A DNA stretch of 64,000 nucleotides. It comes from an uncultured Candidatus Sumerlaeota bacterium (lineage in GTDB: Bacteria; Sumerlaeota; Sumerlaeia; MWCT01; JAUWMI01). The notes beneath the pieces were generated by a model. It worked only from the letters and a program-made list of their open reading frames with translations, did not search any database and was not told the origin of the DNA. The translations under genes were made by a program, and so were the position numbers. Location of the stretch: NCBI GenBank assembly GCA_964454265.1, contig CAYVXD010000001.1, positions 13,136 through 77,135 on the forward strand. Direction: 5' to 3'. This document shows positions 1 through 64,000 of this stretch, piece by piece; the stretch's first letter is position 1; each line of letters starts with the position of its first letter.

Positions 1-1
1 G

Positions 2-1333
2 CGCAACGCGGATCTCTATATTGAAGGGCCGGAAATCAAGGCCATTGGGCCGCAGCTACAGGTCAAGGCGGATGAGATTATTGATGCCAGCCATATGATT
101 GTGCTGCCCGGCCTAATCAATACGCACCATCATCTGTTTCAGACCCTCACTCGCAACATCCCACGCGTGCAGAATGTGACCCTCTTCGAGTGGCTCACCA
201 CGCTTTATCCTATCTGGCAGGAGCTCACGCCTGAGGCGGTTTACTGGAGCGCTTTGGCGGGTATGGGCGAGTTGCTGCTGACCGGGTGCACCACAACCAC
301 GGATCATCTCTACATCTTTCCGCGCGGCACGTCAGCAGAGCTGCTGGATGAAACCATTCGCGCGGCACGCGACATCGGCATGCGCTTTTACCCCACGCGG
401 GGCAGCATGTGTCGCGGCAAATCACAGGGTGGCCTGCCGCCTGATGACATTGTTCAGCAGCCCGACGAGATTCTCCGCGATAGCGAGCGCGTGATCCAGA
501 CCTATCACGACTCCCGGCGCTTCTCCATGTGTCAGATTGCTCTCTCGCCCTGTTCACCCTTTTCTGTAGATGAAGGGTTTTTGCGCGAGATCGCGCAGCT
601 CGCTCGCCAGCACGGAGTGCGTCTGCATACTCACATCGCGGAAACGCGCGATGAAGAAACCTACTGCCAGCAGGTCTACGGCAAGCGCCCACTGGCGTTT
701 TTGGAATCCGTTGGCTGGCTGGGTAGCGACGTGTGGCTTGCGCATGCGATTCATCTCGACGACGGTGAGCTTAGCCAGCTGGCTCAAACGCAGACTGGCG
801 TGGCTCATTGCCCGGTTTCCAACATGCGGCTGGCCTCAGGGGTTGCGCGTGTGCCTCGTATGCTGGAGCTCGACGTGCCAGTGGGATTGGCCAGTGATGG
901 CAGCGCGAGCAACGACAGCTCAGACATGCTCGGCGAAGTGCGTCAGTGCTTGCTTGTGCACCGCCTGAGCTCGGGTGTGGGTGCGATGTCGGCCGAGCAG
1001 GCATTGTGGCTTGCCACGCGCGGAGGGGCGCGGCTCTTCGGCCGCGACGACATTGGAAGCCTTGAGCTCGGCAAAGCGGCTGACTGCATTCTGATTGATC
1101 TGGACCAGATTGGCTTTGCAGGCGCACTTCACGATCCACTTGCCGCTGTGGTCTTTTGCGGCAGCTCCCACATTGTCCACACCGCTATTGTGAATGGCGA
1201 AATCGTGGTTCGTAAAGGCCGATTGACCCGAGTGGACGAACAAAGCATTGTGGAGAAGGTCAACAGCCTGGGCGGTGAGATGGTACGTCGCGCTACCAGG
1301 CGGACCGGCAATGATGTTTTGAAACATCGGTAG
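2..1333 (+). CDS. Amidohydrolase-family protein of the chlorohydrolase / 8-oxoguanine-deaminase / SsnA type; 5' end lies outside the window
   Basis: The reading frame is open from nt 2. The metal-binding motif PGLINTHHH sits near the N-terminus and HTHIAE and DGSASNDS motifs follow, which are typical of the TIM-barrel amidohydrolase superfamily (guanine/cytosine-deaminase-like). Confidence 0.7.
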   Translation, partial: RNADLYIEGPEIKAIGPQLQVKADEIIDASHMIVLPGLINTHHHLFQTLTRNIPRVQNVTLFEWLTTLYPIWQELTPEAVYWSALAGMGELLLTGCTTTTDHLYIFPRGTSAELLDETIRAARDIGMRFYPTRGSMCRGKSQGGLPPDDIVQQPDEILRDSERVIQTYHDSRRFSMCQIALSPCSPFSVDEGFLREIAQLARQHGVRLHTHIAETRDEETYCQQVYGKRPLAFLESVGWLGSDVWLAHAIHLDDGELSQLAQTQTGVAHCPVSNMRLASGVARVPRMLELDVPVGLASDGSASNDSSDMLGEVRQCLLVHRLSSGVGAMSAEQALWLATRGGARLFGRDDIGSLELGKAADCILIDLDQIGFAGALHDPLAAVVFCGSSHIVHTAIVNGEIVVRKGRLTRVDEQSIVEKVNSLGGEMVRRATRRTGNDVLKHR

Positions 1334-1548
1334 CCTCCATGTTGCTTTAATCTCCTTTGTTGGCTTCTCTTATGTAAATAATCCTTGCATTTGGGAGCGC
1401 CATTATTTTATAAACCCGTATAAGAGAAAATTTGAGCGGATCAAGTAGGGAATTTTAAGGAATCTGTATTAAGCCACACGTAGTTCGGATACTGCTCTGC
1501 AAATAGTAGTCAGAAGACTCTTGCACAGAGACGATACGGAATGAGACC

Positions 1549-2328
1549 ATGGCGATGTGGGCATCTGACAGGAGTAAAGGATATATGCGGTTCTGGACTC
1601 TGGGAGGAATCATGGTGCTTTCGTTTCTTCTTTCGCTATTTTCACGCTGTACCGGGCAACCACTGCCACCTAAAAAGGAAAAGCCAAGTGAGGAGTGGCT
1701 CATGACTAGTAGACAGGAGATGGTGGAGCGGCAGATTAAAGCCCGCGGCGTCTCGAACGAGGGCGTGCTCAAGGCCATGCTGAAGGTCGAGCGCCATAAA
1801 TACGTGCCGGACGAGTACCTGGCATACTCCTATTACGACGACCCGCTCCCGATTGGCGAGGGGCAGACTATTTCGCAGCCTTACATCGTTGCCCTGATGA
1901 CTGAACTTCTCGATGTCCAACCAGGGGATCGTGTGCTCGAGATCGGCACGGGATCCGGGTATCAAGCCGCTATTCTAGCAGAGCTTACTGAGCAGGTCTA
2001 TAGCATTGAGATTGTCCCGAAACTTGCCGAGACCGCAGCCGAGCGCTTGCGTAATCTGGGATACGATACCGTTGTGGTAAAATGCGGAGATGGGTATCAG
2101 GGATGGGAGGAACATGCGCCATTTGACGGCATCATTGTGACTGCCGCACCTGACCACGTGCCACAGCCCCTGATTGATCAGCTTAAGATGGGTGGCCGCC
2201 TGGTTATCCCGGTGGGCGAGCACTATCAGGAACTGGTGTTAATCATAAAAACAGACAAGGGAATCAAACGCAAGACAGTCATTCCTGTGCGCTTCGTACC
2301 AATGACCGGCGAAGCACAGGAGCGCTGA
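1549..2328 (+). CDS. pcm: Protein-L-isoaspartate O-methyltransferase; the N-terminus looks like a signal peptide (alternative start at M13, nt 1585)
   Basis: GQTISQPYIVALMTELLDVQPGDRVLEIGTGSGYQAAILAEL is the classic PCMT SAM-binding signature. The hydrophobic stretch MRFWTLGGIMVLSFLLSLF precedes the catalytic domain. Confidence 0.85.
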   Translation: MAMWASDRSKGYMRFWTLGGIMVLSFLLSLFSRCTGQPLPPKKEKPSEEWLMTSRQEMVERQIKARGVSNEGVLKAMLKVERHKYVPDEYLAYSYYDDPLPIGEGQTISQPYIVALMTELLDVQPGDRVLEIGTGSGYQAAILAELTEQVYSIEIVPKLAETAAERLRNLGYDTVVVKCGDGYQGWEEHAPFDGIIVTAAPDHVPQPLIDQLKMGGRLVIPVGEHYQELVLIIKTDKGIKRKTVIPVRFVPMTGEAQER

Positions 2329-2483
2329 GTTCCCTCAGGCTCGCAGAACCGAGGTCTCTGTTTGCCGATTTGAAAATTTGGCTTATGAGCCTCTGGCTCA
2401 CTGGCAGGAAGAAATACTGAAGCGCTTGAGCAAAACACCTCAAGCGCTTTTCTATATGACAAAGTATTGAGATCTTCTAAAAA

Positions 2484-2560
2484 TGGAGCGGGAGACGGGA
2501 TTCGAACCCGCGATCCTCAGCTTGGAAGGCTGATGTTCTAGCCAGCTGAACTACTCCCGC
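2484..2560 (-). tRNA. tRNA-Gly (anticodon UCC)
   Basis: The reverse complement folds as a cloverleaf: acceptor GCGGGAG/CTCCCGC, D arm GTTC-AGCTGGCTA-GAAC, anticodon arm TCAGC-CTTCCAA-GCTGA with TCC at positions 34-36, T arm GCGGG-TTCGAAT-CCCGT, discriminator T and an encoded CCA. Confidence 0.85.
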
Positions 2561-2944
2561 CCGAGGAAACGAAGTAGACATCTTCGCAACGAAAATTCTA
2601 TGCAAATCTGCCAGAAAAGTCTCCGGACTGTCAACGGAAAACATCTGCGTCAATACATGGCTAAAATGCTCAACACCTGAATACAGGGCAGTGCAGTTGC
2701 CCTCTAGATATGCTATTTGGATTTTACACAGCCGTAGAGCCTTGCTGGTGCGGAATCAGACGTCGGTTTGCCTGGGCGAGTGGTCGAAAAAGATATTGAA
2801 AGTCCGCCTGCAGGTTAGCATAATTCGGCTCACTTGTTGAGGAAAACGTGTGATTAGCCAAGCGTACCCGGTGGGCAGGTGGGTGTTTGAAAGATTCCAT
2901 CCGGTCTTTGCCGTCGGTATCTGTTCAAGGTCAAGGAGGTAGAG

Positions 2945-3940
2945 ATGAGATCGAGAATTTTGATAAGCGCTACATTGCTTAGTATGGTGGCACTATTTGT
3001 AGGCTGTGCGACCTACTTTCATTCGTTCGATCAGATTCCGGTTGAACAGTCTCGCTGGGCTATGCGCAGGGTGCAGCCCTCGCCTGATCTGGATGCGTTG
3101 GTCATGCGATGCGTAACCGAGAGCGTTCGTGAGATTGGCGAGGGCCACGTGACCACGGATACCGTATGGGCGACACTGATTGACCTGCGCGACCCACACT
3201 ACATGAGGCTCGGCCATTACCGCGGGGATGAACCCGTGTATCCCGCGAGTGTAATAAAAGTGGGTTATATGCTGGCGGTCTTTCATCAGGTACGCAACGG
3301 CATGCTGCCAATGTCGCGCGCCGTAAAAAAGGATCTCAAATTGATGATCAGCATCAGCGACAATGAGGCTACAAACCGCCTGCTGGATCGCCTGACCGGT
3401 ACAGAGTCAGGCCCGGAGCTCTCGCGTGAGGAATTTGCCAGCTTTCGCTACAAGCGCTACATCGTGGATCGCTACCTCAAGCACCTCGGTCTCCCCGGTA
3501 TCTTTGCGATTCAGAAAACCTGGTCAGAGGCACCGTTTGGACGTGATATCCAGCTTCTGGGGCGTTACACCGGAGATCACTACCAATATAGCAACAAGAT
3601 GACGACGAACGATACTGCAAGGTTGCTCTACCTTATTGCTGAAGAGCAGGTGGTGGATCGCCGTTCATGCCGAAAAATGCTGAACCTAATGCAGCGCAAT
3701 CCGCAGCGTGCCAAGCAGTGGCGGGTCAAACGCATTGCTGCAGGAGCGCCCAATTCTGCCAAAGTATGGAGCAAGGCGGGATGGACAGGCCTTGAGAATC
3801 ACGGTGCGGCAATTGTTGAACTGGCCGACGGAAGTCGGTTTATCCTTGTCGTCTTTACGCTTTATAAAGAGAAGGAGACCGACATTATCCAGCGAATCAC
3901 TGAAAAAGTAGTCGCGGTTCTCACAAGCTCGTCGGGATGA
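2945..3940 (+). CDS. Class A beta-lactamase-like serine hydrolase, secreted or lipoprotein
   Basis: Signal peptide with LFVGC. Class A-like motifs are present in the right order: S-V-I-K (SxxK), SISDNEATNRLL (SDN loop) and SKAGWTG (KTG-like). Confidence 0.5.
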   Translation: MRSRILISATLLSMVALFVGCATYFHSFDQIPVEQSRWAMRRVQPSPDLDALVMRCVTESVREIGEGHVTTDTVWATLIDLRDPHYMRLGHYRGDEPVYPASVIKVGYMLAVFHQVRNGMLPMSRAVKKDLKLMISISDNEATNRLLDRLTGTESGPELSREEFASFRYKRYIVDRYLKHLGLPGIFAIQKTWSEAPFGRDIQLLGRYTGDHYQYSNKMTTNDTARLLYLIAEEQVVDRRSCRKMLNLMQRNPQRAKQWRVKRIAAGAPNSAKVWSKAGWTGLENHGAAIVELADGSRFILVVFTLYKEKETDIIQRITEKVVAVLTSSSG

Positions 3941-4199
3941 TGCACGGCTCCTTTTGTACATGCACCAAAGCCAGCGCCCTCACCCACATGATGCCGCTTA
4001 CAATTTATATTTTCTTCCGTTACAAATCACTGCCTCGCGGCTGAGAAAACCTACCCTCATCACCCAAATCGCCGCATCACAGATGTCCTCTCAAATATTT
4101 GCGCAAGGAAAATGGGAAAGGTGCCGATAAGGATATTAGGTAGGGTCTTTGATTATATTTGCGAAAAGGAGCCCCTAGTCAGTTGCAGCACAGGCCCTA

Positions 4200-4245
4200 T
4201 TCCAATCTTTCTTGTTCCAATCTTTCTGGTTCAACCCTTTCTCGG
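4200..4245 (+). repeat. Three tandem imperfect 15-bp direct repeats (TTCCAATCTTTCTNG) upstream of the 4314 gene
   Basis: ttccaatctttcttg / ttccaatctttctgg / ttcaaccctttctcgg are read directly from the sequence. Confidence 0.6.
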
Positions 4246-4313
4246 TTGATTTTTCATCCACGCCCCTGTATGAAACAAAACCTTTCTCACTGAAAAAACC
4301 CAGGAGATAAAAA

Positions 4314-5612
4314 ATGAACGACTCTCTTACTGAGGAACTGCGCCAGCTGAATGCGGAACTCGACGGACTCTGGCTGCTACGGAAAATGGGTTTTACGGAC
4401 GAGGCGATGTATCAGGAGGGAAATATCATCCGCGTGTTTTGTCCGATTCACAAAGATCTGGTCCGCAAGTCGCTGATCGTTGACCTGGAGAAGAAGGAAT
4501 TCAGCTGTCAGTATGCGCAGTGCGATGCCCACGCCGGTGGGTTACTGGTGGAGTTTTACGCCCGGTTCATGGATATTGAGCTTGGCCAGGTGAGAGAGCA
4601 TCTCTTTGGAGAGGAAGCGCTGGATAAAGAGCTAATACAGAAAGCCGACACGTTGATTCAGGAAGGGAAATTGTACGAGGCGCTCCCGTTGTTGGAAAAG
4701 GCCCTGAAGATTAGTCCGCGAAACTGTATCACACGATGCAAACTGGCGGCGCTCTATCTGGAGCTCGGGAAGAGGCAACAGGGAATTCAAGAATACTTTA
4801 GAGCAGCAGAAGACTATGGTGTCCTGGGAGAACTCCAAAAGACGCTAGGCATCTATAATATTCTCATCATTCTTTCACCTGTGGATATTAAAGTGCACAA
4901 GCGTCTGGCGTATCTCTATTCACGGCTCGGTGAGTGCCATGAGGCCGTTGAACAGCTCAAGTGGGTCGTGAACAAGTTGCTCCAGGATAACCAGTTGAAA
5001 AAAGCCATGGAGGAATGCCAGGAGATGATTGCACTCGATCCCACTGAGCCTTCAAGTCATCAAATCCTGGCGCGCGTTCTTATTAAGAGCGGCCAGATGG
5101 TTGAAGGTGTAGCAGCGCTGGAGCTGTCGGGTAATTTATATTTGAAGCGCCGCGAAAAGACGGAAGCAGAAAATGTCGCACGCGAGGCGTTACGCTATGT
5201 CCCGAATAGTCCTGCTTTGCAGGATCTGCTGGCCCGGGCTCGTGCCAGCGAAGAGAGCGAGATTGCTAAGGATGTCGCTGAGATAGCCAAAGAAGCGGAG
5301 TTTGCCGAGTGGGTGAAGGGTCTGGAAGAATCTATCAGTATTGCCGCCCCAGTCCAGAAGCCCGATACTACTGAAATCTCAGCCACGGATCGTCGGGTGC
5401 AATTATGCAAGGAGAGCCTGAAGGGTCTTGATAAGCAGCATCTTGTCTCGCTCCACAAGCACCTGGTCAATATGTTTTCTGAAGTGAAACAGACATACGA
5501 GGGAGGGTTGCTAGAGAAGTGGGAACTAAAGATCGTCAAGGAGTTTTACAAAGCATTTTGTATTGCACTGGAGCAGTACAAAAAAGAACAAGGCATCACC
5601 ACGAATTTTTAA
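4314..5612 (+). CDS. Hypothetical protein with an N-terminal CHC2 (primase-type) zinc finger, central TPR repeats and an unknown C-terminal region
   Basis: FCPIHKDLVRKSLIVDLEKKEFSCQYAQCDAHAGGLLVEF resembles the DnaG CHC2 zinc-binding pattern (C-P-x-H ... C-x-x-C). TPR-like helices follow (LGKRQQGIQEYFRAAEDYG, YLYSRLGECHEAVEQ). A good RBS (aggagat) lies upstream. Confidence 0.5.
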   Translation: MNDSLTEELRQLNAELDGLWLLRKMGFTDEAMYQEGNIIRVFCPIHKDLVRKSLIVDLEKKEFSCQYAQCDAHAGGLLVEFYARFMDIELGQVREHLFGEEALDKELIQKADTLIQEGKLYEALPLLEKALKISPRNCITRCKLAALYLELGKRQQGIQEYFRAAEDYGVLGELQKTLGIYNILIILSPVDIKVHKRLAYLYSRLGECHEAVEQLKWVVNKLLQDNQLKKAMEECQEMIALDPTEPSSHQILARVLIKSGQMVEGVAALELSGNLYLKRREKTEAENVAREALRYVPNSPALQDLLARARASEESEIAKDVAEIAKEAEFAEWVKGLEESISIAAPVQKPDTTEISATDRRVQLCKESLKGLDKQHLVSLHKHLVNMFSEVKQTYEGGLLEKWELKIVKEFYKAFCIALEQYKKEQGITTNF

Positions 5613-5753
5613 TGCGCCATTTTATTACTCCCGCCCCATGTGATTCTCTCACAAGCATGCGACGTTTCAAAAGGGAAAACCCCAAGCCGGTCCCGATCCA
5701 ATTGACATTGAATGCAATGAAGCATTGTTGAACAACCTGGACCCATTGCCGAC

Positions 5754-7289
5754 TTAGCTATTCTTCAGGCTCTGGCTCAGGTCCAGCCACGTAGCTTCGC
5801 CATCTCGGGTCTTCTCGCGTAATGCTGTTCTCCAGCTCCCATTGTGACGAAGGGCAGCGAGGAGGAATTCCGATACAATGGGGCCGCCAAGCGAGAGCAG
5901 AGTTTGTGCAGCTGCCTGATGTGCACTTGGCATACTCAGCGTCACGTTGCTCAATCTACTCAGTTCGCGATGCAGCAGGCGTATGCGCTCTCGCAACGCC
6001 CGTATTCCCATCATTCCATCCTTGCTCAGTGGCGTACCAGGCTTCGGGATAAAGATACCGACGCTAATAGACATCGTGCCAATAATCATCTTTCTCTTGC
6101 TGGCGGCTGTAAAATGTTGGTGTAGCTGCTTAACCAGAGAGATAATGGAAAGGCACTGCTTGAGGCTTTCATTCGGAAGGCCAATGAGGAAGTAGAGCTT
6201 GACCGACGGGATTTCCTGCTCAATGGCTTTTCTGATGAGCTGGATAATTTGTTCGTCGGCAATGGGTTTGCCAAGCGATCGGCGTAGCGCCTCATCGCCA
6301 CTCTCCGGTGCAATGGTCAGAGTGCGCTGCTCACTCACGGCGAGAGTGCGGAGTATGGTCGGCCCGATGTCTGCTACGTGGAGTGAAGAGAACGACAGGC
6401 GCACGCCTTTGCTCAAGGCATAATCGCAGAGTGCTTCAATCTGCGGGTGTCGGCCAACCGCTGAGGATACAAGCCCAAATCGGTCTGTATATTGGCGATT
6501 CTGGTCAATGGTTGTCTGAATCTGCGCAAGCTCGTAGACGCGATAGGGGAGAGGGTAGTTTCCCGTGTAGCAGAACGTACATTTGTGCGGACAGCCGCGC
6601 GCGATTTCGATCAGGCACATGCTGGCAAATTCAGTATGCGGCGTAAAAATTACTGTCCTGCATGGTGGAGGAGTGAGGGGCGCAACGATATTGGGCTTTA
6701 GCTGATAGGCGGCGTTCGGCCCGGGCCGTTGGGTTAGCGCCTGCGCGACGAAAACGCCCGGAATCTTGACGATCTCGAGCAAAAACTTTGATTTTTCTCC
6801 CTCTGACGATTGATACGCATCAATAAGCTGATCAATAATCTCTTCGCCATCGCCCAGCACCACCGCGTCCAAAAAGGGGGCAATCGGATACGGATTCATG
6901 GTCATACTGATTCCACCCGCGATGATAATCGGATGGCGTCCGGTGCGCTCGCTTGCAAACAGGGGAATACGGGCGCGCTGGAGAACTTGCAGGAGATGCA
7001 GATAGTCAAGCTCAAAAGGAACCGAGAACGCGATAAGATTAAAGTCGGTCAGCGGTCGCTGACTTTCCACGCTGACCAGTGGATCGAAATTCCAGAACAC
7101 GCGCTCACAAACGCAATCCGATCGCCGATTCAGACGCTCGTATATGAAGTGCACGCCTAGATTAGACATGCCGACAGCGTAGGTGTGTGGATAGACAAGC
7201 GCTACTGCACATCCGATGCCGAACTGCTTGCGAATGGTGCCCAGCTCTGTTCGGAGTAAATGAGAAGGGTGTTGTGCGTTGAAAGGCAT
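5754..7289 (-). CDS. B12-binding-domain radical SAM protein
   Basis: CPHKCTFCYTG is the CxxxCxxC radical SAM cluster motif, and an N-terminal cobalamin-binding-like domain precedes it (COG1032-type architecture). Confidence 0.7.
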   Translation of the reverse strand: MPFNAQHPSHLLRTELGTIRKQFGIGCAVALVYPHTYAVGMSNLGVHFIYERLNRRSDCVCERVFWNFDPLVSVESQRPLTDFNLIAFSVPFELDYLHLLQVLQRARIPLFASERTGRHPIIIAGGISMTMNPYPIAPFLDAVVLGDGEEIIDQLIDAYQSSEGEKSKFLLEIVKIPGVFVAQALTQRPGPNAAYQLKPNIVAPLTPPPCRTVIFTPHTEFASMCLIEIARGCPHKCTFCYTGNYPLPYRVYELAQIQTTIDQNRQYTDRFGLVSSAVGRHPQIEALCDYALSKGVRLSFSSLHVADIGPTILRTLAVSEQRTLTIAPESGDEALRRSLGKPIADEQIIQLIRKAIEQEIPSVKLYFLIGLPNESLKQCLSIISLVKQLHQHFTAASKRKMIIGTMSISVGIFIPKPGTPLSKDGMMGIRALRERIRLLHRELSRLSNVTLSMPSAHQAAAQTLLSLGGPIVSEFLLAALRHNGSWRTALREKTRDGEATWLDLSQSLKNS

Positions 7290-7354
7290 AGCTCACAGGG
7301 GTCGTATAGAAAGCAGCAAACAATCGGGAGAGCCAGCGTATGGCGGAGCTTCGG

Positions 7355-8671
7355 CTAACGGCTTGAGGCAATCTGAATTGTCAGCTCGCCTGACTGTTTG
7401 GTCCGTGTATGCGAGGAATCAAGTACACTTTCGCCCATATAGGTAATATCAGTCGTTGGAAGGCGATTCCATTCGTTGCGAAAAAATGCTATGTCTGTCA
7501 GGTGAGCCGCAGCCTTCGCTCTGAATTTGATCTGTGCCAGAATTCCTGAAGGAAGCATTAGATTTTCGGAGAGCCCCATGCGGTAGTCAATAGTTCCTAG
7601 TTGATTGTCAACCGCGTTCTTTATGTGATAATCAAACGGGTAAATACGATGTGCGATGTAGTCGTTAATATTCACGCCACGGCGAATCCAGTTGCTCCGA
7701 TCCCAATCAACGACTTCCAGTTTTGTCGGGTCAAATTTGATTAAGAGGCGTACATTGTCAAACAAGATGGAGCTGGGATTGCCCAATTGTACATTAACAA
7801 TAAATTCTTCGCCTATATGCACTTGCTTTTTCTCGCTGGACAGGCGTAGATGGAGGACTCCCTCGCACTGTTCGATCTGCTCAGCCGAGACGCCATAATA
7901 GTTCTTGACACGCGGTATCTTCGCGAGCTGAGAATGTTCTTTCACAATCGTCACGCTGGCGGGAATGACTCCGTCGCTTGGATCGTAGGAAGTGCCAAGA
8001 TGGTCTTTGTCTTTGTAGGAGAGGAGGGTGCTTGGCTCATCGAACAAAAAGCTGATCGGCGAGTAGCTTACTTCATCCAAAGCGCGCCAAACAATTGTAA
8101 GCAGGGGACGAGCGCCCAGTGGCTGCGCGGTTACTAATTGACCGCCATAGATCAGCATGCCTGTGTCTTCTTCCGCAAGAAATGTCGGCGGGGATGCCAG
8201 CAGTGGCCGAAGGAAGGTGTCATACACTGTAATTGGCTCGATGTACTTGGAATCGTAGCGAATCGTCATCCGAACATAATCAATCGGCTGCTCGCCCTCG
8301 TTGATGATGCGCAAGTCTGTCGCGAACCGCTCACCGACCTTAACGAGCGTATCATACGGGTCGAAATAGAGAATAATTTCAGTGGCCTTTGTAGGCGGTG
8401 TGATCATAGGAGCCGGGGCTCTTGCCACGGGTCGAGATTCCGCAGCGGCGCGCTGTCGCGACTGTTCCGATTCACGCCGGCGTTGTTCCTCTTGCCTCTC
8501 CCGCCGTTCCTCGATTATTTTTCTCAGGCGTTCCTCTTGCCGCTTGATGCGCTCTTCCCGTGGCAGCCGTGACAGCTCTTCCGCCGTAATCGCATACCCT
8601 GGACAGACTTCAAAGTGCCAAACCAAAAGCACCATTAATCCGGTTACAATAATTGACCACACCTGTTTCAT
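7355..8671 (-). CDS. Hypothetical secreted protein with a coiled-coil Arg/Glu-rich N-terminus and two tandem beta-sandwich (cohesin-like) repeats
   Basis: Signal or TM segment, the RQEERLRKIIEERRERQEEQRRRESEQ segment, and two internally similar roughly 130-aa blocks (FATDLRIINEGEQPIDYVRMTIRYD versus FIVNVQLGNPSSILFDNVRLLIKFD). Confidence 0.4.
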   Translation of the reverse strand: MKQVWSIIVTGLMVLLVWHFEVCPGYAITAEELSRLPREERIKRQEERLRKIIEERRERQEEQRRRESEQSRQRAAAESRPVARAPAPMITPPTKATEIILYFDPYDTLVKVGERFATDLRIINEGEQPIDYVRMTIRYDSKYIEPITVYDTFLRPLLASPPTFLAEEDTGMLIYGGQLVTAQPLGARPLLTIVWRALDEVSYSPISFLFDEPSTLLSYKDKDHLGTSYDPSDGVIPASVTIVKEHSQLAKIPRVKNYYGVSAEQIEQCEGVLHLRLSSEKKQVHIGEEFIVNVQLGNPSSILFDNVRLLIKFDPTKLEVVDWDRSNWIRRGVNINDYIAHRIYPFDYHIKNAVDNQLGTIDYRMGLSENLMLPSGILAQIKFRAKAAAHLTDIAFFRNEWNRLPTTDITYMGESVLDSSHTRTKQSGELTIQIASSR

Positions 8672-8983
8672 ACTATCTCTATCTTCCTTCGCTGTCTGTA
8701 TTTTTGTTGCTTTTCTGTTTTATTTGCCTTAACTTCTATATGATACTATAAGCCGTTCGCTAGTCAAGCGAAATGCTACGTATATGAGAAGACACACTAT
8801 AGCCCATCTCAAATTTTCGCCAGAGAGCGAATGACGTCAATTATCAAAGGGGCCGCCTGCACGAATCGCAATATTATTAGAATCTCTCAATTCAGACCTC
8901 TAATGTCGGACAAAGGTAAGATTTCTCGCGCCGTGAATTGCACCGAAGGGAAGGTGCTCTTTCGGATTAGTGCCTGTGATGCG

Positions 8984-9469
8984 CTAGGGTACGGCGTTTA
9001 CCGGAATCACGGGGGTAATCTTACTTTTTTGTCCGGCATACGAAATTGATTCGATATAGTAAAAATAGGTCCTCCCCAGCTCAAGGGGCTTGTGAACATA
9101 TCGGTAATATTCTTTGTCTTTATTTGTGGCTGCAGGGATTATATCTGCGTTAACGCGTGTGAATGGCCCTTGGGCACTCTCACCACGATAAATATTAAAT
9201 CCGTAAACATCGGCACCATGCTCGGTTGGCCACTGAATGACTACCTGGCCCATTTTTGGTGAGCGAGGCAAAGTCGCTTGTTCTGTGCTGGGGGTGTGGC
9301 AAGCGCACACAATGCTCGCCAATATTCCTACGAGGTAGAGCACTCTCGCGCCGAACGTTGTCACTTTCGCCCTGGACAAAGTACATGGGCTTCGGCGCGA
9401 AATGAGCTCACGGCCACACGCGAATCGTTTGCCTCGTTTCCTGCTATATGTCTCAGCACTCATGCTCAT
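8984..9469 (-). CDS. Lipoprotein with an FN3-like beta-sandwich domain
   Basis: Hydrophobic signal ending in CAC after an internal Met start. The longer ORF would overlap the upstream TPR gene. The FN3-like stretch is QWPTEHGADVYGFNIYRGE...YFYYIESISYAGQKS. Confidence 0.4.
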   Translation of the reverse strand: MSMSAETYSRKRGKRFACGRELISRRSPCTLSRAKVTTFGARVLYLVGILASIVCACHTPSTEQATLPRSPKMGQVVIQWPTEHGADVYGFNIYRGESAQGPFTRVNADIIPAATNKDKEYYRYVHKPLELGRTYFYYIESISYAGQKSKITPVIPVNAVP

Positions 9470-9476
9470 CTTGTGG

Positions 9477-9965
9477 CTATTGTTCATCCGGCACTCCTTG
9501 CGTCCTGGCAAGAGCGGCATTAATGTCGCCAAGCAGTGCACGAATGTCTTTTGCTTCCTCAGGATCTTTGTTTATGGCGTTCTGCGCCAGAGCCTTTTCG
9601 CAAACCGTCTTGGCGTTAATGAACTCGCCTCGGTCATAATATACTTTGGCCAGCCTCCGGTAGAGTTTAAAATATGTTGGCACAGCTTTGATGCCCTGCC
9701 GATAGGTCTGAATCGTTGCCGTTGTATTTCCTGAGTCGGCGTAGGCGTCTGCCAATCGCACGTACGCGTGGCGATACTGAGGGTCGAGCTGAATAGTCTT
9801 TTTGAACGCCTGAATCGCCTCCGGGTATTCTCCCTCATACAGATATTGCTTACCCTGGCGGTAGGTTTTCTCCGCCGGACTCTTACATCCAGCCATCCAT
9901 ACAGAGCCAATACTGATCATAGCAAGCACTGCAATTACATATCGTCTTTTCCTCAGCCTGTTCAT
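9477..9965 (-). CDS. TPR-repeat lipoprotein
   Basis: Signal peptide with lipobox MAGCKS, followed by TPR helices (YPEAIQAFKKTIQLDPQY, YVRLADAYADSGN, FKLYRRLAKVYYDRGEF). Confidence 0.6.
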   Translation of the reverse strand: MNRLRKRRYVIAVLAMISIGSVWMAGCKSPAEKTYRQGKQYLYEGEYPEAIQAFKKTIQLDPQYRHAYVRLADAYADSGNTTATIQTYRQGIKAVPTYFKLYRRLAKVYYDRGEFINAKTVCEKALAQNAINKDPEEAKDIRALLGDINAALARTQGVPDEQ

Positions 9966-10084
9966 TTATTCCTCCTCTGGATTGCTGACATTGCTTTCGC
10001 CATCACATTTTTCTTTGCTGCAAAACCGAGCAAGCACCAGCACACTTTAGCATTGTTTGGACACTAAAGAGAGGCCGGGGCGCG

Positions 10085-13490
<3,406 letters not shown>

Positions 13491-13501
<11 letters not shown>

Positions 13502-14717
13502 ACTCGCGTCCGGTTAGCTTTTTTAGCATTTTAGCGGCTTGATTACGGATTACAGCGCTCTTGTTCTGCAGCGCTTTTTCCCACATGCGAATTTCCTCCA
13601 TATCCACGCCAGGAGGAGGCGAAGCGGAATCTGCTGGCTCTTCTGCATATGGTTCAACCGTTTCGGAAGAGAGGCCTTCGCTAACGTAAATCTTTTCGCC
13701 GATTTCCTCTTCTTTACTTTCTGCTTCTTGGAGAGCAAGTTCTTCTTCGCTCTCTTCTCGAACTACCTGTTGTGTCCTCACTTCGTCAGAGATGGGCTCC
13801 ATTTCTTGAGCGATCATCTCGCCTTCCGGCACTTTAGCGACTTCCATATCTTCATCCAGTCGTTCAAATCCCATCTGCAAATCCGGCTCAGGCTCATTGT
13901 CATGCTCGGTTTCCATTCCTTCGCCTACGCCAACCATTGCTTCTTCTTCAGACCCTGCGGCTTTTCCTTCGTAAACAAGCTCCTGCGGAACACGACCGGT
14001 GATTTTTGATACCTCTTCCTCTTCCAGATGGAAACTCAGCTGTGTTGTTCCAAACTGCAGCGTGTCATTATCAAACAGCTGTACCTCTTTGGTGTATTTC
14101 CCGTTGACCAGTGTACCTTTCCAGCTGCCCAAATCCTTTGCGAAAAAGCTCTTGCCTTGACGAATGATCACGGCGTGCCTCTTAGAGACAAACCAATCAT
14201 GCAGGCGAATATCGTTGTTGCTGGCACGCCCAATGTAGGTTTCGTACTTGTTAATCTTGAACTCCTGCTCCTTTTGCTTCCCTTTTATCACCGTCAAACA
14301 CCCTGTCGGTGCTTTATCAACGATCATGGTACGATCAGAACCGAATGCGTCGCTAATCACCTGCTCTTCGCTCAGGACCTTAGTGAGAAACTCCAGCGTA
14401 TGTTTGCCAATCGTAATGACGTCCTGATCCTGGATCTCGGTTTTCGTAACTCTCATGCCATTAACCAAGGTTCCATTTGCACTATTTAGATCTGTGAGGA
14501 TGTACTTGCCATCCTGGTTGCGAATGCGAGCGTGGTTCCTGGATACACTTAAATTTTCGATGACGATGTCATTATCACGCGACCGGCCGACGCTGATAAT
14601 GTCTTTGTCGAAACTGTAACGGTAAACAACATTGTCTCCGAGTTTCACGATTATTTCTGGCATGATTCTCAGCCCCCCCGCCTTGCATTGGAATTGTCCG
14701 CTAACTGCTAACTCCAA
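13491..14717 (-). CDS. Protein with two FHA domains and an acidic low-complexity C-terminal tail
   Basis: Two FHA signatures (ISVGRSRDNDIVIENLSVSRNHARI...NGTLVNG and TYIGRASNNDIRLHDWFVSKRHAVI...GTLVNG), then a Glu-rich tail. Confidence 0.75.
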
Positions 14718-14862
14718 ATACTTGAAAACATTACTGTAAGTTCTTATTCCTGAAGTCTATAGGCAAATCTTTCATGCCGGATTCCGTATACTCAAGGATT
14801 CTGGGAGAATGTATATATCGGAGTGCTCCAAAATACAACAAAAAAGTTTGCCCCAGGCTATC

Positions 14863-15942
14863 TTACGCTGTCCCGTGCCCGTGATGATCATACCGGTGCA
14901 GCAGAATGTCGGTTGCCACTATGTGGAATCCAAATTTCCCGTAGAGATTAAGGGCCGGATAGTTCGTATGGCTGGTGCGCAGTTCAACGTAATCGTATTG
15001 GCCGGCTAACTGTCTCAGACTTTGCGCCAAAATGGCTGTCCCGAAACCCTTACCCTGCTGCTCCTGATGTACCACCACAAAATCGAGGATGGCCACTCGG
15101 ACGCCGAGTTTCTCACACAGCTGCTCATTGGCCAGAAAGATCGCGAACCCGATAATCGTAGTATCATGGCATGCCACGAAAATATGTTTGCCCAGCTGGT
15201 CGCAGCACTTTTCCACCCAGGCGGCAAAGAGGCGGTTTGTCGCCTCAGTTGGCAGGACGGGGTCGCAGTAATAGTGATTATACTGATGCGACGTGGCTGC
15301 AATGCGCATCAGGGCATCCCTGTAGCGTGGCTCGTATGGGACAAGGTCAATCGCCGGCATCTCAGCAGGCTGCTCGCATGGCAACGCCACAGACATCTTG
15401 ACCGAGCAATCCACCAGATAAAATCCCTTCTGCTCGAAGAGATGAATATTGTCCCATTCGTTTGCATCGAATCGCAAGGCAAGATGAAGGATGCCCTGTT
15501 TACGGGCTGCTGCAAGGATAAATTCCAGCAAGGCGGGAGAAACTTCCTTTGGGTCGTGGTAACTGATAAAATAGCTGATCTTACCCATTGGCATATTGTA
15601 GATTTCGCTATGCCAGGGGTCGGGGATCAGACTGGCAAGTCCAAGAATTTCCTTACCGCGCACGGCAAGTACGCTTTGTACTAGCCGCGAATCCATGTGG
15701 CGCATAAAGTTCTCAAGCAGAAATTCGCTTAACAGCGCACGATCAAGCCCTTGCGCAGCCTGCTGGTATTGTTTGTAAGGAAAATTGGCAAATAGCGCCT
15801 GGATTGCAGCGCGATGCGTGGATAGCGGTTTGATGAGTTTGACCATTGCCTGAACACCGTATGCAATAGGCACGAGCAGATTTCTTTCCATACCTACATT
15901 TCGATGTCCTGGACGAACCGATAAACCGCCAAAAAAAATCAC
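14863..15942 (-). CDS. GNAT-family N-acetyltransferase, probably two GNAT-like halves
   Basis: The acetyl-CoA-binding motif VVVHQEQQGKGFGTAILAQSL and a second degenerate GNAT region are present. The start may be the internal Met at MERNLL. Confidence 0.55.
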   Translation of the reverse strand: MIFFGGLSVRPGHRNVGMERNLLVPIAYGVQAMVKLIKPLSTHRAAIQALFANFPYKQYQQAAQGLDRALLSEFLLENFMRHMDSRLVQSVLAVRGKEILGLASLIPDPWHSEIYNMPMGKISYFISYHDPKEVSPALLEFILAAARKQGILHLALRFDANEWDNIHLFEQKGFYLVDCSVKMSVALPCEQPAEMPAIDLVPYEPRYRDALMRIAATSHQYNHYYCDPVLPTEATNRLFAAWVEKCCDQLGKHIFVACHDTTIIGFAIFLANEQLCEKLGVRVAILDFVVVHQEQQGKGFGTAILAQSLRQLAGQYDYVELRTSHTNYPALNLYGKFGFHIVATDILLHRYDHHGHGTA

Positions 15943-15961
15943 GGTAACGGCCTCTTGATTG

Positions 15962-17119
15962 CTAGATCATGGCCTGTGGTTCAAACGCCTTCACATACTC
16001 TTCCAGTAAATAGCGGTCCGTCATCCCGGAGATGTAATCGCAGATCACACGCTTCAGCCCGTCTGTTGCAATGCGATCCTGATACTTGGTCGGTAATTGT
16101 TGTGGTGTTTCAACATAAGACAAAAAGAGCTTTTGGATAAATTTTTCCGCCTTGGTAGCCATACGCACGGTATGAGGATGTTGATAGACGTTCTTCATCA
16201 GAAAATCTTTCAGTGCCTGGTTCTTTTCAACCATTTCGGAGCTGAAGCTAGCGATCTTGTGGGACAGATTTTGCACGTCTTCGGCACACCGGATCTTATT
16301 CGCAGCAATATTTCTATCTGTTTGTTGCAGTGCATCAATAACCTGTATATCAATTATCTTGCCAATGGCGCGATATTTGACAAATTTGTCGCGTACGGTA
16401 TCAGAACTCTCCCTGCGCGCAACGGTGAAGATTTCCCAGCACCAGTCTACGGCTTCCAGATCATCTTCTTCTATGAGCCCTAGTTTTAAGGCGTCGTCAA
16501 GGTCGTGATTATTGTAAGCAATCTCATCGGCAATATCTACAATTTGCGCTTCAAGGGTAGGTGCGTGTTTTGGTCGAAACCGCGAGTCAATCTGTGGGGT
16601 GTCGTATGAGGTTGTATGTTTGATAATCCCTTCGCGCACCTCCCATGTCAGATTGAGCCCCTTAACGTCGCCGTACCGCTCCTCAAGGTACTCGACTACT
16701 CGCAGCCCCTGTTCATTGTGTTCGAAACCACCCTCTTCGTTCATTAACTGGGTCAGTGCACGTTCGCCAGAATGGCCGAAAGGGGTGTGACCCAGGTCAT
16801 GGGCCAGAGCAATTGCTTCGGCTAGATCAAAATTAAGTCGCAGATTGCGCGCCATGCTGCGCGCTATTTGCGCCACCTCGATAGTATGAGTCAGGCGGGT
16901 ACGATAGTAGTCGCCTTCATGTATTACAAAAACCTGAGTTTTGTATTCCAGCTTCCGAAAAGCGGTTGAATGGATGATGCGGTCGCGATCACGTTGGTAT
17001 TCTGTCCTCATGGAATCCGGAGAGATTGGATAATCACGGCCGCGCGTCTCGCTGCTTTTCATTGCATACGGAGCAAGCATCTCGCGCTCAATCTCTTCGA
17101 GATTTGCCTTTGTGTGCAT
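15962..17119 (-). CDS. dgt: dGTP triphosphohydrolase-like HD-domain phosphohydrolase
   Basis: HD motif region HTIEVAQIARSMA...AHDLGHTPFGH, the conserved LAPYA...SRGR N-terminus, and start chosen at MHTKANLEEIE. Confidence 0.8.
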   Translation of the reverse strand: MHTKANLEEIEREMLAPYAMKSSETRGRDYPISPDSMRTEYQRDRDRIIHSTAFRKLEYKTQVFVIHEGDYYRTRLTHTIEVAQIARSMARNLRLNFDLAEAIALAHDLGHTPFGHSGERALTQLMNEEGGFEHNEQGLRVVEYLEERYGDVKGLNLTWEVREGIIKHTTSYDTPQIDSRFRPKHAPTLEAQIVDIADEIAYNNHDLDDALKLGLIEEDDLEAVDWCWEIFTVARRESSDTVRDKFVKYRAIGKIIDIQVIDALQQTDRNIAANKIRCAEDVQNLSHKIASFSSEMVEKNQALKDFLMKNVYQHPHTVRMATKAEKFIQKLFLSYVETPQQLPTKYQDRIATDGLKRVICDYISGMTDRYLLEEYVKAFEPQAMI

Positions 17120-17270
17120 TTTCGTTCCCAGGTGAAAGATGGATAGTTGCTGGCGATTCGCTAGTTTCGGACTTATGTGTGATCGCCCCACACGGCGCCT
17201 GTCAACAGAGTAGCAAACAGGGCAATGCCGACGATTTGATCAGAGCCTAAAATTGCACGCTACGGCCTGA

Positions 17271-18266
17271 CTATTTTTTCTTCAGCCACATCATCATCGA
17301 GCGCAGCTGTTTTCCTACCTTCTCGATTGGATGCTCGAGGCCCTGGCGTCTGAGGGCATTGAACACCGGACGCCCTGCCTTGTTTTCCAGAATCCATTCG
17401 CGGGCAAATTCGCCGCTCTGAATTTCACACAGAATTTTCTTCATCTCCTGCTTCACGCTGTCGTTGATAATCCGAGGCCCTCGCGTCAGATCCCCGTATT
17501 CCGCTGTATCGCTGATCGAGTAGCGCATCATGGTAATGCCGTTTTCGTGAATCAAGTCAGTGATGAGTTTCAATTCGTGCAAACACTCAAAGTAGGCCAC
17601 CTCGGGTTGGTAGCCTGCAGCGACCAGCGTCTCAAAGCCAGCCAGGATTAAGGAGACCACTCCGCCGCAGAGAATCGTCTGCTCGCCAAACAGGTCGGTC
17701 TCTGTTTCTTCTTTGAATGTAGTCTCAATAACTCCGGCACGTGTCCCGCCAATGGCTTTGGCATGGGCGAGAGCAAGCTTCTTGGCCGTCTTTGTTGCAT
17801 CCTGAAACACAGCGATCAGACAGGGCACCCCATTGCCTTCTTGAAACACTCGTCGCACAATGTGCCCTGGCCCTTTCGGGGCAACCATATAGACATCAAT
17901 ATCCTTGGGTGGTTTGATACAGCCAAAATGTATATTGAAACCATGGGAAAAGGCGATGGCCTTTCCCTTCTTGAGATGAGGTCTGACAGATTGCTCATAA
18001 ATTGCTGCCTGCACGTCATCGGGTGCTAGAAATTGAATAATGTCAGCCTGGCGCGCTGCTTCTTCCGCAGAGATGGGCTTAAACTTGTCCTTCACCGCTT
18101 TTTGATAATTCGATGTTCCTTTGAGCTCGGCCACGATAACCCGAACTCCGCTGTCACGCATGTTTTGTGCTTGGGCGTGGCCCTGGCTACCATAGCCGAT
18201 CACCGCAACTGTCTTATTCTTCAACAGCTTCAGGTTAGCATCCTTTTCGTAGTAGATCTTTGCCAT
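17271..18266 (-). CDS. ilvC: Ketol-acid reductoisomerase
   Basis: [41 protein letters not shown] is the canonical IlvC N-terminus. Confidence 0.9.
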
Positions 18267-18316
18267 GCCTGTCCCTCCCTGTTTGCGCATAATTTTTCTT
18301 GGATACGTTCGGCCTG

Positions 18317-18793
18317 TCAGCCCCGCGTTATAGCGATCCGTCCGGTTCTGACCAATTCCTTGATGCCAAAAGGCTTCACCAGGTCAAGAAATGCTCCGAT
18401 TTTGTCCTGAGGCCCTGCGACTTCAGCTGTGAGTGTCTTCTGATTAACGTCAATAATCTTTGCCTTAAAGATTTCAATGATCTGTACGATCTCCCCACGT
18501 GTTTGTGAAGTACAATTGATCTTGACCAAAACTAGCTCACGGTCAAGATACTCGTCTTTCGTTATATCCTGTACCTTGATCACGTCTATCAGCTTGTTGA
18601 GCTGCTTGTTCACCTGCTCGATGATCTTGTCATCGCCAGTCACGATAATTGTCATGCGCGAAATTGTGGGATCTTGGGTCTCACCCACAGCTAGACTGTC
18701 TATATTAAACCCCCGGCTGCTGAACAGCCCCGCTATGTGCGACAATACCCCAAATCGGTTTTCTACCAAAACGGAAATGACGTGCTGCATCAA
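18317..18793 (-). CDS. ilvN: Acetolactate synthase small (regulatory) subunit
   Basis: [38 protein letters not shown] is the ACT-domain signature of IlvH/IlvN. It overlaps ilvB by 4 nt. Confidence 0.9.
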
Positions 18794-20502
18794 GCCATCC
18801 CTCCCATCATCTGGCGAACGCTGGCCCCAGCAGGAATCATGGGAAAAACGTTCTCTTCCTCCTCAACCATGCACTCGACAAACACCGTCCGTGGCGTCCG
18901 TAGAGCTTTGCGCAGAGCAGGAATCACCTCCGCCTTTTTTGTTACACGGATGCCCACCGCACCGTATGCCTCGGCAAGTTTAACAAAGTCGGGAACAAAC
19001 CTCGAACAGCCTGGCGGACAATCCTTGGTGGGCGCTAAGCAGGTGTACGAGTAGTTCTTGTTGTAAAAGAGCTGCTGCCACTGGCGCACCATACCCAGGT
19101 ACCGATTATTGATAATGATTACCTTCACCGGTAGTCCGTGCATCACGGCAGTGGCGAGCTCCTGGATATTCATCTGGATGCTCCCATCGCCCGCAATGTC
19201 AACGACCAGCCTGTCAGGATTGCCCACCTGCGCGCCAATTGCCGCCGGGAATCCATAGCCCATGGTGCCGAGCCCGCCTGAAGAGAGAAACGTGCGGGGC
19301 TTCGTATAGGTATAGTAGTGCGCCGCCCACATCTGGTGTTGTCCAACTTCAGTCGTGACGATGGCATTACCCTTGGTTAGCTTGTAGAGCTGATGAATCA
19401 CGTATTGCGGTCGCAGCTTATTGTCATTACGATACACTAGAGGATACTGTTTTTTCCATTTATTGATCTTCGCAATCCATTTTGGATTCTTCTTTGGCTT
19501 GATCCGCTTGATAATTTCTCGTAGCACTTCCTTGCAGTCGCCAACCACCGGGATTGACACTCTGATATTCTTGCTAATTGCCGATGGGTCAATGTCAATG
19601 TGTATTACATTGCCGTGTGCATTGGGTGCAAATTCGTCAATCTTACCAGTCACGCGATCATCGAACCGCGCACCCACGGCAATGATAAGATCCGTCTCGT
19701 GCATGGCGTAGTTAGCATACTGCGTACCGTGCATACCGAGCATCTTGAGTGCGAGGGGATGGTCCTCAGGAAACCCGCCTAATCCCAGGAGCGTAGTGGT
19801 GCAAGGGATGTTGCAGCGCTCGGCTAATTTAAGCACCTCTTTTGACGCACCGGAGATAATCACACCGCCACCGCAGTAAAGCAGCGGTTGCTTGGCCTGC
19901 TCAATTGCTTCCACTGCCTTCTTGATCATCAGGGGATGTCCTTTGTGAACTGGCTTGTAGCTGCGAATGTTCACGCTGTCAGGATACTTATAGTTGTCGC
20001 ACACTGCCTGCTGTACGTCCTTTGGCAGATCAATCAGCACTGGACCTGGCCGTCCTGTCCGCGCAATATAAAACGCTTCCTTGATGATTCGAGCAAGGTC
20101 ATTAACATTCTTCACCAGGTAGTTGTACTTTGTGACAGGACGCGAGATCCCAACCATATCTGCCTCCTGGAAGGCATCATTACCAATCATCGTAGTCGGC
20201 ACCTGGCCGGTGATCGCCACTATAGGCACCGAGTCCATGTAAGCGGTGGCCAGACCCGTGACCAAATTCGTCGCACCAGGCCCTGACGTCGCCATGCATA
20301 CTCCTGGGCGCCCGGTTGACCTGGCATAGCCATCCGCTGCATGCGCCGCACCCTGCTCGTGCCGTACGAGAATGAACCGCAACGGCGACTTATTCAGCCG
20401 ATCAAAGAGGTCAAGCACTGCCCCCCCAGGAAAACCAAAAATAATCTCAACGCCCTCCCTGATCAGCCCATCAACAACAATTTCGGCCCCTGTCATTTTC
20501 AT
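18790..20502 (-). CDS. ilvB: Acetolactate synthase large subunit (biosynthetic type)
   Basis: ThDP enzyme motifs ([35 protein letters not shown]) and the expected length of about 570 aa. Confidence 0.9.
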
Positions 20503-20742
20503 GGTGACTTACTCCATTGCAGGTGCAATTATTCGCCGCATTTCGTTGCGGCGTTTTCGTCCTGCTATTAGATAAAGACCATACGTTCACGGGCTGTGAA
20601 GTTCAAGAGGTTTTTTGTCTTGTCCGCAAGGGTTAAAATCATGGGAACACAATGGGAAGGAATACGTGACAGCTTATATCAGGCCCAACCCATTCGCCGC
20701 TGGAGTGTTTCGTCCTTGGTTGTGCGCCGGACCACGGCGATC

Positions 20743-22095
20743 TTACCGCTTCGGAGCGTCATTCATGGAGGGAGAAACTGGCGGATCAGCTGATGTCTCA
20801 TTGGCATCGCGCGACGGTCGCGTATCGTTAGTTTTTAATTCGAACAGCTCGCGTAACAGCTCACAATACGAAAATCCTTTTCCTGTGCTGGCATGCTGCT
20901 TCATCTTTGCAGTGGGGAGATGGCTAATTTTGTTAATCAAAGCCTTACTGAAATATTCAATTTGCCGCAGCTGTTCGGTGGTGAACCCGTGTGAATTCTT
21001 GACCGAGCGTTCAATCTCCAGTTGGCGTACATCATCAAGGTATGCTCGAAATGCACGTACGGTTGGCACAATGTCGCGTGACGCTATCCAGTGGAGAAAT
21101 TTTGTCACTTCGCCCTCAATGATTTGCTCGACCTTCTCAAGTCCACTCCGGCGCTCTTGCACGTTTTTCTCAACAATGTGCTCAAGATCGTCAATATTGT
21201 ACAGGTAAACGTTTTCAATGGTATTTACTTCAGGATCAATGTCGCGCGGAACAGCAATATCAATCAGGAAGAGCAAGCGGTTTCTGCGCTTTTGCATGAT
21301 TGTCTCAAGTGCGCTTTTCCTGATTAAGAAATGCGGCGACCGGGTGGAGCTGATCACAATGTCGCTGCGGACCAGAAACTCCAGCCCGGAGTCGAACTCC
21401 ACTGGAATGCCTCCCAGCTGGCTTGCCATAGCCACTGCACGCTCATACGTGCGATTTACCACAAAGAGATTTTCAACACCTGCGTGCTTGAGATGCTTCG
21501 CCGTTGTTTCGCTCATGTCGCCGCTGCCAACCACCACGGCATTTTTGCCCCCCAACGTCCCAAAGATTTTCCTGGCCAGTTCAACTGCCGCGTAAGGGAC
21601 TGAGACGGCACTTCTACTAATATTGGTTTCAGTGCGAACTTTTTTTCCCACCGCGATAGCCCGCGAAAATAGTGTATTAAAAACCAGCCCCGTCGTGCCG
21701 CAGTCCATTGCCTTGTGAAATGCCTCTTTCACCTGGCCAAGAATCTGCGGCTCACCCACGATCATCGAGTCCACACTTGAGGCCACGCGGAAGACGTGGC
21801 GAACTGCCTGATCACCTACAAAGCGATAGAGGTAATCGTGGTACGAGCCACGCCCCAGGCCAGACAACTCGCCAAAAAAGTCACACACATCCCCCCTTGT
21901 GCCCGATGCAACCTGCCTCTGCACTGTGTAGATCTCCACCCGATTGCAGGTCGAGAGCACCACGGCTTCATCAACTCCGTACCTCTGAACCAGTCCTCTC
22001 AGGGCCTCAGCGAGTGTCCGGTCAGAAATGGCGAATTTCTCCCGGATCTCTACCGGGGCCGTTTTGTGACTGAGTCCTAGAACCGACAACAGCAT
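20743..22095 (-). CDS. hemA: Glutamyl-tRNA reductase with a roughly 30-aa hydrophilic C-terminal extension
   Basis: LSVLGLSHKTAPVEIREKFA, LSTCNRVEIY and GSGDMSE (NADP binding) match HemA. Confidence 0.85.
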   Translation of the reverse strand: MLLSVLGLSHKTAPVEIREKFAISDRTLAEALRGLVQRYGVDEAVVLSTCNRVEIYTVQRQVASGTRGDVCDFFGELSGLGRGSYHDYLYRFVGDQAVRHVFRVASSVDSMIVGEPQILGQVKEAFHKAMDCGTTGLVFNTLFSRAIAVGKKVRTETNISRSAVSVPYAAVELARKIFGTLGGKNAVVVGSGDMSETTAKHLKHAGVENLFVVNRTYERAVAMASQLGGIPVEFDSGLEFLVRSDIVISSTRSPHFLIRKSALETIMQKRRNRLLFLIDIAVPRDIDPEVNTIENVYLYNIDDLEHIVEKNVQERRSGLEKVEQIIEGEVTKFLHWIASRDIVPTVRAFRAYLDDVRQLEIERSVKNSHGFTTEQLRQIEYFSKALINKISHLPTAKMKQHASTGKGFSYCELLRELFELKTNDTRPSRDANETSADPPVSPSMNDAPKR

Positions 22096-22131
22096 GACTT
22101 CGCAATTTACTCCGCGCAGTGTTTTACCGTG

Positions 22132-22959
22132 CTACTGATATCCATGGAATTTTGACACGCCTAAAAAGTTGCCCGAGACGTACGCAATGACAATAAGGAC
22201 GCACCCCGTTATTGCAACATAGCCAGTTCGCTTACCAATCCACCCGATACGCGTACGCAGGTGAAGATACACAACATAGTAGAGCCACAGCACCACCGAT
22301 GACAGGACTTTTGCATCCATATAGCTGAACATGGTACGCACTTGTTGGGCAAAAAGCCAGCCCGTCACAATTCCAAATGTCAGAAATAGAAAACCGAATG
22401 AAATGCAGCGATGTGTGTAATGATCCATTCGCATGAGCGGAGGAAACCGGTCAAACAGACGCAGATAGCTCTTGTTCTTCATCTGGTAATCCAGCGCAAT
22501 GTAAAGAATGCCAATGCCTGCGGCCAAGATAAACAAGGCATAACTTAACATAAAAAACGGAATGTGGAGCACAGCGAATGCACTCCGGAGATACGACTCG
22601 GCAGAGGGTGCCTTAACAAGTCTGTCAAACGAGAGCGACACAATGTTGAGTACGATAATGCACGGTGTGAGAATTGCTGCCAGGAGATCAAACCGCAGAA
22701 TGGCGATGGCGACCGCGTTGGTGGCTATAAGAAAGAACGAAAGCAGGAGTAAGGAAGCCTTCAGCGTCGCAGCAGGGAACGATCCAATCTGCAGTCCGCT
22801 CACAAGGACGCCAAGCCCCATACATCCTACGGCAACCCAGGCTGCCAGAATGCCAATTCGGTTTGGTGCTTCACCTTTCGTCCATAATAGGCGCAGCGTC
22901 GCAATGAACGTCACCACCAGACTAAACGTAGCGCAGATATACAGAATTGTATCTACCAT
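22132..22959 (-). CDS. Cytochrome c assembly-family (CcsA/HemX-like) integral membrane protein
   Basis: Polytopic membrane protein with a Trp-rich C-terminal half (WLFAQQ...WLYYVVYLHLRTRIGW). It sits immediately upstream of hemA, as hemX does in other bacteria. Confidence 0.5.
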   Translation of the reverse strand: MVDTILYICATFSLVVTFIATLRLLWTKGEAPNRIGILAAWVAVGCMGLGVLVSGLQIGSFPAATLKASLLLLSFFLIATNAVAIAILRFDLLAAILTPCIIVLNIVSLSFDRLVKAPSAESYLRSAFAVLHIPFFMLSYALFILAAGIGILYIALDYQMKNKSYLRLFDRFPPLMRMDHYTHRCISFGFLFLTFGIVTGWLFAQQVRTMFSYMDAKVLSSVVLWLYYVVYLHLRTRIGWIGKRTGYVAITGCVLIVIAYVSGNFLGVSKFHGYQ

Positions 22960-23591
22960 TCTCCCTCCAGAACTTTCAACGCCTCTTGTCTGGCTGCGGC
23001 TCTTCCCTGAGATCTGATCAAATAAGGAATATCCATATTCAGAATTTTGTTCAGAATAAGGGATTTCTTTTGAGGATCACTAATTTTTTCCAGGATGAGA
23101 TCACGCAGCTCGCCGAGCAGATCAACGTAATCGCCATATGTCTCGTCGAACAACCTCTCCAGGTTCTTGCGGATCCTCTTCGACAATGCTGGACATTTCC
23201 CATCGCTCGAGACTGCGACCTGGAATCCTCCCCGTTGCACCACTGCAGGAACAATAAAATTGCACAAATCCGGCGCGTCAACAACATTGACCAACAACCG
23301 GCGTCGCCTAGCTTCCACAGAGATTTCCCGGTTTAAATCCTCATCATCGGTCGCTACAAATACTAGATCAGCCCCATCAATATCGCCTGGCTGATAGCTC
23401 CGCTGGTGAAGAGTTATTTTCGCCCTTTTGGCGAGGTGCAAAAGCGCGGCGGTAACCTCTGGACTCACCACAGTTATCTGGGCATTGAACGGCAACAGAT
23501 TGTAGACTTTGCGTTCAGCAATCTTGCCGCCGCCAACAACCATACATTTAAGGGAGTCAAGTCCCAAGAGTATCGGATAATAGCGTGGCAT
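22953..23591 (-). CDS. sirC: Precorrin-2 dehydrogenase / sirohydrochlorin ferrochelatase (siroheme synthase N-terminal domain, SirC/Met8-like)
   Basis: The Rossmann motif LKCMVVGGGKIAERKV and a length of about 210 aa match CysG-N/SirC. It is co-oriented with hemA. Confidence 0.7.
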   Translation of the reverse strand: MPRYYPILLGLDSLKCMVVGGGKIAERKVYNLLPFNAQITVVSPEVTAALLHLAKRAKITLHQRSYQPGDIDGADLVFVATDDEDLNREISVEARRRRLLVNVVDAPDLCNFIVPAVVQRGGFQVAVSSDGKCPALSKRIRKNLERLFDETYGDYVDLLGELRDLILEKISDPQKKSLILNKILNMDIPYLIRSQGRAAARQEALKVLEGEW

Positions 23592-23780
23592 AGCAGAATG
23601 GAGTAAATCCTTTGAAATCTAAGTGATTGGCGTGCCTGAACTTACTGCAGGTGACTCTACAGAATTTGACTGTAATGTCAATAGTTTTCCTTGCTGTGAA
23701 CCTGCGGATGCTGTTCCCTGCGCTTGTCTGCTCCACCTGTGACACGCTCTACTGGTTACCCGCTTGTTTGTCTCTTCGTC

Positions 23781-23803
23781 GCCTCTCAGAGGCATGTTTT
23801 TTC
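23781..23803 (+). terminator. Intrinsic-terminator-like hairpin plus T-run on the plus strand, just upstream of the lysC promoter
   Basis: GCCTC-tca-GAGGC followed by atgTTTTTTc. Confidence 0.3.
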
Positions 23804-23816
23804 TCGTGATTTCTTC

Positions 23817-23845
23817 TTGACAAGCCTACTGAATCGCCATACAAA
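23817..23845 (+). promoter_or_regulatory. Sigma70-like promoter (TTGACA-N17-TACAAA) for lysC
   Basis: TTGACA at 23817-23822, a 17-nt spacer, then TACAAA. It lies about 70 nt upstream of the lysC start. Confidence 0.35.
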
Positions 23846-23917
23846 GAGAAGCTAATTTTTTATGCTGCCAGTCTGTGGTGAATTCTCTACAATGATCTTC
23901 ATGGGAGGCATTTCACA

Positions 23918-25138
23918 TTGGGTATTGTTGTGCAGAAATTTGGTGGGTCATCCGTGGCGGATGCCAAGAGAATCATAAGTGTAACTCGGAGGGTGATTGC
24001 TGAGAAGGATAAGGGAAACCGGGTAGTCGTCGTGGTCTCGGCCATGGGGAAAACAACCGACAATCTGCTGGCCCTGGCCTCGCAGATCACAGACAGGCCC
24101 GATCCGCGCGAGATTGATATGCTCATCTCAACTGGTGAGCAGATTTCCATCTCGTTGCTGGCAATTGCCATTCAATCCATGGGCTATCCGGCAATTTCGT
24201 TCACCGGTCCCCAGATCGGCATTTTGACTGATCAGATTCATCGCAAGGCAAAAATTGTTCACATTAACGACGAGAAGATCAAACGGGCACTGGAGGAGGG
24301 AAAGGTTGTCATCGTTGCCGGTTTTCAGGGGTGCACCCTGGAAAACGAGATCACCACACTGGGCAGGGGCGGCTCAGACACTACTGCCGTTGCCCTGGCG
24401 GCCGTGCTCGGGGCCGACGTGTGTGATATTTATACGGATGTTGACGGCGTTTATACCACCGACCCGCGCATCGTTAAGAATGCCCGCAAGCTCGACCGTA
24501 TCTCATACGACGAAATGTTGGAACTTGCCAGCCAGGGCGCCAAGGTGCTCTATTCTCGCGCCGTGGAATTTGCAAAGAAATACAATGTTCCGGTTCATGT
24601 ACGGTCTAGCTTTAATGACAACCCCGGCACCATGGTAGTGAAGGAGGAGAAAGATATGGAAGATATTGTTGTCAGCGGCGTGGCCTATAACCGCGACGAG
24701 GCAAAGATTTCCATACTCGGCGTGCCCGATCGGCCGGGAATTGCCGCTGAAATATTTGGCAGTCTGGGCGACGCCAATATCATCGTAGATATGATTATTC
24801 AGAACGTGGCCGAGAAGGCACTGAACGATATCTCCTTTACCGTTGGAAAGGATGACTTCAACGAAGCCCTTAATGTCGCCAAGCAGGAATGCAAACGCCT
24901 CAAGGCACGGGATGTCGTCTACGATACAGAGATCGCCAAAGTCTCGGTGGTCGGCGTTGGCATGAAAAGTCATTGTAGCGTGGCAGCCAAGATGTTCAGG
25001 GCTCTGGCAAAGAACAATATTAATATCGAGATGATCAGCACCTCGGAAATCAAAATCTCGTGCATCATCAATGGCAAAGATCTCGACAAGGCTGTGCAGG
25101 CGATTCACGACGAGTTTGAACTCGAGGTCGCAAAATAA
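23918..25138 (+). CDS. lysC: Aspartate kinase (monofunctional, with C-terminal ACT domains)
   Basis: MGIVVQKFGGSSVAD plus the AAK-fold motifs VVVVSAMGKTTD. Two ACT repeats follow. Confidence 0.9.
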   Translation: MGIVVQKFGGSSVADAKRIISVTRRVIAEKDKGNRVVVVVSAMGKTTDNLLALASQITDRPDPREIDMLISTGEQISISLLAIAIQSMGYPAISFTGPQIGILTDQIHRKAKIVHINDEKIKRALEEGKVVIVAGFQGCTLENEITTLGRGGSDTTAVALAAVLGADVCDIYTDVDGVYTTDPRIVKNARKLDRISYDEMLELASQGAKVLYSRAVEFAKKYNVPVHVRSSFNDNPGTMVVKEEKDMEDIVVSGVAYNRDEAKISILGVPDRPGIAAEIFGSLGDANIIVDMIIQNVAEKALNDISFTVGKDDFNEALNVAKQECKRLKARDVVYDTEIAKVSVVGVGMKSHCSVAAKMFRALAKNNINIEMISTSEIKISCIINGKDLDKAVQAIHDEFELEVAK

Positions 25139-26091
25139 TGCCCAAAAAGGGAAAGCCGGTTGATCTCAAGCGTGTCACGACGTACCCCATCCGTAGCCGC
25201 GTGAGTAAACTGGATCAGTCGTTGCTGGCACGGCTTCCCTCGCCCGATAAGCCTCTGGCCGAGTTTTTCCGCACCTGGCCAAAACTGCTAAAGGCCAAGG
25301 AATTCCTCCGCATCGCTGAGCGCATGGCCCATGCTCACCGGACCGACCGTGCTGTTGTTTGGATGATGGGCGCACATCCGATCAAGTGCGGCCTCTCGCC
25401 TCTGATTGTTGATCTGATTAAGCGTAAGGTCATCACCTGTGTTGCCATGAATGGCGGTGCTGCTATCCACGACTTCGAACTCGCCTTCTTCGGCCACACG
25501 AGCGAAGACGTCGACCGCGGCCTCGAAGACGGTTCCTTTGGCATGGCCCAGGAAACCGGTGAAGGCATGAACAACATCATCAACGAAGGCGTGCGCCGCG
25601 GTTACGGCATTGGCGAGGCACTTGGGCAGAGCATCCTGCGCCGTGGCGCTAAATTCCAGGAACTCAGCATCCTCTGCCAGGGTTTCAAAGACAACCTTCC
25701 GGTAACCGTCCACATTGCCTTGGGCACTGATATCATTCATCAGCATCCAAACGTGGATGGCGTGGCGCTTGGCAAGGGTGGTATTCTGGATTTTCGGATC
25801 CTGGCAGGTCAGCTGCCGGGCTTAAACGATGGTGGGGTAGTGATCAATTGCGGCTCGGCTGTGATTATGCCCGAGGTCTTCTTGAAGGCCCTGACAATCG
25901 CCCGCAACCTTGGCAATAAGGTAAAAGACTTCACCGCTGTGAACCTGGATATGATCGAGCACTACCGACCTATGGCTAATGTCCTCACCCGGCCAACCAG
26001 CCTTGGCGGCGAAGCCTATTCAATCGTAGGGCATCACGAGATCATACTTCCGCTTTTGTACTCAGCGATTCTCACTCAACTCAAGTCTTGA
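25138..26091 (+). CDS. Deoxyhypusine synthase-family (DHS-like) protein, putative
   Basis: MMGAHPIKCGLSPLIVDLIKRKVITCVAMNGGAAIHDFE resembles the DHS NAD-binding region (V..TTAGG.EED.I). A Gly-rich region matches later. The start ATG overlaps the lysC TAA as TAATG. Confidence 0.4.
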   Translation: MPKKGKPVDLKRVTTYPIRSRVSKLDQSLLARLPSPDKPLAEFFRTWPKLLKAKEFLRIAERMAHAHRTDRAVVWMMGAHPIKCGLSPLIVDLIKRKVITCVAMNGGAAIHDFELAFFGHTSEDVDRGLEDGSFGMAQETGEGMNNIINEGVRRGYGIGEALGQSILRRGAKFQELSILCQGFKDNLPVTVHIALGTDIIHQHPNVDGVALGKGGILDFRILAGQLPGLNDGGVVINCGSAVIMPEVFLKALTIARNLGNKVKDFTAVNLDMIEHYRPMANVLTRPTSLGGEAYSIVGHHEIILPLLYSAILTQLKS

Positions 26092-26336
26092 TATCCGATA
26101 CCCGTTCTGTGTACTGATTAGATGTGGATTAACACAGGCAGAGTAGTGGGAAATCACAGACTGGGTTATAACGGGCAGGCGTTCAGCAATACGCGAACTT
26201 GCGCTGCAGAGCCATCTTTGGCACTGCCCGTCCTTAGGAGCCGCAAAATTTGCCTTGCAAAAATCAACCGGAATTGTGATAGATAAATATGGAGTCGGTT
26301 GAGTATTATTAAATTTGTGCGCACGGGCTCGGCCTG

Positions 26337-27635
26337 ATGAACATTACGCTTCAATGCATTGATTGTGGAAAGCAGTACGATCCGCTGGAGCTTCGCTACA
26401 CGTGCGATTGCGGCGGCCTGCTCGACGCGATTCATGATCTCGACCGCCTGAAATCCTTGCCTCTTAAACAGCTCTTCGACGAGCGCTGGAACTCGCGCTC
26501 GTTTCCCTACAACTCCGGGGTCTGGCGCTATAGGGAACTCATTATTCCTGTTGATGATCAGTTCATAGTATCTAAACCGGAAGGGAACACCAATCTGTAT
26601 CCCGCCGGAAAGGCGGGTGAGTATGCTGGCCTGCGCCGCATGTTTCTCAAACATGAAGGTGAGAATCCCACCAGTTCATTTAAAGATCGTGGGATGACCT
26701 GCGGTATCACTATGGCACGGCTACTGCACGCCGACACTGTCGCCTGTGCCTCCACTGGCAACACCTCTGCCTCTATGACCGCCTACGCGGCCCTCGCTGG
26801 CATGCGGGCCATCATCTTCATCCCCGAAGGCAAGATCAGCTACGGCAAGCTAACCCAGGCCCTGGCGTACGGCGGGAAAACGTTCCAGATTCAGGGCAAT
26901 TTTGACGACGCCATGGCCCTCGTGGTGGAGGTCTGTAAGGAACTTAATATCTACCTTCTTAACTCCATCAACCCGTTCCGCATTGAAGGCCAGAAAGCAA
27001 TTGGCTTTGAGGTGCTTCAGCAGCTCAACTGGCAGATGCCAGACTGGTTCGTGCTGCCAGGGGGAAACCTGGGCAACAACAGTGCGCTGTCTAAAGGGCT
27101 GAAGGAGCTTTTCGACATTGGCCTTATTACTAAGATTCCGCGCATTGCTGTAATTCAGGCCGAAGGCGCCAACCCTCTTTACAAAATGTGGAAAGAGAAA
27201 ACTGCTTTCAAACCGGTCAGGCAACCCGAGACCATTGCAACCGCCATCAAAATCGGGAATCCCATCTCGTGGAAAAAGGCCATGCGAGGCATTGAGTGGA
27301 GCAACGGCGTTGTTGAGCAGGTCTCGGAGCAGGAAATCATGGATGCCAAAGCGTGGGTGGATGCCGTGGGAATTGGTGCTGAGCCTGCTTCTTGCTGCTC
27401 CATTGCTGGCGCTAAAAAGCTAGTTGAAAAGGGCGTGATCCATCCTGATGAACTGGTCATTGGTATTCTAACCGGTCATCTGCTCAAGGATCCTGAAGCC
27501 GTAATTCGCTACCACACGGGTGACCTCAAGTCGCTAGGGATTGAGTCGAGGTATGCGAATGCGCCGATTCGGATTGAACCTACACTTGATGCGGTGAGGG
27601 AGGCGCTCTATGAAGTACGTCGTGTTTCTCGCTGA
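26337..27635 (+). CDS. thrC: Threonine synthase
   Basis: N-terminal Cys4 zinc ribbon (CIDCGK...CDCGG), the PLP lysine motif SFKDRGM and the SINPFRIEGQK motif. Confidence 0.85.
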   Translation: MNITLQCIDCGKQYDPLELRYTCDCGGLLDAIHDLDRLKSLPLKQLFDERWNSRSFPYNSGVWRYRELIIPVDDQFIVSKPEGNTNLYPAGKAGEYAGLRRMFLKHEGENPTSSFKDRGMTCGITMARLLHADTVACASTGNTSASMTAYAALAGMRAIIFIPEGKISYGKLTQALAYGGKTFQIQGNFDDAMALVVEVCKELNIYLLNSINPFRIEGQKAIGFEVLQQLNWQMPDWFVLPGGNLGNNSALSKGLKELFDIGLITKIPRIAVIQAEGANPLYKMWKEKTAFKPVRQPETIATAIKIGNPISWKKAMRGIEWSNGVVEQVSEQEIMDAKAWVDAVGIGAEPASCCSIAGAKKLVEKGVIHPDELVIGILTGHLLKDPEAVIRYHTGDLKSLGIESRYANAPIRIEPTLDAVREALYEVRRVSR

Positions 27636-28815
27636 CGGAATGGCTGACGAGCCACTCCCGGAGCTCTCAAACAAAACACCACTTATGGTCGCTCGTACGC
27701 CTCACCTTGATCGCCTGGCGCGTAACGGCCGATGCGGAACACTCCTCACCTTGCCCGAAGGCTTTCCCACCAGCTCAGACGTTGCGAACCTCTCAGTGCT
27801 CGGCTACGACCTTGCATCCTGCTATACGGGTCGCGGCCCTCTTGAAGCAATCAGCCAGGGCATTAAACTCGGCCCTCATGATGTCGCATTCCGCTGTAAC
27901 CTGATCACTGCGAAGGACGGCGTCCTTGACGAATACTCGGGCGGGCACATCAGTAGCGAGGAAGCGTGCGAACTCATACATGCCCTGGACGAAAAATTTG
28001 GCACTCCCAAAATCCGCTTCCATCCGGGCGTTAGTTATCGGAACATTCTGATTCTTTCTGGCGAGGAGTTTTCTGACCAACTTGAATACCACAAGCCCGA
28101 TAGCTCCCACGGTATGGCGATTCGCTCGATCTTGCTTGCGCCGAAGGAGCCAGATGCGAAAGCGACCGCAGAGCTCCTCAATCAGATGACTCTCGATTCG
28201 GAAGATTTGCTCAGCAGCCATCCAGTTAACAAGAAACGCGTTTCCGAGGGAAAGAAACCTGCTAATATGATCTGGCTATGGAGCCCGGGTAAAAAGCCTG
28301 AGCTCGAAGCCTTTCACCGCAAGTACGGCCGCCACGGTGCCATTATCTCGGCCGTTGACGTCATCTTTGGCATTGGTATTGCTGCTGGCATGAAGATCAT
28401 CAAAGTGCCAGGCGCAACCGGCTATATTGATACGAATTACGAAGGGAAAGCTGATGCTGCGCTTAAGGCACTCCAACGCGTGGACTTTGTGTATGTGCAC
28501 GTTGAAGCGATTGACGAAGTCAGCCACCTTGGTAAGCTTGACCTTAAGCTGCAGGCGATCAAAGACTTCGACCGCCGAGTGTTAGGCCATTTCCTCGAAC
28601 GCTGCCCACCCGGTGTGACTGTTGCTGTTCTGCCCGACCATCCTGTGCCCCTCAAACTCCGCAAGCACACCCGCACACCCGTGCCATTTGCCATCTACAA
28701 ACCCGGAACAACGCCTGACATGGTTGCTGAGTTTAATGAGTATTCCTGCCACGAAGGGAGTCTCGGCGAGCTCAAAGGCGATGGCTTTATGAAAGCTCTC
28801 TTCCGTACCGCATGA
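27610..28815 (+). CDS. Cofactor-independent phosphoglycerate mutase-like (ApgM/alkaline-phosphatase superfamily) protein; proposed non-orthologous homoserine kinase
   Basis: MKYVVFLADGMADEPLPEL..KTPL is the ApgM-family N-terminus. The start overlaps the thrC end by 26 nt. This family is known to cluster with thrA/thrC in Bacteroides-type thr operons. Confidence 0.6.
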   Translation: MKYVVFLADGMADEPLPELSNKTPLMVARTPHLDRLARNGRCGTLLTLPEGFPTSSDVANLSVLGYDLASCYTGRGPLEAISQGIKLGPHDVAFRCNLITAKDGVLDEYSGGHISSEEACELIHALDEKFGTPKIRFHPGVSYRNILILSGEEFSDQLEYHKPDSSHGMAIRSILLAPKEPDAKATAELLNQMTLDSEDLLSSHPVNKKRVSEGKKPANMIWLWSPGKKPELEAFHRKYGRHGAIISAVDVIFGIGIAAGMKIIKVPGATGYIDTNYEGKADAALKALQRVDFVYVHVEAIDEVSHLGKLDLKLQAIKDFDRRVLGHFLERCPPGVTVAVLPDHPVPLKLRKHTRTPVPFAIYKPGTTPDMVAEFNEYSCHEGSLGELKGDGFMKALFRTA

Positions 28816-29122
28816 TGTTGACACCCGCCTTGTAAACCCTAGCGAACTCTGAAAATGACCTGATCTGAATCCTGCTGGCACGAAATAGAATTTATGGCGT
28901 AGCCACTGCTGGAACGACGAAATATTTTCTCCGAGCATCAGCTATCGTATCATAAAACTTCTATCAAGCGGACAGCAACCACAGCGAATTTTTCCAAGGA
29001 GCCCTTTATTCAAATTCCTGCCAGGTCTATAACCCTTTCCGGCCTTGCACCATGCCTGAACAAGGCAACTGTGCGGCAGTGTTTGGTCACCCCTCAAGCC
29101 GTCTGAGTGTAATGAAAAAGCA

Positions 29123-29151
29123 TTGACTTTTCATGGGGTTTCTCCTATCAA
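29123..29151 (+). promoter_or_regulatory. Sigma70-like promoter (TTGACT-N17-TATCAA) upstream of hisH
   Basis: TTGACT at 29123-29128, a 17-nt spacer, then TATCAA at 29146-29151. It is about 50 nt upstream of the hisH ATG. Confidence 0.35.
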
Positions 29152-29199
29152 GAGACTTCTTAAATTTCAGAGTTGATTTTTTTACCTTATGGCACTGAA

Positions 29200-29814
29200 A
29201 TGAGCATCGTTATTATAGATTATGGGATGGGGAATCTGCGCAGTGTGGAGAAGGCGTTTGTGCGCCTGGGGTTTACGGTGGAGATTACGTCTGACCCGGA
29301 CGCTATCAATCGCGCAGAAAAGATTGTAGTACCCGGTGTTGGCGCTTTTGGCGACGCCATGCGCGAGTTGCGCGAGCGCGGTCTAATCGAGCCTCTTCTG
29401 TGCGCAATCACTGATCAGCGTCCCTTTCTTGGCATCTGCCTTGGCTTGCAGGTGCTCTTTGAAGGAAGCGAAGAAGCCCCAAATGTCCCAGGACTTGGCG
29501 TGATCCCAGGTCTCGTGAAGCGCCTTCAGACCGACCTTAAGGTGCCCCATATGGGCTGGAATACGCTTCATGTTATTCGCCGTCCCCCGATCCTTGACGG
29601 CATTTCCGACAGCGCCTACGTCTATTTTGTCCATTCCTACTACGTTGAGCCGATGGATGGCTCCGTCACTGCAACCACAACAGACTATGGCATTTCGTTC
29701 ACCTCGATGATCTGGAGGGGCAACCTTTTTGCCACTCAGTTCCACCCCGAGAAGAGCCAGGCAGTGGGGTTAGAGATTCTAAAAAAGTTCGGAGAATATC
29801 GTGGCGAAACCTGA
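29200..29814 (+). CDS. hisH: Imidazole glycerol phosphate synthase glutamine amidotransferase subunit
   Basis: IVIIDYGMGNLRSV, the catalytic Cys region GICLGLQ and PHMGWN are HisH signatures (class I GATase). No hisF lies next to it. Confidence 0.75.
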   Translation: MSIVIIDYGMGNLRSVEKAFVRLGFTVEITSDPDAINRAEKIVVPGVGAFGDAMRELRERGLIEPLLCAITDQRPFLGICLGLQVLFEGSEEAPNVPGLGVIPGLVKRLQTDLKVPHMGWNTLHVIRRPPILDGISDSAYVYFVHSYYVEPMDGSVTATTTDYGISFTSMIWRGNLFATQFHPEKSQAVGLEILKKFGEYRGET

Positions 29815-30736
29815 TCAAACGGGCATCAGAATCAAAGTACCCGCATCTACCACAAATCTTGGGCCAGGCTATGATTGCCTAGGCCTTGCTCTGAAACTTT
29901 ACAATTATATTGAATTCGAGCGGCTGCCGCGCGGAAAAACGCAGCTCATCTGGCAAGGCGAACAAAATGACGCCATGCGTCCGCATGTTGAGAAGCTCGT
30001 ACTGCGAGCAGCAAGAGAGATATTTGATTTGTGCGGAGTTAGTGCTCCAGGCTTGAGAATTACCTTGAAGCTCAATATCCCCATTGCACGAGGGCTTGGC
30101 AGTAGTGCAACCGCCATTATCGCCGGCATGGTCGCAGCGAATGAATTATGTGGCAGTCGGATTTCCCGAGAAAAGCTTCTGGTACAGAGCGCAAAGTTTG
30201 AAGGGCATCCTGACAACGTCACGGCTTGCTTTCTGGGTGGTTTAACTGCTTCAACGTTTAGTGGAGATGGTCTTGCGATCAGGAAGTATCGACTCAGAAG
30301 TGCGCTCAAAGTGGTTGTTGTTGTCCCCTCCTATGGTCTGGAAACCAGAAAGGCGCGCGCGGTGATTCCGAAGCACGTGAAGCACCGTGACGCAGTGTTT
30401 AACCTCAGCCGCGTTCCTCTGGTGATTGATCGCCTGGTTACGGGCGAATTATCTGACCTTCAGCGCTTGATGCAGGATCGCCTCCACCAGCCTTATCGTA
30501 AACCGTTGATTAAAGGTTATGACCAGATTGTCAGAGCCGGCCTGAATGCAGGTGCGGGTGCAGTAGTACTCAGCGGCGCAGGCCCTTCCATGGTCGCTTT
30601 TTGCACCTCCAATGTTGAACAGGTTGCCACGTCCATGGGGGAGATTCTGAGCACCCTTAACATATCAAACTACGTCTTGATTCTCTCGCCGGATAATCGC
30701 GGAACCGTTGTCGAACACTTTGACCGTATCTCATAG
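29801..30736 (+). CDS. thrB: Homoserine kinase (GHMP kinase)
   Basis: KVPASTTNLGPGYDCLGLAL, the GHMP motif PIARGLGSSAT and the expected length of about 310 aa. Confidence 0.85.
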   Translation: MAKPDQTGIRIKVPASTTNLGPGYDCLGLALKLYNYIEFERLPRGKTQLIWQGEQNDAMRPHVEKLVLRAAREIFDLCGVSAPGLRITLKLNIPIARGLGSSATAIIAGMVAANELCGSRISREKLLVQSAKFEGHPDNVTACFLGGLTASTFSGDGLAIRKYRLRSALKVVVVVPSYGLETRKARAVIPKHVKHRDAVFNLSRVPLVIDRLVTGELSDLQRLMQDRLHQPYRKPLIKGYDQIVRAGLNAGAGAVVLSGAGPSMVAFCTSNVEQVATSMGEILSTLNISNYVLILSPDNRGTVVEHFDRIS

Positions 30737-30796
30737 ACTTTTTACATTATCAACTCCCTTCGAAACGTCAGTGGGGCAGGGCCTGGAGCATGTGTA

Positions 30797-32002
30797 ATGC
30801 CTGATCTGAAGGTAACATTTTGTGGCGTTCCTTTTGAGAATCCCTTTCTGCTTGCCGCAGCACCATCAACAGATGAGCTCGACATGGTGCGACGCGCTTA
30901 CGAGTCCGGATGGGCAGGCGCAGTATTAAAAACAACATCTGTGGTCGGTACGCGTGTACCCCTCAGGTACCCGCTCCTGGCTGCATCGGCCGACCCGAAT
31001 CGCAAGCTCTATGCCTTGGGCAACATTGATCTGATCTCGAAGTATCACGTTGACGTTGTGGCGGAGCGCATACAGACACTTGCTCGCGAATTCCCGGAGA
31101 AGGTCACAGTTCCCAGCATCATGGGCGCTACGCTGGAACAGTGGAAGACCCTGGTTCATATATGCGAGCAGGCAGGGGCCAGAGTCATTGAGTGCAGCGT
31201 CAGCTGTCCACAAGGCACGCTTGGATCAAAGCCCGGCTTGATGTTGGGCCAGGATGTTGGGTTGGTTGAGGAGATCACGCGCTTGCTCGTCAGCGCCGCC
31301 ACGGTCTCCCGTATTGTGGTGAAACTTACTCCACTCGTAGCTGATATTGTTGAAACTGCCCGTGCTGTGAAACGAGCAGGGGCACATGCGGTCTCCGCAA
31401 TCAACACCATACCATCTCTCATGGGTGTTGATCTCGAAACTCTGGTTCCTCAGCCTGATGTTGGCGGCAAATCTACTTACAGCGGGCTCTCGGGTCCGGC
31501 GATAAAACCCGTGATGCTTCGGGCTGTTGCAGAAATTGTGCGCCATACCGGCCTGGAGGTGACGGCTACCGGCGGGATTATGAGCTGGCGCGATAGCGTG
31601 GAATCATTGCTGGTTGGAGCTCGTACGGTGCAGCTCTGCACGGCAGTGATGCTGAATGGCTTCGGTGTTATCAATGAGTTGCGCGATGGCCTGCAGCGCT
31701 TTATGGAGGGCAAGGGATTCGAGCACGTAGAAGATGTCATTGGCCGGTCCCTCCCGCACATTGTCACCTTCGACGAGCTACCCGAGCAGTTTCACGTGCG
31801 AGCGCGGATTGATCTGACAAAATGTACCCGATGTGGCCGATGCTTTATTGCTTGTCGCGATGGCGGTCACGTGGCTGTTCGCATGGAAGCAGATAAACAA
31901 CCAAGCATTGACGACACACGATGCGTGGGGTGCGGCTTGTGCCAAATTGTCTGTCCGGTTGAGCGCTGTATCAGTATGGCTGCAATAGCGAAGTCCCCTT
32001 GA
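30797..32002 (+). CDS. Dihydroorotate/dihydropyrimidine dehydrogenase-family flavoprotein with two C-terminal 4Fe-4S ferredoxin motifs (PreA-like)
   Basis: DHOD-like TIM barrel (VPFENPFLLAAAP, KLTPL, TATGGI) plus CTRCGRCFIAC and CVGCGLCQIVCP cluster motifs. Length 401 aa, like E. coli PreA. Confidence 0.65.
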   Translation: MPDLKVTFCGVPFENPFLLAAAPSTDELDMVRRAYESGWAGAVLKTTSVVGTRVPLRYPLLAASADPNRKLYALGNIDLISKYHVDVVAERIQTLAREFPEKVTVPSIMGATLEQWKTLVHICEQAGARVIECSVSCPQGTLGSKPGLMLGQDVGLVEEITRLLVSAATVSRIVVKLTPLVADIVETARAVKRAGAHAVSAINTIPSLMGVDLETLVPQPDVGGKSTYSGLSGPAIKPVMLRAVAEIVRHTGLEVTATGGIMSWRDSVESLLVGARTVQLCTAVMLNGFGVINELRDGLQRFMEGKGFEHVEDVIGRSLPHIVTFDELPEQFHVRARIDLTKCTRCGRCFIACRDGGHVAVRMEADKQPSIDDTRCVGCGLCQIVCPVERCISMAAIAKSP

Positions 32003-32008
32003 GGAGGG

Positions 32009-33346
32009 TTGTGTGTGATTATTTACAATGCAACGGTCATCTCAGTCGGTGCAAAGCCACTGCTTATTCCGAATGGGGCTGTGTATGTTCGCGATGATCG
32101 GATTGTAGACGTAGGGAAGAGCTCTCGCATCATGAAGGCCTACAGGTCGGCGGGCTCTATTAATGCTAATGGTAAAGTGTTGATGCCAGGGTTGATTAAC
32201 AGCCATACGCATCTGTACAGCACATTTGCGCTGGGCATGCCATCAATTGGACAGCAACCTCGCAATTTCATGCAGACGCTGAGAAGAGTCTGGTGGCGTC
32301 TGGACAGGGCACTCTCTGAGGAAGCGATTCGGCTCAGCGCACTGCTTTCGCTGGCTCAGGCAATTCGTGCCGGCACCACTACGTTGATTGACCATCATTC
32401 GAGCCCCAACGCGATCCGCGGAAGCCTCGATTGCCTTAGCAACATTGTTGAACGTGTAGGCATTCGCGCATGTATGAGTTACGAGGTTTCGGATCGCGAC
32501 GGGAAACGCTGCACTCGCGAAGGAATTGAAGAAAACGTACGCTTCCTCCAGGCAATAAATCGTCGCTCATCTCTGGTGCGCGGCATGTTTGGTCTACATT
32601 CCTCGTTTACCCTGTCTGATGAGACGCTGCGCCGGTGTGTCACTGCAGCCCGAGCCGTTAATGCGGGATTTCATCTCCATTGTGCGGAATCTTTGACTGA
32701 CAATGAAGACAGCATGAAGAAATACGGAAAAGGTGTGGTAGAGCGACTGGCCAAAGTCAGCGTTCTGGGGCCTCAGACCATTCTGGCGCACTGCGTTCAT
32801 ATTTCTGATGCGCAAATCAGCCTCTTGGCCAAAACCCGCACAATGGTCGCTCACAACCCACGATCAAATATGAACAACGCGGTGGGCTGTGCTCCACTCA
32901 CGCACATGCTCAAGCGTGGCGTAACCGTGGGATTAGGAACCGACGGCATGTCGGAATCGATGTGGGACGAGCTGAAGACAGGCGTCTTGCTCCATAAACA
33001 CGTTGGCCGAGACGTGCGCGCAGGCACCAGTGGGATGATCACTGCACTGTTTCAAAACAATGCGCGCATAGCCAGCCAGATTTTTAACACAAAGATCGGC
33101 GTAATTGAAAAACGTGCAAAGGCCGATCTGATTCTGGTTGACTACTACATGCCAACGCCGCTAACCAAGGAAAACCTTGCGGCACACGTTCTCTTTGGCA
33201 TTGCAAATGCACCGGTTGATACCACAATTGTAAATGGTAAAATTCTCATGCGGAACAGGAAATTGCGCGGAATTGATGAGAGCAGGATTGCAACGCGCGG
33301 CCGAAAAATTGCCAGGCTGCTCTGGCGTCGCATGGTCTCTTCGTAG
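32009..33346 (+). CDS. SsnA-like amidohydrolase (chlorohydrolase/aminohydrolase family)
   Basis: VLMPGLINSHTHLYST is the metal-binding HxH motif, with later HLHCAES and GLGTDG motifs. Length 445 aa, like SsnA. Its stop codon is embedded in the palindrome at 33343-33370. Confidence 0.65.
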   Translation: MCVIIYNATVISVGAKPLLIPNGAVYVRDDRIVDVGKSSRIMKAYRSAGSINANGKVLMPGLINSHTHLYSTFALGMPSIGQQPRNFMQTLRRVWWRLDRALSEEAIRLSALLSLAQAIRAGTTTLIDHHSSPNAIRGSLDCLSNIVERVGIRACMSYEVSDRDGKRCTREGIEENVRFLQAINRRSSLVRGMFGLHSSFTLSDETLRRCVTAARAVNAGFHLHCAESLTDNEDSMKKYGKGVVERLAKVSVLGPQTILAHCVHISDAQISLLAKTRTMVAHNPRSNMNNAVGCAPLTHMLKRGVTVGLGTDGMSESMWDELKTGVLLHKHVGRDVRAGTSGMITALFQNNARIASQIFNTKIGVIEKRAKADLILVDYYMPTPLTKENLAAHVLFGIANAPVDTTIVNGKILMRNRKLRGIDESRIATRGRKIARLLWRRMVSS

Positions 33347-33370
33347 GGGCAATTCATGAATTGTCCCTAC
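33343..33370. repeat. REP-like 28-bp near-perfect palindrome, copy 1 (GTAGGGGCAATTCATGAATTGTCCCTAC)
   Basis: The two arms are reverse complements except for one position per arm. The sequence overlaps the TAG stop of the upstream gene. Confidence 0.8.
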
Positions 33371-33460
33371 ATTATTTATTGTATGCAAGAAAGGGAGAAG
33401 AGGCATCGGCATAAGGTTCTTGTATGTTACAAGGTTTTGCGATTTAATAATGTAATTTTT

Positions 33461-33489
33461 GTAGGGGCAGGTTTAAAACCTGCGCCTAC
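33461..33489. repeat. REP-like palindrome, copy 2 (GTAGGGGCAGGTTTAAAACCTGCGCCTAC)
   Basis: Same GTAGGGGC...GCCCCTAC-type arms with a different palindromic core. It has the same left flank, TTTTTGTAGGGG. Confidence 0.75.
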
Positions 33490-33534
33490 CGTGACAAAGA
33501 AGAGCAGAGTATTTCCCGGTAAGGAGTATTCCCC

Positions 33535-34557
33535 ATGGACATTGCCAATACAATTCTCGATACGACTGCCAATACCCCACTGGTACGGCTCAATCGCGTT
33601 AACGCAAACGTCGGGACAGAGATACTGGCTAAGATTGAATACTTCAGTCCAAGTGGAAGTGTTAAGGATCGCATCCTGCGGCACATCGTGGACGAAGCAG
33701 AAGGCACTGGGCAGCTGAAACCGGGGATGATTTTGATCGAAGCCACCACAGGTAACGCAGGGATTTCTACCGCCATGATCGCTGCAGTTAAAGGATATCA
33801 GGCAGTCATCTGTATGCCCGGCGGCATGAGTGAAGAGCGCAAGAAGATCATTCGCGCTTATGGTGCTACGATTGTTGAGACACCCGGAGGGGAGAGCGAC
33901 GTTGATCTCGTGATGAAGAAAGTCCGTGAAATTATGGCTGAAGCGCCAGGCCGCTACTGGGAAGTCGGCCAATTCACCAATCCGAATAACTGGCAGGCAC
34001 ATTATCACACCACAGGGCCGGAAATCTGGCGCCAGACCGGTGGACAGATTGATGCCTTCATAGCCGCCCAGGGAACCGGTGGTACGATAACCGGCGTAGC
34101 AAAGTATTTTCGCGAACAGAAGGCGCAGACGAAGTTCTATGCGATTGAGCCAGCCGAATGTCCTCTCCTGACTAAAAGCCAATGGGGATCGCATAAGATC
34201 GAGGGGATCGGCGATGGATTCATCCCTGAAACGCTCGATGTCAGCCTGCTGGATGGTGTGGTCACGACCACGAGCGAGGAAGCGATTAACATGGCCCGGC
34301 GGCTGGCGCGCGAAGAGGGGATTTTCTGTGGTATCTCGTCCGGGTGCAGCGTGGTTGGCGCGCTCAAGCTCGCCAGGCTTCATCCAGAGTACCGCCGTAT
34401 TGTTACGATGATCTGGGATAATGGGTTGCGCTATTTTTCAACGGAATTATGCGGTGAGCAGAAACAGCTCGATTCTCCAGAGCGGGAACACCCCATGGAC
34501 GCGCGTACGCAAGCATTGCTGAAAAAGTACCGGAGCCACTGGGAGGTGATCGAGTAG
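33535..34557 (+). CDS. Cysteine synthase-family (CysK/CysM-like) PLP-dependent enzyme
   Basis: PLVRLNRV...SGSVKDR (PLP lysine), TTGNAGIS, and a Gly-rich loop GTGGTITG. Confidence 0.75.
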   Translation: MDIANTILDTTANTPLVRLNRVNANVGTEILAKIEYFSPSGSVKDRILRHIVDEAEGTGQLKPGMILIEATTGNAGISTAMIAAVKGYQAVICMPGGMSEERKKIIRAYGATIVETPGGESDVDLVMKKVREIMAEAPGRYWEVGQFTNPNNWQAHYHTTGPEIWRQTGGQIDAFIAAQGTGGTITGVAKYFREQKAQTKFYAIEPAECPLLTKSQWGSHKIEGIGDGFIPETLDVSLLDGVVTTTSEEAINMARRLAREEGIFCGISSGCSVVGALKLARLHPEYRRIVTMIWDNGLRYFSTELCGEQKQLDSPEREHPMDARTQALLKKYRSHWEVIE

Positions 34558-35790
34558 GTGGAGACAGGTGGAATAAACCCAGCGATGATCCGCGAAAAGG
34601 CCGAGGCGTACCGCGAGGCGATGACCGGCTTTCTGCGCGAGCTCATTGCGATCCCCTCGCCAAGCGGCCAGGAAAAGCGAGTCATAGAGCGCGTGCGGCA
34701 GGAAATGCAACAGGCCGGCTTTGATGAAATTCTCATTGACGATTTCGGTACTATTGCCGGCCGCCTGGGGTCGCGTGGCCCCCACATCGTATTTGATAGC
34801 CACCTCGACACTGTCGGTGTCTCAGACCCCACCGCATGGGATTTCGATCCGTATAAGGGTAAGATCGAGCGCGATGCCGTGTGGGGAAGAGGCGCTGCTG
34901 ACAACAAAGCCGCTGCCGCAGCGCATCTTTACGCCGCCAAGATAATCAAGGAAATAGCCCGGACCCAGGAGCTGCCCTTCACACTGTTCGTCGTCGGCTC
35001 GGTGCAGGAAGAGGATTGCGATGGGCTTGCTCTGGGCCACCTGATCACTCAGACACTGAAGCGGGTGGATTGTGTGGTGCTGGGTGAATGCACTAACTGT
35101 CAGATTTATCGTGGACATCGTGGCCGTGCAGAACTACTGATCCAGACACGAGGTGTTGCATGTCATGCCAGCAATCCCGACCGTGGTGAAAACGCCATTT
35201 ACAAAATGGCTCCGCTGATTCGTGAACTAGAGCAATTGAATGCGGAACTTGGTACCGATCCCTTTCTAGGCAAAGGCAGCATTGCGGTAACCAAGATTGA
35301 GTGCGACACGGATTCTCTGAACTGTGTTCCTTCGGCTTGCCGTATCTTTGCAGATCGTCGCCTCACGCGCGACGACAGTAGGGGAGAGGTGATTGGACAA
35401 CTCAGGCGGCTACCTTCGGCTTCACAAGCGCACATTAGCATTCTGCGGCGTGCAATGACATCCTGGACCGGTAAGAATCTCGAGAAGGATCAGTACTTTC
35501 CGGCATGGGCGCTTGAGGAATCTCATGAGCTTGTTCAACAAGCTCGCAAGTCCTACGAAGGGCTTTTTGGCGAAGCTCCCCGCATTGGGAAATGGACGTT
35601 CAGTACGAATGGGGTGGCCACGATGGGCGAACTCGGCATCCCAACGATAGGATTTGGGCCCGGAGAAGAGCAGTTCAGTCACAGTACTCAGGATCATGTC
35701 CCAATTGATCATCTGACCCGAGCCGCAGCCTTTTACGCGGCATTTCCGTTCGTTTACTCGGGTGCCATTACTTACGGGTCAGAGAAATAA
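34558..35790 (+). CDS. M20-family metallohydrolase (YgeY / ArgE / DapE-like)
   Basis: M20 metal-binding motifs (HLDTV, GAADNK, EEDCDG) and a length of about 410 aa. Confidence 0.65.
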   Translation: METGGINPAMIREKAEAYREAMTGFLRELIAIPSPSGQEKRVIERVRQEMQQAGFDEILIDDFGTIAGRLGSRGPHIVFDSHLDTVGVSDPTAWDFDPYKGKIERDAVWGRGAADNKAAAAAHLYAAKIIKEIARTQELPFTLFVVGSVQEEDCDGLALGHLITQTLKRVDCVVLGECTNCQIYRGHRGRAELLIQTRGVACHASNPDRGENAIYKMAPLIRELEQLNAELGTDPFLGKGSIAVTKIECDTDSLNCVPSACRIFADRRLTRDDSRGEVIGQLRRLPSASQAHISILRRAMTSWTGKNLEKDQYFPAWALEESHELVQQARKSYEGLFGEAPRIGKWTFSTNGVATMGELGIPTIGFGPGEEQFSHSTQDHVPIDHLTRAAAFYAAFPFVYSGAITYGSEK

Positions 35791-35831
35791 AGATAATCAG
35801 GCCACAGCAAATTGTGAGATAGGGATTATAT

Positions 35832-36836
35832 ATGAACCAGGGATTAAAAGGTCGTGACTATATTACTACGCAGGAATGGACGCTCCAGGAGATGGAAGTT
35901 GCTTTAAGCCTGGCTACAGAGCTCAAGCAGATGAAGCGCCGAGGCATACCGCATCGTTATCTTGAGGGCAAGACGCTTTTCATGTTTTTTTTCGACAAGT
36001 CCACGCGAACGCGCAACTCATTCGAAGCGGGCATGACGCAACTCGGCGGCCACGCTCACTATATTGACGCAGAAACTTCCCAGATCGCGCATGGGGAGAG
36101 TCCAAAAGACACCGGCATCATTATGTCGCGTTACGGCCACGGTATTGCCATCCGTCATGATTTAGTCCCCGGTGAGGGGAATGCGTATATCCGCGAAGTC
36201 GCACGATGGGCCGACGTTCCGGTCTTGAACATGCAGTGTGATGTGGATCATCCCTGCCAGACTCTTGCTGATCTAATGACCCTACGCGAACAGCTCGGGC
36301 ACGATCTGCGTGACGTAAAAATTGCAGTTTCTTGGGCTTACGCGCCAAGCTACGCCAAGCCTCTCTCCGTGCCTCAGGGCCTAATCTTGCTACTGACTCG
36401 CTATGGCATGCATGTCACCCTGGCACATCCGCCTGAGTACAGTCTCATGCCTGAGATTGTCGAGCAGGCACGGCAGAATGCGCAGGCGAGTGGTGCGAAA
36501 TTCGAGATTGTTGACTCCATGGACGAGGCGTTTCGCAATGCAGCAGTGGTTTACCCCAAATCTTGGGGTGTGCTGGAGCTTTTCGGCCAGCCTGAGGAAT
36601 CGCTCAAATTGGCCCGGCAATATCAACACTGGATTTGTGACGAGCGGCGAATGGGTTTGACTGCTTCTATTAAGCATGCGTCAACAACTAGGTCATCGCT
36701 TTATATGCATTGTTTGCCCGCAGATCGTGGCCATGAAGTAACCGATTCAGTAATTGATGGCCCACACTCTGTGGTCTATGATCAGGCAGAAAACCGGCTC
36801 CATACGTGCAAGGCCTTAATGGCTCTGACAATGTGA
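35832..36836 (+). CDS. Aspartate/ornithine carbamoyltransferase-family protein, YgeW-like (substrate unknown)
   Basis: STRTR carbamoyl-phosphate motif, HPCQ and HCLP. The ornithine-binding DxxSMG region of true OTCs is absent. Confidence 0.55.
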   Translation: MNQGLKGRDYITTQEWTLQEMEVALSLATELKQMKRRGIPHRYLEGKTLFMFFFDKSTRTRNSFEAGMTQLGGHAHYIDAETSQIAHGESPKDTGIIMSRYGHGIAIRHDLVPGEGNAYIREVARWADVPVLNMQCDVDHPCQTLADLMTLREQLGHDLRDVKIAVSWAYAPSYAKPLSVPQGLILLLTRYGMHVTLAHPPEYSLMPEIVEQARQNAQASGAKFEIVDSMDEAFRNAAVVYPKSWGVLELFGQPEESLKLARQYQHWICDERRMGLTASIKHASTTRSSLYMHCLPADRGHEVTDSVIDGPHSVVYDQAENRLHTCKALMALTM

Positions 36837-36871
36837 ACGCCGGATAGTTCAAGGCGCGCTGGTGTTCTATA

Positions 36872-37675
36872 ATGCAGCAAGCAAAATTCTTCGAGAAGGT
36901 ACTTGATCTAATCCGGGCTGGCAAGCGTGGCGCTGTTGTAACAATTATCTCAACTGAAGGTTCAACGCCGCGCAAAGGGGGGGCCAAGATGCTTGTAAGC
37001 GAGGATCTCGAGCTGGTAGGAACCGTAGGTGGTGGGTGCGTCGAAGCAGAAATCATCGCCGCGGCCCGTACGTGTATGAGAAGCCAAAAGCTCGTGGTCA
37101 AGGAGTTCGATCTGACCCGGATTAACCGGGACGAAAATGATATGCTCTGTGGAGGGAGGCTGCGCGTGATGATTGAACCAATAACCCTCGACGATCAGCT
37201 CTTGATCTTTGGAGGCGGCCACGTGGCACTCGCTCTGTATCAGATTTGCCGGCTGCTCGATTTTCGCGTAACAGTCACGGATGACCGGCCGCAATTTGCA
37301 AATAAGAAGCGCTTTCCTGAAGCTGATCAGGTGTTCGCTGCACCCTACGACCAACAGTTTCAGTCGCTCTCCATCACGCCGAATACTTTCATCGTCATTG
37401 TCACCCGAGCCCACGCAGGCGATGAGATTTGTCTCAGACATGCGCTGAAATCACCTGCCTCGTATATTGGCCTCTTGGGAAGCCGCACCAAGTTTGCCCA
37501 GCTGAAAAAACGGCTGATAGATGCAGGTGTCCCACGTGCGCAGCTTAAGCGGATTCATTGCCCGATCGGGCTCGATATTGGAGCCGTTACGCCGGAAGAA
37601 ATTGCAGTAAGCATTGCCGCTGAGATTGTTCAGCATGGGGGGGCAATTCGTGCATCACGCGATAAAAAGAAATAG
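36872..37675 (+). CDS. XdhC/CoxI-family molybdenum-hydroxylase maturation protein
   Basis: Two-domain XdhC architecture (TIISTEGSTPRKGGAKM; LLIFGGGHVALAL Rossmann-like) and a length of about 265 aa. Confidence 0.6.
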   Translation: MQQAKFFEKVLDLIRAGKRGAVVTIISTEGSTPRKGGAKMLVSEDLELVGTVGGGCVEAEIIAAARTCMRSQKLVVKEFDLTRINRDENDMLCGGRLRVMIEPITLDDQLLIFGGGHVALALYQICRLLDFRVTVTDDRPQFANKKRFPEADQVFAAPYDQQFQSLSITPNTFIVIVTRAHAGDEICLRHALKSPASYIGLLGSRTKFAQLKKRLIDAGVPRAQLKRIHCPIGLDIGAVTPEEIAVSIAAEIVQHGGAIRASRDKKK

Positions 37676-37890
37676 GCATTGACTCTGCCAGAAAACTGCG
37701 GTAAAAAGTCTGATTGTATTGCTCTTCCGTAAGGGATTCGTAATGCCGAAAAGGCGTAATTCTCTGCATTTGAAATTGACTGCTTAGCAGCCAGGTGAAA
37801 GAGCAGTTTGCTCGGTTTGCTGCACTGAGCGCATGTGGGAATAATTCTGTTAAACGCACGTTGTTCTTATCCAGCAAAGGGGATGTTTCT

Positions 37891-38604
37891 GTGAAACTGC
37901 ACATTCATAATGTGATAGTAATCTGCGGTCTGCTGTGCGCCCTGAGCATTCCGGTTTGGGCTACTGATTCAGCAACAACCGCAACGTTGGAAAACGACCC
38001 GGAAGCTGTTGTCCTGTTGAAAAAACTGGAAGAGAAAAATGCGGATGTTGACACGATTATTGGACAATTCGACCAGGTAAAGCAATCCACCTTATTTCTC
38101 GAAGAGATTCAGTCACAGGGGAAATTTTATTTTCAGAAACCGGACAAGTTCCGTTGTGATTATTTGCCACCGAATGAGAGTGAGAACTTGATCGTAGGGA
38201 ATACGGCATGGCTCTACGTGCCGGAAATTAAGCAGGTGGAAAAGTACCAATTTTCTTCAGACGTAAATTCCGTGGAGCGATTAAACCGCATGCTGCTTGG
38301 CTTTGGGGTCTCCACGGCTGATGTGCTGGATGTATATCATGTGACTGTTCTCAAGGACGAGAGCTCGAAGGGCGTGACCGCACTCCGATTTACGCCTCTG
38401 AGGAAAGAACCTACTGTTGGATTCAACAAGGTCGTTATCTGGATTAATGAGAGGCATTTGTTGCCGGAAAAAATTGTTATTGATGAAGAGAGTGGTGACC
38501 AGACGATTATAACCATGACACAGATTCGTCTGAATAGAAAAATATCGGATAAGATCTTTCAGCCGGTCTTTCCTCCCGACGTCGAGATCGTCGAAATCTA
38601 TTAG
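37891..38604 (+). CDS. LolA-like outer-membrane lipoprotein carrier-family protein (GTG start)
   Basis: Signal peptide (ICGLLCALSIPVWA), then FxQ...GxFxFxKPxKFRxDY typical of the LolA/LolB fold. Confidence 0.5.
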   Translation: MKLHIHNVIVICGLLCALSIPVWATDSATTATLENDPEAVVLLKKLEEKNADVDTIIGQFDQVKQSTLFLEEIQSQGKFYFQKPDKFRCDYLPPNESENLIVGNTAWLYVPEIKQVEKYQFSSDVNSVERLNRMLLGFGVSTADVLDVYHVTVLKDESSKGVTALRFTPLRKEPTVGFNKVVIWINERHLLPEKIVIDEESGDQTIITMTQIRLNRKISDKIFQPVFPPDVEIVEIY

Positions 38605-38621
38605 GAGCGGATACTGCATTT

Positions 38622-39161
38622 ATGAAATCCTGGCTCTACTGCCTAAGGTGTGTTCTGGCGCTCTCGCTGGTACTGCTCGTCGCATGTACATCGGTTCCCC
38701 TGGAGAGAACGCTTCCTGAGGCCATAACGGCCATTGACGTGCCCATGTTTAAGAACTTAACCTACGAGCCAGGGATTGAGGAACTCATAACCAACTACAC
38801 GATAGAAAGTTTCCTGGCCGATGGTAGGCTGACCGTGGTTCAGAAAGGTGTGGCTGATGCGCGTGTGGAAGGAGCCGTCACCGCGTACACCGTGAGTGTT
38901 TCAAGCTTTGCTAGCGATGACTTTCCCATGATCAGCACTGCCGAGGCAACGGCAAAGGTGACAGTCTGGCAGCCTCAAAAGCCCGAGGCTCCCATCGCGG
39001 AATTCTCTGATATTCACGCATCTATTCCCTATGTTGCCGATCCTCGTTCCACCGTCTACGAGAATGTTGTCGAAGTGAAAAAACGCCTCTTCAGAACCCT
39101 GGCCTCTAATATCGTCACGATGGTGATGACAGGTCCGTATCCGTCTGAGGCGGAAAAGTGA
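38622..39161 (+). CDS. Small lipoprotein, possibly LptE-like
   Basis: Lipobox LLVAC and a size of about 180 aa. It sits adjacent to the LolA-like gene. The LptE assignment is tentative. Confidence 0.3.
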   Translation: MKSWLYCLRCVLALSLVLLVACTSVPLERTLPEAITAIDVPMFKNLTYEPGIEELITNYTIESFLADGRLTVVQKGVADARVEGAVTAYTVSVSSFASDDFPMISTAEATAKVTVWQPQKPEAPIAEFSDIHASIPYVADPRSTVYENVVEVKKRLFRTLASNIVTMVMTGPYPSEAEK

Positions 39162-39235
39162 TATAATCACCCCGGCTTGCAGGTTTGCTGCAAAGGCCAT
39201 TACGCCACAGAATTGCGCGGCACGGTAGATATCCC

Positions 39236-41245
39236 ATGCTTTTCGAACGGATTAAAAGCAACCGGCTTATCATCCTCTCGGTCGTTGTCTTCATTGTGAC
39301 CGGTGTGCTGATCTTGCTTCAGCTTGATCGGCAGTACTACCAGGTCAAGAAAAAACAAATTATTGTGGATAATTGGGAAAAATTCTTCCCCGTAGATCGC
39401 GAGGATCTGACCAGGGAATCCCGAGCAGTGATCTTGGCGACCGACCCGCGGTCTCAGGATCTGGCACGGCGGCCTCTCCGCCAGACATTCGAGGATATTG
39501 CTCATGGGCCGACCAGCGCCTACCGGATGGCCTTGCTCGACAAGAACAGTGAAGTTTTGCTAGAAGTAAAACAGGATAAGATTCGGCGCTATAATAACGC
39601 CAGAAATTCCCTGTTCCTGCGAGAGTTCTCAGGCGAAACCAGCCTTTTGATCTCCGATATTACCAGACACGTTATCGGCAAAGTCGTTGTGTCTTATACC
39701 ACACCGCTTGACAATCAGGAAATTATTGATCTCACCGCACGGTATAAATTCTATGCTCTCCTGATCATGGTGGGACTCATTATCATCTACGCCGCACTTC
39801 TAAAATTTTTGCTACTGCCAGTCAAACGGGTTATGGGACGCCTGGATTACGCCCTCAAGGCCTCGCCAGAAATTATTAAGCGCCCACGCTCGCGGCTCGA
39901 ACGCGTGTATAACAACCTGGCTCGAGATGCCCTGCTCACCGCTGCCAATCAACATATCAAGGGTTTCATTTCAACCAGCGCCACGCTGGATACCGCTGTC
40001 ATCCTGGCTCAGCTCCCAGCATTCATTCTCCGCCTATTCCGCTACGCAGGCATCTGGGTGTTTGAATTCAAGCGAGATCCCGAGAATCGCTATATCTTGG
40101 TCCATTCGTTTTCGGAAGGCGGGAAGGTTGCCCATAGTCTCACCCCGCGCGTGAAGGAAATTCTTGAGGAAACGCTCCGCACTACTTCCTCGGTTATGCT
40201 TGCGAGCAAGCTTGAGAAGGTAGTCATTCAGTGCCAGGATGGCGGCAAGCCATATTGCCTTTTTATTGATCTGATCAATGAGCGTGAGGAGTACGCTCTT
40301 GTGGACATCATAGCCATTCTGGCTGACGGTGTACCCGGTCGCGTGCCGGATAAGTGGCGGCTGGAGACGTTGGGCTTGCTTTGCGAGCAGGTCAAAACCG
40401 GCATCAAGACAATCGAGATGCAGCGCCAGATGATATTTCGCGAAAAGAGCGAGGCTAATATCAATCTGTCCCGTAATCTGGGCCACGATCTGACGAACAT
40501 TATTGCCACGAGCAAACTGGATTTGTTAACCGTGCGGGACTTTCTATCGCAGTCAGACCTCCCACCAGCGACTCAGGCCCAGGGCGTTCGGATCTTTCAG
40601 GAAGCACTACAGGACCTGCTCAATAATACTAAATTTCTTCAGGAACTTGTTGACATCTACCGCTCATTCAGTTTTATCAAGCGTCCTCGCTTTGAAGAGG
40701 TTAACCTGCACGATTTGCTTGACGACATCATTCGCGTGTTTCAACTCTCGATCTCGAGAAACATCACAGTTGAAATACGACCCCATCCCCAGCTGCCCCA
40801 CTGCCGCATCGAGCAACGTCTTGTGAAGCTCGCCATTTTCAACCTCCTGAGCAATGCCGTGGATGCAATAAAGCGGAAAGTTTCGACAGAGAGCCTGAGC
40901 GGCAACATTGTGATAACGACGAACTATCTTGAGGAATCTGATGAGCTTTCTATTTCCATCAGAGATACTGGAGATGGTATCCGCGACGACAAGGGCGAGC
41001 TCGCCTCACCCATCGAAATTGACAAAATTTTCTACATGGGCTATTCGACCAAGCGGAATGAAGAAGGAGAGGGCCTTGGGCTGAATTGGGTCTGGACGAT
41101 TATCAGCGAATTCCACAAAGGTCGCGTTATTGCGCGGAATTGCCCCGACGGAGGTGCGGAATTCACTATCTACCTTCGGCGCCAGATAGATCTGCAAGAA
41201 GAGCAAAAGCCAACCCAGGACGTATCAGGAAAGTCTAAGAAATAG
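39236..41245 (+). CDS. Sensor histidine kinase (two TM segments, HisKA-HATPase core)
   Basis: H-box LGHDLTNII, an N-box region and the G1/G2 motifs (DTGDGI..., GEGLGLNW). Confidence 0.8.
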   Translation: MLFERIKSNRLIILSVVVFIVTGVLILLQLDRQYYQVKKKQIIVDNWEKFFPVDREDLTRESRAVILATDPRSQDLARRPLRQTFEDIAHGPTSAYRMALLDKNSEVLLEVKQDKIRRYNNARNSLFLREFSGETSLLISDITRHVIGKVVVSYTTPLDNQEIIDLTARYKFYALLIMVGLIIIYAALLKFLLLPVKRVMGRLDYALKASPEIIKRPRSRLERVYNNLARDALLTAANQHIKGFISTSATLDTAVILAQLPAFILRLFRYAGIWVFEFKRDPENRYILVHSFSEGGKVAHSLTPRVKEILEETLRTTSSVMLASKLEKVVIQCQDGGKPYCLFIDLINEREEYALVDIIAILADGVPGRVPDKWRLETLGLLCEQVKTGIKTIEMQRQMIFREKSEANINLSRNLGHDLTNIIATSKLDLLTVRDFLSQSDLPPATQAQGVRIFQEALQDLLNNTKFLQELVDIYRSFSFIKRPRFEEVNLHDLLDDIIRVFQLSISRNITVEIRPHPQLPHCRIEQRLVKLAIFNLLSNAVDAIKRKVSTESLSGNIVITTNYLEESDELSISIRDTGDGIRDDKGELASPIEIDKIFYMGYSTKRNEEGEGLGLNWVWTIISEFHKGRVIARNCPDGGAEFTIYLRRQIDLQEEQKPTQDVSGKSKK

Positions 41246-41396
41246 GAGAGTCTTCGGGAGAGACAAATGGGGCGTTACGAAGTAGGGCTGATTGAAAAGC
41301 GTACAATGGCAGCGAGCGAAGCGGCCACCCGTAGCATGGAGAGTAACATGCCTTGCGCAGCATGGAATTGTTTAAAAGAAATGGAGAGGTATTTGC

Positions 41397-42683
41397 ATGG
41401 CGTCAAAAATTAAAGTCCTAATTGTTGATGACAATAAGAGCTATCGTGATGCGTTCAGGCGAAATCTCTCAATGCATAACTATGAGATTTGTGAGGCGGA
41501 AAATGCAGACGAGGCACTTCAGGTATTAAAAGAAGAGAGTCCTGACGTCATGGTTACTGATTTGCGCATGCGTACTCGTACGGAAGGGCTAGACCTGATC
41601 AAGCAGGCGCGCGATCTGTCGCCGATGCTTCCCGTGGTCATGATTTCCGCAGTCGGCACATTCGAAGAAGGGGCAATTGCCACAAAGCTGGGTGCCGCTG
41701 ACGTAATCAGCAAAAGCCGGATCGAAGAGGAAATCGTACAACTTTATCGCAGTATTGACACCGCACACGAAGAGTACAAGGCGAACATGGGATTGCTGAA
41801 AACCATTGAGGAAGCGCGCAAGGTGGCTGGTGAATCTGACGCAGCAGATTTCTCTTCAAAGCTGAAGGCTATCTTACAGCAGGACGATGTTGATCCGTAC
41901 GTAAAGGGTGAGGCGTACGACGCGCTTCTGAGTTTGGATGCATTTGGCATTCGTGAGGCGTCACACGACCAGCTGGCGAGGATGGTGGCGGAGGCCGCCG
42001 ACGAGTCAGCCTTGTTCAAAGCGATTGACGAGGAGCTGCAAACTCTGGTGCCGGTAATCGAGAGTTTTGAGCCGGATTCGCGGGAAGCGCTTCGCACTGC
42101 AGAATACTTCTATCGTAAGCACCAAAAAGGAATTACTGAGGTGGACTTCTCACGCAACATCGGCTTCTCCTATTGCTTCGCGGTGGAAAACGAAGCCAAA
42201 GCCCGTCTGCGCAAAAAGCTTGCCCGCTTTCTCGGCTCGCGCAACACCTACGACACGGTTAACCAGATGCTCGAACCCAGGACGCGACATCTCAATCTCT
42301 TCTTTCATCAGTATTTGTTACGTCTCCAACAGGGCCGCGAATTTGATTTTACAATTGATAATGTTAAGCAGACGTTTCATCGCATCTTGGAACATGAAAA
42401 CCGCTACAAACCCGACGGATTGAAGGCCCTGGGTATCATCATCATCTGCTTTGGCCGGGATTACGAGTTCAAGACGCCCCATGGCAAGGTCGCTGTTAGC
42501 AATCCGCTCAATCTCAAAGGCCTGAAGGACGAAGATGAAGTTCTCACGTTTGCCCAGCTTCTGGTCAGTCTGCAACACTCACGCAATCCTTATATTCATC
42601 CTGAAATCAGTGAAATGCAGAAGGTATCAAAGTTGCGCGATACCACCATGAAATGTCTTCAATATATTTGCCAGCTTGTATGA
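41397..42683 (+). CDS. Response regulator with an uncharacterised roughly 300-aa C-terminal output domain
   Basis: REC domain (VLIVDDN ... VMVTDLRMRT ... VVMISA with an implied K). No HTH, AAA+, GGDEF or HD-GYP motif is recognisable in the C-terminal part. The sequence ends with RNPYIH (Rx4H). Confidence 0.7.
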   Translation: MASKIKVLIVDDNKSYRDAFRRNLSMHNYEICEAENADEALQVLKEESPDVMVTDLRMRTRTEGLDLIKQARDLSPMLPVVMISAVGTFEEGAIATKLGAADVISKSRIEEEIVQLYRSIDTAHEEYKANMGLLKTIEEARKVAGESDAADFSSKLKAILQQDDVDPYVKGEAYDALLSLDAFGIREASHDQLARMVAEAADESALFKAIDEELQTLVPVIESFEPDSREALRTAEYFYRKHQKGITEVDFSRNIGFSYCFAVENEAKARLRKKLARFLGSRNTYDTVNQMLEPRTRHLNLFFHQYLLRLQQGREFDFTIDNVKQTFHRILEHENRYKPDGLKALGIIIICFGRDYEFKTPHGKVAVSNPLNLKGLKDEDEVLTFAQLLVSLQHSRNPYIHPEISEMQKVSKLRDTTMKCLQYICQLV

Positions 42684-42749
42684 TTACGAAGAGTTGGTAA
42701 GGCAGGAGAATAGAATCTACGCGTAATAATGGCGCGAATAGCTGCTCGC

Positions 42750-42797
42750 AGCGGTTTTCCATATCTGTACTAGGTCGGAAGCCGCTTTGTTTTTTTG
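42750..42797 (+). terminator. Intrinsic terminator after the response-regulator gene
   Basis: AGCGG..TTCC / GGAAGCCGCT stem followed by TTGTTTTTTT. Confidence 0.45.
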
Positions 42798-42809
42798 TAC
42801 AGTGCAAAC

Positions 42810-44153
42810 TTACAGTAGCTGTCTTACCCGTCGGTAGAGCTCGCGCGCCCGCGTTTGTGTAGTTGCTTCAACAAAAAGCCGCAATACCGGTTCGGTGCCT
42901 GACGGCCGCAGATGGACCCAGGAATCCGAGAATTCCAACTTTAGTCCGTCTAATCGGCTGCGCTTTCGCGGCGATGGAAACTCTCGCTCTACTGCAGCAA
43001 ACAATTCCTCACTATCTCTGTGATCCAAACGCAGCTTCCGTTTAATCAATGCATAGTCTGGAATGCTGGCATTTAGTGTGGCAATGGTCTGATTCGTCTC
43101 AGCCATAGCCTGCAGGATGAACGCCATGCCCGTGGTGGCGTCACGGCCGGGATGAATAGCGGGAATGATTACGCCCCCATTGCCTTCTCCACCGATTTTG
43201 CCATGTACGGCGCGCAATTTCTGCACCACATGAGCTTCGCCAATTGGGGTGCGAAAGACGCGAACATTATACCGGCGCGCCAGGTCGTCAATTGCACGGG
43301 TGGTTGACAGGTTAACCACAACCGGGCTCCGCGTCTTGCTGAGAAAATGAGCAACCACGAGGGCAAGCGTCCGTTCATCCCCGAGCGGACGGCCTTTGGC
43401 GTCAACAATTGCCAGCCGATCAGCGTCAGGATCCAGTGCAAACCCAACATCCGCGCGCCAACGCACAGTAGCCCGGCTCAGCTGACCCAGGTTTTGCGCC
43501 AGTGGCTCGGGCTCGTGAGGGAATACTGCGTCGGTATCTGTGTTAATTGCCTTCACGCGGCAGCCCAGTTTGCGAAGCAGCAGTGGCGCAATTACCGAAC
43601 CAGCGGCATTACAGCAATCCACCACCACACGAAAACGGCAGCGGCGTATGCGCTGCACAGCCACAGCTCTGAGCACTTTCTTAACGTGCCGTTCAACCGC
43701 ATTCGCATAGAGCCTTACTTCGCCCAGATCATGCAGCTTCGCACGAATGAACCGCTGCTGTGTATAATAGCGTAGCAGGCGACGATGCTGCCTGCGGTAG
43801 AGAAATTCTCCACTAGCATTAAAAAACTTCAGCGCGTTCCACTCCGCTGGATTGTGACTCGCCGTGATAGCAATGCCTCCGTCGCTACGGAGCTCGCGCA
43901 CCATCATGCCAATAGTGGGCGTCGGGCATATGCCCAGATCCATTATCGTATAGCCGCATGACATAAGTCCGCCAAAGACCAGCTGCCGAAGCATCTCGCG
44001 CGACAACCGACTATCTGTTCCTACTACAATCTTATTTCCGCGCAGCATAGTGGCATATGCCAGAACGTAGCGCAGGAAATCCTCGGGCACCAGTGACTCT
44101 CCGATAATCCCCCGGATTCCCGCAACACTGATCATGGGCTGTGACGTGGCCAT
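42810..44153 (-). CDS. Phosphoglucosamine mutase / phosphomannomutase family (alpha-D-phosphohexomutase)
   Basis: Active-site Ser loop ITASHNP and the sugar-binding GEGNGG loop. Confidence 0.8.
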   Translation of the reverse strand: MATSQPMISVAGIRGIIGESLVPEDFLRYVLAYATMLRGNKIVVGTDSRLSREMLRQLVFGGLMSCGYTIMDLGICPTPTIGMMVRELRSDGGIAITASHNPAEWNALKFFNASGEFLYRRQHRRLLRYYTQQRFIRAKLHDLGEVRLYANAVERHVKKVLRAVAVQRIRRCRFRVVVDCCNAAGSVIAPLLLRKLGCRVKAINTDTDAVFPHEPEPLAQNLGQLSRATVRWRADVGFALDPDADRLAIVDAKGRPLGDERTLALVVAHFLSKTRSPVVVNLSTTRAIDDLARRYNVRVFRTPIGEAHVVQKLRAVHGKIGGEGNGGVIIPAIHPGRDATTGMAFILQAMAETNQTIATLNASIPDYALIKRKLRLDHRDSEELFAAVEREFPSPRKRSRLDGLKLEFSDSWVHLRPSGTEPVLRLFVEATTQTRARELYRRVRQLL

Positions 44154-44270
44154 GGAACTGCCTCCACTGTTGGGGCCGACGCACAAAAACAGTCGGCTGT
44201 GCTTTCCTCTTTTCTTTGTGCTGAATGCTCTTGAACTGACAGATGTACTTAATTAAAAACTGCAGAAAGG

Positions 44271-44286
44271 AATTTGCAAGCAAATT
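44271..44286. promoter_or_regulatory. Palindrome AATTTGCAAGCAAATT upstream of the phosphohexomutase gene (candidate operator)
   Basis: It shares the ATTTGCAAG half-site with the palindrome upstream of the ROK-nagB operon. Confidence 0.3.
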
Positions 44287-44371
44287 TGTTCACGCTTTTG
44301 CTCAAAGGCTGGGGCCGGCTGGCCTGATGAAAACCCCGGCTTGGTGATGGTAGAGCGAAGCCCAGTAGGCG

Positions 44372-45826
44372 CTAAACTGACTTGCGCATACTGGCAGGGA
44401 GAATTTTAATCTGTTCACGATACTTGGCTACAGTTCGGCGGGCAATCTGAATACCCCGCTCCCGCAGTAACTCAGCCAAACGTTGGTCGCTATATGGTTT
44501 TGCTGAATTCTCATCGTTAATTAATTGGCTGAGCTGCTCTTTGACACTCATGGATGATGCAGTTTCTCCGTCCTGACGTTTCAGGCCGCTGGAGAAGAAA
44601 AACTTGAGCTCGAACGTGCCTCGTGGCGTCTCTACGTACTTGTTCGTCGTCACTCGTGCTACAGTGGATTCATGCATGCCCACTGCCTCAGCGATTTCGC
44701 GCAAGGTGAGTGGCTTAAGGTGTTCAATTCCCTTTTTCAGAAAATCCTTTTGGTGGGTCATGATCGCTTCTGTGACCTTCAAGATCGTGTTCTTGCGTCT
44801 TTCGATATTTCGGATCAGCCAGACCGCAGCTTTATACTTCTCCTGGGCATATTCCTTCTCTTCTGGTGCAAAGCGGTTGTTTCCAGAGAGCAACTTGCGG
44901 TAGAATGTACTAACCTTAAGGTGGGTTGATGACCCTTCGTTCAAATAGTAGACGTAGCGGTCGTCTATTTTTTTAACAACCACATCGGGGGTAATGTAGT
45001 TAGGTTGCTCCTTCGTCTTGACTTGTCCGGGTTTTGGCTCAAGGCCAGCAATCGTGTGAAACGCCTGGACAATTCTATCCTCTGTTGTGCCAATGGCTCG
45101 TGCAATCTCCGGGAATTTCTTACGCTGGAGAAGGGCAAAATGTTCGTCAAGAAGCTGGTAGGGGAGCGGATCCTTGATACCCTTGTCAATCAGCTGGAGC
45201 CGCAGACATTCTTGCAAATCCCGTGCTCCAACGCCCACAGGATCAAACGTCTGGATCGTGCTCAGAATCTCCTCAACCTTGCTCGGTTCCACGCCGAGCT
45301 CGCGCGCCACTGCGTCTGTTGTTATTTCCAGATATCCATTGTCATTAGTATTGCCGATCAGATACGCCCCAATCTCAAAGTCTTTTCCCTCCAGGCCTGA
45401 GGTCCGCAGCTGCCACATCAAATACTCGTAAAGGCTGGTACGCGACGGGGTAAATTCGGTAAAATCCTTCTGCTCTTCGTCCTCAGCCGGAAAATAGACC
45501 TTGTTTTCTGCGTGCTCGTAGTATTCGTCCCAATTCACATCTACCGCTTGAAATGGTTCGTTCTGTTCCGTGCTGGCCGACTCAGATTGCTTCGTATCTA
45601 ACTGCTCTTGAGAGGTCGCAAGGGGGGGATTCTGGTCAGACGATTGCTCGGTTGAATCCTCTTCGTCTGTGGCTAGCTCCAGGAAGGGATTCTCCATCAT
45701 TTCCTGCCGCGCCAGCTGCTCGAGCTGCATAGAAGTCAGCTGCAGCAGCTGAATTGACTGCTGCATCAGTGGAGTCATCACCAGCTTTTGCGTTTGCTTG
45801 AGAACTTGATTCAGCGACAGCGGCAT
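44372..45826 (-). CDS. rpoN: RNA polymerase sigma-54 factor
   Basis: N-terminal Gln/Leu-rich activator-interacting region, and the C-terminal RpoN box ARRTVAKYRE with an HTH. Confidence 0.9.
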   Translation of the reverse strand: MPLSLNQVLKQTQKLVMTPLMQQSIQLLQLTSMQLEQLARQEMMENPFLELATDEEDSTEQSSDQNPPLATSQEQLDTKQSESASTEQNEPFQAVDVNWDEYYEHAENKVYFPAEDEEQKDFTEFTPSRTSLYEYLMWQLRTSGLEGKDFEIGAYLIGNTNDNGYLEITTDAVARELGVEPSKVEEILSTIQTFDPVGVGARDLQECLRLQLIDKGIKDPLPYQLLDEHFALLQRKKFPEIARAIGTTEDRIVQAFHTIAGLEPKPGQVKTKEQPNYITPDVVVKKIDDRYVYYLNEGSSTHLKVSTFYRKLLSGNNRFAPEEKEYAQEKYKAAVWLIRNIERRKNTILKVTEAIMTHQKDFLKKGIEHLKPLTLREIAEAVGMHESTVARVTTNKYVETPRGTFELKFFFSSGLKRQDGETASSMSVKEQLSQLINDENSAKPYSDQRLAELLRERGIQIARRTVAKYREQIKILPASMRKSV

Positions 45827-46108
45827 GGATCTGATGCCTCAGAAGAAATAGACAAGCAGACAACAGTAGCCTTCCAGAAATGAAATGTGTAAAAACAGGC
45901 CTTTTACTGACTTTTCTACTTAATATGATATGATCAGGAACATTTCGTGTCAACAGGAATTGAAAATCCTAAATTCCCCTGTTTGTGGAACTGTCACTTT
46001 CAGCTTGAAATCGTGTTATTTACGTGCTTAGATTTTGTTACTATAAAGGCTTATTCGCGAAAAGACATTTTTCACCTTTGCTGAACGAGAGAAACATCAC
46101 TTTTTTTG

Positions 46109-46137
46109 TTGACAAGACCACGAAGTTGCGATTTATA
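46109..46137 (+). promoter_or_regulatory. Sigma70-like promoter (TTGACA-N17-TTTATA)
   Basis: Read directly from the sequence. It is about 80 nt upstream of the 46215 ATG, which has an AGGAG RBS. Confidence 0.4.
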
Positions 46138-46214
46138 TTCTCCTTTGAAGTCCTATATTGTGTGGATATGAGAGTGCAACAAAAGGGTGCAAGTATGAAA
46201 CAAGGAGATTCACT

Positions 46215-47249
46215 ATGTTTGTAGGTAAGCAGTTTCTTCGTATGATTCTGTGCGCAGGGGTCTTCCTCATTTCCTGCCTGTGCGTTTATGCACAGGAGGT
46301 CATTATAGAGACACGCCCCGGCGGCCAGAATGTCGAGTGGTATAATGAAGTATCAGGGAAATGGACTGATAGTGTTGGGAAGAGCATAGCAAAAGGGTTG
46401 ACACCAAAGATTGGCTCCCGATTTACTAACTGGGAAGATGCAGAATCCTCTGCGGCTCGTTTTATACCGAACCTACCTGCTGCAGGCTTCTATGAGGTCT
46501 TCGTCACATGGCCTCTACAGGGCAATGCCCGACGGGTGAAGTACATTATTCACCATGCTGATGGCGATTCTATTGTTTATATGAACCAGGATGGGTGGGG
46601 CGTTCTGACGCGCGGCGCAGGAAACGGAAATATGTGGCATTCGCTGGGAACGTATCGATTTAATGCAGGACAAAGGGGCTATATTGAGATTGCAGACGAA
46701 GAAACTCAGGGAAAGCCAGACAGCCGGAACTGGGGCCGTGCATATGCTGATGCTGCAAGATTCGTCTTTGTTTCTTCCGCTCGACCGGTTGCCACCATGC
46801 CGCCCCCATCGCCTACTTTTGCCCCAGTCATACGTGCTACACCTGTAAGAACTCCCGTTCCCATTGTGACAATAGCACCAACACCGATTCTTGCTGTGCA
46901 GCCCACAATTTCAGAAGATTCGATCCAGTGGGTCACGGATATCTATAAGGCGCAGCGCAGGGCCCGGGCTGAAAATCGTAAGATCATGCTTTATTTTTAC
47001 TCCGATAAGAGCCGATATTATCAAAAATACGAAACCGAGACGTTGAGCGAGGGCGTTGTTGTTCAATTTCTGAATAAAAATTATGTCTCCGTTAAATTCG
47101 ACTTTTTGCGATTTTCTTCCGAAGCCTTCAGCCTTGGTGCCTATAAAGCCCCTACCTTCATTTTCTACGATCCAAACGGAAACCCAAAAGGAAAGATTGA
47201 CACCTTTCTTCCGGCCCAGGAGTTCCTCGACACCATTCGGCTGTTTTGA
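46215..47249 (+). CDS. Hypothetical secreted protein with a C-terminal thioredoxin-like fold lacking CxxC
   Basis: Signal peptide MFVGKQFLRMILCAGVFLISCLCVYAQ. The C-terminal IMLYFYSDKSRYYQK...FIFYDPNG resembles a thioredoxin-fold scaffold without catalytic cysteines. Confidence 0.4.
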   Translation: MFVGKQFLRMILCAGVFLISCLCVYAQEVIIETRPGGQNVEWYNEVSGKWTDSVGKSIAKGLTPKIGSRFTNWEDAESSAARFIPNLPAAGFYEVFVTWPLQGNARRVKYIIHHADGDSIVYMNQDGWGVLTRGAGNGNMWHSLGTYRFNAGQRGYIEIADEETQGKPDSRNWGRAYADAARFVFVSSARPVATMPPPSPTFAPVIRATPVRTPVPIVTIAPTPILAVQPTISEDSIQWVTDIYKAQRRARAENRKIMLYFYSDKSRYYQKYETETLSEGVVVQFLNKNYVSVKFDFLRFSSEAFSLGAYKAPTFIFYDPNGNPKGKIDTFLPAQEFLDTIRLF

Positions 47250-47447
47250 CGCCTATTATGGCTGGCCCTCGCATAATCCCCTTTACTTACTGTATTCCGA
47301 GTGTTGTCTTAATGGCGTGCGTTTATAGTCTTGAACGGACAAGCACTGAACTTGAGTCTCCTCTTTAGGCTCCTCTTATAATACCTTACCTGTAATCTTT
47401 CCGGTTGCGCATTTAAATTATGAACATTTGATATTTCAAAACTTAGG

Positions 47448-47469
47448 CTTGCAAATGTGAATTTGCAAG
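47448..47469. promoter_or_regulatory. Perfect 9-4-9 palindrome CTTGCAAAT-gtga-ATTTGCAAG (candidate ROK/NagC-type operator)
   Basis: Read directly from the sequence. It is located upstream of the ROK regulator-nagB operon. Confidence 0.35.
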
Positions 47470-47559
47470 CATTGAAATGCATCTATACCTCATGCACATA
47501 GTCACCTTTTTGTTTTTGTTTAAAGTCTGTACAGGCTGGTTAGAAAGAAAAGATTTTTC

Positions 47560-47588
47560 TTGACAAGTGGGAGCAAGTTAATTTTATA
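47560..47588 (+). promoter_or_regulatory. Sigma70-like promoter (TTGACA-N17-TTTATA) for the ROK-nagB operon
   Basis: Same architecture as the 46109 promoter. It is about 75 nt upstream of the ROK gene start. Confidence 0.4.
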
Positions 47589-47663
47589 TTTTACAAAACA
47601 TGGGTTAGTGGCGCCACATTATGGCTGGTTTCTATTAGAATTCTTTAATAGTCTGCTTTTAAA

Positions 47664-48866
47664 ATGGTGCATAAACGTACAGATTCCGTACTATTTAACA
47701 TTTGGAAAGAGGGTCCGATTTCGCGCGGCAATCTTTCCAATTTGATAAATCTCAACTTGCCAACAATATCCTACCTGGTAAACGAGTTGCTTCGCTCAGG
47801 AGAGATCATCGAGGTCGGCTTCGCGCTCTCCACTGGTGGCCGCAAGGCTCAACTTCTGGATGTGAATCCCAATTTTGGCCGTGCAGTGGCACTAGAATTC
47901 TCCTCGAAAGGAATCATGTCGGCCACCGCAGACTTGAAGGGCCGCATCCATAACGAAAAATTTGATGCCTTTTCACCGCGTGACGGTAAGAATCGCGCGA
48001 TTGAACAAATCTACCAGGCAATTGGGCACCAGATAAGTTATATTCGCAGGGATGAGAAGCAGGAGGCCAAAAAGATTGGCGTTGGAATCTCCGGCTTAGT
48101 AGATGAGGATCGGGGCATCTCCGTTGGATTTCCACGCTTCGACGAGTGGGTTGAAGTACCATTAAAGCAACTCCTTGAGAAGAAGTTCGGCATATCCACC
48201 ATTATGGAAAATCATATCTGCGCTACGACCCTTGCTGAGAATATTTTTGGAAAATACAAGGAATTCCGTAACATTCTGTATGTTCACCTCGGCCCAGGGC
48301 TGGGGTTGGGAATTATTATAAATGGGGATGTCTATAAAGGTTCGAAATTTAATGTGGGTGAATTCGGCCATACTACGATCGTTGAAAATGGCCCAATCTG
48401 CTACTGTGGCAACTACGGATGTCTCGAGACGCTCGCATCGGATTATGCCGTGATTGGCCAAGCCGAGGCGGCCCTGCGTGAAGGTGTCAACTCGCGTATC
48501 AGTGACTTCATGGGGAAAGATAAGAACCTCACGGCGCAGGCGATTTTCTCTGCCGCGGCCAGCGGAGATCGTCTGGCCTATCAAATAGTCGAGAGAGCAG
48601 GCCAGTATCTCGGCACTGGCATTGCCAACTTGATTAACATTTTGGCGCCAGAGGTGTTGATTTTCGGAGGGACCATGGCTGAAGCCGGGGATGGGCTCTT
48701 GATTCAGCCCATTTGTCGCACGCTTAAATCCAAAGCCTTACAGCGCCTCGGAAAGGACATTCAGATTAAACTGTCGAGCTTTGGGAAGCAGGAAGGAATT
48801 ATTGGGGCGGCCACACTCGCCCTTTATCATTATTACAGCAATCGCCAAAGCAAGGAGGTAAGTTAA
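47664..48866 (+). CDS. ROK-family transcriptional regulator (NagC/Mlc/XylR-like)
   Basis: N-terminal winged HTH (ISRGNLSNLINLNLPTISYLVNELL) and a ROK sugar-kinase-like domain with the Zn motif CYCGNYGCLE. Confidence 0.8.
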   Translation: MVHKRTDSVLFNIWKEGPISRGNLSNLINLNLPTISYLVNELLRSGEIIEVGFALSTGGRKAQLLDVNPNFGRAVALEFSSKGIMSATADLKGRIHNEKFDAFSPRDGKNRAIEQIYQAIGHQISYIRRDEKQEAKKIGVGISGLVDEDRGISVGFPRFDEWVEVPLKQLLEKKFGISTIMENHICATTLAENIFGKYKEFRNILYVHLGPGLGLGIIINGDVYKGSKFNVGEFGHTTIVENGPICYCGNYGCLETLASDYAVIGQAEAALREGVNSRISDFMGKDKNLTAQAIFSAAASGDRLAYQIVERAGQYLGTGIANLINILAPEVLIFGGTMAEAGDGLLIQPICRTLKSKALQRLGKDIQIKLSSFGKQEGIIGAATLALYHYYSNRQSKEVS

Positions 48867-49645
48867 TGGAGATCATTATTAGCAAGGACTATGACGAATT
48901 GAGTAGAACGGCAGCCGGGATTATACGCGATCAGGTCACAGCAAAGCCCAGTTCCGTTCTTGGTCTTGCGACCGGCGGCACTCCGATTGGAACGTACAAG
49001 GAACTGATCCGAATGCATGAGAAGGAAGGGCTGGACTTTTCGAAAGTTACCACGTTTAACCTCGATGAGTACGTCGGATTAGAGCCTACTCATGAGCAGA
49101 GTTACCATTATTTTATGCACGAGAATCTGTTCAATCACATCAATGTGAATCCAGAGAATATTCATGTCCCCAGTGGCGTGGCACGTGATTTTGAAAGTTA
49201 CTGTCAGTCGTATGAGGAAGGAATAAAGGGCGCGGGCGGCATTGATTTGCAGCTGCTGGGAATTGGTGGCGATGGCCACATTGCATTTAATGAGCCCGGT
49301 ACATCACTCGCCTCACGAACTCACATAGACACCTTGGACGAGCAGACCATCAAGGATAACGCCCGTTTTTTCGACAAGCCAGAGGATGTACCGCGCTTTG
49401 CAATTACCATGGGTGTTGGTACGATCCTTGATGTAAAGGCCATTCTGCTGATTGCCAATGGAGAGAAAAAAGCCGATGTCGTTGCCGCTTTTATTGAAGG
49501 GCCGATCACATCCCAGGTGACCTCGAGCGCCTTGCAACTTCATCCGCGCGTGACCGTGGTGCTGGATGAGCCTGCTGCTTCCAAGCTGCAAAGGATTGAT
49601 TACTATAAGTGGGTATATGCGAACAAATCCAAACTTGCAAAATAG
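48866..49645 (+). CDS. nagB: Glucosamine-6-phosphate deaminase
   Basis: LGLATGGTPIGTYKELI and GIGGDGHIAFNEPG are NagB signatures. Confidence 0.85.
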   Translation: MEIIISKDYDELSRTAAGIIRDQVTAKPSSVLGLATGGTPIGTYKELIRMHEKEGLDFSKVTTFNLDEYVGLEPTHEQSYHYFMHENLFNHINVNPENIHVPSGVARDFESYCQSYEEGIKGAGGIDLQLLGIGGDGHIAFNEPGTSLASRTHIDTLDEQTIKDNARFFDKPEDVPRFAITMGVGTILDVKAILLIANGEKKADVVAAFIEGPITSQVTSSALQLHPRVTVVLDEPAASKLQRIDYYKWVYANKSKLAK

Positions 49646-49677
49646 CATAACATCAAGTGCAATGCAGGAATTTCCGG

Positions 49678-49710
49678 GGGCAGCACGTGGGGCATGCTCC
49701 CTTTGTTTTT
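49678..49710 (+). terminator. Possible intrinsic terminator after nagB (imperfect stem plus TTTGTTTTT)
   Basis: GGG(c)AGC...GCTCCC stem followed by a T-run. Confidence 0.3.
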
Positions 49711-49793
49711 GCGATAGCTCGCTTGGTTGATTTTTCGGACGGGTGTAGGAGTGATGAACTCCCCAGGCCAGACTTGAGAAAGAGGAGTGGGTT

Positions 49794-51713
49794 ATGAAGA
49801 GTGTAGCACAGCTTGTTGGCAACGTGCTTGAGGTCTCTGAGGTTGTAGCTGCGGTGAAGGCTGTGAAAGGAAAGCGCCACAGGAGCGTTCTATTTGGCGA
49901 CGCAGTTCGTCCATTAACAAAAGAGGAGATTGATGTCCTGAATTCGCAGGGTAACTATGCGCAGGATTGGACCCAGGTTTTAGTGAGCAAAGAGTTTAAC
50001 ATTCACCGCATCTTCAACTGCAATTTCTTTGGAACATGCGTCCTCGGGAATTATACGGCTCACGAGATTGCAGTAGCACCTGGCGTAAAACTGCCCAGTG
50101 GCCTCTACCAGAGCACAATCATAAATGCGGAAATCGGGAATAACGCGTTGGTGATGAACGTCGGCTATCTGGCCAACCATGTTGTCCATGATGAAGCTAT
50201 TGTCGTGAATGTGCAATCGCTTTGCGCAGAGGAGGGAACCAGTTTTGGTAATGGCACGGAGCTTCCAATTGCGATCGAGAGCGGTGGACGTGAAGTCCTG
50301 ACTTATGCCGACATCACCATTGCTGTTGCAGAGCGGGTCGCCACGTCGCGGAGCGACAAGGCTTTTCTTGATGCTTATGCTGACTTCGTCAAACAGTACG
50401 TTGAGGCAGTGACATGTAACAAGGGGATTGTGCAGCGCCGGGCCATAGTGCGCAATAGCGCTACTGTCTGCAATACTTTTATCGGTGCAGGCGCTGAAAT
50501 TGACAATGCCACGTGCGTCAGCAACTGTACGATCCTGAGTAATGAGGACGAGAAGACGCGAATTACGGATGGTGCCTATGTGGTCAACAGCCTATTGCAG
50601 TGGGGCTCAGACGTAACTTCCATGGCGATTGTAGATACCTCGGTGCTGACGGAGCATTCGCATGTTGCGAGGCATGGCAAAGTGACGCAGTCAATCATTG
50701 GGCCGAACAGCGGAATTGCCGAAGGCGAAGTTACCGCATCTCTGGTAGGCCCCTTTGTAGGGTTTCATCACCAGGCGCTCTTGATTGCCGCGTTCTGGCC
50801 GGAAGGCAAGGGGAACGTTGGCTATGGCGCCAACGTTGGTAGCAACCATACGTCCAAAGCGCCGGATCAGGAGATCTGGTGCGGAGAGGGGACATTCTTC
50901 GGTCTGGGAACCAACATTAAGTTTCCCTCTGATTTTACTAAAGCGCCCTACTCCATAATCGCCACGGCAGTAAACGCCTTACCGCAGCGCATAGAGTTTC
51001 CCTTTTCGCTTATCAACTCGCCAGCTGCCATGTATCCCGGTATATCGCCTGCGTTTGACGAGATCATGCCGGGATGGGTGTTGTCGGATAATATTTTTAT
51101 GATTAAGCGTAACGAAGGTAAGTACATGAAGCGCAATAAGGCCAGGCGGAGCACATTCGTGTTCGAGGTTTTTCGCCCGGACATTGTTGATCTGATGATC
51201 GAGGGACGTGCCCGGTTGCAAAATGTGAAGCAGAAGAAAGATCTATACACTAGCAGAGACATTAAAGGTCTGGGCAAGAACTACCTCCTTGAAGCAAACC
51301 GGGTGAGTGGCATTGATGCCTACACGTTTTATATTCAATATTACGCCTTACTCGGACTGAAGAAACGCGTTGCTGAGATTCTTTCGCGGGGCGACAAAGC
51401 CGGCGTTGCTCAGCTGCTCTCCACGCCCTCCGATGACGCGCGCTGGGAGCATGAGCGCAAGATCTTACAACGCGAGCTGCCTTCGAATGACGTTGCCGCG
51501 AATCTTCAGCTGCTGGTAACAATGCAAGAGAAGATTGCAAAAGATGTACAAATCTCGAAGGAGAAAGATGATAAGCGGGGTACCCGCATCATTGCGGATT
51601 ATGCCGAGGCGCATGCGCCGGCTTCAGAAGATAGCTTTGTAAAAGAAACATGGAAAGTTACCGAAGAGCTGAAGAAGGAAGTCGAACGTATGGTCGCGCA
51701 GCTTGCTGCCTGA
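49794..51713 (+). CDS. Hypothetical protein, probably a left-handed beta-helix-containing DUF4954-like family member
   Basis: Roughly 640 aa with hexapeptide-like repeats rich in N/V/G/T. This family is often adjacent to nagB in Bacteroidota-type genomes. The assignment is from memory only. Confidence 0.35.
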   Translation: MKSVAQLVGNVLEVSEVVAAVKAVKGKRHRSVLFGDAVRPLTKEEIDVLNSQGNYAQDWTQVLVSKEFNIHRIFNCNFFGTCVLGNYTAHEIAVAPGVKLPSGLYQSTIINAEIGNNALVMNVGYLANHVVHDEAIVVNVQSLCAEEGTSFGNGTELPIAIESGGREVLTYADITIAVAERVATSRSDKAFLDAYADFVKQYVEAVTCNKGIVQRRAIVRNSATVCNTFIGAGAEIDNATCVSNCTILSNEDEKTRITDGAYVVNSLLQWGSDVTSMAIVDTSVLTEHSHVARHGKVTQSIIGPNSGIAEGEVTASLVGPFVGFHHQALLIAAFWPEGKGNVGYGANVGSNHTSKAPDQEIWCGEGTFFGLGTNIKFPSDFTKAPYSIIATAVNALPQRIEFPFSLINSPAAMYPGISPAFDEIMPGWVLSDNIFMIKRNEGKYMKRNKARRSTFVFEVFRPDIVDLMIEGRARLQNVKQKKDLYTSRDIKGLGKNYLLEANRVSGIDAYTFYIQYYALLGLKKRVAEILSRGDKAGVAQLLSTPSDDARWEHERKILQRELPSNDVAANLQLLVTMQEKIAKDVQISKEKDDKRGTRIIADYAEAHAPASEDSFVKETWKVTEELKKEVERMVAQLAA

Positions 51714-51853
51714 TCTGCTATACTGCCTGATAAGAGGCAGCACCGGGATCGGTTGTGCACTAGTGCATGGCCAAGGTTGTTCTGACGGATACGTGCCCGC
51801 CAGTGGCACATAGTCGGGAAAGCATCGTCCTGCATTAAAAGGCGAAAGATTTT

Positions 51854-51881
51854 GTAGGGGCAATTCATGAATTGCCCCTAC
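51854..51881. repeat. REP-like palindrome, copy 3 (GTAGGGGCAATTCATGAATTGCCCCTAC, perfect)
   Basis: Perfect 28-bp palindrome. The core is identical to copy 1 and it has the same TTTTGTAGGGG left flank and CTACAT right flank. Confidence 0.85.
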
Positions 51882-51959
51882 ATGCCTTATTGCAAAGTTG
51901 GGGCTGTACTAGCATCACCACAGTAGTTATGGTGTATATACATTGCAGGCTCTAAGTGT

Positions 51960-52060
51960 AGCGCCGCCGTCCCGGTCCGCCTCAGGCGGATCGTGAAGGC
52001 GTCTCGCCTTCACACCCGGAGGGCAGGATGCCCTCGATACAGTTCGCCGCGGCGAACGCT
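51960..52060 (+). other. GC-rich structured noncoding block: three tandem triloop hairpins closed by a long-range stem
   Basis: CCGCC-tca-GGCGG, GAAGGCG-tct-CGCCTTC and GAGGGCA-gga-TGCCCTC, enclosed by GTAGCGCCGCCG...CGCCGCGGCGAACGCTAC pairing. Confidence 0.4.
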
Positions 52061-52173
52061 ACCCATCAAAACAACGTAGACGGACTACCAGGCTGAAACA
52101 TCAGTTTTCCTGGCGGAAGGAATGCAATTGTTGGCGCTTAGAGCCATGCAGGCAAAGGACGAAGTGAAGAGCA

Positions 52174-52632
52174 ATGGAAATTGATGTAAGAAATAAGTCA
52201 AAAGCCAACCTGATTACGACCTACCGATTGAAAAAGATCACATCTCGGGTAGTAGGGACCCTACTGCACAAGAACGGTTTGCCTGATGGCGAAGTGAGCG
52301 TGGTGTACGTAGATGATTCCGAAATTGAAGCCCTGAATGCGCGGTATCGCCGTGTTCGAAAGCCAACGGATGTCCTGGCGTTTCCCATGCGGACCGGGAA
52401 ATTTGCCTCGATTCATCCCGCGCTGCTTGGTGATATTGCGATCTCTGTTCCAAGTGCGCGTAGACAGGCAGATCAGCTGGGACATCCTCTGGAACGAGAG
52501 CTTGCAGTTTTGCTCATTCACGGCTTCTGTCACCTGCTGGGATACAAGCATGAGACCAAAGCGGATGCCAAACGTATGAAAGCGCTAGAAGCGCAACTTC
52601 TCGCCCATATGGAAGAAGAGAATCTCTTATAG
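52174..52632 (+). CDS. ybeY: rRNA maturation endoribonuclease YbeY
   Basis: HGFCHLLGYKHE is the zinc-binding H3 motif. Length about 150 aa. Confidence 0.85.
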   Translation: MEIDVRNKSKANLITTYRLKKITSRVVGTLLHKNGLPDGEVSVVYVDDSEIEALNARYRRVRKPTDVLAFPMRTGKFASIHPALLGDIAISVPSARRQADQLGHPLERELAVLLIHGFCHLLGYKHETKADAKRMKALEAQLLAHMEEENLL

Positions 52633-52744
52633 TTGTAGGGCCTTTCAAGCACGCATTGTCAATCCTCCCGTTCTGATACCAAGCGTATTGTTTCCAGACA
52701 CCGCGTAAGTGGTTTTGCGGCGCAGGATCGGTGATTGTTGTTTC

Positions 52745-53641
52745 ATGGATGAAACCTTTAAATCCGGTTATATATCACTTATTGGTAAGCCGAACGTTGG
52801 CAAGTCAACGCTACTCAATCGCCTGGTCGGCGAGAAAATGGCGATTGTGTCGGAAAAGCCGCAAACCACGCGCGACAAAATTCTCGGAATTCTTACCACA
52901 AACCACTACCAGTTGATCTTTGTGGATACGCCAGGGGTCATTGTTCCTCGTGATACGTTTAATCAGTGCCTCGTGAATCGGGCGCTGAGCGCGCTGGAGG
53001 AAGTGGATCTGGTCTATTTCCTCATCGAAGCGAACGATCCAACCCCGGCACCTGAAGGGCTTGAGGCGGCCTTTGAGAAGATTTCCTGCCCGAAGTTTCT
53101 CGTGCTCAATAAAGTGGATCGCATTGCAATCCCGTTTGACGTCGCGGACTACCAATTCCCCATTGACTGTCGTCTCTATGCGGAGATTATTCCAATTTCT
53201 GCCTTGGAGAATTATAACATTGACCTTTTGATAAACAAGACGCTTGAGTACATACCGGTTGGGCCGCTTTACTACGATGCCGACCAGCTCTGTGACCGCG
53301 ATCAGCGGTTCCTGGTTGCTGAAATTGTGCGCGAAAAGGTCTTTAATCTCACCGGTCAAGAGATTCCTTACGCAGTGGCCACAGAGGTTGACGAGTTTAA
53401 AGAGCGAGAAGCCGAGAAATATTTTATTCGCATTATGATTTATGTTGAACACGACTCGCAGAAAGGAATAATTATCGGAAAAGGCGGACGGCTCATCAAG
53501 CGGATCGGCCAGCTGGCTCGTGAAGAGATTGAACAGTTACTTGGCGTACCCGTGTACCTCGAGCTTCGTGTGAAACTGCGCAAGAACTGGCGAAAGAACG
53601 AGCATGAGCTGCGCCGTCTTGGGTATCTGACCAGGAAGTAA
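52745..53641 (+). CDS. era: GTPase Era
   Basis: GKPNVGKSTLLN (G1), DTPG (G3) and NKVD (G4) motifs plus a C-terminal KH domain. Confidence 0.9.
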   Translation: MDETFKSGYISLIGKPNVGKSTLLNRLVGEKMAIVSEKPQTTRDKILGILTTNHYQLIFVDTPGVIVPRDTFNQCLVNRALSALEEVDLVYFLIEANDPTPAPEGLEAAFEKISCPKFLVLNKVDRIAIPFDVADYQFPIDCRLYAEIIPISALENYNIDLLINKTLEYIPVGPLYYDADQLCDRDQRFLVAEIVREKVFNLTGQEIPYAVATEVDEFKEREAEKYFIRIMIYVEHDSQKGIIIGKGGRLIKRIGQLAREEIEQLLGVPVYLELRVKLRKNWRKNEHELRRLGYLTRK

Positions 53642-53748
53642 AAGAAATTGATCTTGATTGGACGCGTTCAGGGATCAAAGGCAACATAATCATATCAGGA
53701 GCGCTACCCTTTAAGATAAAGGATAAAGGATGAAGGAGTAACTTTACG

Positions 53749-55281
53749 ATGAAGATTGTGACTGCAGATGAAATGCGAAACATTGATCGCATAACCATCG
53801 AGAAACGCGGCATTCCTGGTTTGACACTCATGGAACGAGCAGGAGCTGCAGTTGCTGAGGTAGTACAGGACTATTTCGAGCCGACGCGCGTGGCCGTGGT
53901 GACAGGAAAAGGCAATAACGCCGGCGATGGCTTTGTGGTGGCCCGGCTTCTTCATGAAAAAGGCATTCCCGTTAAGGTAGTTTTGCTCGGCGATCCCGAC
54001 GAGCTCACAGGGGATGCACGCGAGACGTATCAGTTACTTCCCGACAGTGTCTCTCGCCAGCGCGTTCAGGACATTCAGACGCTCAAAGAGCAGATTCAAG
54101 ATACCGACTGCCTGGTGGATGCAATTCTGGGCACCGGCGTCAAGGGGCTAGTAACGGGTTTCCTGGCTGAGGCTATTACGGCGATAAACGAGGCGGGCAA
54201 GCGCGTCGTTTCCGTGGATATTCCCTCGGGCATGCAGGCAGATGAAACGTGGAGTGGAGGGGTCTGTATCAAAGCGGATCATACTGTGACAATGGGTCTC
54301 CCGAAGATTAGTATGGTTATCCACCCCGGGGTCGAATACGCAGGGAGAGTAACGGTTGCCTCGCTCGGTTTTCCGTCCGACCTGCTTCATGCCAAAGAGA
54401 TTCATAATAACCTGGTGACTGCTGATTTTGTAAAACGTTGCCTTCCGCCACGGCCTGCCAATAGCAATAAGAAAATCTTTGGCTATCTCCTGATCGTGGC
54501 AGGATCTGTAGGTATGACCGGGGCGGCGGTGCTGGCCGCCCGGGCGGCCGCACGCTCTGGCGCTGGCCTGATCTATGTTGCTATCCCCGAGAAGCTGAAC
54601 GCCATTCTTGAAAGTCACCTAATAGACGAGATTACCGTTCCGCTTCCGTCCAGCACCGGCTTGTTTCTGGACGCTAAGTCCCTTGACCGCATTCTGGAAT
54701 TTCAGGAGCGCGTTGACGCCATTGCACTTGGGCCAGGGGTAGGACAAGAGCCTGGGACTCAGAATCTCGTTCGCGAGCTGGTGACTCGCCTGGAAAAACC
54801 CCTGGTGATTGACGCTGATGGCTTGAATGCTCTGGCAGGACACCTGGATTTGCTCAACAAGCGCAAGCATCCCACGATTCTGACACCACATCCAGGTGAG
54901 ATGGCACGATTACAAAACACCACTGCCGCAGAGGTTCAGCGCCAGCGACTCCACACTGCCCGCTCCTTTGTCTCTCAGCGGAACGTCCACCTGATTCTCA
55001 AAGGCGCACGTAGCGTGATTGCTGATCCATCAGGTGAGCTCTACGTGAATCCTACGGGTAATTCAGGACTGGCCAAAGGCGGGAGTGGTGACGTGCTTAC
55101 TGGTCTGTTGGTCGGCTTCTTGGCTCAAGGACTCAACCCGCTTCAGTCTGCCATTTGTGCAACGTACATCCACGGATTTGCCGGCGATCTGGCTGCCAGG
55201 GCGATAGGGGAGAGGGCTATGATCCCGAGCGATATGATCAGCCACATTGCCTCAGCTTTCCGCGCCTTCCAGGGCTCGTAA
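53749..55281 (+). CDS. nnr: Bifunctional NAD(P)H-hydrate epimerase / ADP-dependent dehydratase
   Basis: YjeF-N domain (GKGNNAGDG) followed by a carbohydrate-kinase-like C-terminal domain (GPG...GSGDVLTG). Confidence 0.85.
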   Translation: MKIVTADEMRNIDRITIEKRGIPGLTLMERAGAAVAEVVQDYFEPTRVAVVTGKGNNAGDGFVVARLLHEKGIPVKVVLLGDPDELTGDARETYQLLPDSVSRQRVQDIQTLKEQIQDTDCLVDAILGTGVKGLVTGFLAEAITAINEAGKRVVSVDIPSGMQADETWSGGVCIKADHTVTMGLPKISMVIHPGVEYAGRVTVASLGFPSDLLHAKEIHNNLVTADFVKRCLPPRPANSNKKIFGYLLIVAGSVGMTGAAVLAARAAARSGAGLIYVAIPEKLNAILESHLIDEITVPLPSSTGLFLDAKSLDRILEFQERVDAIALGPGVGQEPGTQNLVRELVTRLEKPLVIDADGLNALAGHLDLLNKRKHPTILTPHPGEMARLQNTTAAEVQRQRLHTARSFVSQRNVHLILKGARSVIADPSGELYVNPTGNSGLAKGGSGDVLTGLLVGFLAQGLNPLQSAICATYIHGFAGDLAARAIGERAMIPSDMISHIASAFRAFQGS

Positions 55282-55305
55282 CCACGCTTTATAGAGAGGA
55301 TGCTT

Positions 55306-55333
55306 GTGGGGGCGGTTCGCGAACCGCCCCTAC
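55306..55333. repeat. REP-like palindrome, copy 4 (GTGGGGGCGGTTCGCGAACCGCCCCTAC)
   Basis: A 28-bp palindrome between convergent genes (nnr and the Cys-rich gene). Same arm family, different palindromic core. Confidence 0.75.
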
Positions 55334-55349
55334 TCAATGCATGACCCGT

Positions 55350-56699
55350 TTAATAATATTCCCAATCGAGGACGCCTGTTGGAGGGGCTACAAAGAATTC
55401 ATCCAAACGCTGAGTGAATTCCCCAGAGTCGCAGAAAATGTCAATTAGCTGCTCAACTGTTCTTTTTCCTGAATTTAGTTCCTCCTCCCAATAGGAGATC
55501 TCATCGGCATTTGGAAAGCGCCCTAGCAACCCGCGATACAGGCATATTACCTGATGCCTGTTCGTAGGGTTCTTGCTCGTGTACTCATCTGAACTAAACA
55601 ATATATTCGCCATGTCCTTAGCCCCTCCTCTCTTGTCGGAGGTTCCTTTGAACATGTCATCCCAGACTTCCAGTGCCCCGCCATCCACCAGTCTTTCCAA
55701 AATCCCCATATACATCGTGGCAATAAAATTGCGGGCTGGATCACCCTCGTGACCAGGGAAGAGGCCATTTATAAGATACATAAATTCATTTGAACTTATA
55801 AAAATAGAAATTGCCTCAGAGCGGCTCCACGACCCATTGAGCCAGGCGCTAACTTCCTCATCGCTCGCCTCGCGTCGCAAAAGCACACAATAGCAATCCC
55901 TGATAAATTCTTCCTCCTGACTTGGGTTCTGCTTTTCCGGGTTTAGACTATCATATTCCTCAGACGAGAAGAATTGCCAACCTATATCGCCAGCAATAAA
56001 ATGAACTCCTATGTCGAGATCGAGCGCATCGTTGAAATAGCTTTCCCAGACATTCACCTCGCCAGGTTCAGGGTCGCGGTTTAGCACCGCACTGCAGAAG
56101 TGGGTAATAAGGTCTCCCGCATCATCAATAATCACCTTGCACTTCCCATTGCAACAGCCAGCAGAGCCACATTCTCGAACTTTTTCTTCCTCTGTATAAG
56201 TATAGTGGAAGCAGTCACCCCCTGAACATCCTCTATCATGGCATACCCTTTTACGATATATCTCACCATCCTTACAGTAGTAGCTCCAGGGCTCGCAGTA
56301 ATCTGTCCCGCAATCTTGTATTACCCATAATGGCGCAGAATACAATAGACAATAACAAGGCCACCATGGCCACCAGCCGCATTGACATGTGTAAGTACAG
56401 CAAATTCCATATACCTTTCCCTCTTCGCAATAACGATGGCATTCGCTGAAACATTGTTCGCCGGAATTATAACAATTATAATATTCATATGGCGGATATT
56501 CACTACATCCAGATAGATTTGGGTAAAATTCATATGCACTATAATAGGATGCAGTTCCTTGCCATCCACTAAGATCTGAATCACACGATGAGCAAGGCAT
56601 GCTAGAACCGGAAATCTCCTGGGCAGCCCCACTCGAATAAAAAATCAGGGGAGAGAGCAAAGTAATTAAGGATATAAAAATAATCTTTTTGTTAAGCAT
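55350..56699 (-). CDS. Secreted protein with an extremely Cys/Tyr/Trp-rich N-terminal half and C-terminal DUF4214-like repeats
   Basis: Signal peptide. About 40 Cys in the first roughly 200 aa (CCTYTCQCGWWPWWPCYC...). Three repeats follow with the F..Y..LLgR..d..g...W pattern (for example QVICLYRGLLGRFPNADEISYWEEEL). Codon usage is A+T-richer than in neighbouring genes. Confidence 0.5.
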   Translation of the reverse strand: MLNKKIIFISLITLLSPLIFYSSGAAQEISGSSMPCSSCDSDLSGWQGTASYYSAYEFYPNLSGCSEYPPYEYYNCYNSGEQCFSECHRYCEEGKVYGICCTYTCQCGWWPWWPCYCLLYSAPLWVIQDCGTDYCEPWSYYCKDGEIYRKRVCHDRGCSGGDCFHYTYTEEEKVRECGSAGCCNGKCKVIIDDAGDLITHFCSAVLNRDPEPGEVNVWESYFNDALDLDIGVHFIAGDIGWQFFSSEEYDSLNPEKQNPSQEEEFIRDCYCVLLRREASDEEVSAWLNGSWSRSEAISIFISSNEFMYLINGLFPGHEGDPARNFIATMYMGILERLVDGGALEVWDDMFKGTSDKRGGAKDMANILFSSDEYTSKNPTNRHQVICLYRGLLGRFPNADEISYWEEELNSGKRTVEQLIDIFCDSGEFTQRLDEFFVAPPTGVLDWEYY

Positions 56700-57102
56700 T
56701 TTTCTTACCCCCTCAAACTAATAGTTCTGGATTCCACAATCCGAACACTATGCCTTATTATTTATCAAACGGCCGGTTTTTAATACTGTTAAAAATGTGA
56801 CACAATAAGGTAAGCGTCGTCAAGGATAAACGACAATGATATAAATAACCAAAGATTCGTCAGCCCGGAGTGAAGAGGCTGAAGCAGGATGGTGTGTGGG
56901 AGTTAGTTTTGGCTGAGACAGGTTTACAAGGCTTACTTATGCGGTAACTAAGCAGGCTCCGGTTCCTTATGACGGGTGTGTACGAGCGGGATTAGTCTGA
57001 GACCGCCTGGGGCGGACGAAGAATCTTGAATAAAAAAACTTTCGTCATCGTCTTCATAAGAATATGTACTCAGCGGAACACCGCACTATTGCTGCCGTAC
57101 CC

Positions 57103-58491
57103 CTACGGCAGGCGATTCTGCTCGATGCGTTCGTTGACGGTGAGAACTGTTTTGAGATCATCGAGCAGCACGAGAAAACTCTCCTCCGCACCAGCAACTG
57201 CATCTTTTTCGTATTGCCACTCGGTAGTGGCTTTGCCGATGAGCTGGTGGCACAGCGCCTCGAAGCCGATGGAATGACCGGCAACTAAAGGAGGCGTAAT
57301 AAAATGAATCTCAGCAAGCCGGTTCTCGGGTTTAACAGCAACAATGATGTTGAAAGTCATATTGCCTCGCCCCAACTCGTGCGCCACGTAGAATGCCCGC
57401 GCCATCTGGCGAGTACCCTTATACAGGTCGTAGAAATATACGTCCTTATTCTCACGGGCCAACGCAGGAATAGGATTTCTCCGCCGCACCAGCTCCGAAC
57501 GATCATGATCAACAGAAAGATCCCGTAGCATTTCCACACGCGGCAGGATTTTGCCGATCGTAGGTAAGGGGGGTAGGGGAGACTTTGCAGAAGGGGCGGT
57601 TTCCATCAAAAGCGGAAGGAGCTCTCGCTTCCTGGGCGGAGGTGAGAAAGGCACAATGGCGTGCGAGTATGTGCGAATCTGTAGCTGTGTCGGATCGAGC
57701 TCGACCGTCAGCACGCCTATGCCGTTGGCGTTTCCGCTTGGCGCGATGAGCGCTTTGTTAACCTGTCTGGCTGAGCCAGGCGAATTGCCGCCGCGCTCAA
57801 GAATGATGTCAACTTCTGGCACCTGCTGCGCAAGAGTATTATTCTCCTTGGCCGGCAGATCCGAGAGTACCAGGCACAGCTCAGGGAATTCCTTCGTCCA
57901 TGCAATGCCCGCCTTCACATGGTCAACCTCCGCGCTTGTGCTGTATTTCTTCAACAGATCGCGAAGCGCCCGGATATGTTGCATAGTAGTCACACCGAAA
58001 ATTCGGAGGCGAAGATTATCCAGCTGTGTGGTGGCGGACAGAAGCGTGAGACGAGCGGCTGTTTTGCGGTTTTGAATATTCGAGACAAAATAAGGTGACG
58101 ACTGCTCGCCCTGCCATTTCTGAATCTTGTGCTCGTCTACTATCAGCTCGGGCGACGCAACATTCACTGCGGTGTAACCAACTTCTCCAAAAAGGCGGAC
58201 AGGCCGCGGCACGTAGGTTGTTTCGGCAATGACGGATGGGCCAATGAAATTGCCAGTATCAATGAGCATGACCGGATATTTAGCGCTTCGCTTCTCCTTT
58301 TTAATCTGCTTCTCGATCTCTTGCACGGTCTTTGCATCACGTGCACCGAGCTGGGGATAGTAGATCTCGCTCAGATCACCTGTCGAAAGCAACGTAAACT
58401 TCCGCGTGGGACTCTCTGATTTACCCCATGCAAGGCTAAGCATTGCGATTCCCAGAAAAATGGCCCCTATGTAGATTACATTTTTTCGCAT
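57103..58491 (-). CDS. Secreted 5'-nucleotidase / calcineurin-like phosphoesterase-like protein with degenerate metal-binding motifs
   Basis: Signal peptide. MLIDTGNFIGPS resembles the GD motif region of UshA-like enzymes, with D replaced by N. IFGVTT resembles the IGIIGLTT motif. Confidence 0.3.
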   Translation of the reverse strand: MRKNVIYIGAIFLGIAMLSLAWGKSESPTRKFTLLSTGDLSEIYYPQLGARDAKTVQEIEKQIKKEKRSAKYPVMLIDTGNFIGPSVIAETTYVPRPVRLFGEVGYTAVNVASPELIVDEHKIQKWQGEQSSPYFVSNIQNRKTAARLTLLSATTQLDNLRLRIFGVTTMQHIRALRDLLKKYSTSAEVDHVKAGIAWTKEFPELCLVLSDLPAKENNTLAQQVPEVDIILERGGNSPGSARQVNKALIAPSGNANGIGVLTVELDPTQLQIRTYSHAIVPFSPPPRKRELLPLLMETAPSAKSPLPPLPTIGKILPRVEMLRDLSVDHDRSELVRRRNPIPALARENKDVYFYDLYKGTRQMARAFYVAHELGRGNMTFNIIVAVKPENRLAEIHFITPPLVAGHSIGFEALCHQLIGKATTEWQYEKDAVAGAEESFLVLLDDLKTVLTVNERIEQNRLP

Positions 58492-58554
58492 TTTATCTCA
58501 CTCCGTCTGCGGCCTGCAGAGGCGCAGGCATCTAGATTTCTATGGTGCTGACCT

Positions 58555-59496
58555 TCATTGACATCTTCCTTGTTGCTTCAGAAATGTTAGGCCTTGTTCT
58601 GGTGTGCGAAAATGCATGTCGAGCAGTTGTTTCGCTCGAGTATTGTCCAACGAGACGTCGCGTGGCCGGTAGGCGAGGACTGGCACCTCTGAGAGCGATA
58701 CGGCCTGAACTGCCTCGTGGGAGTACCCGAAAACCTGGGCATAGATCGTGCCAAATTCGTAGCGCGACAGCCGCTTGCCCCCGCTGAGGTGTAAGACCCC
58801 ACAGTAGTCAACTTCCCCAGACCCGCGGTCCTTTGACCCCAACAGCCTCCTCAATGCCTCGACAATATCATCTACCAGAATAGGCGTGCGATACTCATCC
58901 GTGAAAAGCCTGGGTTTGCCGCTTCGCAGACTTTCCTCAAGCCATCCCAGAAACGAATGATGTGCTGGCGAAGGATTGCCGTACATCAGAGCCGCGCGGG
59001 CGATCACCGCCCTGTCGCCCAGCGACTGAACAAGCTGTTCACCCTCCCATTTCGTTTGTGCGTAATAGTTTCGTGGATTCGCCGCATCATCTTCAGTATA
59101 CGATCCCTTTTCACCGTCAAATACCAGATCAGTGGAGATAAAGATAAAGCGCGTTCTGCTAAGTGGTTTGACTGCTTCGACCAGATTTTCCGTGCCTGTG
59201 ACGTTCGTCTGATAAGCGAGATCTTTTTCTTTCTCACAGAGGTCTGGGCTGCTTAGTGCTGCCGTATGGATGATGACGTCAGGGGAGAGGCTTTGACAGA
59301 GTCTTACCACTTCCTCCTTAGATTGAATGTCGCACGTGACCGTTCGGATGGGCGGCTGTCCATTCGCACAGTAAGTACGGGAGGCCACAGGAGACCGATA
59401 TAGCGTTACCACACATTCGTGCTCCTCCCGCAGGCCTATGGCAAGATTCCAGCCAAGCAGCCCTGCCCCACCAGTGATGAGAACCCGTTTGCCCAC
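58555..59496 (-). CDS. NAD(P)-dependent SDR of the dTDP-4-dehydrorhamnose reductase (RmlD)-like family
   Basis: ITGGAGLLG Rossmann motif and YAQTK (YxxxK). Length about 310 aa. Confidence 0.6.
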   Translation of the reverse strand: MGKRVLITGGAGLLGWNLAIGLREEHECVVTLYRSPVASRTYCANGQPPIRTVTCDIQSKEEVVRLCQSLSPDVIIHTAALSSPDLCEKEKDLAYQTNVTGTENLVEAVKPLSRTRFIFISTDLVFDGEKGSYTEDDAANPRNYYAQTKWEGEQLVQSLGDRAVIARAALMYGNPSPAHHSFLGWLEESLRSGKPRLFTDEYRTPILVDDIVEALRRLLGSKDRGSGEVDYCGVLHLSGGKRLSRYEFGTIYAQVFGYSHEAVQAVSLSEVPVLAYRPRDVSLDNTRAKQLLDMHFRTPEQGLTFLKQQGRCQ

Positions 59497-59537
59497 CCTG
59501 AATGCCTATGATGCCCCTCTTTTTCGCGGTTGCCCTC

Positions 59538-60455
59538 TCACAGCTTATCGAGTTTATCAACCGCTGTTTTTAGCCGTTTGATATTGGTGTGAATGTAAAT
59601 GGCTGTACTGGTAATGTTCGAATGCCCCAGCAGGCGCTGAATTTCCAGGATGTCTACATCATCTGAGTGCAGCAGAGTTGCAAAAGTGTGGCGCAGCTTA
59701 TGGGGACTGATCCTTGCCCGCTTAATACCGGCCTTCAGCGCATATTTCTTAAGCTTCTTATCTATAGTTCTGGGAAAGAGCCGCTTCTTGAACCTGTTAA
59801 GAAAAAGCGCAGGGTTCTCGGTATACGGACGCATTTCGAGATACGCCTGCAGTGCCTGCACGGCAGTTGCATTCAACGGCATCACGCGCTCCTTCGCCCC
59901 CTTGCCAAGCACGCGCATGGTTCCGCCAAGTGCGGCGGGTGTGGATCCAGCCTGTAAATTTACGTCATCCACATCTAACGAGGCAAGTTCTTGCAACCGG
60001 ATGCCTGTCATAGCCAGCAAAACAAGGATGGCTTGGTCGCGCTTGTCTCTCCAGGTTTTGTTTTCCGGAGCCATGAGTAGACGCTTGAGCTCTTCTGCCG
60101 TTAGATAGATTGGCAGCTTCTTAGCCAACCTTGGGGTTCGAATAATAAGCATCGGATTTGTTTTAAGATATTCCTGTTCGGTAAGAAATCTAAAGAATGA
60201 ACGCAAGGAGGCAATTCGTCTCGCCAGGCTGGTGCTCCGATAGTTTCTCTCGGTCTGAAGCTTCGACAGGTACTCCCGGATGTCTTCAGTAAAGATACGG
60301 GGGAGAGTTGGCAACATGCGGAAATGCTGTTCCAGGAAGATGCGGAACTTGTCGAGATCATACTGGTAGGCGCGGATAGTACGCGGCGATAGGTTTCGTT
60401 CGACCCGCAAGTACCTGAGGTATTCATCCACGGCTTCTGGTAAGGAGCGCGTCAT
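59538..60455 (-). CDS. Tyrosine site-specific recombinase, XerC/XerD-type
   Basis: N-terminal core-binding domain (YLRYLRVERNLSPRTIRAYQYDL) and the catalytic R...HxxR...Y signature (HKLRHTFATLL ... GHSNITSTAIYIHT). Confidence 0.8.
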   Translation of the reverse strand: MTRSLPEAVDEYLRYLRVERNLSPRTIRAYQYDLDKFRIFLEQHFRMLPTLPRIFTEDIREYLSKLQTERNYRSTSLARRIASLRSFFRFLTEQEYLKTNPMLIIRTPRLAKKLPIYLTAEELKRLLMAPENKTWRDKRDQAILVLLAMTGIRLQELASLDVDDVNLQAGSTPAALGGTMRVLGKGAKERVMPLNATAVQALQAYLEMRPYTENPALFLNRFKKRLFPRTIDKKLKKYALKAGIKRARISPHKLRHTFATLLHSDDVDILEIQRLLGHSNITSTAIYIHTNIKRLKTAVDKLDKL

Positions 60456-60979
60456 TTCAAATCTGCCTTATGGGTCGGCTTCGAAAAATTAGCCTCACTT
60501 GTACATCTGCGGCGTATCGGTTCACTCTTTTAGTATTGTTAGCCTTGAGCTGTCAATCTTCAAAGTTAATCCGCCTCAGGCGGATAAATGCGCCTGTGGC
60601 TCATATAAAGGAATGGCAGCCAGGTATAATGGTTTGGTTAAGGGGCGTTGGAACCGTTTGGCCCTTTCGGGCATGGATGGGGGCCTGTGTGGCAACAGGC
60701 GGGTATGCAAGGGTGAAATGCCAGTCGGAAAAGTAGGGTTCTTGGAGCATGAAATGAGCGTTGGCAAGAATAAAGGCACAAAAGGCCGCAAAATACTGAT
60801 GTTTAAGGACTTATATAATTCCCCAGAAGGGCTTTAAAGATTTATTTAATGCCCTTCTGCATAATTCCTTTTTTCTGCAGGTCTTTTACTCTCGTTCTTA
60901 TAGACTTAGATAAAAAAACCAAATATAAATCTTTACGGCGAAAGTATAATTTAAGAACTTTAAATGCTTTCCGGTGATT

Positions 60980-60999
60980 AAAAAAATGGCCGCCGGCCA
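60980..60999 (-). terminator. Possible minus-strand intrinsic terminator (short GC hairpin TGGCCGCCGGCCA followed by 7 U) downstream of the 61105 gene
   Basis: On the minus strand the hairpin is followed by TTTTTTT. It is about 110 nt past the stop codon. Confidence 0.3.
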
Positions 61000-61104
61000 C
61001 TTTAAGTTTTTGCATCTAATGTTTTTTATATCAACGGTGTGCAATCAGGAATCGTAGAAAAAAACTCTCAGTTGCCTTTCGCAGATGTGTGGGGATCCAT
61101 CCCC

Positions 61105-61629
61105 CTAGGGTGAATTGGATAATTCCTCTTCCAGGTATGAATCAATTGCCTTCTTGGCCTCCGCAATTTCCTCATCCGTAATAGAGATTGGAGCAACAAA
61201 GACTTCTTCGCCTGTGCGTGTGTCTTCGAAAACCAGTGAATCCTCCCCTGTAGCGATCGGTCTTGTCTCCAGCCATTTGAAGACCTTATATTTCATAAGA
61301 AGGTGTGCGAGGAGGTAAAGTTGGGTAGCATTGGCGGGATTGTGCTGATTGTGAAGCGCCATGAAAAGGCGCAGGAGCATATCATTGCGCTCCCGGCGAT
61401 TGATTTTTTGATCCGCTGGCGGCGCGATGCGCTTCGTAAGCCAATATGAAAAGAACTGTTTATCCTGCAGCCGATTCCAGCACGTATGGCAGTAGTCCTT
61501 GCGAATAGGCTCGGGATAGACTTCTGTCAATACCGAGGGGTGATGTGCATCATCAGTAAGCGATGCGCCGCAAATCGTACACGTGTTTTCCGGCTTTCTT
61601 ATATCAAAATACGTATGCTTGTCACTCAT
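61105..61629 (-). CDS. Hypothetical protein with an N-terminal Cys4-type zinc ribbon
   Basis: CTIC...(about 25 aa)...CHTC arrangement, with an acidic C-terminus. Confidence 0.4.
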   Translation of the reverse strand: MSDKHTYFDIRKPENTCTICGASLTDDAHHPSVLTEVYPEPIRKDYCHTCWNRLQDKQFFSYWLTKRIAPPADQKINRRERNDMLLRLFMALHNQHNPANATQLYLLAHLLMKYKVFKWLETRPIATGEDSLVFEDTRTGEEVFVAPISITDEEIAEAKKAIDSYLEEELSNSP

Positions 61630-61637
61630 CAGGCCTC

Positions 61638-62555
61638 CTATCTTTGGTTCGGATTCAAAGTTTGAGTAGTCAACCGAAGGAGAAAGAGTTCAAACATTAC
61701 TTGAAGGTCTGGTACGTATCTATCCTGCTGTACCGGATATAGCGTGGTATTCAGGCGCACGAGGTATTTGAGGGCATAGCTGAGTTGAGTAGTTGAGTAT
61801 AGCAAAGCTGCGTCCTGAAACTTCTTCCGGCGATAAGAGTGCTGCTGGAGAATATTGCCCTGAAACTCCTTCGGGAACAATATTTCCTTGAGTCGCTTGT
61901 CGGTAGCAAACGTGCTTTCCTTTGCATTAAGGATTTTCGCCTGGAGAAGTAGGTGTATGTCATTTAGAACAGTGCGAAAAATACTTTGCCGGGCCTTCTC
62001 GTGGCTTGTGAACCATTGGCGGAACACTTTGATACATTGCGAGGTATTTTGCGTGAGGAGAGCGTCAGTCAAGCGATAGGCCAATGGTTTGTCGCTCATC
62101 TCTTGCACGACGCCGGTTTTTTTTAAAAGCGCGTAGAGTGGGGATTTCTTGCTTACGCTGCGGCGTTTTGCTTGATCTTCAACAGCCACCAGAATGAGAA
62201 CATTTGGCACATGCTGAAATGGTCCACTTACGAAATCGAGCAAATACTGCATGGAGGTGTTTTTCTTCTTATCATTGGTGCTGTCGGCGCCCTTCCGAGG
62301 TTTCCGATGATACAGCTCGGAAAGATTATACACCACAACGACGCGCTTCGTGTCTGGAAGCAAGGAAGGCATCGAGAGTTCTGAAATCAGATCAGCCACA
62401 ACTGAGTCGAGCGATACGGTCCATCGCGGCGCGGTTGGAGAGAATTCGATATAGTTATGAGAGCGAAGCTCCGGGCTGAGATGCTTGCTAATCAGCGCCA
62501 GCTTGGCATCGTTAATACGCGCTTCGTTGTCACCATGAAGAAGGTAAATCTCGCT
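61638..62555 (-). CDS. holA: DNA polymerase III delta subunit (probable), started at the internal MSEIYLLHG
   Basis: Length about 305 aa from MSEIYLLHGDNE, which is a typical HolA N-terminus. The ATG overlaps the upstream stop as ATGA. The full ORF extends 30 codons further. Confidence 0.45.
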   Translation of the reverse strand, partial: SEIYLLHGDNEARINDAKLALISKHLSPELRSHNYIEFSPTAPRWTVSLDSVVADLISELSMPSLLPDTKRVVVVYNLSELYHRKPRKGADSTNDKKKNTSMQYLLDFVSGPFQHVPNVLILVAVEDQAKRRSVSKKSPLYALLKKTGVVQEMSDKPLAYRLTDALLTQNTSQCIKVFRQWFTSHEKARQSIFRTVLNDIHLLLQAKILNAKESTFATDKRLKEILFPKEFQGNILQQHSYRRKKFQDAALLYSTTQLSYALKYLVRLNTTLYPVQQDRYVPDLQVMFELFLLRLTTQTLNPNQR

Positions 62556-63097
62556 CATGTCTGCCGTATCTGCGCCTTGTATGTTTCGCGGAGTGTATTG
62601 AAGAACTCCAGGGTATGTGGCTCCTGGTAGTCTGGATAGGTCCACGGCAACGGCTGGAACCCGCCGTGCTTTCTCTTGTACGTCAATGTAACTTCTCCAA
62701 AGATGCCTTTGCTCAGGTAGAGCCGGTGATCGTAGTCCTTTGTCGTGGCCAGCACCACCTTGGAGAGCGTCAGGTAGCCGGGATCAATATTGACGCGCCG
62801 CTTCTGAGTGTCGGGATCGCAAAAGAGCTTCTCAACTCTATTTGTATGTAGTTTTACCTCCGGAAGCTCGTCCATGTGCATGAGAGTCGCGCATGAGACA
62901 TAACGGCGCAGAATCTTCTCCCCCATCTCGTCGCTATAATATGCCGTATGCGTGAAGGGAAAGATGGCGCTTCGAAGATCAATCGCTCCAAAATCAACGA
63001 CCAGGCGCTTCTCCACGATCTCAAAGAGCTCCTCGCCGGCTACGAGGAGTCCAAAAAAGAGTTTGACGTCTGGCAGCTCTTTCTTCGCCTCACCCAT
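62555..63097 (-). CDS. Hypothetical protein, DUF4416-like (tentative)
   Basis: A 180-aa ORF with good coding character. No recognised catalytic motif. Confidence 0.35.
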   Translation of the reverse strand: MGEAKKELPDVKLFFGLLVAGEELFEIVEKRLVVDFGAIDLRSAIFPFTHTAYYSDEMGEKILRRYVSCATLMHMDELPEVKLHTNRVEKLFCDPDTQKRRVNIDPGYLTLSKVVLATTKDYDHRLYLSKGIFGEVTLTYKRKHGGFQPLPWTYPDYQEPHTLEFFNTLRETYKAQIRQT

Positions 63098-64000
63098 GGG
63101 CTTGCGAATCGCCCTCCGTATCGTCCTGCGTTATGCGGCCCTTGATCAGCGATGGTGGCGTTACCTGCTCGGAACCGATAGTGACGGCTTCTTGCAGCAT
63201 CGGAGCGATCTGTTCAATATCTGCTTCCCTACGGGCAAACATGTCGAACAAAGGTTCGCCTGCCTGTACACGGTCGCCTATCTTCTTGTGCATCATCAGG
63301 CCCACGCCATGATCTATAGGATCCTCATAGCGCTTCCGCCCGGCCCCGAGAAGCATTGAGGCCTTGCCAATGCGTTTTGTATTGTATGCGTGGATGAAGC
63401 CATCCTTGCTGGCCAGGATTTCGCCACGTTTCGGCGCAATTTCGAGCAACGCCTCATTGTCAACAACTCGCGGATTGCCCTTTTGTGCCGTCACCAGCTC
63501 AATGAATTTATCCAACGCCTTGCCGGTGTGCAATAGTTTTTCCAACCGTGCGCGCGCATCTTCGACTGACTCTGCTGCCTGGCCGAGAATAAGCATGTGC
63601 GCGCCGAGCGTCAGACAGATCTCATGCAAATCGCTCTCAGCATCAGGCGCTTTCAGCGCGGCGATAGCCTCGCGCACCTCCAGGGCGTTGCCTATGCAGG
63701 TGCCCAGCGGCTGGTTCATGTCAGTAATAAGGGCAATGACGTCCTTGCCGAGTTCGCGACCCACCCCCACGAGAGTTCGCGCCAGCCGGGTTGCATCATT
63801 ATGGTTGTTCATAAATGCGCCGTTTCCGGTTTTAACGTCCATGACAAAGGCGTCGGCGCCCGAAGCAACCTTTTTGCTCATAATACTTGCCGCGATGAGC
63901 GGAATACTTTCAATAGTTCCTGTCACATCGCGCAGAGCGTAAATCTTCTTGTCAGCCGGCACGAACTGCGCCGATGCCCCAATAAGGGCCACACCGATGG
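63090..64000 (-). CDS. deoA: Pyrimidine-nucleoside / thymidine phosphorylase, C-terminal approximately 300 aa; N-terminus lies beyond the window
   Basis: SIPLIAASIMSKK and TGNGAFM are thymidine-phosphorylase family motifs. The frame is open to the window edge. Confidence 0.75.
   Translation of the reverse strand, partial: IGVALIGASAQFVPADKKIYALRDVTGTIESIPLIAASIMSKKVASGADAFVMDVKTGNGAFMNNHNDATRLARTLVGVGRELGKDVIALITDMNQPLGTCIGNALEVREAIAALKAPDAESDLHEICLTLGAHMLILGQAAESVEDARARLEKLLHTGKALDKFIELVTAQKGNPRVVDNEALLEIAPKRGEILASKDGFIHAYNTKRIGKASMLLGAGRKRYEDPIDHGVGLMMHKKIGDRVQAGEPLFDMFARREADIEQIAPMLQEAVTIGSEQVTPPSLIKGRITQDDTEGDSQAHG

Follow-up and report, generated by a model that had tools for sequence, protein, structure and literature searches.

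A two-component response regulator of Sumerlaeota with a candidate HEPN-type output domain

Response regulators of two-component systems act mostly on transcription, second messengers or chemotaxis. A receiver followed by an output that does not bind DNA, often dimerised by phosphorylation, is found in CheB, in the GGDEF proteins PleD and WspR, in the HD-GYP protein RpfG and in ANTAR regulators (AmiR), the last of which likewise act on RNA; to our knowledge, none of these has a HEPN-type output. Most of what is known of bacterial HEPN RNases concerns toxins, effectors of abortive infection and accessory proteins of CRISPR systems, and Ire1, RNase L and Las1 are HEPN nucleases in routine eukaryotic physiology. 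The HEPN fold is a four-helix up-down core of two alpha-hairpins with a frequent insert between helices 2 and 3; the motif arginine precedes a polar residue (N, D or H), and an acidic residue of helix 2 typically lies within E-x3-[KR] (PMC3710099). Our literature search found no paper joining a receiver domain and HEPN as a regulator output, and where the 2013 HEPN survey mentions receivers, it is solely as alternative partners to a transmembrane domain.

In working logic, Ire1 and RNase L seem closest to the system described here (cf. PMC3710099). In both, an N-terminal dimerisation module driven by phosphorylation or ligand is followed by an RNase of HEPN type that works only when dimerised, and both serve in housekeeping or stress signalling rather than as toxins. 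They differ in being eukaryotic and in having a regulatory module of protein-kinase fold instead of a receiver; their KEN domain is, moreover, circularly permuted (PMC3710099), and neither protein gave a sequence match or a top structural match to our domain. RnlA, the toxin of RNase LS, carries N-terminal TBP-like domains, is paired with a protein antitoxin (RnlB or Dmd), serves in phage defence and requires canonical dimerisation through its Rx4-6H motif for activity (PMC8266594). Other HEPN RNases are controlled by cyclic oligoadenylate bound to a CARF domain (Csm6/Csx1) or by AMPylation by MNT (HEPN-MNT).

The locus studied here lies in a 64,000-nt stretch of DNA from an uncultured Candidatus Sumerlaeota bacterium (the window), and all its features are on the + strand. 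A sequence-only reading of the window had proposed a two-component pair whose regulator ends in a HEPN-like motif, and open reading frames and translation place both genes where that reading put them. The sensor histidine kinase (39236..41245) has 669 aa from its ATG, with an alternative TTG start at 39185. The two transmembrane segments and large loop ascribed to it are borne out by hydropathy, which gives TM1 at residues ~10-30 (nt 39263-39325), TM2 at ~170-195 (nt 39743-39820) and a loop of ~140 aa between them; the H-box histidine is His417 (nt 40484-40486), and the HATPase_c domain spans residues 528-649 (nt 40817-41182; Pfam E 1.2e-15). Among 66 related loci, an orthologous kinase lies directly 5' of the regulator in 33, the regulator being an orphan in the remainder.

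The response regulator (41397..42683) has 428 aa, arranged as a receiver domain, a helical linker and a HEPN-like domain; its full-length AlphaFold model has a pLDDT of 87.9, and nearly all of its 321 homologues are 420-430 aa long with a receiver domain. The receiver (residues 7-116, 41415..41744) matches Pfam Response_reg with E 4.9e-22 (78.6 bits against a cut-off of 30.2), and its phosphorylation set of D11, D12, D55 (nt 41559-41561), S84 and K106 is complete and invariant in alignment A1. With an intact receiver and a histidine kinase adjoining on the same strand, the protein is a two-component response regulator. As the sequence-only reading had it, a canonical receiver is joined to no recognisable output: Pfam and NCBIfam scans cover the receiver only, residues 117-428 match no known output-domain model, and no match recurred when 16 isolated domains were scanned permissively against Pfam, on which grounds the known output domains were rejected. 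A PDB sequence search with residues 122-428, as a single sequence or a profile, gave no match either, and the sole PDB hit of the family profile, between the linker and SpoIIIAH (E 0.019), was not significant. The region had been taken for a single output domain of ~300 aa; a distinct C-terminal region is indeed present, but it consists of a poorly conserved helical linker of ~80 aa (residues 117-199, 41745..41993) and a conserved domain of 229 aa (residues 200-428, 41994..42680). In the model, receiver helix 5 runs on into the linker as a single long helix (106-142), and column hydrophobicity along it follows a 3-4 repeat.

The conserved domain has the layout of a HEPN domain. Its core helices (226-243, 249-280, 379-395 and 406-426) form a four-helix up-down core of two alpha-hairpins, and between helices 2 and 3 the models and the conservation delimit an insert of ~100 aa (residues 281-378, 42237..42530). 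The insert is modelled as four helices and a beta-hairpin (355-368), with H304-Q305, Y337-K-P-D-G341 and F352-x-R354 invariant. The R-x4-H motif, R396-N-P-Y-I-H401, is encoded at 42582..42599, where translation gives RNPYIH as the earlier reading had indicated, within QHSRNPYIHPEI. It begins at the end of helix 379-395, in the loop ahead of helix 406-426, a placement in the model that agrees with the HEPN description (PMC3710099), and the polar residue after the motif arginine is the invariant N397. Core helix 2 (249-280) supplies the acidic residue, E264, within E264-N-E-A-K268 (42186..42200), an E-x3-K in which E264 and K268 are invariant; this would be the second active-site element of a HEPN domain. 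The same helix holds a PD-(D/E)xK-like arrangement, D250 followed by E266-A-K268, and a nuclease of that kind was rejected, since both models show the segment as a single long helix and not as beta-strands.

The pattern R-x4-6-H occurs five times in the regulator, so that the bare pattern is uninformative and it is conservation that counts. In a 50-sequence alignment at ~50% identity, R396, N397, P398, Y399, I400, H401, P402 and E403 are all invariant, and RNP[YF][IV]H is kept in 143 of 143 family sequences that reach the C-terminus; the ten sequences missed by the search pattern comprise nine truncated fragments and P0141, which retains RNPYIH. Beyond the regulator family, an exhaustive profile search of 1.84 billion proteins detected sequence relatives in one group alone, HEAT-repeat proteins 770-930 aa long (P0154-P0245; E 1e-9 to 1e-3), which have the whole ~225-aa domain in common with the regulator and carry HEAT repeats in place of the receiver at the N-terminus. 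All 51 of these relatives have R233, D340, G341, R354, Q393, R396, N397 and H401, and 50 of them have D250. Position 264 is D or E throughout; position 268 is R in 23, K in one and E in 23, and those with E nearly all have K or R at 269. The relatives also have invariant lysines of their own, at 261 and 325, positions occupied by F and Q in the regulator. Conservation of the motif among homologues had been named beforehand as the test of the reading, and the arginine and histidine are invariant both in the family and in these 51 remote homologues. Three of 56 HEAT-repeat proteins show sub-threshold Pfam matches to HEPN_RiboL-PSP (best E 0.0087). None carries an informative name, the one locus inspected has a housekeeping-like context, and a profile of the HEAT family retrieved only HEAT or alphaRep proteins from the PDB.

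We put at roughly one half the probability that this is a working two-component system whose regulator output is a previously undescribed HEPN family, a phosphorylation-gated and probably dimerisation-activated housekeeping RNase. In such a system, the membrane kinase would sense an extracytoplasmic signal and phosphorylate D55 of the receiver, which may alter the dimer state of the regulator, the change being relayed via the long helix that extends receiver helix 5. Two HEPN-like domains would then meet as a canonical HEPN dimer, in which the paired R396-N-x3-H401 motifs together with E264 and K268 would make up a metal-independent endoribonuclease site for the cutting of cellular RNA. The direction of control may instead be of another kind, phosphorylation relieving or imposing an inhibition. 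The output that we infer would be post-transcriptional and housekeeping, neither toxin nor phage defence.

Some HEPN domains are non-catalytic. Here too the fold may serve without RNA cutting: under the control of phosphorylation, the domain would bind RNA, a nucleotide or a partner protein in the manner of an adaptor or an anti-terminator, and the conserved R, N and H would hold the ligand. We regard this as rather unlikely, given that two architectures share R, N, H and the acidic residue of helix 2 without exception and that families which gave up nuclease function usually no longer carry the Rx4-6H motif (PMC3710099). The best structural matches of the domain, none of them significant, are also active RNases, RnlA and LsoA.

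A second alternative is that the domain is a novel all-helical HEPN lookalike in which the R-x4-H is kept for structural or unrelated catalytic reasons, the kind of output then being unknown. Foldseek searches of PDB and BFVD gave nothing at E <=0.001 (best probability 0.66, E 0.87), and sequence profiles gave no significant link from the regulator domain to a known HEPN family in Pfam, NCBIfam or PDB. The same searches returned no significant match to a known non-nuclease fold, the other outcome named beforehand as speaking against the reading, and we consider a lookalike improbable. RnlA and LsoA (PDB 6y2r, 7aex, 5hy3) share 8-17% identity with the domain and show no sequence-level match to it. 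Unlike RnlA, the regulator has a receiver at its N-terminus, a histidine kinase as partner, an insert of 100 aa and a housekeeping context; with neither a TBP-like part, a sequence match nor an adjoining small antitoxin-like gene, it is not a member of RNase LS, and the resemblance is in fold only. Nor is the locus of the Csm6/Csx1 or HEPN-MNT kind, since CARF, MNT and CRISPR genes are absent from it, and neither the window nor the related loci contain MNT, CARF or CRISPR-Cas.

At least 80 species-level genomes, most of them Sumerlaeota, carry the regulator family. The loci behind this survey were retrieved by the peptide patterns RNPYIHPE and YKPDGLKA, and because of this retrieval method motif conservation within them was not counted as evidence. 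Their neighbours are housekeeping genes, among them LolA, LptE, RNase J, RNase PH, RuvX and glycosyltransferases. In clades without an adjacent kinase, the neighbours include RNase J (5 loci), RNase PH (3) and RuvX/YqgF (3), but, counted by clade, these RNase-gene neighbours reduce to about three independent arrangements only. The HEPN-like domain (residues 200-428) has no match in PADLOC or PHROGs, nor does the longer segment 122-428, and PADLOC on the remote homologues gave one match, in the HEAT repeats of P0159 and outside the common domain. With no effector-domain match and no defence island, the regulator does not belong to a known anti-phage system in PADLOC, and the empty searches led us to reject a defence or phage origin of the domain. 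A toxin or an effector of abortive infection, in which the receiver would restrain a HEPN RNase until phage attack triggers it, is very unlikely: the bacterial HEPN RNases described so far are mostly toxins or defence effectors (PMC3710099) and PADLOC models do match the regulator weakly, but only in receiver residues 4-64, and against it stand the breadth and conserved neighbours of the family, the lack of mobile-element or defence genes near its loci, and the absence of any MNT, antitoxin-like or CRISPR partner from the window.

For the preferred reading, a signalling RNase of housekeeping function, the genes upstream hint at what the kinase may sense. The sequence-only reading had noted LolA-like and LptE-like genes just upstream, and Pfam identifies both. 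The LolA-like gene for an outer-membrane lipoprotein carrier (37795..38604) opens a LolA-LptE-kinase-regulator cassette; its product matches Pfam LolA (E 2.4e-20) and NCBIfam lolA (E 2.1e-23, under the equivalog cut-off), its real start probably lies 3' of the GTG listed for it, and its position is kept in L001, L003, L004-L025 and other loci. The LptE-like lipoprotein gene (38622..39161) encodes the N-terminus MKSWLYCLRCVLALSLVLLVAC with a lipobox, L-V-A-C, at residues 19-22; the product matches Pfam LptE (E 6.4e-6, 27.3 bits against a cut-off of 23), and its position, too, is conserved in related loci. An envelope-related signal had been suggested, and an envelope link is indeed suggested by the synteny of the LolA-LptE-kinase-regulator cassette, which is found in ~25 of 66 related loci and does not extend throughout the family. 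Because of this cassette, it is conceivable, if tentative, that an envelope signal, perhaps the status of outer-membrane lipoprotein or LPS assembly, drives phosphorylation-dependent HEPN dimerisation and thereby the cutting of specific cellular RNA as a housekeeping function.

Between kinase and regulator lies a spacer of 151 nt (41246..41396), with a ribosome-binding site GGAGAGG (41384-41390) 7 nt 5' of the regulator ORF. The spacer is conserved among the close relatives L004 and L005 only, and not in L006. Rfam gave zero matches in it or elsewhere in 37000-45000, and with conservation limited to close relatives an RNA element or attenuator was rejected, both for the spacer and for that interval. 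Promoter and terminator counts over 37000-45000 are at or under the shuffled expectation.

Our data point to a new candidate HEPN family that current domain libraries lack; it contains an insert of 100 aa and has a sister group fused to HEAT repeats. The organisms are uncultured, and its biology is therefore to be studied in a heterologous host. If the reading is true, a receiver-HEPN regulator retained throughout a phylum and away from defence islands would mean that two-component signalling can be wired straight to RNA cleavage. It would constitute a bacterial counterpart of Ire1 and RNase L and a new class of response-regulator output, and bacterial HEPN nucleases would also serve routine physiology, in a role other than defence.

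The kinase and regulator genes lie on the same strand, and translation bears out the sequence-only reading of a two-component pair. The 669-aa product of the first ORF (39236-41245; a TTG at 39185 could serve as start instead) is a histidine kinase, with a HATPase_c domain (residues 528-649; Pfam, E 1.2e-15), an H-box (RNLGH417DLTN) and, as that reading had described, two strongly hydrophobic segments (about residues 10-30 and 170-195) on either side of a ~140-aa loop. The second ORF (41397-42683; ribosome-binding site GGAGAGG, 7 nt before the ATG) encodes a 428-aa response regulator: residues 7-116 match Response_reg (Pfam, 78.6 bits; cut-off 30.2) and the phosphorylation set is complete (D11, D12, D55, S84 and K106), all five residues being invariant among homologues. 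The spacer between the genes (41246-41396) is 151 nt long here and in the related loci L004 and L005, and its sequence is kept only among close relatives; in loci L001 and L003 the two genes abut. It contains a 47-codon ORF (start 41268) that overlaps the beginning of the regulator gene in a different frame, and a weak hairpin resembling a terminator (41347-41364); an Rfam search of it gave no match.

No recognisable output domain follows the receiver, as had been noted: residues 117-428 of the regulator had no match in Pfam, NCBIfam, PADLOC or PHROGs, nor by sequence in the PDB. An AlphaFold model of the full-length protein (pLDDT 87.9) and a model of residues 200-428 alone (pLDDT 92.5, pTM 0.89) agree on the layout, so the supposed output domain of roughly 300 aa resolves into a linker of ~80 aa and a domain of 229 aa. 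In the models, helix 5 of the receiver runs on as a single helix of 37 residues (106-142) in which hydrophobic positions recur in a 3-4 pattern, the linker consists of poorly conserved helices to about residue 199, and the conserved domain (200-428) has core helices at 226-243, 249-280, 379-395 and 406-426, with an insert (281-378) of four helices and a beta-hairpin (355-368). Near the conserved L156 and the E172-A-Y-D motif, a profile of the linker (window 41760-41990, residues about 144-198) matched a helical stretch of SpoIIIAH (PDB 3uz0, 3tuf) without reaching significance (E 0.019); the resemblance is probably compositional.

Nucleotides 42582-42599 encode RNPYIH, the Rx4H motif from which an output of the HEPN RNase type had been proposed, and the sequence-only observation thus holds on every point. 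The bare R-x4-6-H motif is by itself no more than chance, since it occurs five times in this regulator; the evidence lies in conservation. Residues 125-428, used as the query of a word-indexed search, returned 321 homologues, nearly all of 420-430 aa with a receiver domain, the named ones belonging to Candidatus Sumerlaeota (BRC1). Across 50 family members at about 50% identity the segment L392-Q-H-x-R-N-P-Y-I-H-P-E-I404 is invariant, and RNP[YF][IV]H is kept in all 143 family sequences that extend to the C-terminus; ten others missed the search pattern, namely nine truncated fragments and P0141, which still has RNPYIH. The 80 genome loci retrieved by the patterns RNPYIHPE and YKPDGLKA were not counted as evidence for motif conservation.

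When 1.84 billion representatives were searched exhaustively with a profile, only 128 matched; those outside the regulator family are 770-930 aa long and carry HEAT repeats at the N-terminus (P0154-P0245), and their C-terminal ~225 aa align with residues 205-428 of the regulator over the full length. Among 51 such remote homologues, R233, D340, G341, R354, Q393, R396, N397 and H401 never vary, D250 is kept in 50 and position 264 is always acidic; the motif reads LQD-x-RN-x-x-AH. Two subtypes occur, one ending in AHRQT at the extreme C-terminus and the other continuing from AHEGFHPDA into a ~60-aa tail. At the one HEAT-family locus examined (L084, 6001-8721) the setting is housekeeping-like, with Sua5, an RRM_1 protein and FKBP nearby.

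Structural comparison places RnlA (6y2r, 8.8; 7aex, 8.4) and LsoA (5hy3, 8.4) closest to the conserved domain, followed by AF0298 HEPN (8.3), Roquin (7.8), ST0689 HEPN (7.7), TT1696 (7.5), Sacsin HEPN (7.3), the HEPN toxins SO_3166 (7.0) and 7ae2 (6.8), and Csm6 and AbiA (6.2). HEPN domains of unrelated families make up about 12 of the first 19 structural matches. The domain also has all five features that define HEPN in the 2013 superfamily survey (PMC3710099): these include the four-helix up-down core; R396-H401 begins exactly at the end of helix 379-395; the polar residue (N, D or H) after the motif R is the invariant N397; the helix 2 acidic residue, typically within E-x3-[KR], lies in the invariant E264-N-E-A-K268 of helix 249-280; and the insert sits between core helices 2 and 3, where HEPN inserts are frequent. 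The modelled domain probably represents a HEPN family that is new and divergent and belongs to the type with the catalytic motif.

A non-catalytic binding module of HEPN type is the foremost alternative to a phosphorylation-gated RNase, if a rather doubtful one, followed by a look-alike fold, which is improbable. HEPN RNases need no metal, and the H and R of the motif are required for their activity (PMC3710099). On the weaker side for the family assignment, Foldseek searches of the PDB and BFVD found no significant match, profile searches gave no link between the regulator's domain and any Pfam HEPN family, and only 3 of 56 remote homologues had sub-threshold matches to HEPN_RiboL-PSP.

Receiver phosphorylation commonly drives dimerisation. 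Computation gives an intact kinase-receiver pair, an HEPN-type domain with complete, invariant active-site-type residues and a long helical connector between receiver and domain; RnlA, the best structural match, requires for its activity a canonical HEPN dimer that joins the two motifs (PMC8266594). We infer, with a probability of about 0.5, that phosphorylation of D55 would dimerise the regulator, that the dimer would assemble a composite RNase site and that this site would cleave cellular RNA.

At least 80 species-representative genomes, nearly all labelled Sumerlaeota, carry relatives of the regulator. The window comes from a close relative, for the nearest genome locus, L004 (JAUWMI010000020.1, Candidatus Sumerlaeota bacterium CSMAG_2394), shares 92-97% of its protein residues and has the genes in identical order. 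Assemblies that bear the label Omnitrophota or just 'bacterium' hold the most divergent orthologues (38-43% identity; L067-L083); these have a conserved context of their own, in which tandem GFO/IDH/MocA oxidoreductases precede the regulator and a GT4 glycosyltransferase follows it. Crude ORF calls allowed the regulator gene to be positioned in 66 loci; an orthologous kinase lies directly upstream in 33, the rest being without an adjacent kinase, and the cassette of LolA-like gene, LptE-like gene, kinase and regulator (37795-42683, + strand in the window) recurs in about 25. The suggested envelope link is real for one large clade and does not hold for the whole family. In the listed LolA ORF (37795-38604) ~40 codons separate the initial GTG from the hydrophobic signal sequence VIVICGLLCALSIPVWA, so translation probably begins downstream of that GTG; a clear lipobox (LLVAC, Cys22) is present in the LptE-like protein (38622-39161). 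Convergent with and immediately downstream of the regulator is a phosphoglucomutase/phosphomannomutase-family gene (42810-44186, - strand) with all four PGM_PMM domains, and next to it a 484-aa ORF (44372-45826, - strand) that we took, from its sequence, to be a putative RpoN (sigma-54); L004 has the same order.

A Pfam run on 87 immediate neighbours, kinase excluded, found as recurring families GFO/IDH/MocA oxidoreductases (10 loci), GT4 glycosyltransferases (8), RNase J (5; directly downstream on the same strand in L041, L045, L048, L049 and L051), RuvX/YqgF (3; directly downstream in L010, L012 and L053), RNase PH (3; directly upstream in L056, L059 and L060), GHL10 (3) and HU (3). The RNA-processing genes beside the regulator in different clades form only about three independent arrangements and are no more than suggestive. 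A TRAM-domain RNA uracil-5-methyltransferase adjoins the orthologue in L077 (7655-9166), and five loci have a DEAD/MrfA-type helicase gene at the second or third place downstream. In one clade an ATP:guanido phosphotransferase gene (McsB-like, PF00217; 4374-5441 in L059, also in L056 and L060) immediately precedes RNase PH and the orphan regulator, a hint of another phosphorylation setting when a histidine kinase is not adjacent. That the regulator is a defence toxin is very improbable, no mobile-element, toxin-antitoxin or defence genes being found among its neighbours in the surveyed loci. The neighbour survey therefore marks the regulator as a lineage-wide housekeeping gene.

Although structurally closest to RnlA and LsoA, the regulator stands outside their family, lacking TBP-like domains, an antitoxin and sequence similarity. 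In its proposed logic it is closest to Ire1 and RNase L, in which a dimerisation-controlled module is N-terminal to an HEPN RNase, and in CARF-HEPN and HEPN-MNT systems, too, a sensor controls an HEPN RNase, as proposed here. We found no paper on a receiver-HEPN regulator, and the domain is covered by none of the domain libraries; REC-HEPN fusions in other HEPN families may exist in databases or unpublished. To our knowledge, none of the enzymatic or RNA-directed response-regulator outputs CheB, GGDEF, HD-GYP and ANTAR is HEPN. The predicted domain would join them as a new HEPN family serving as a response-regulator output.
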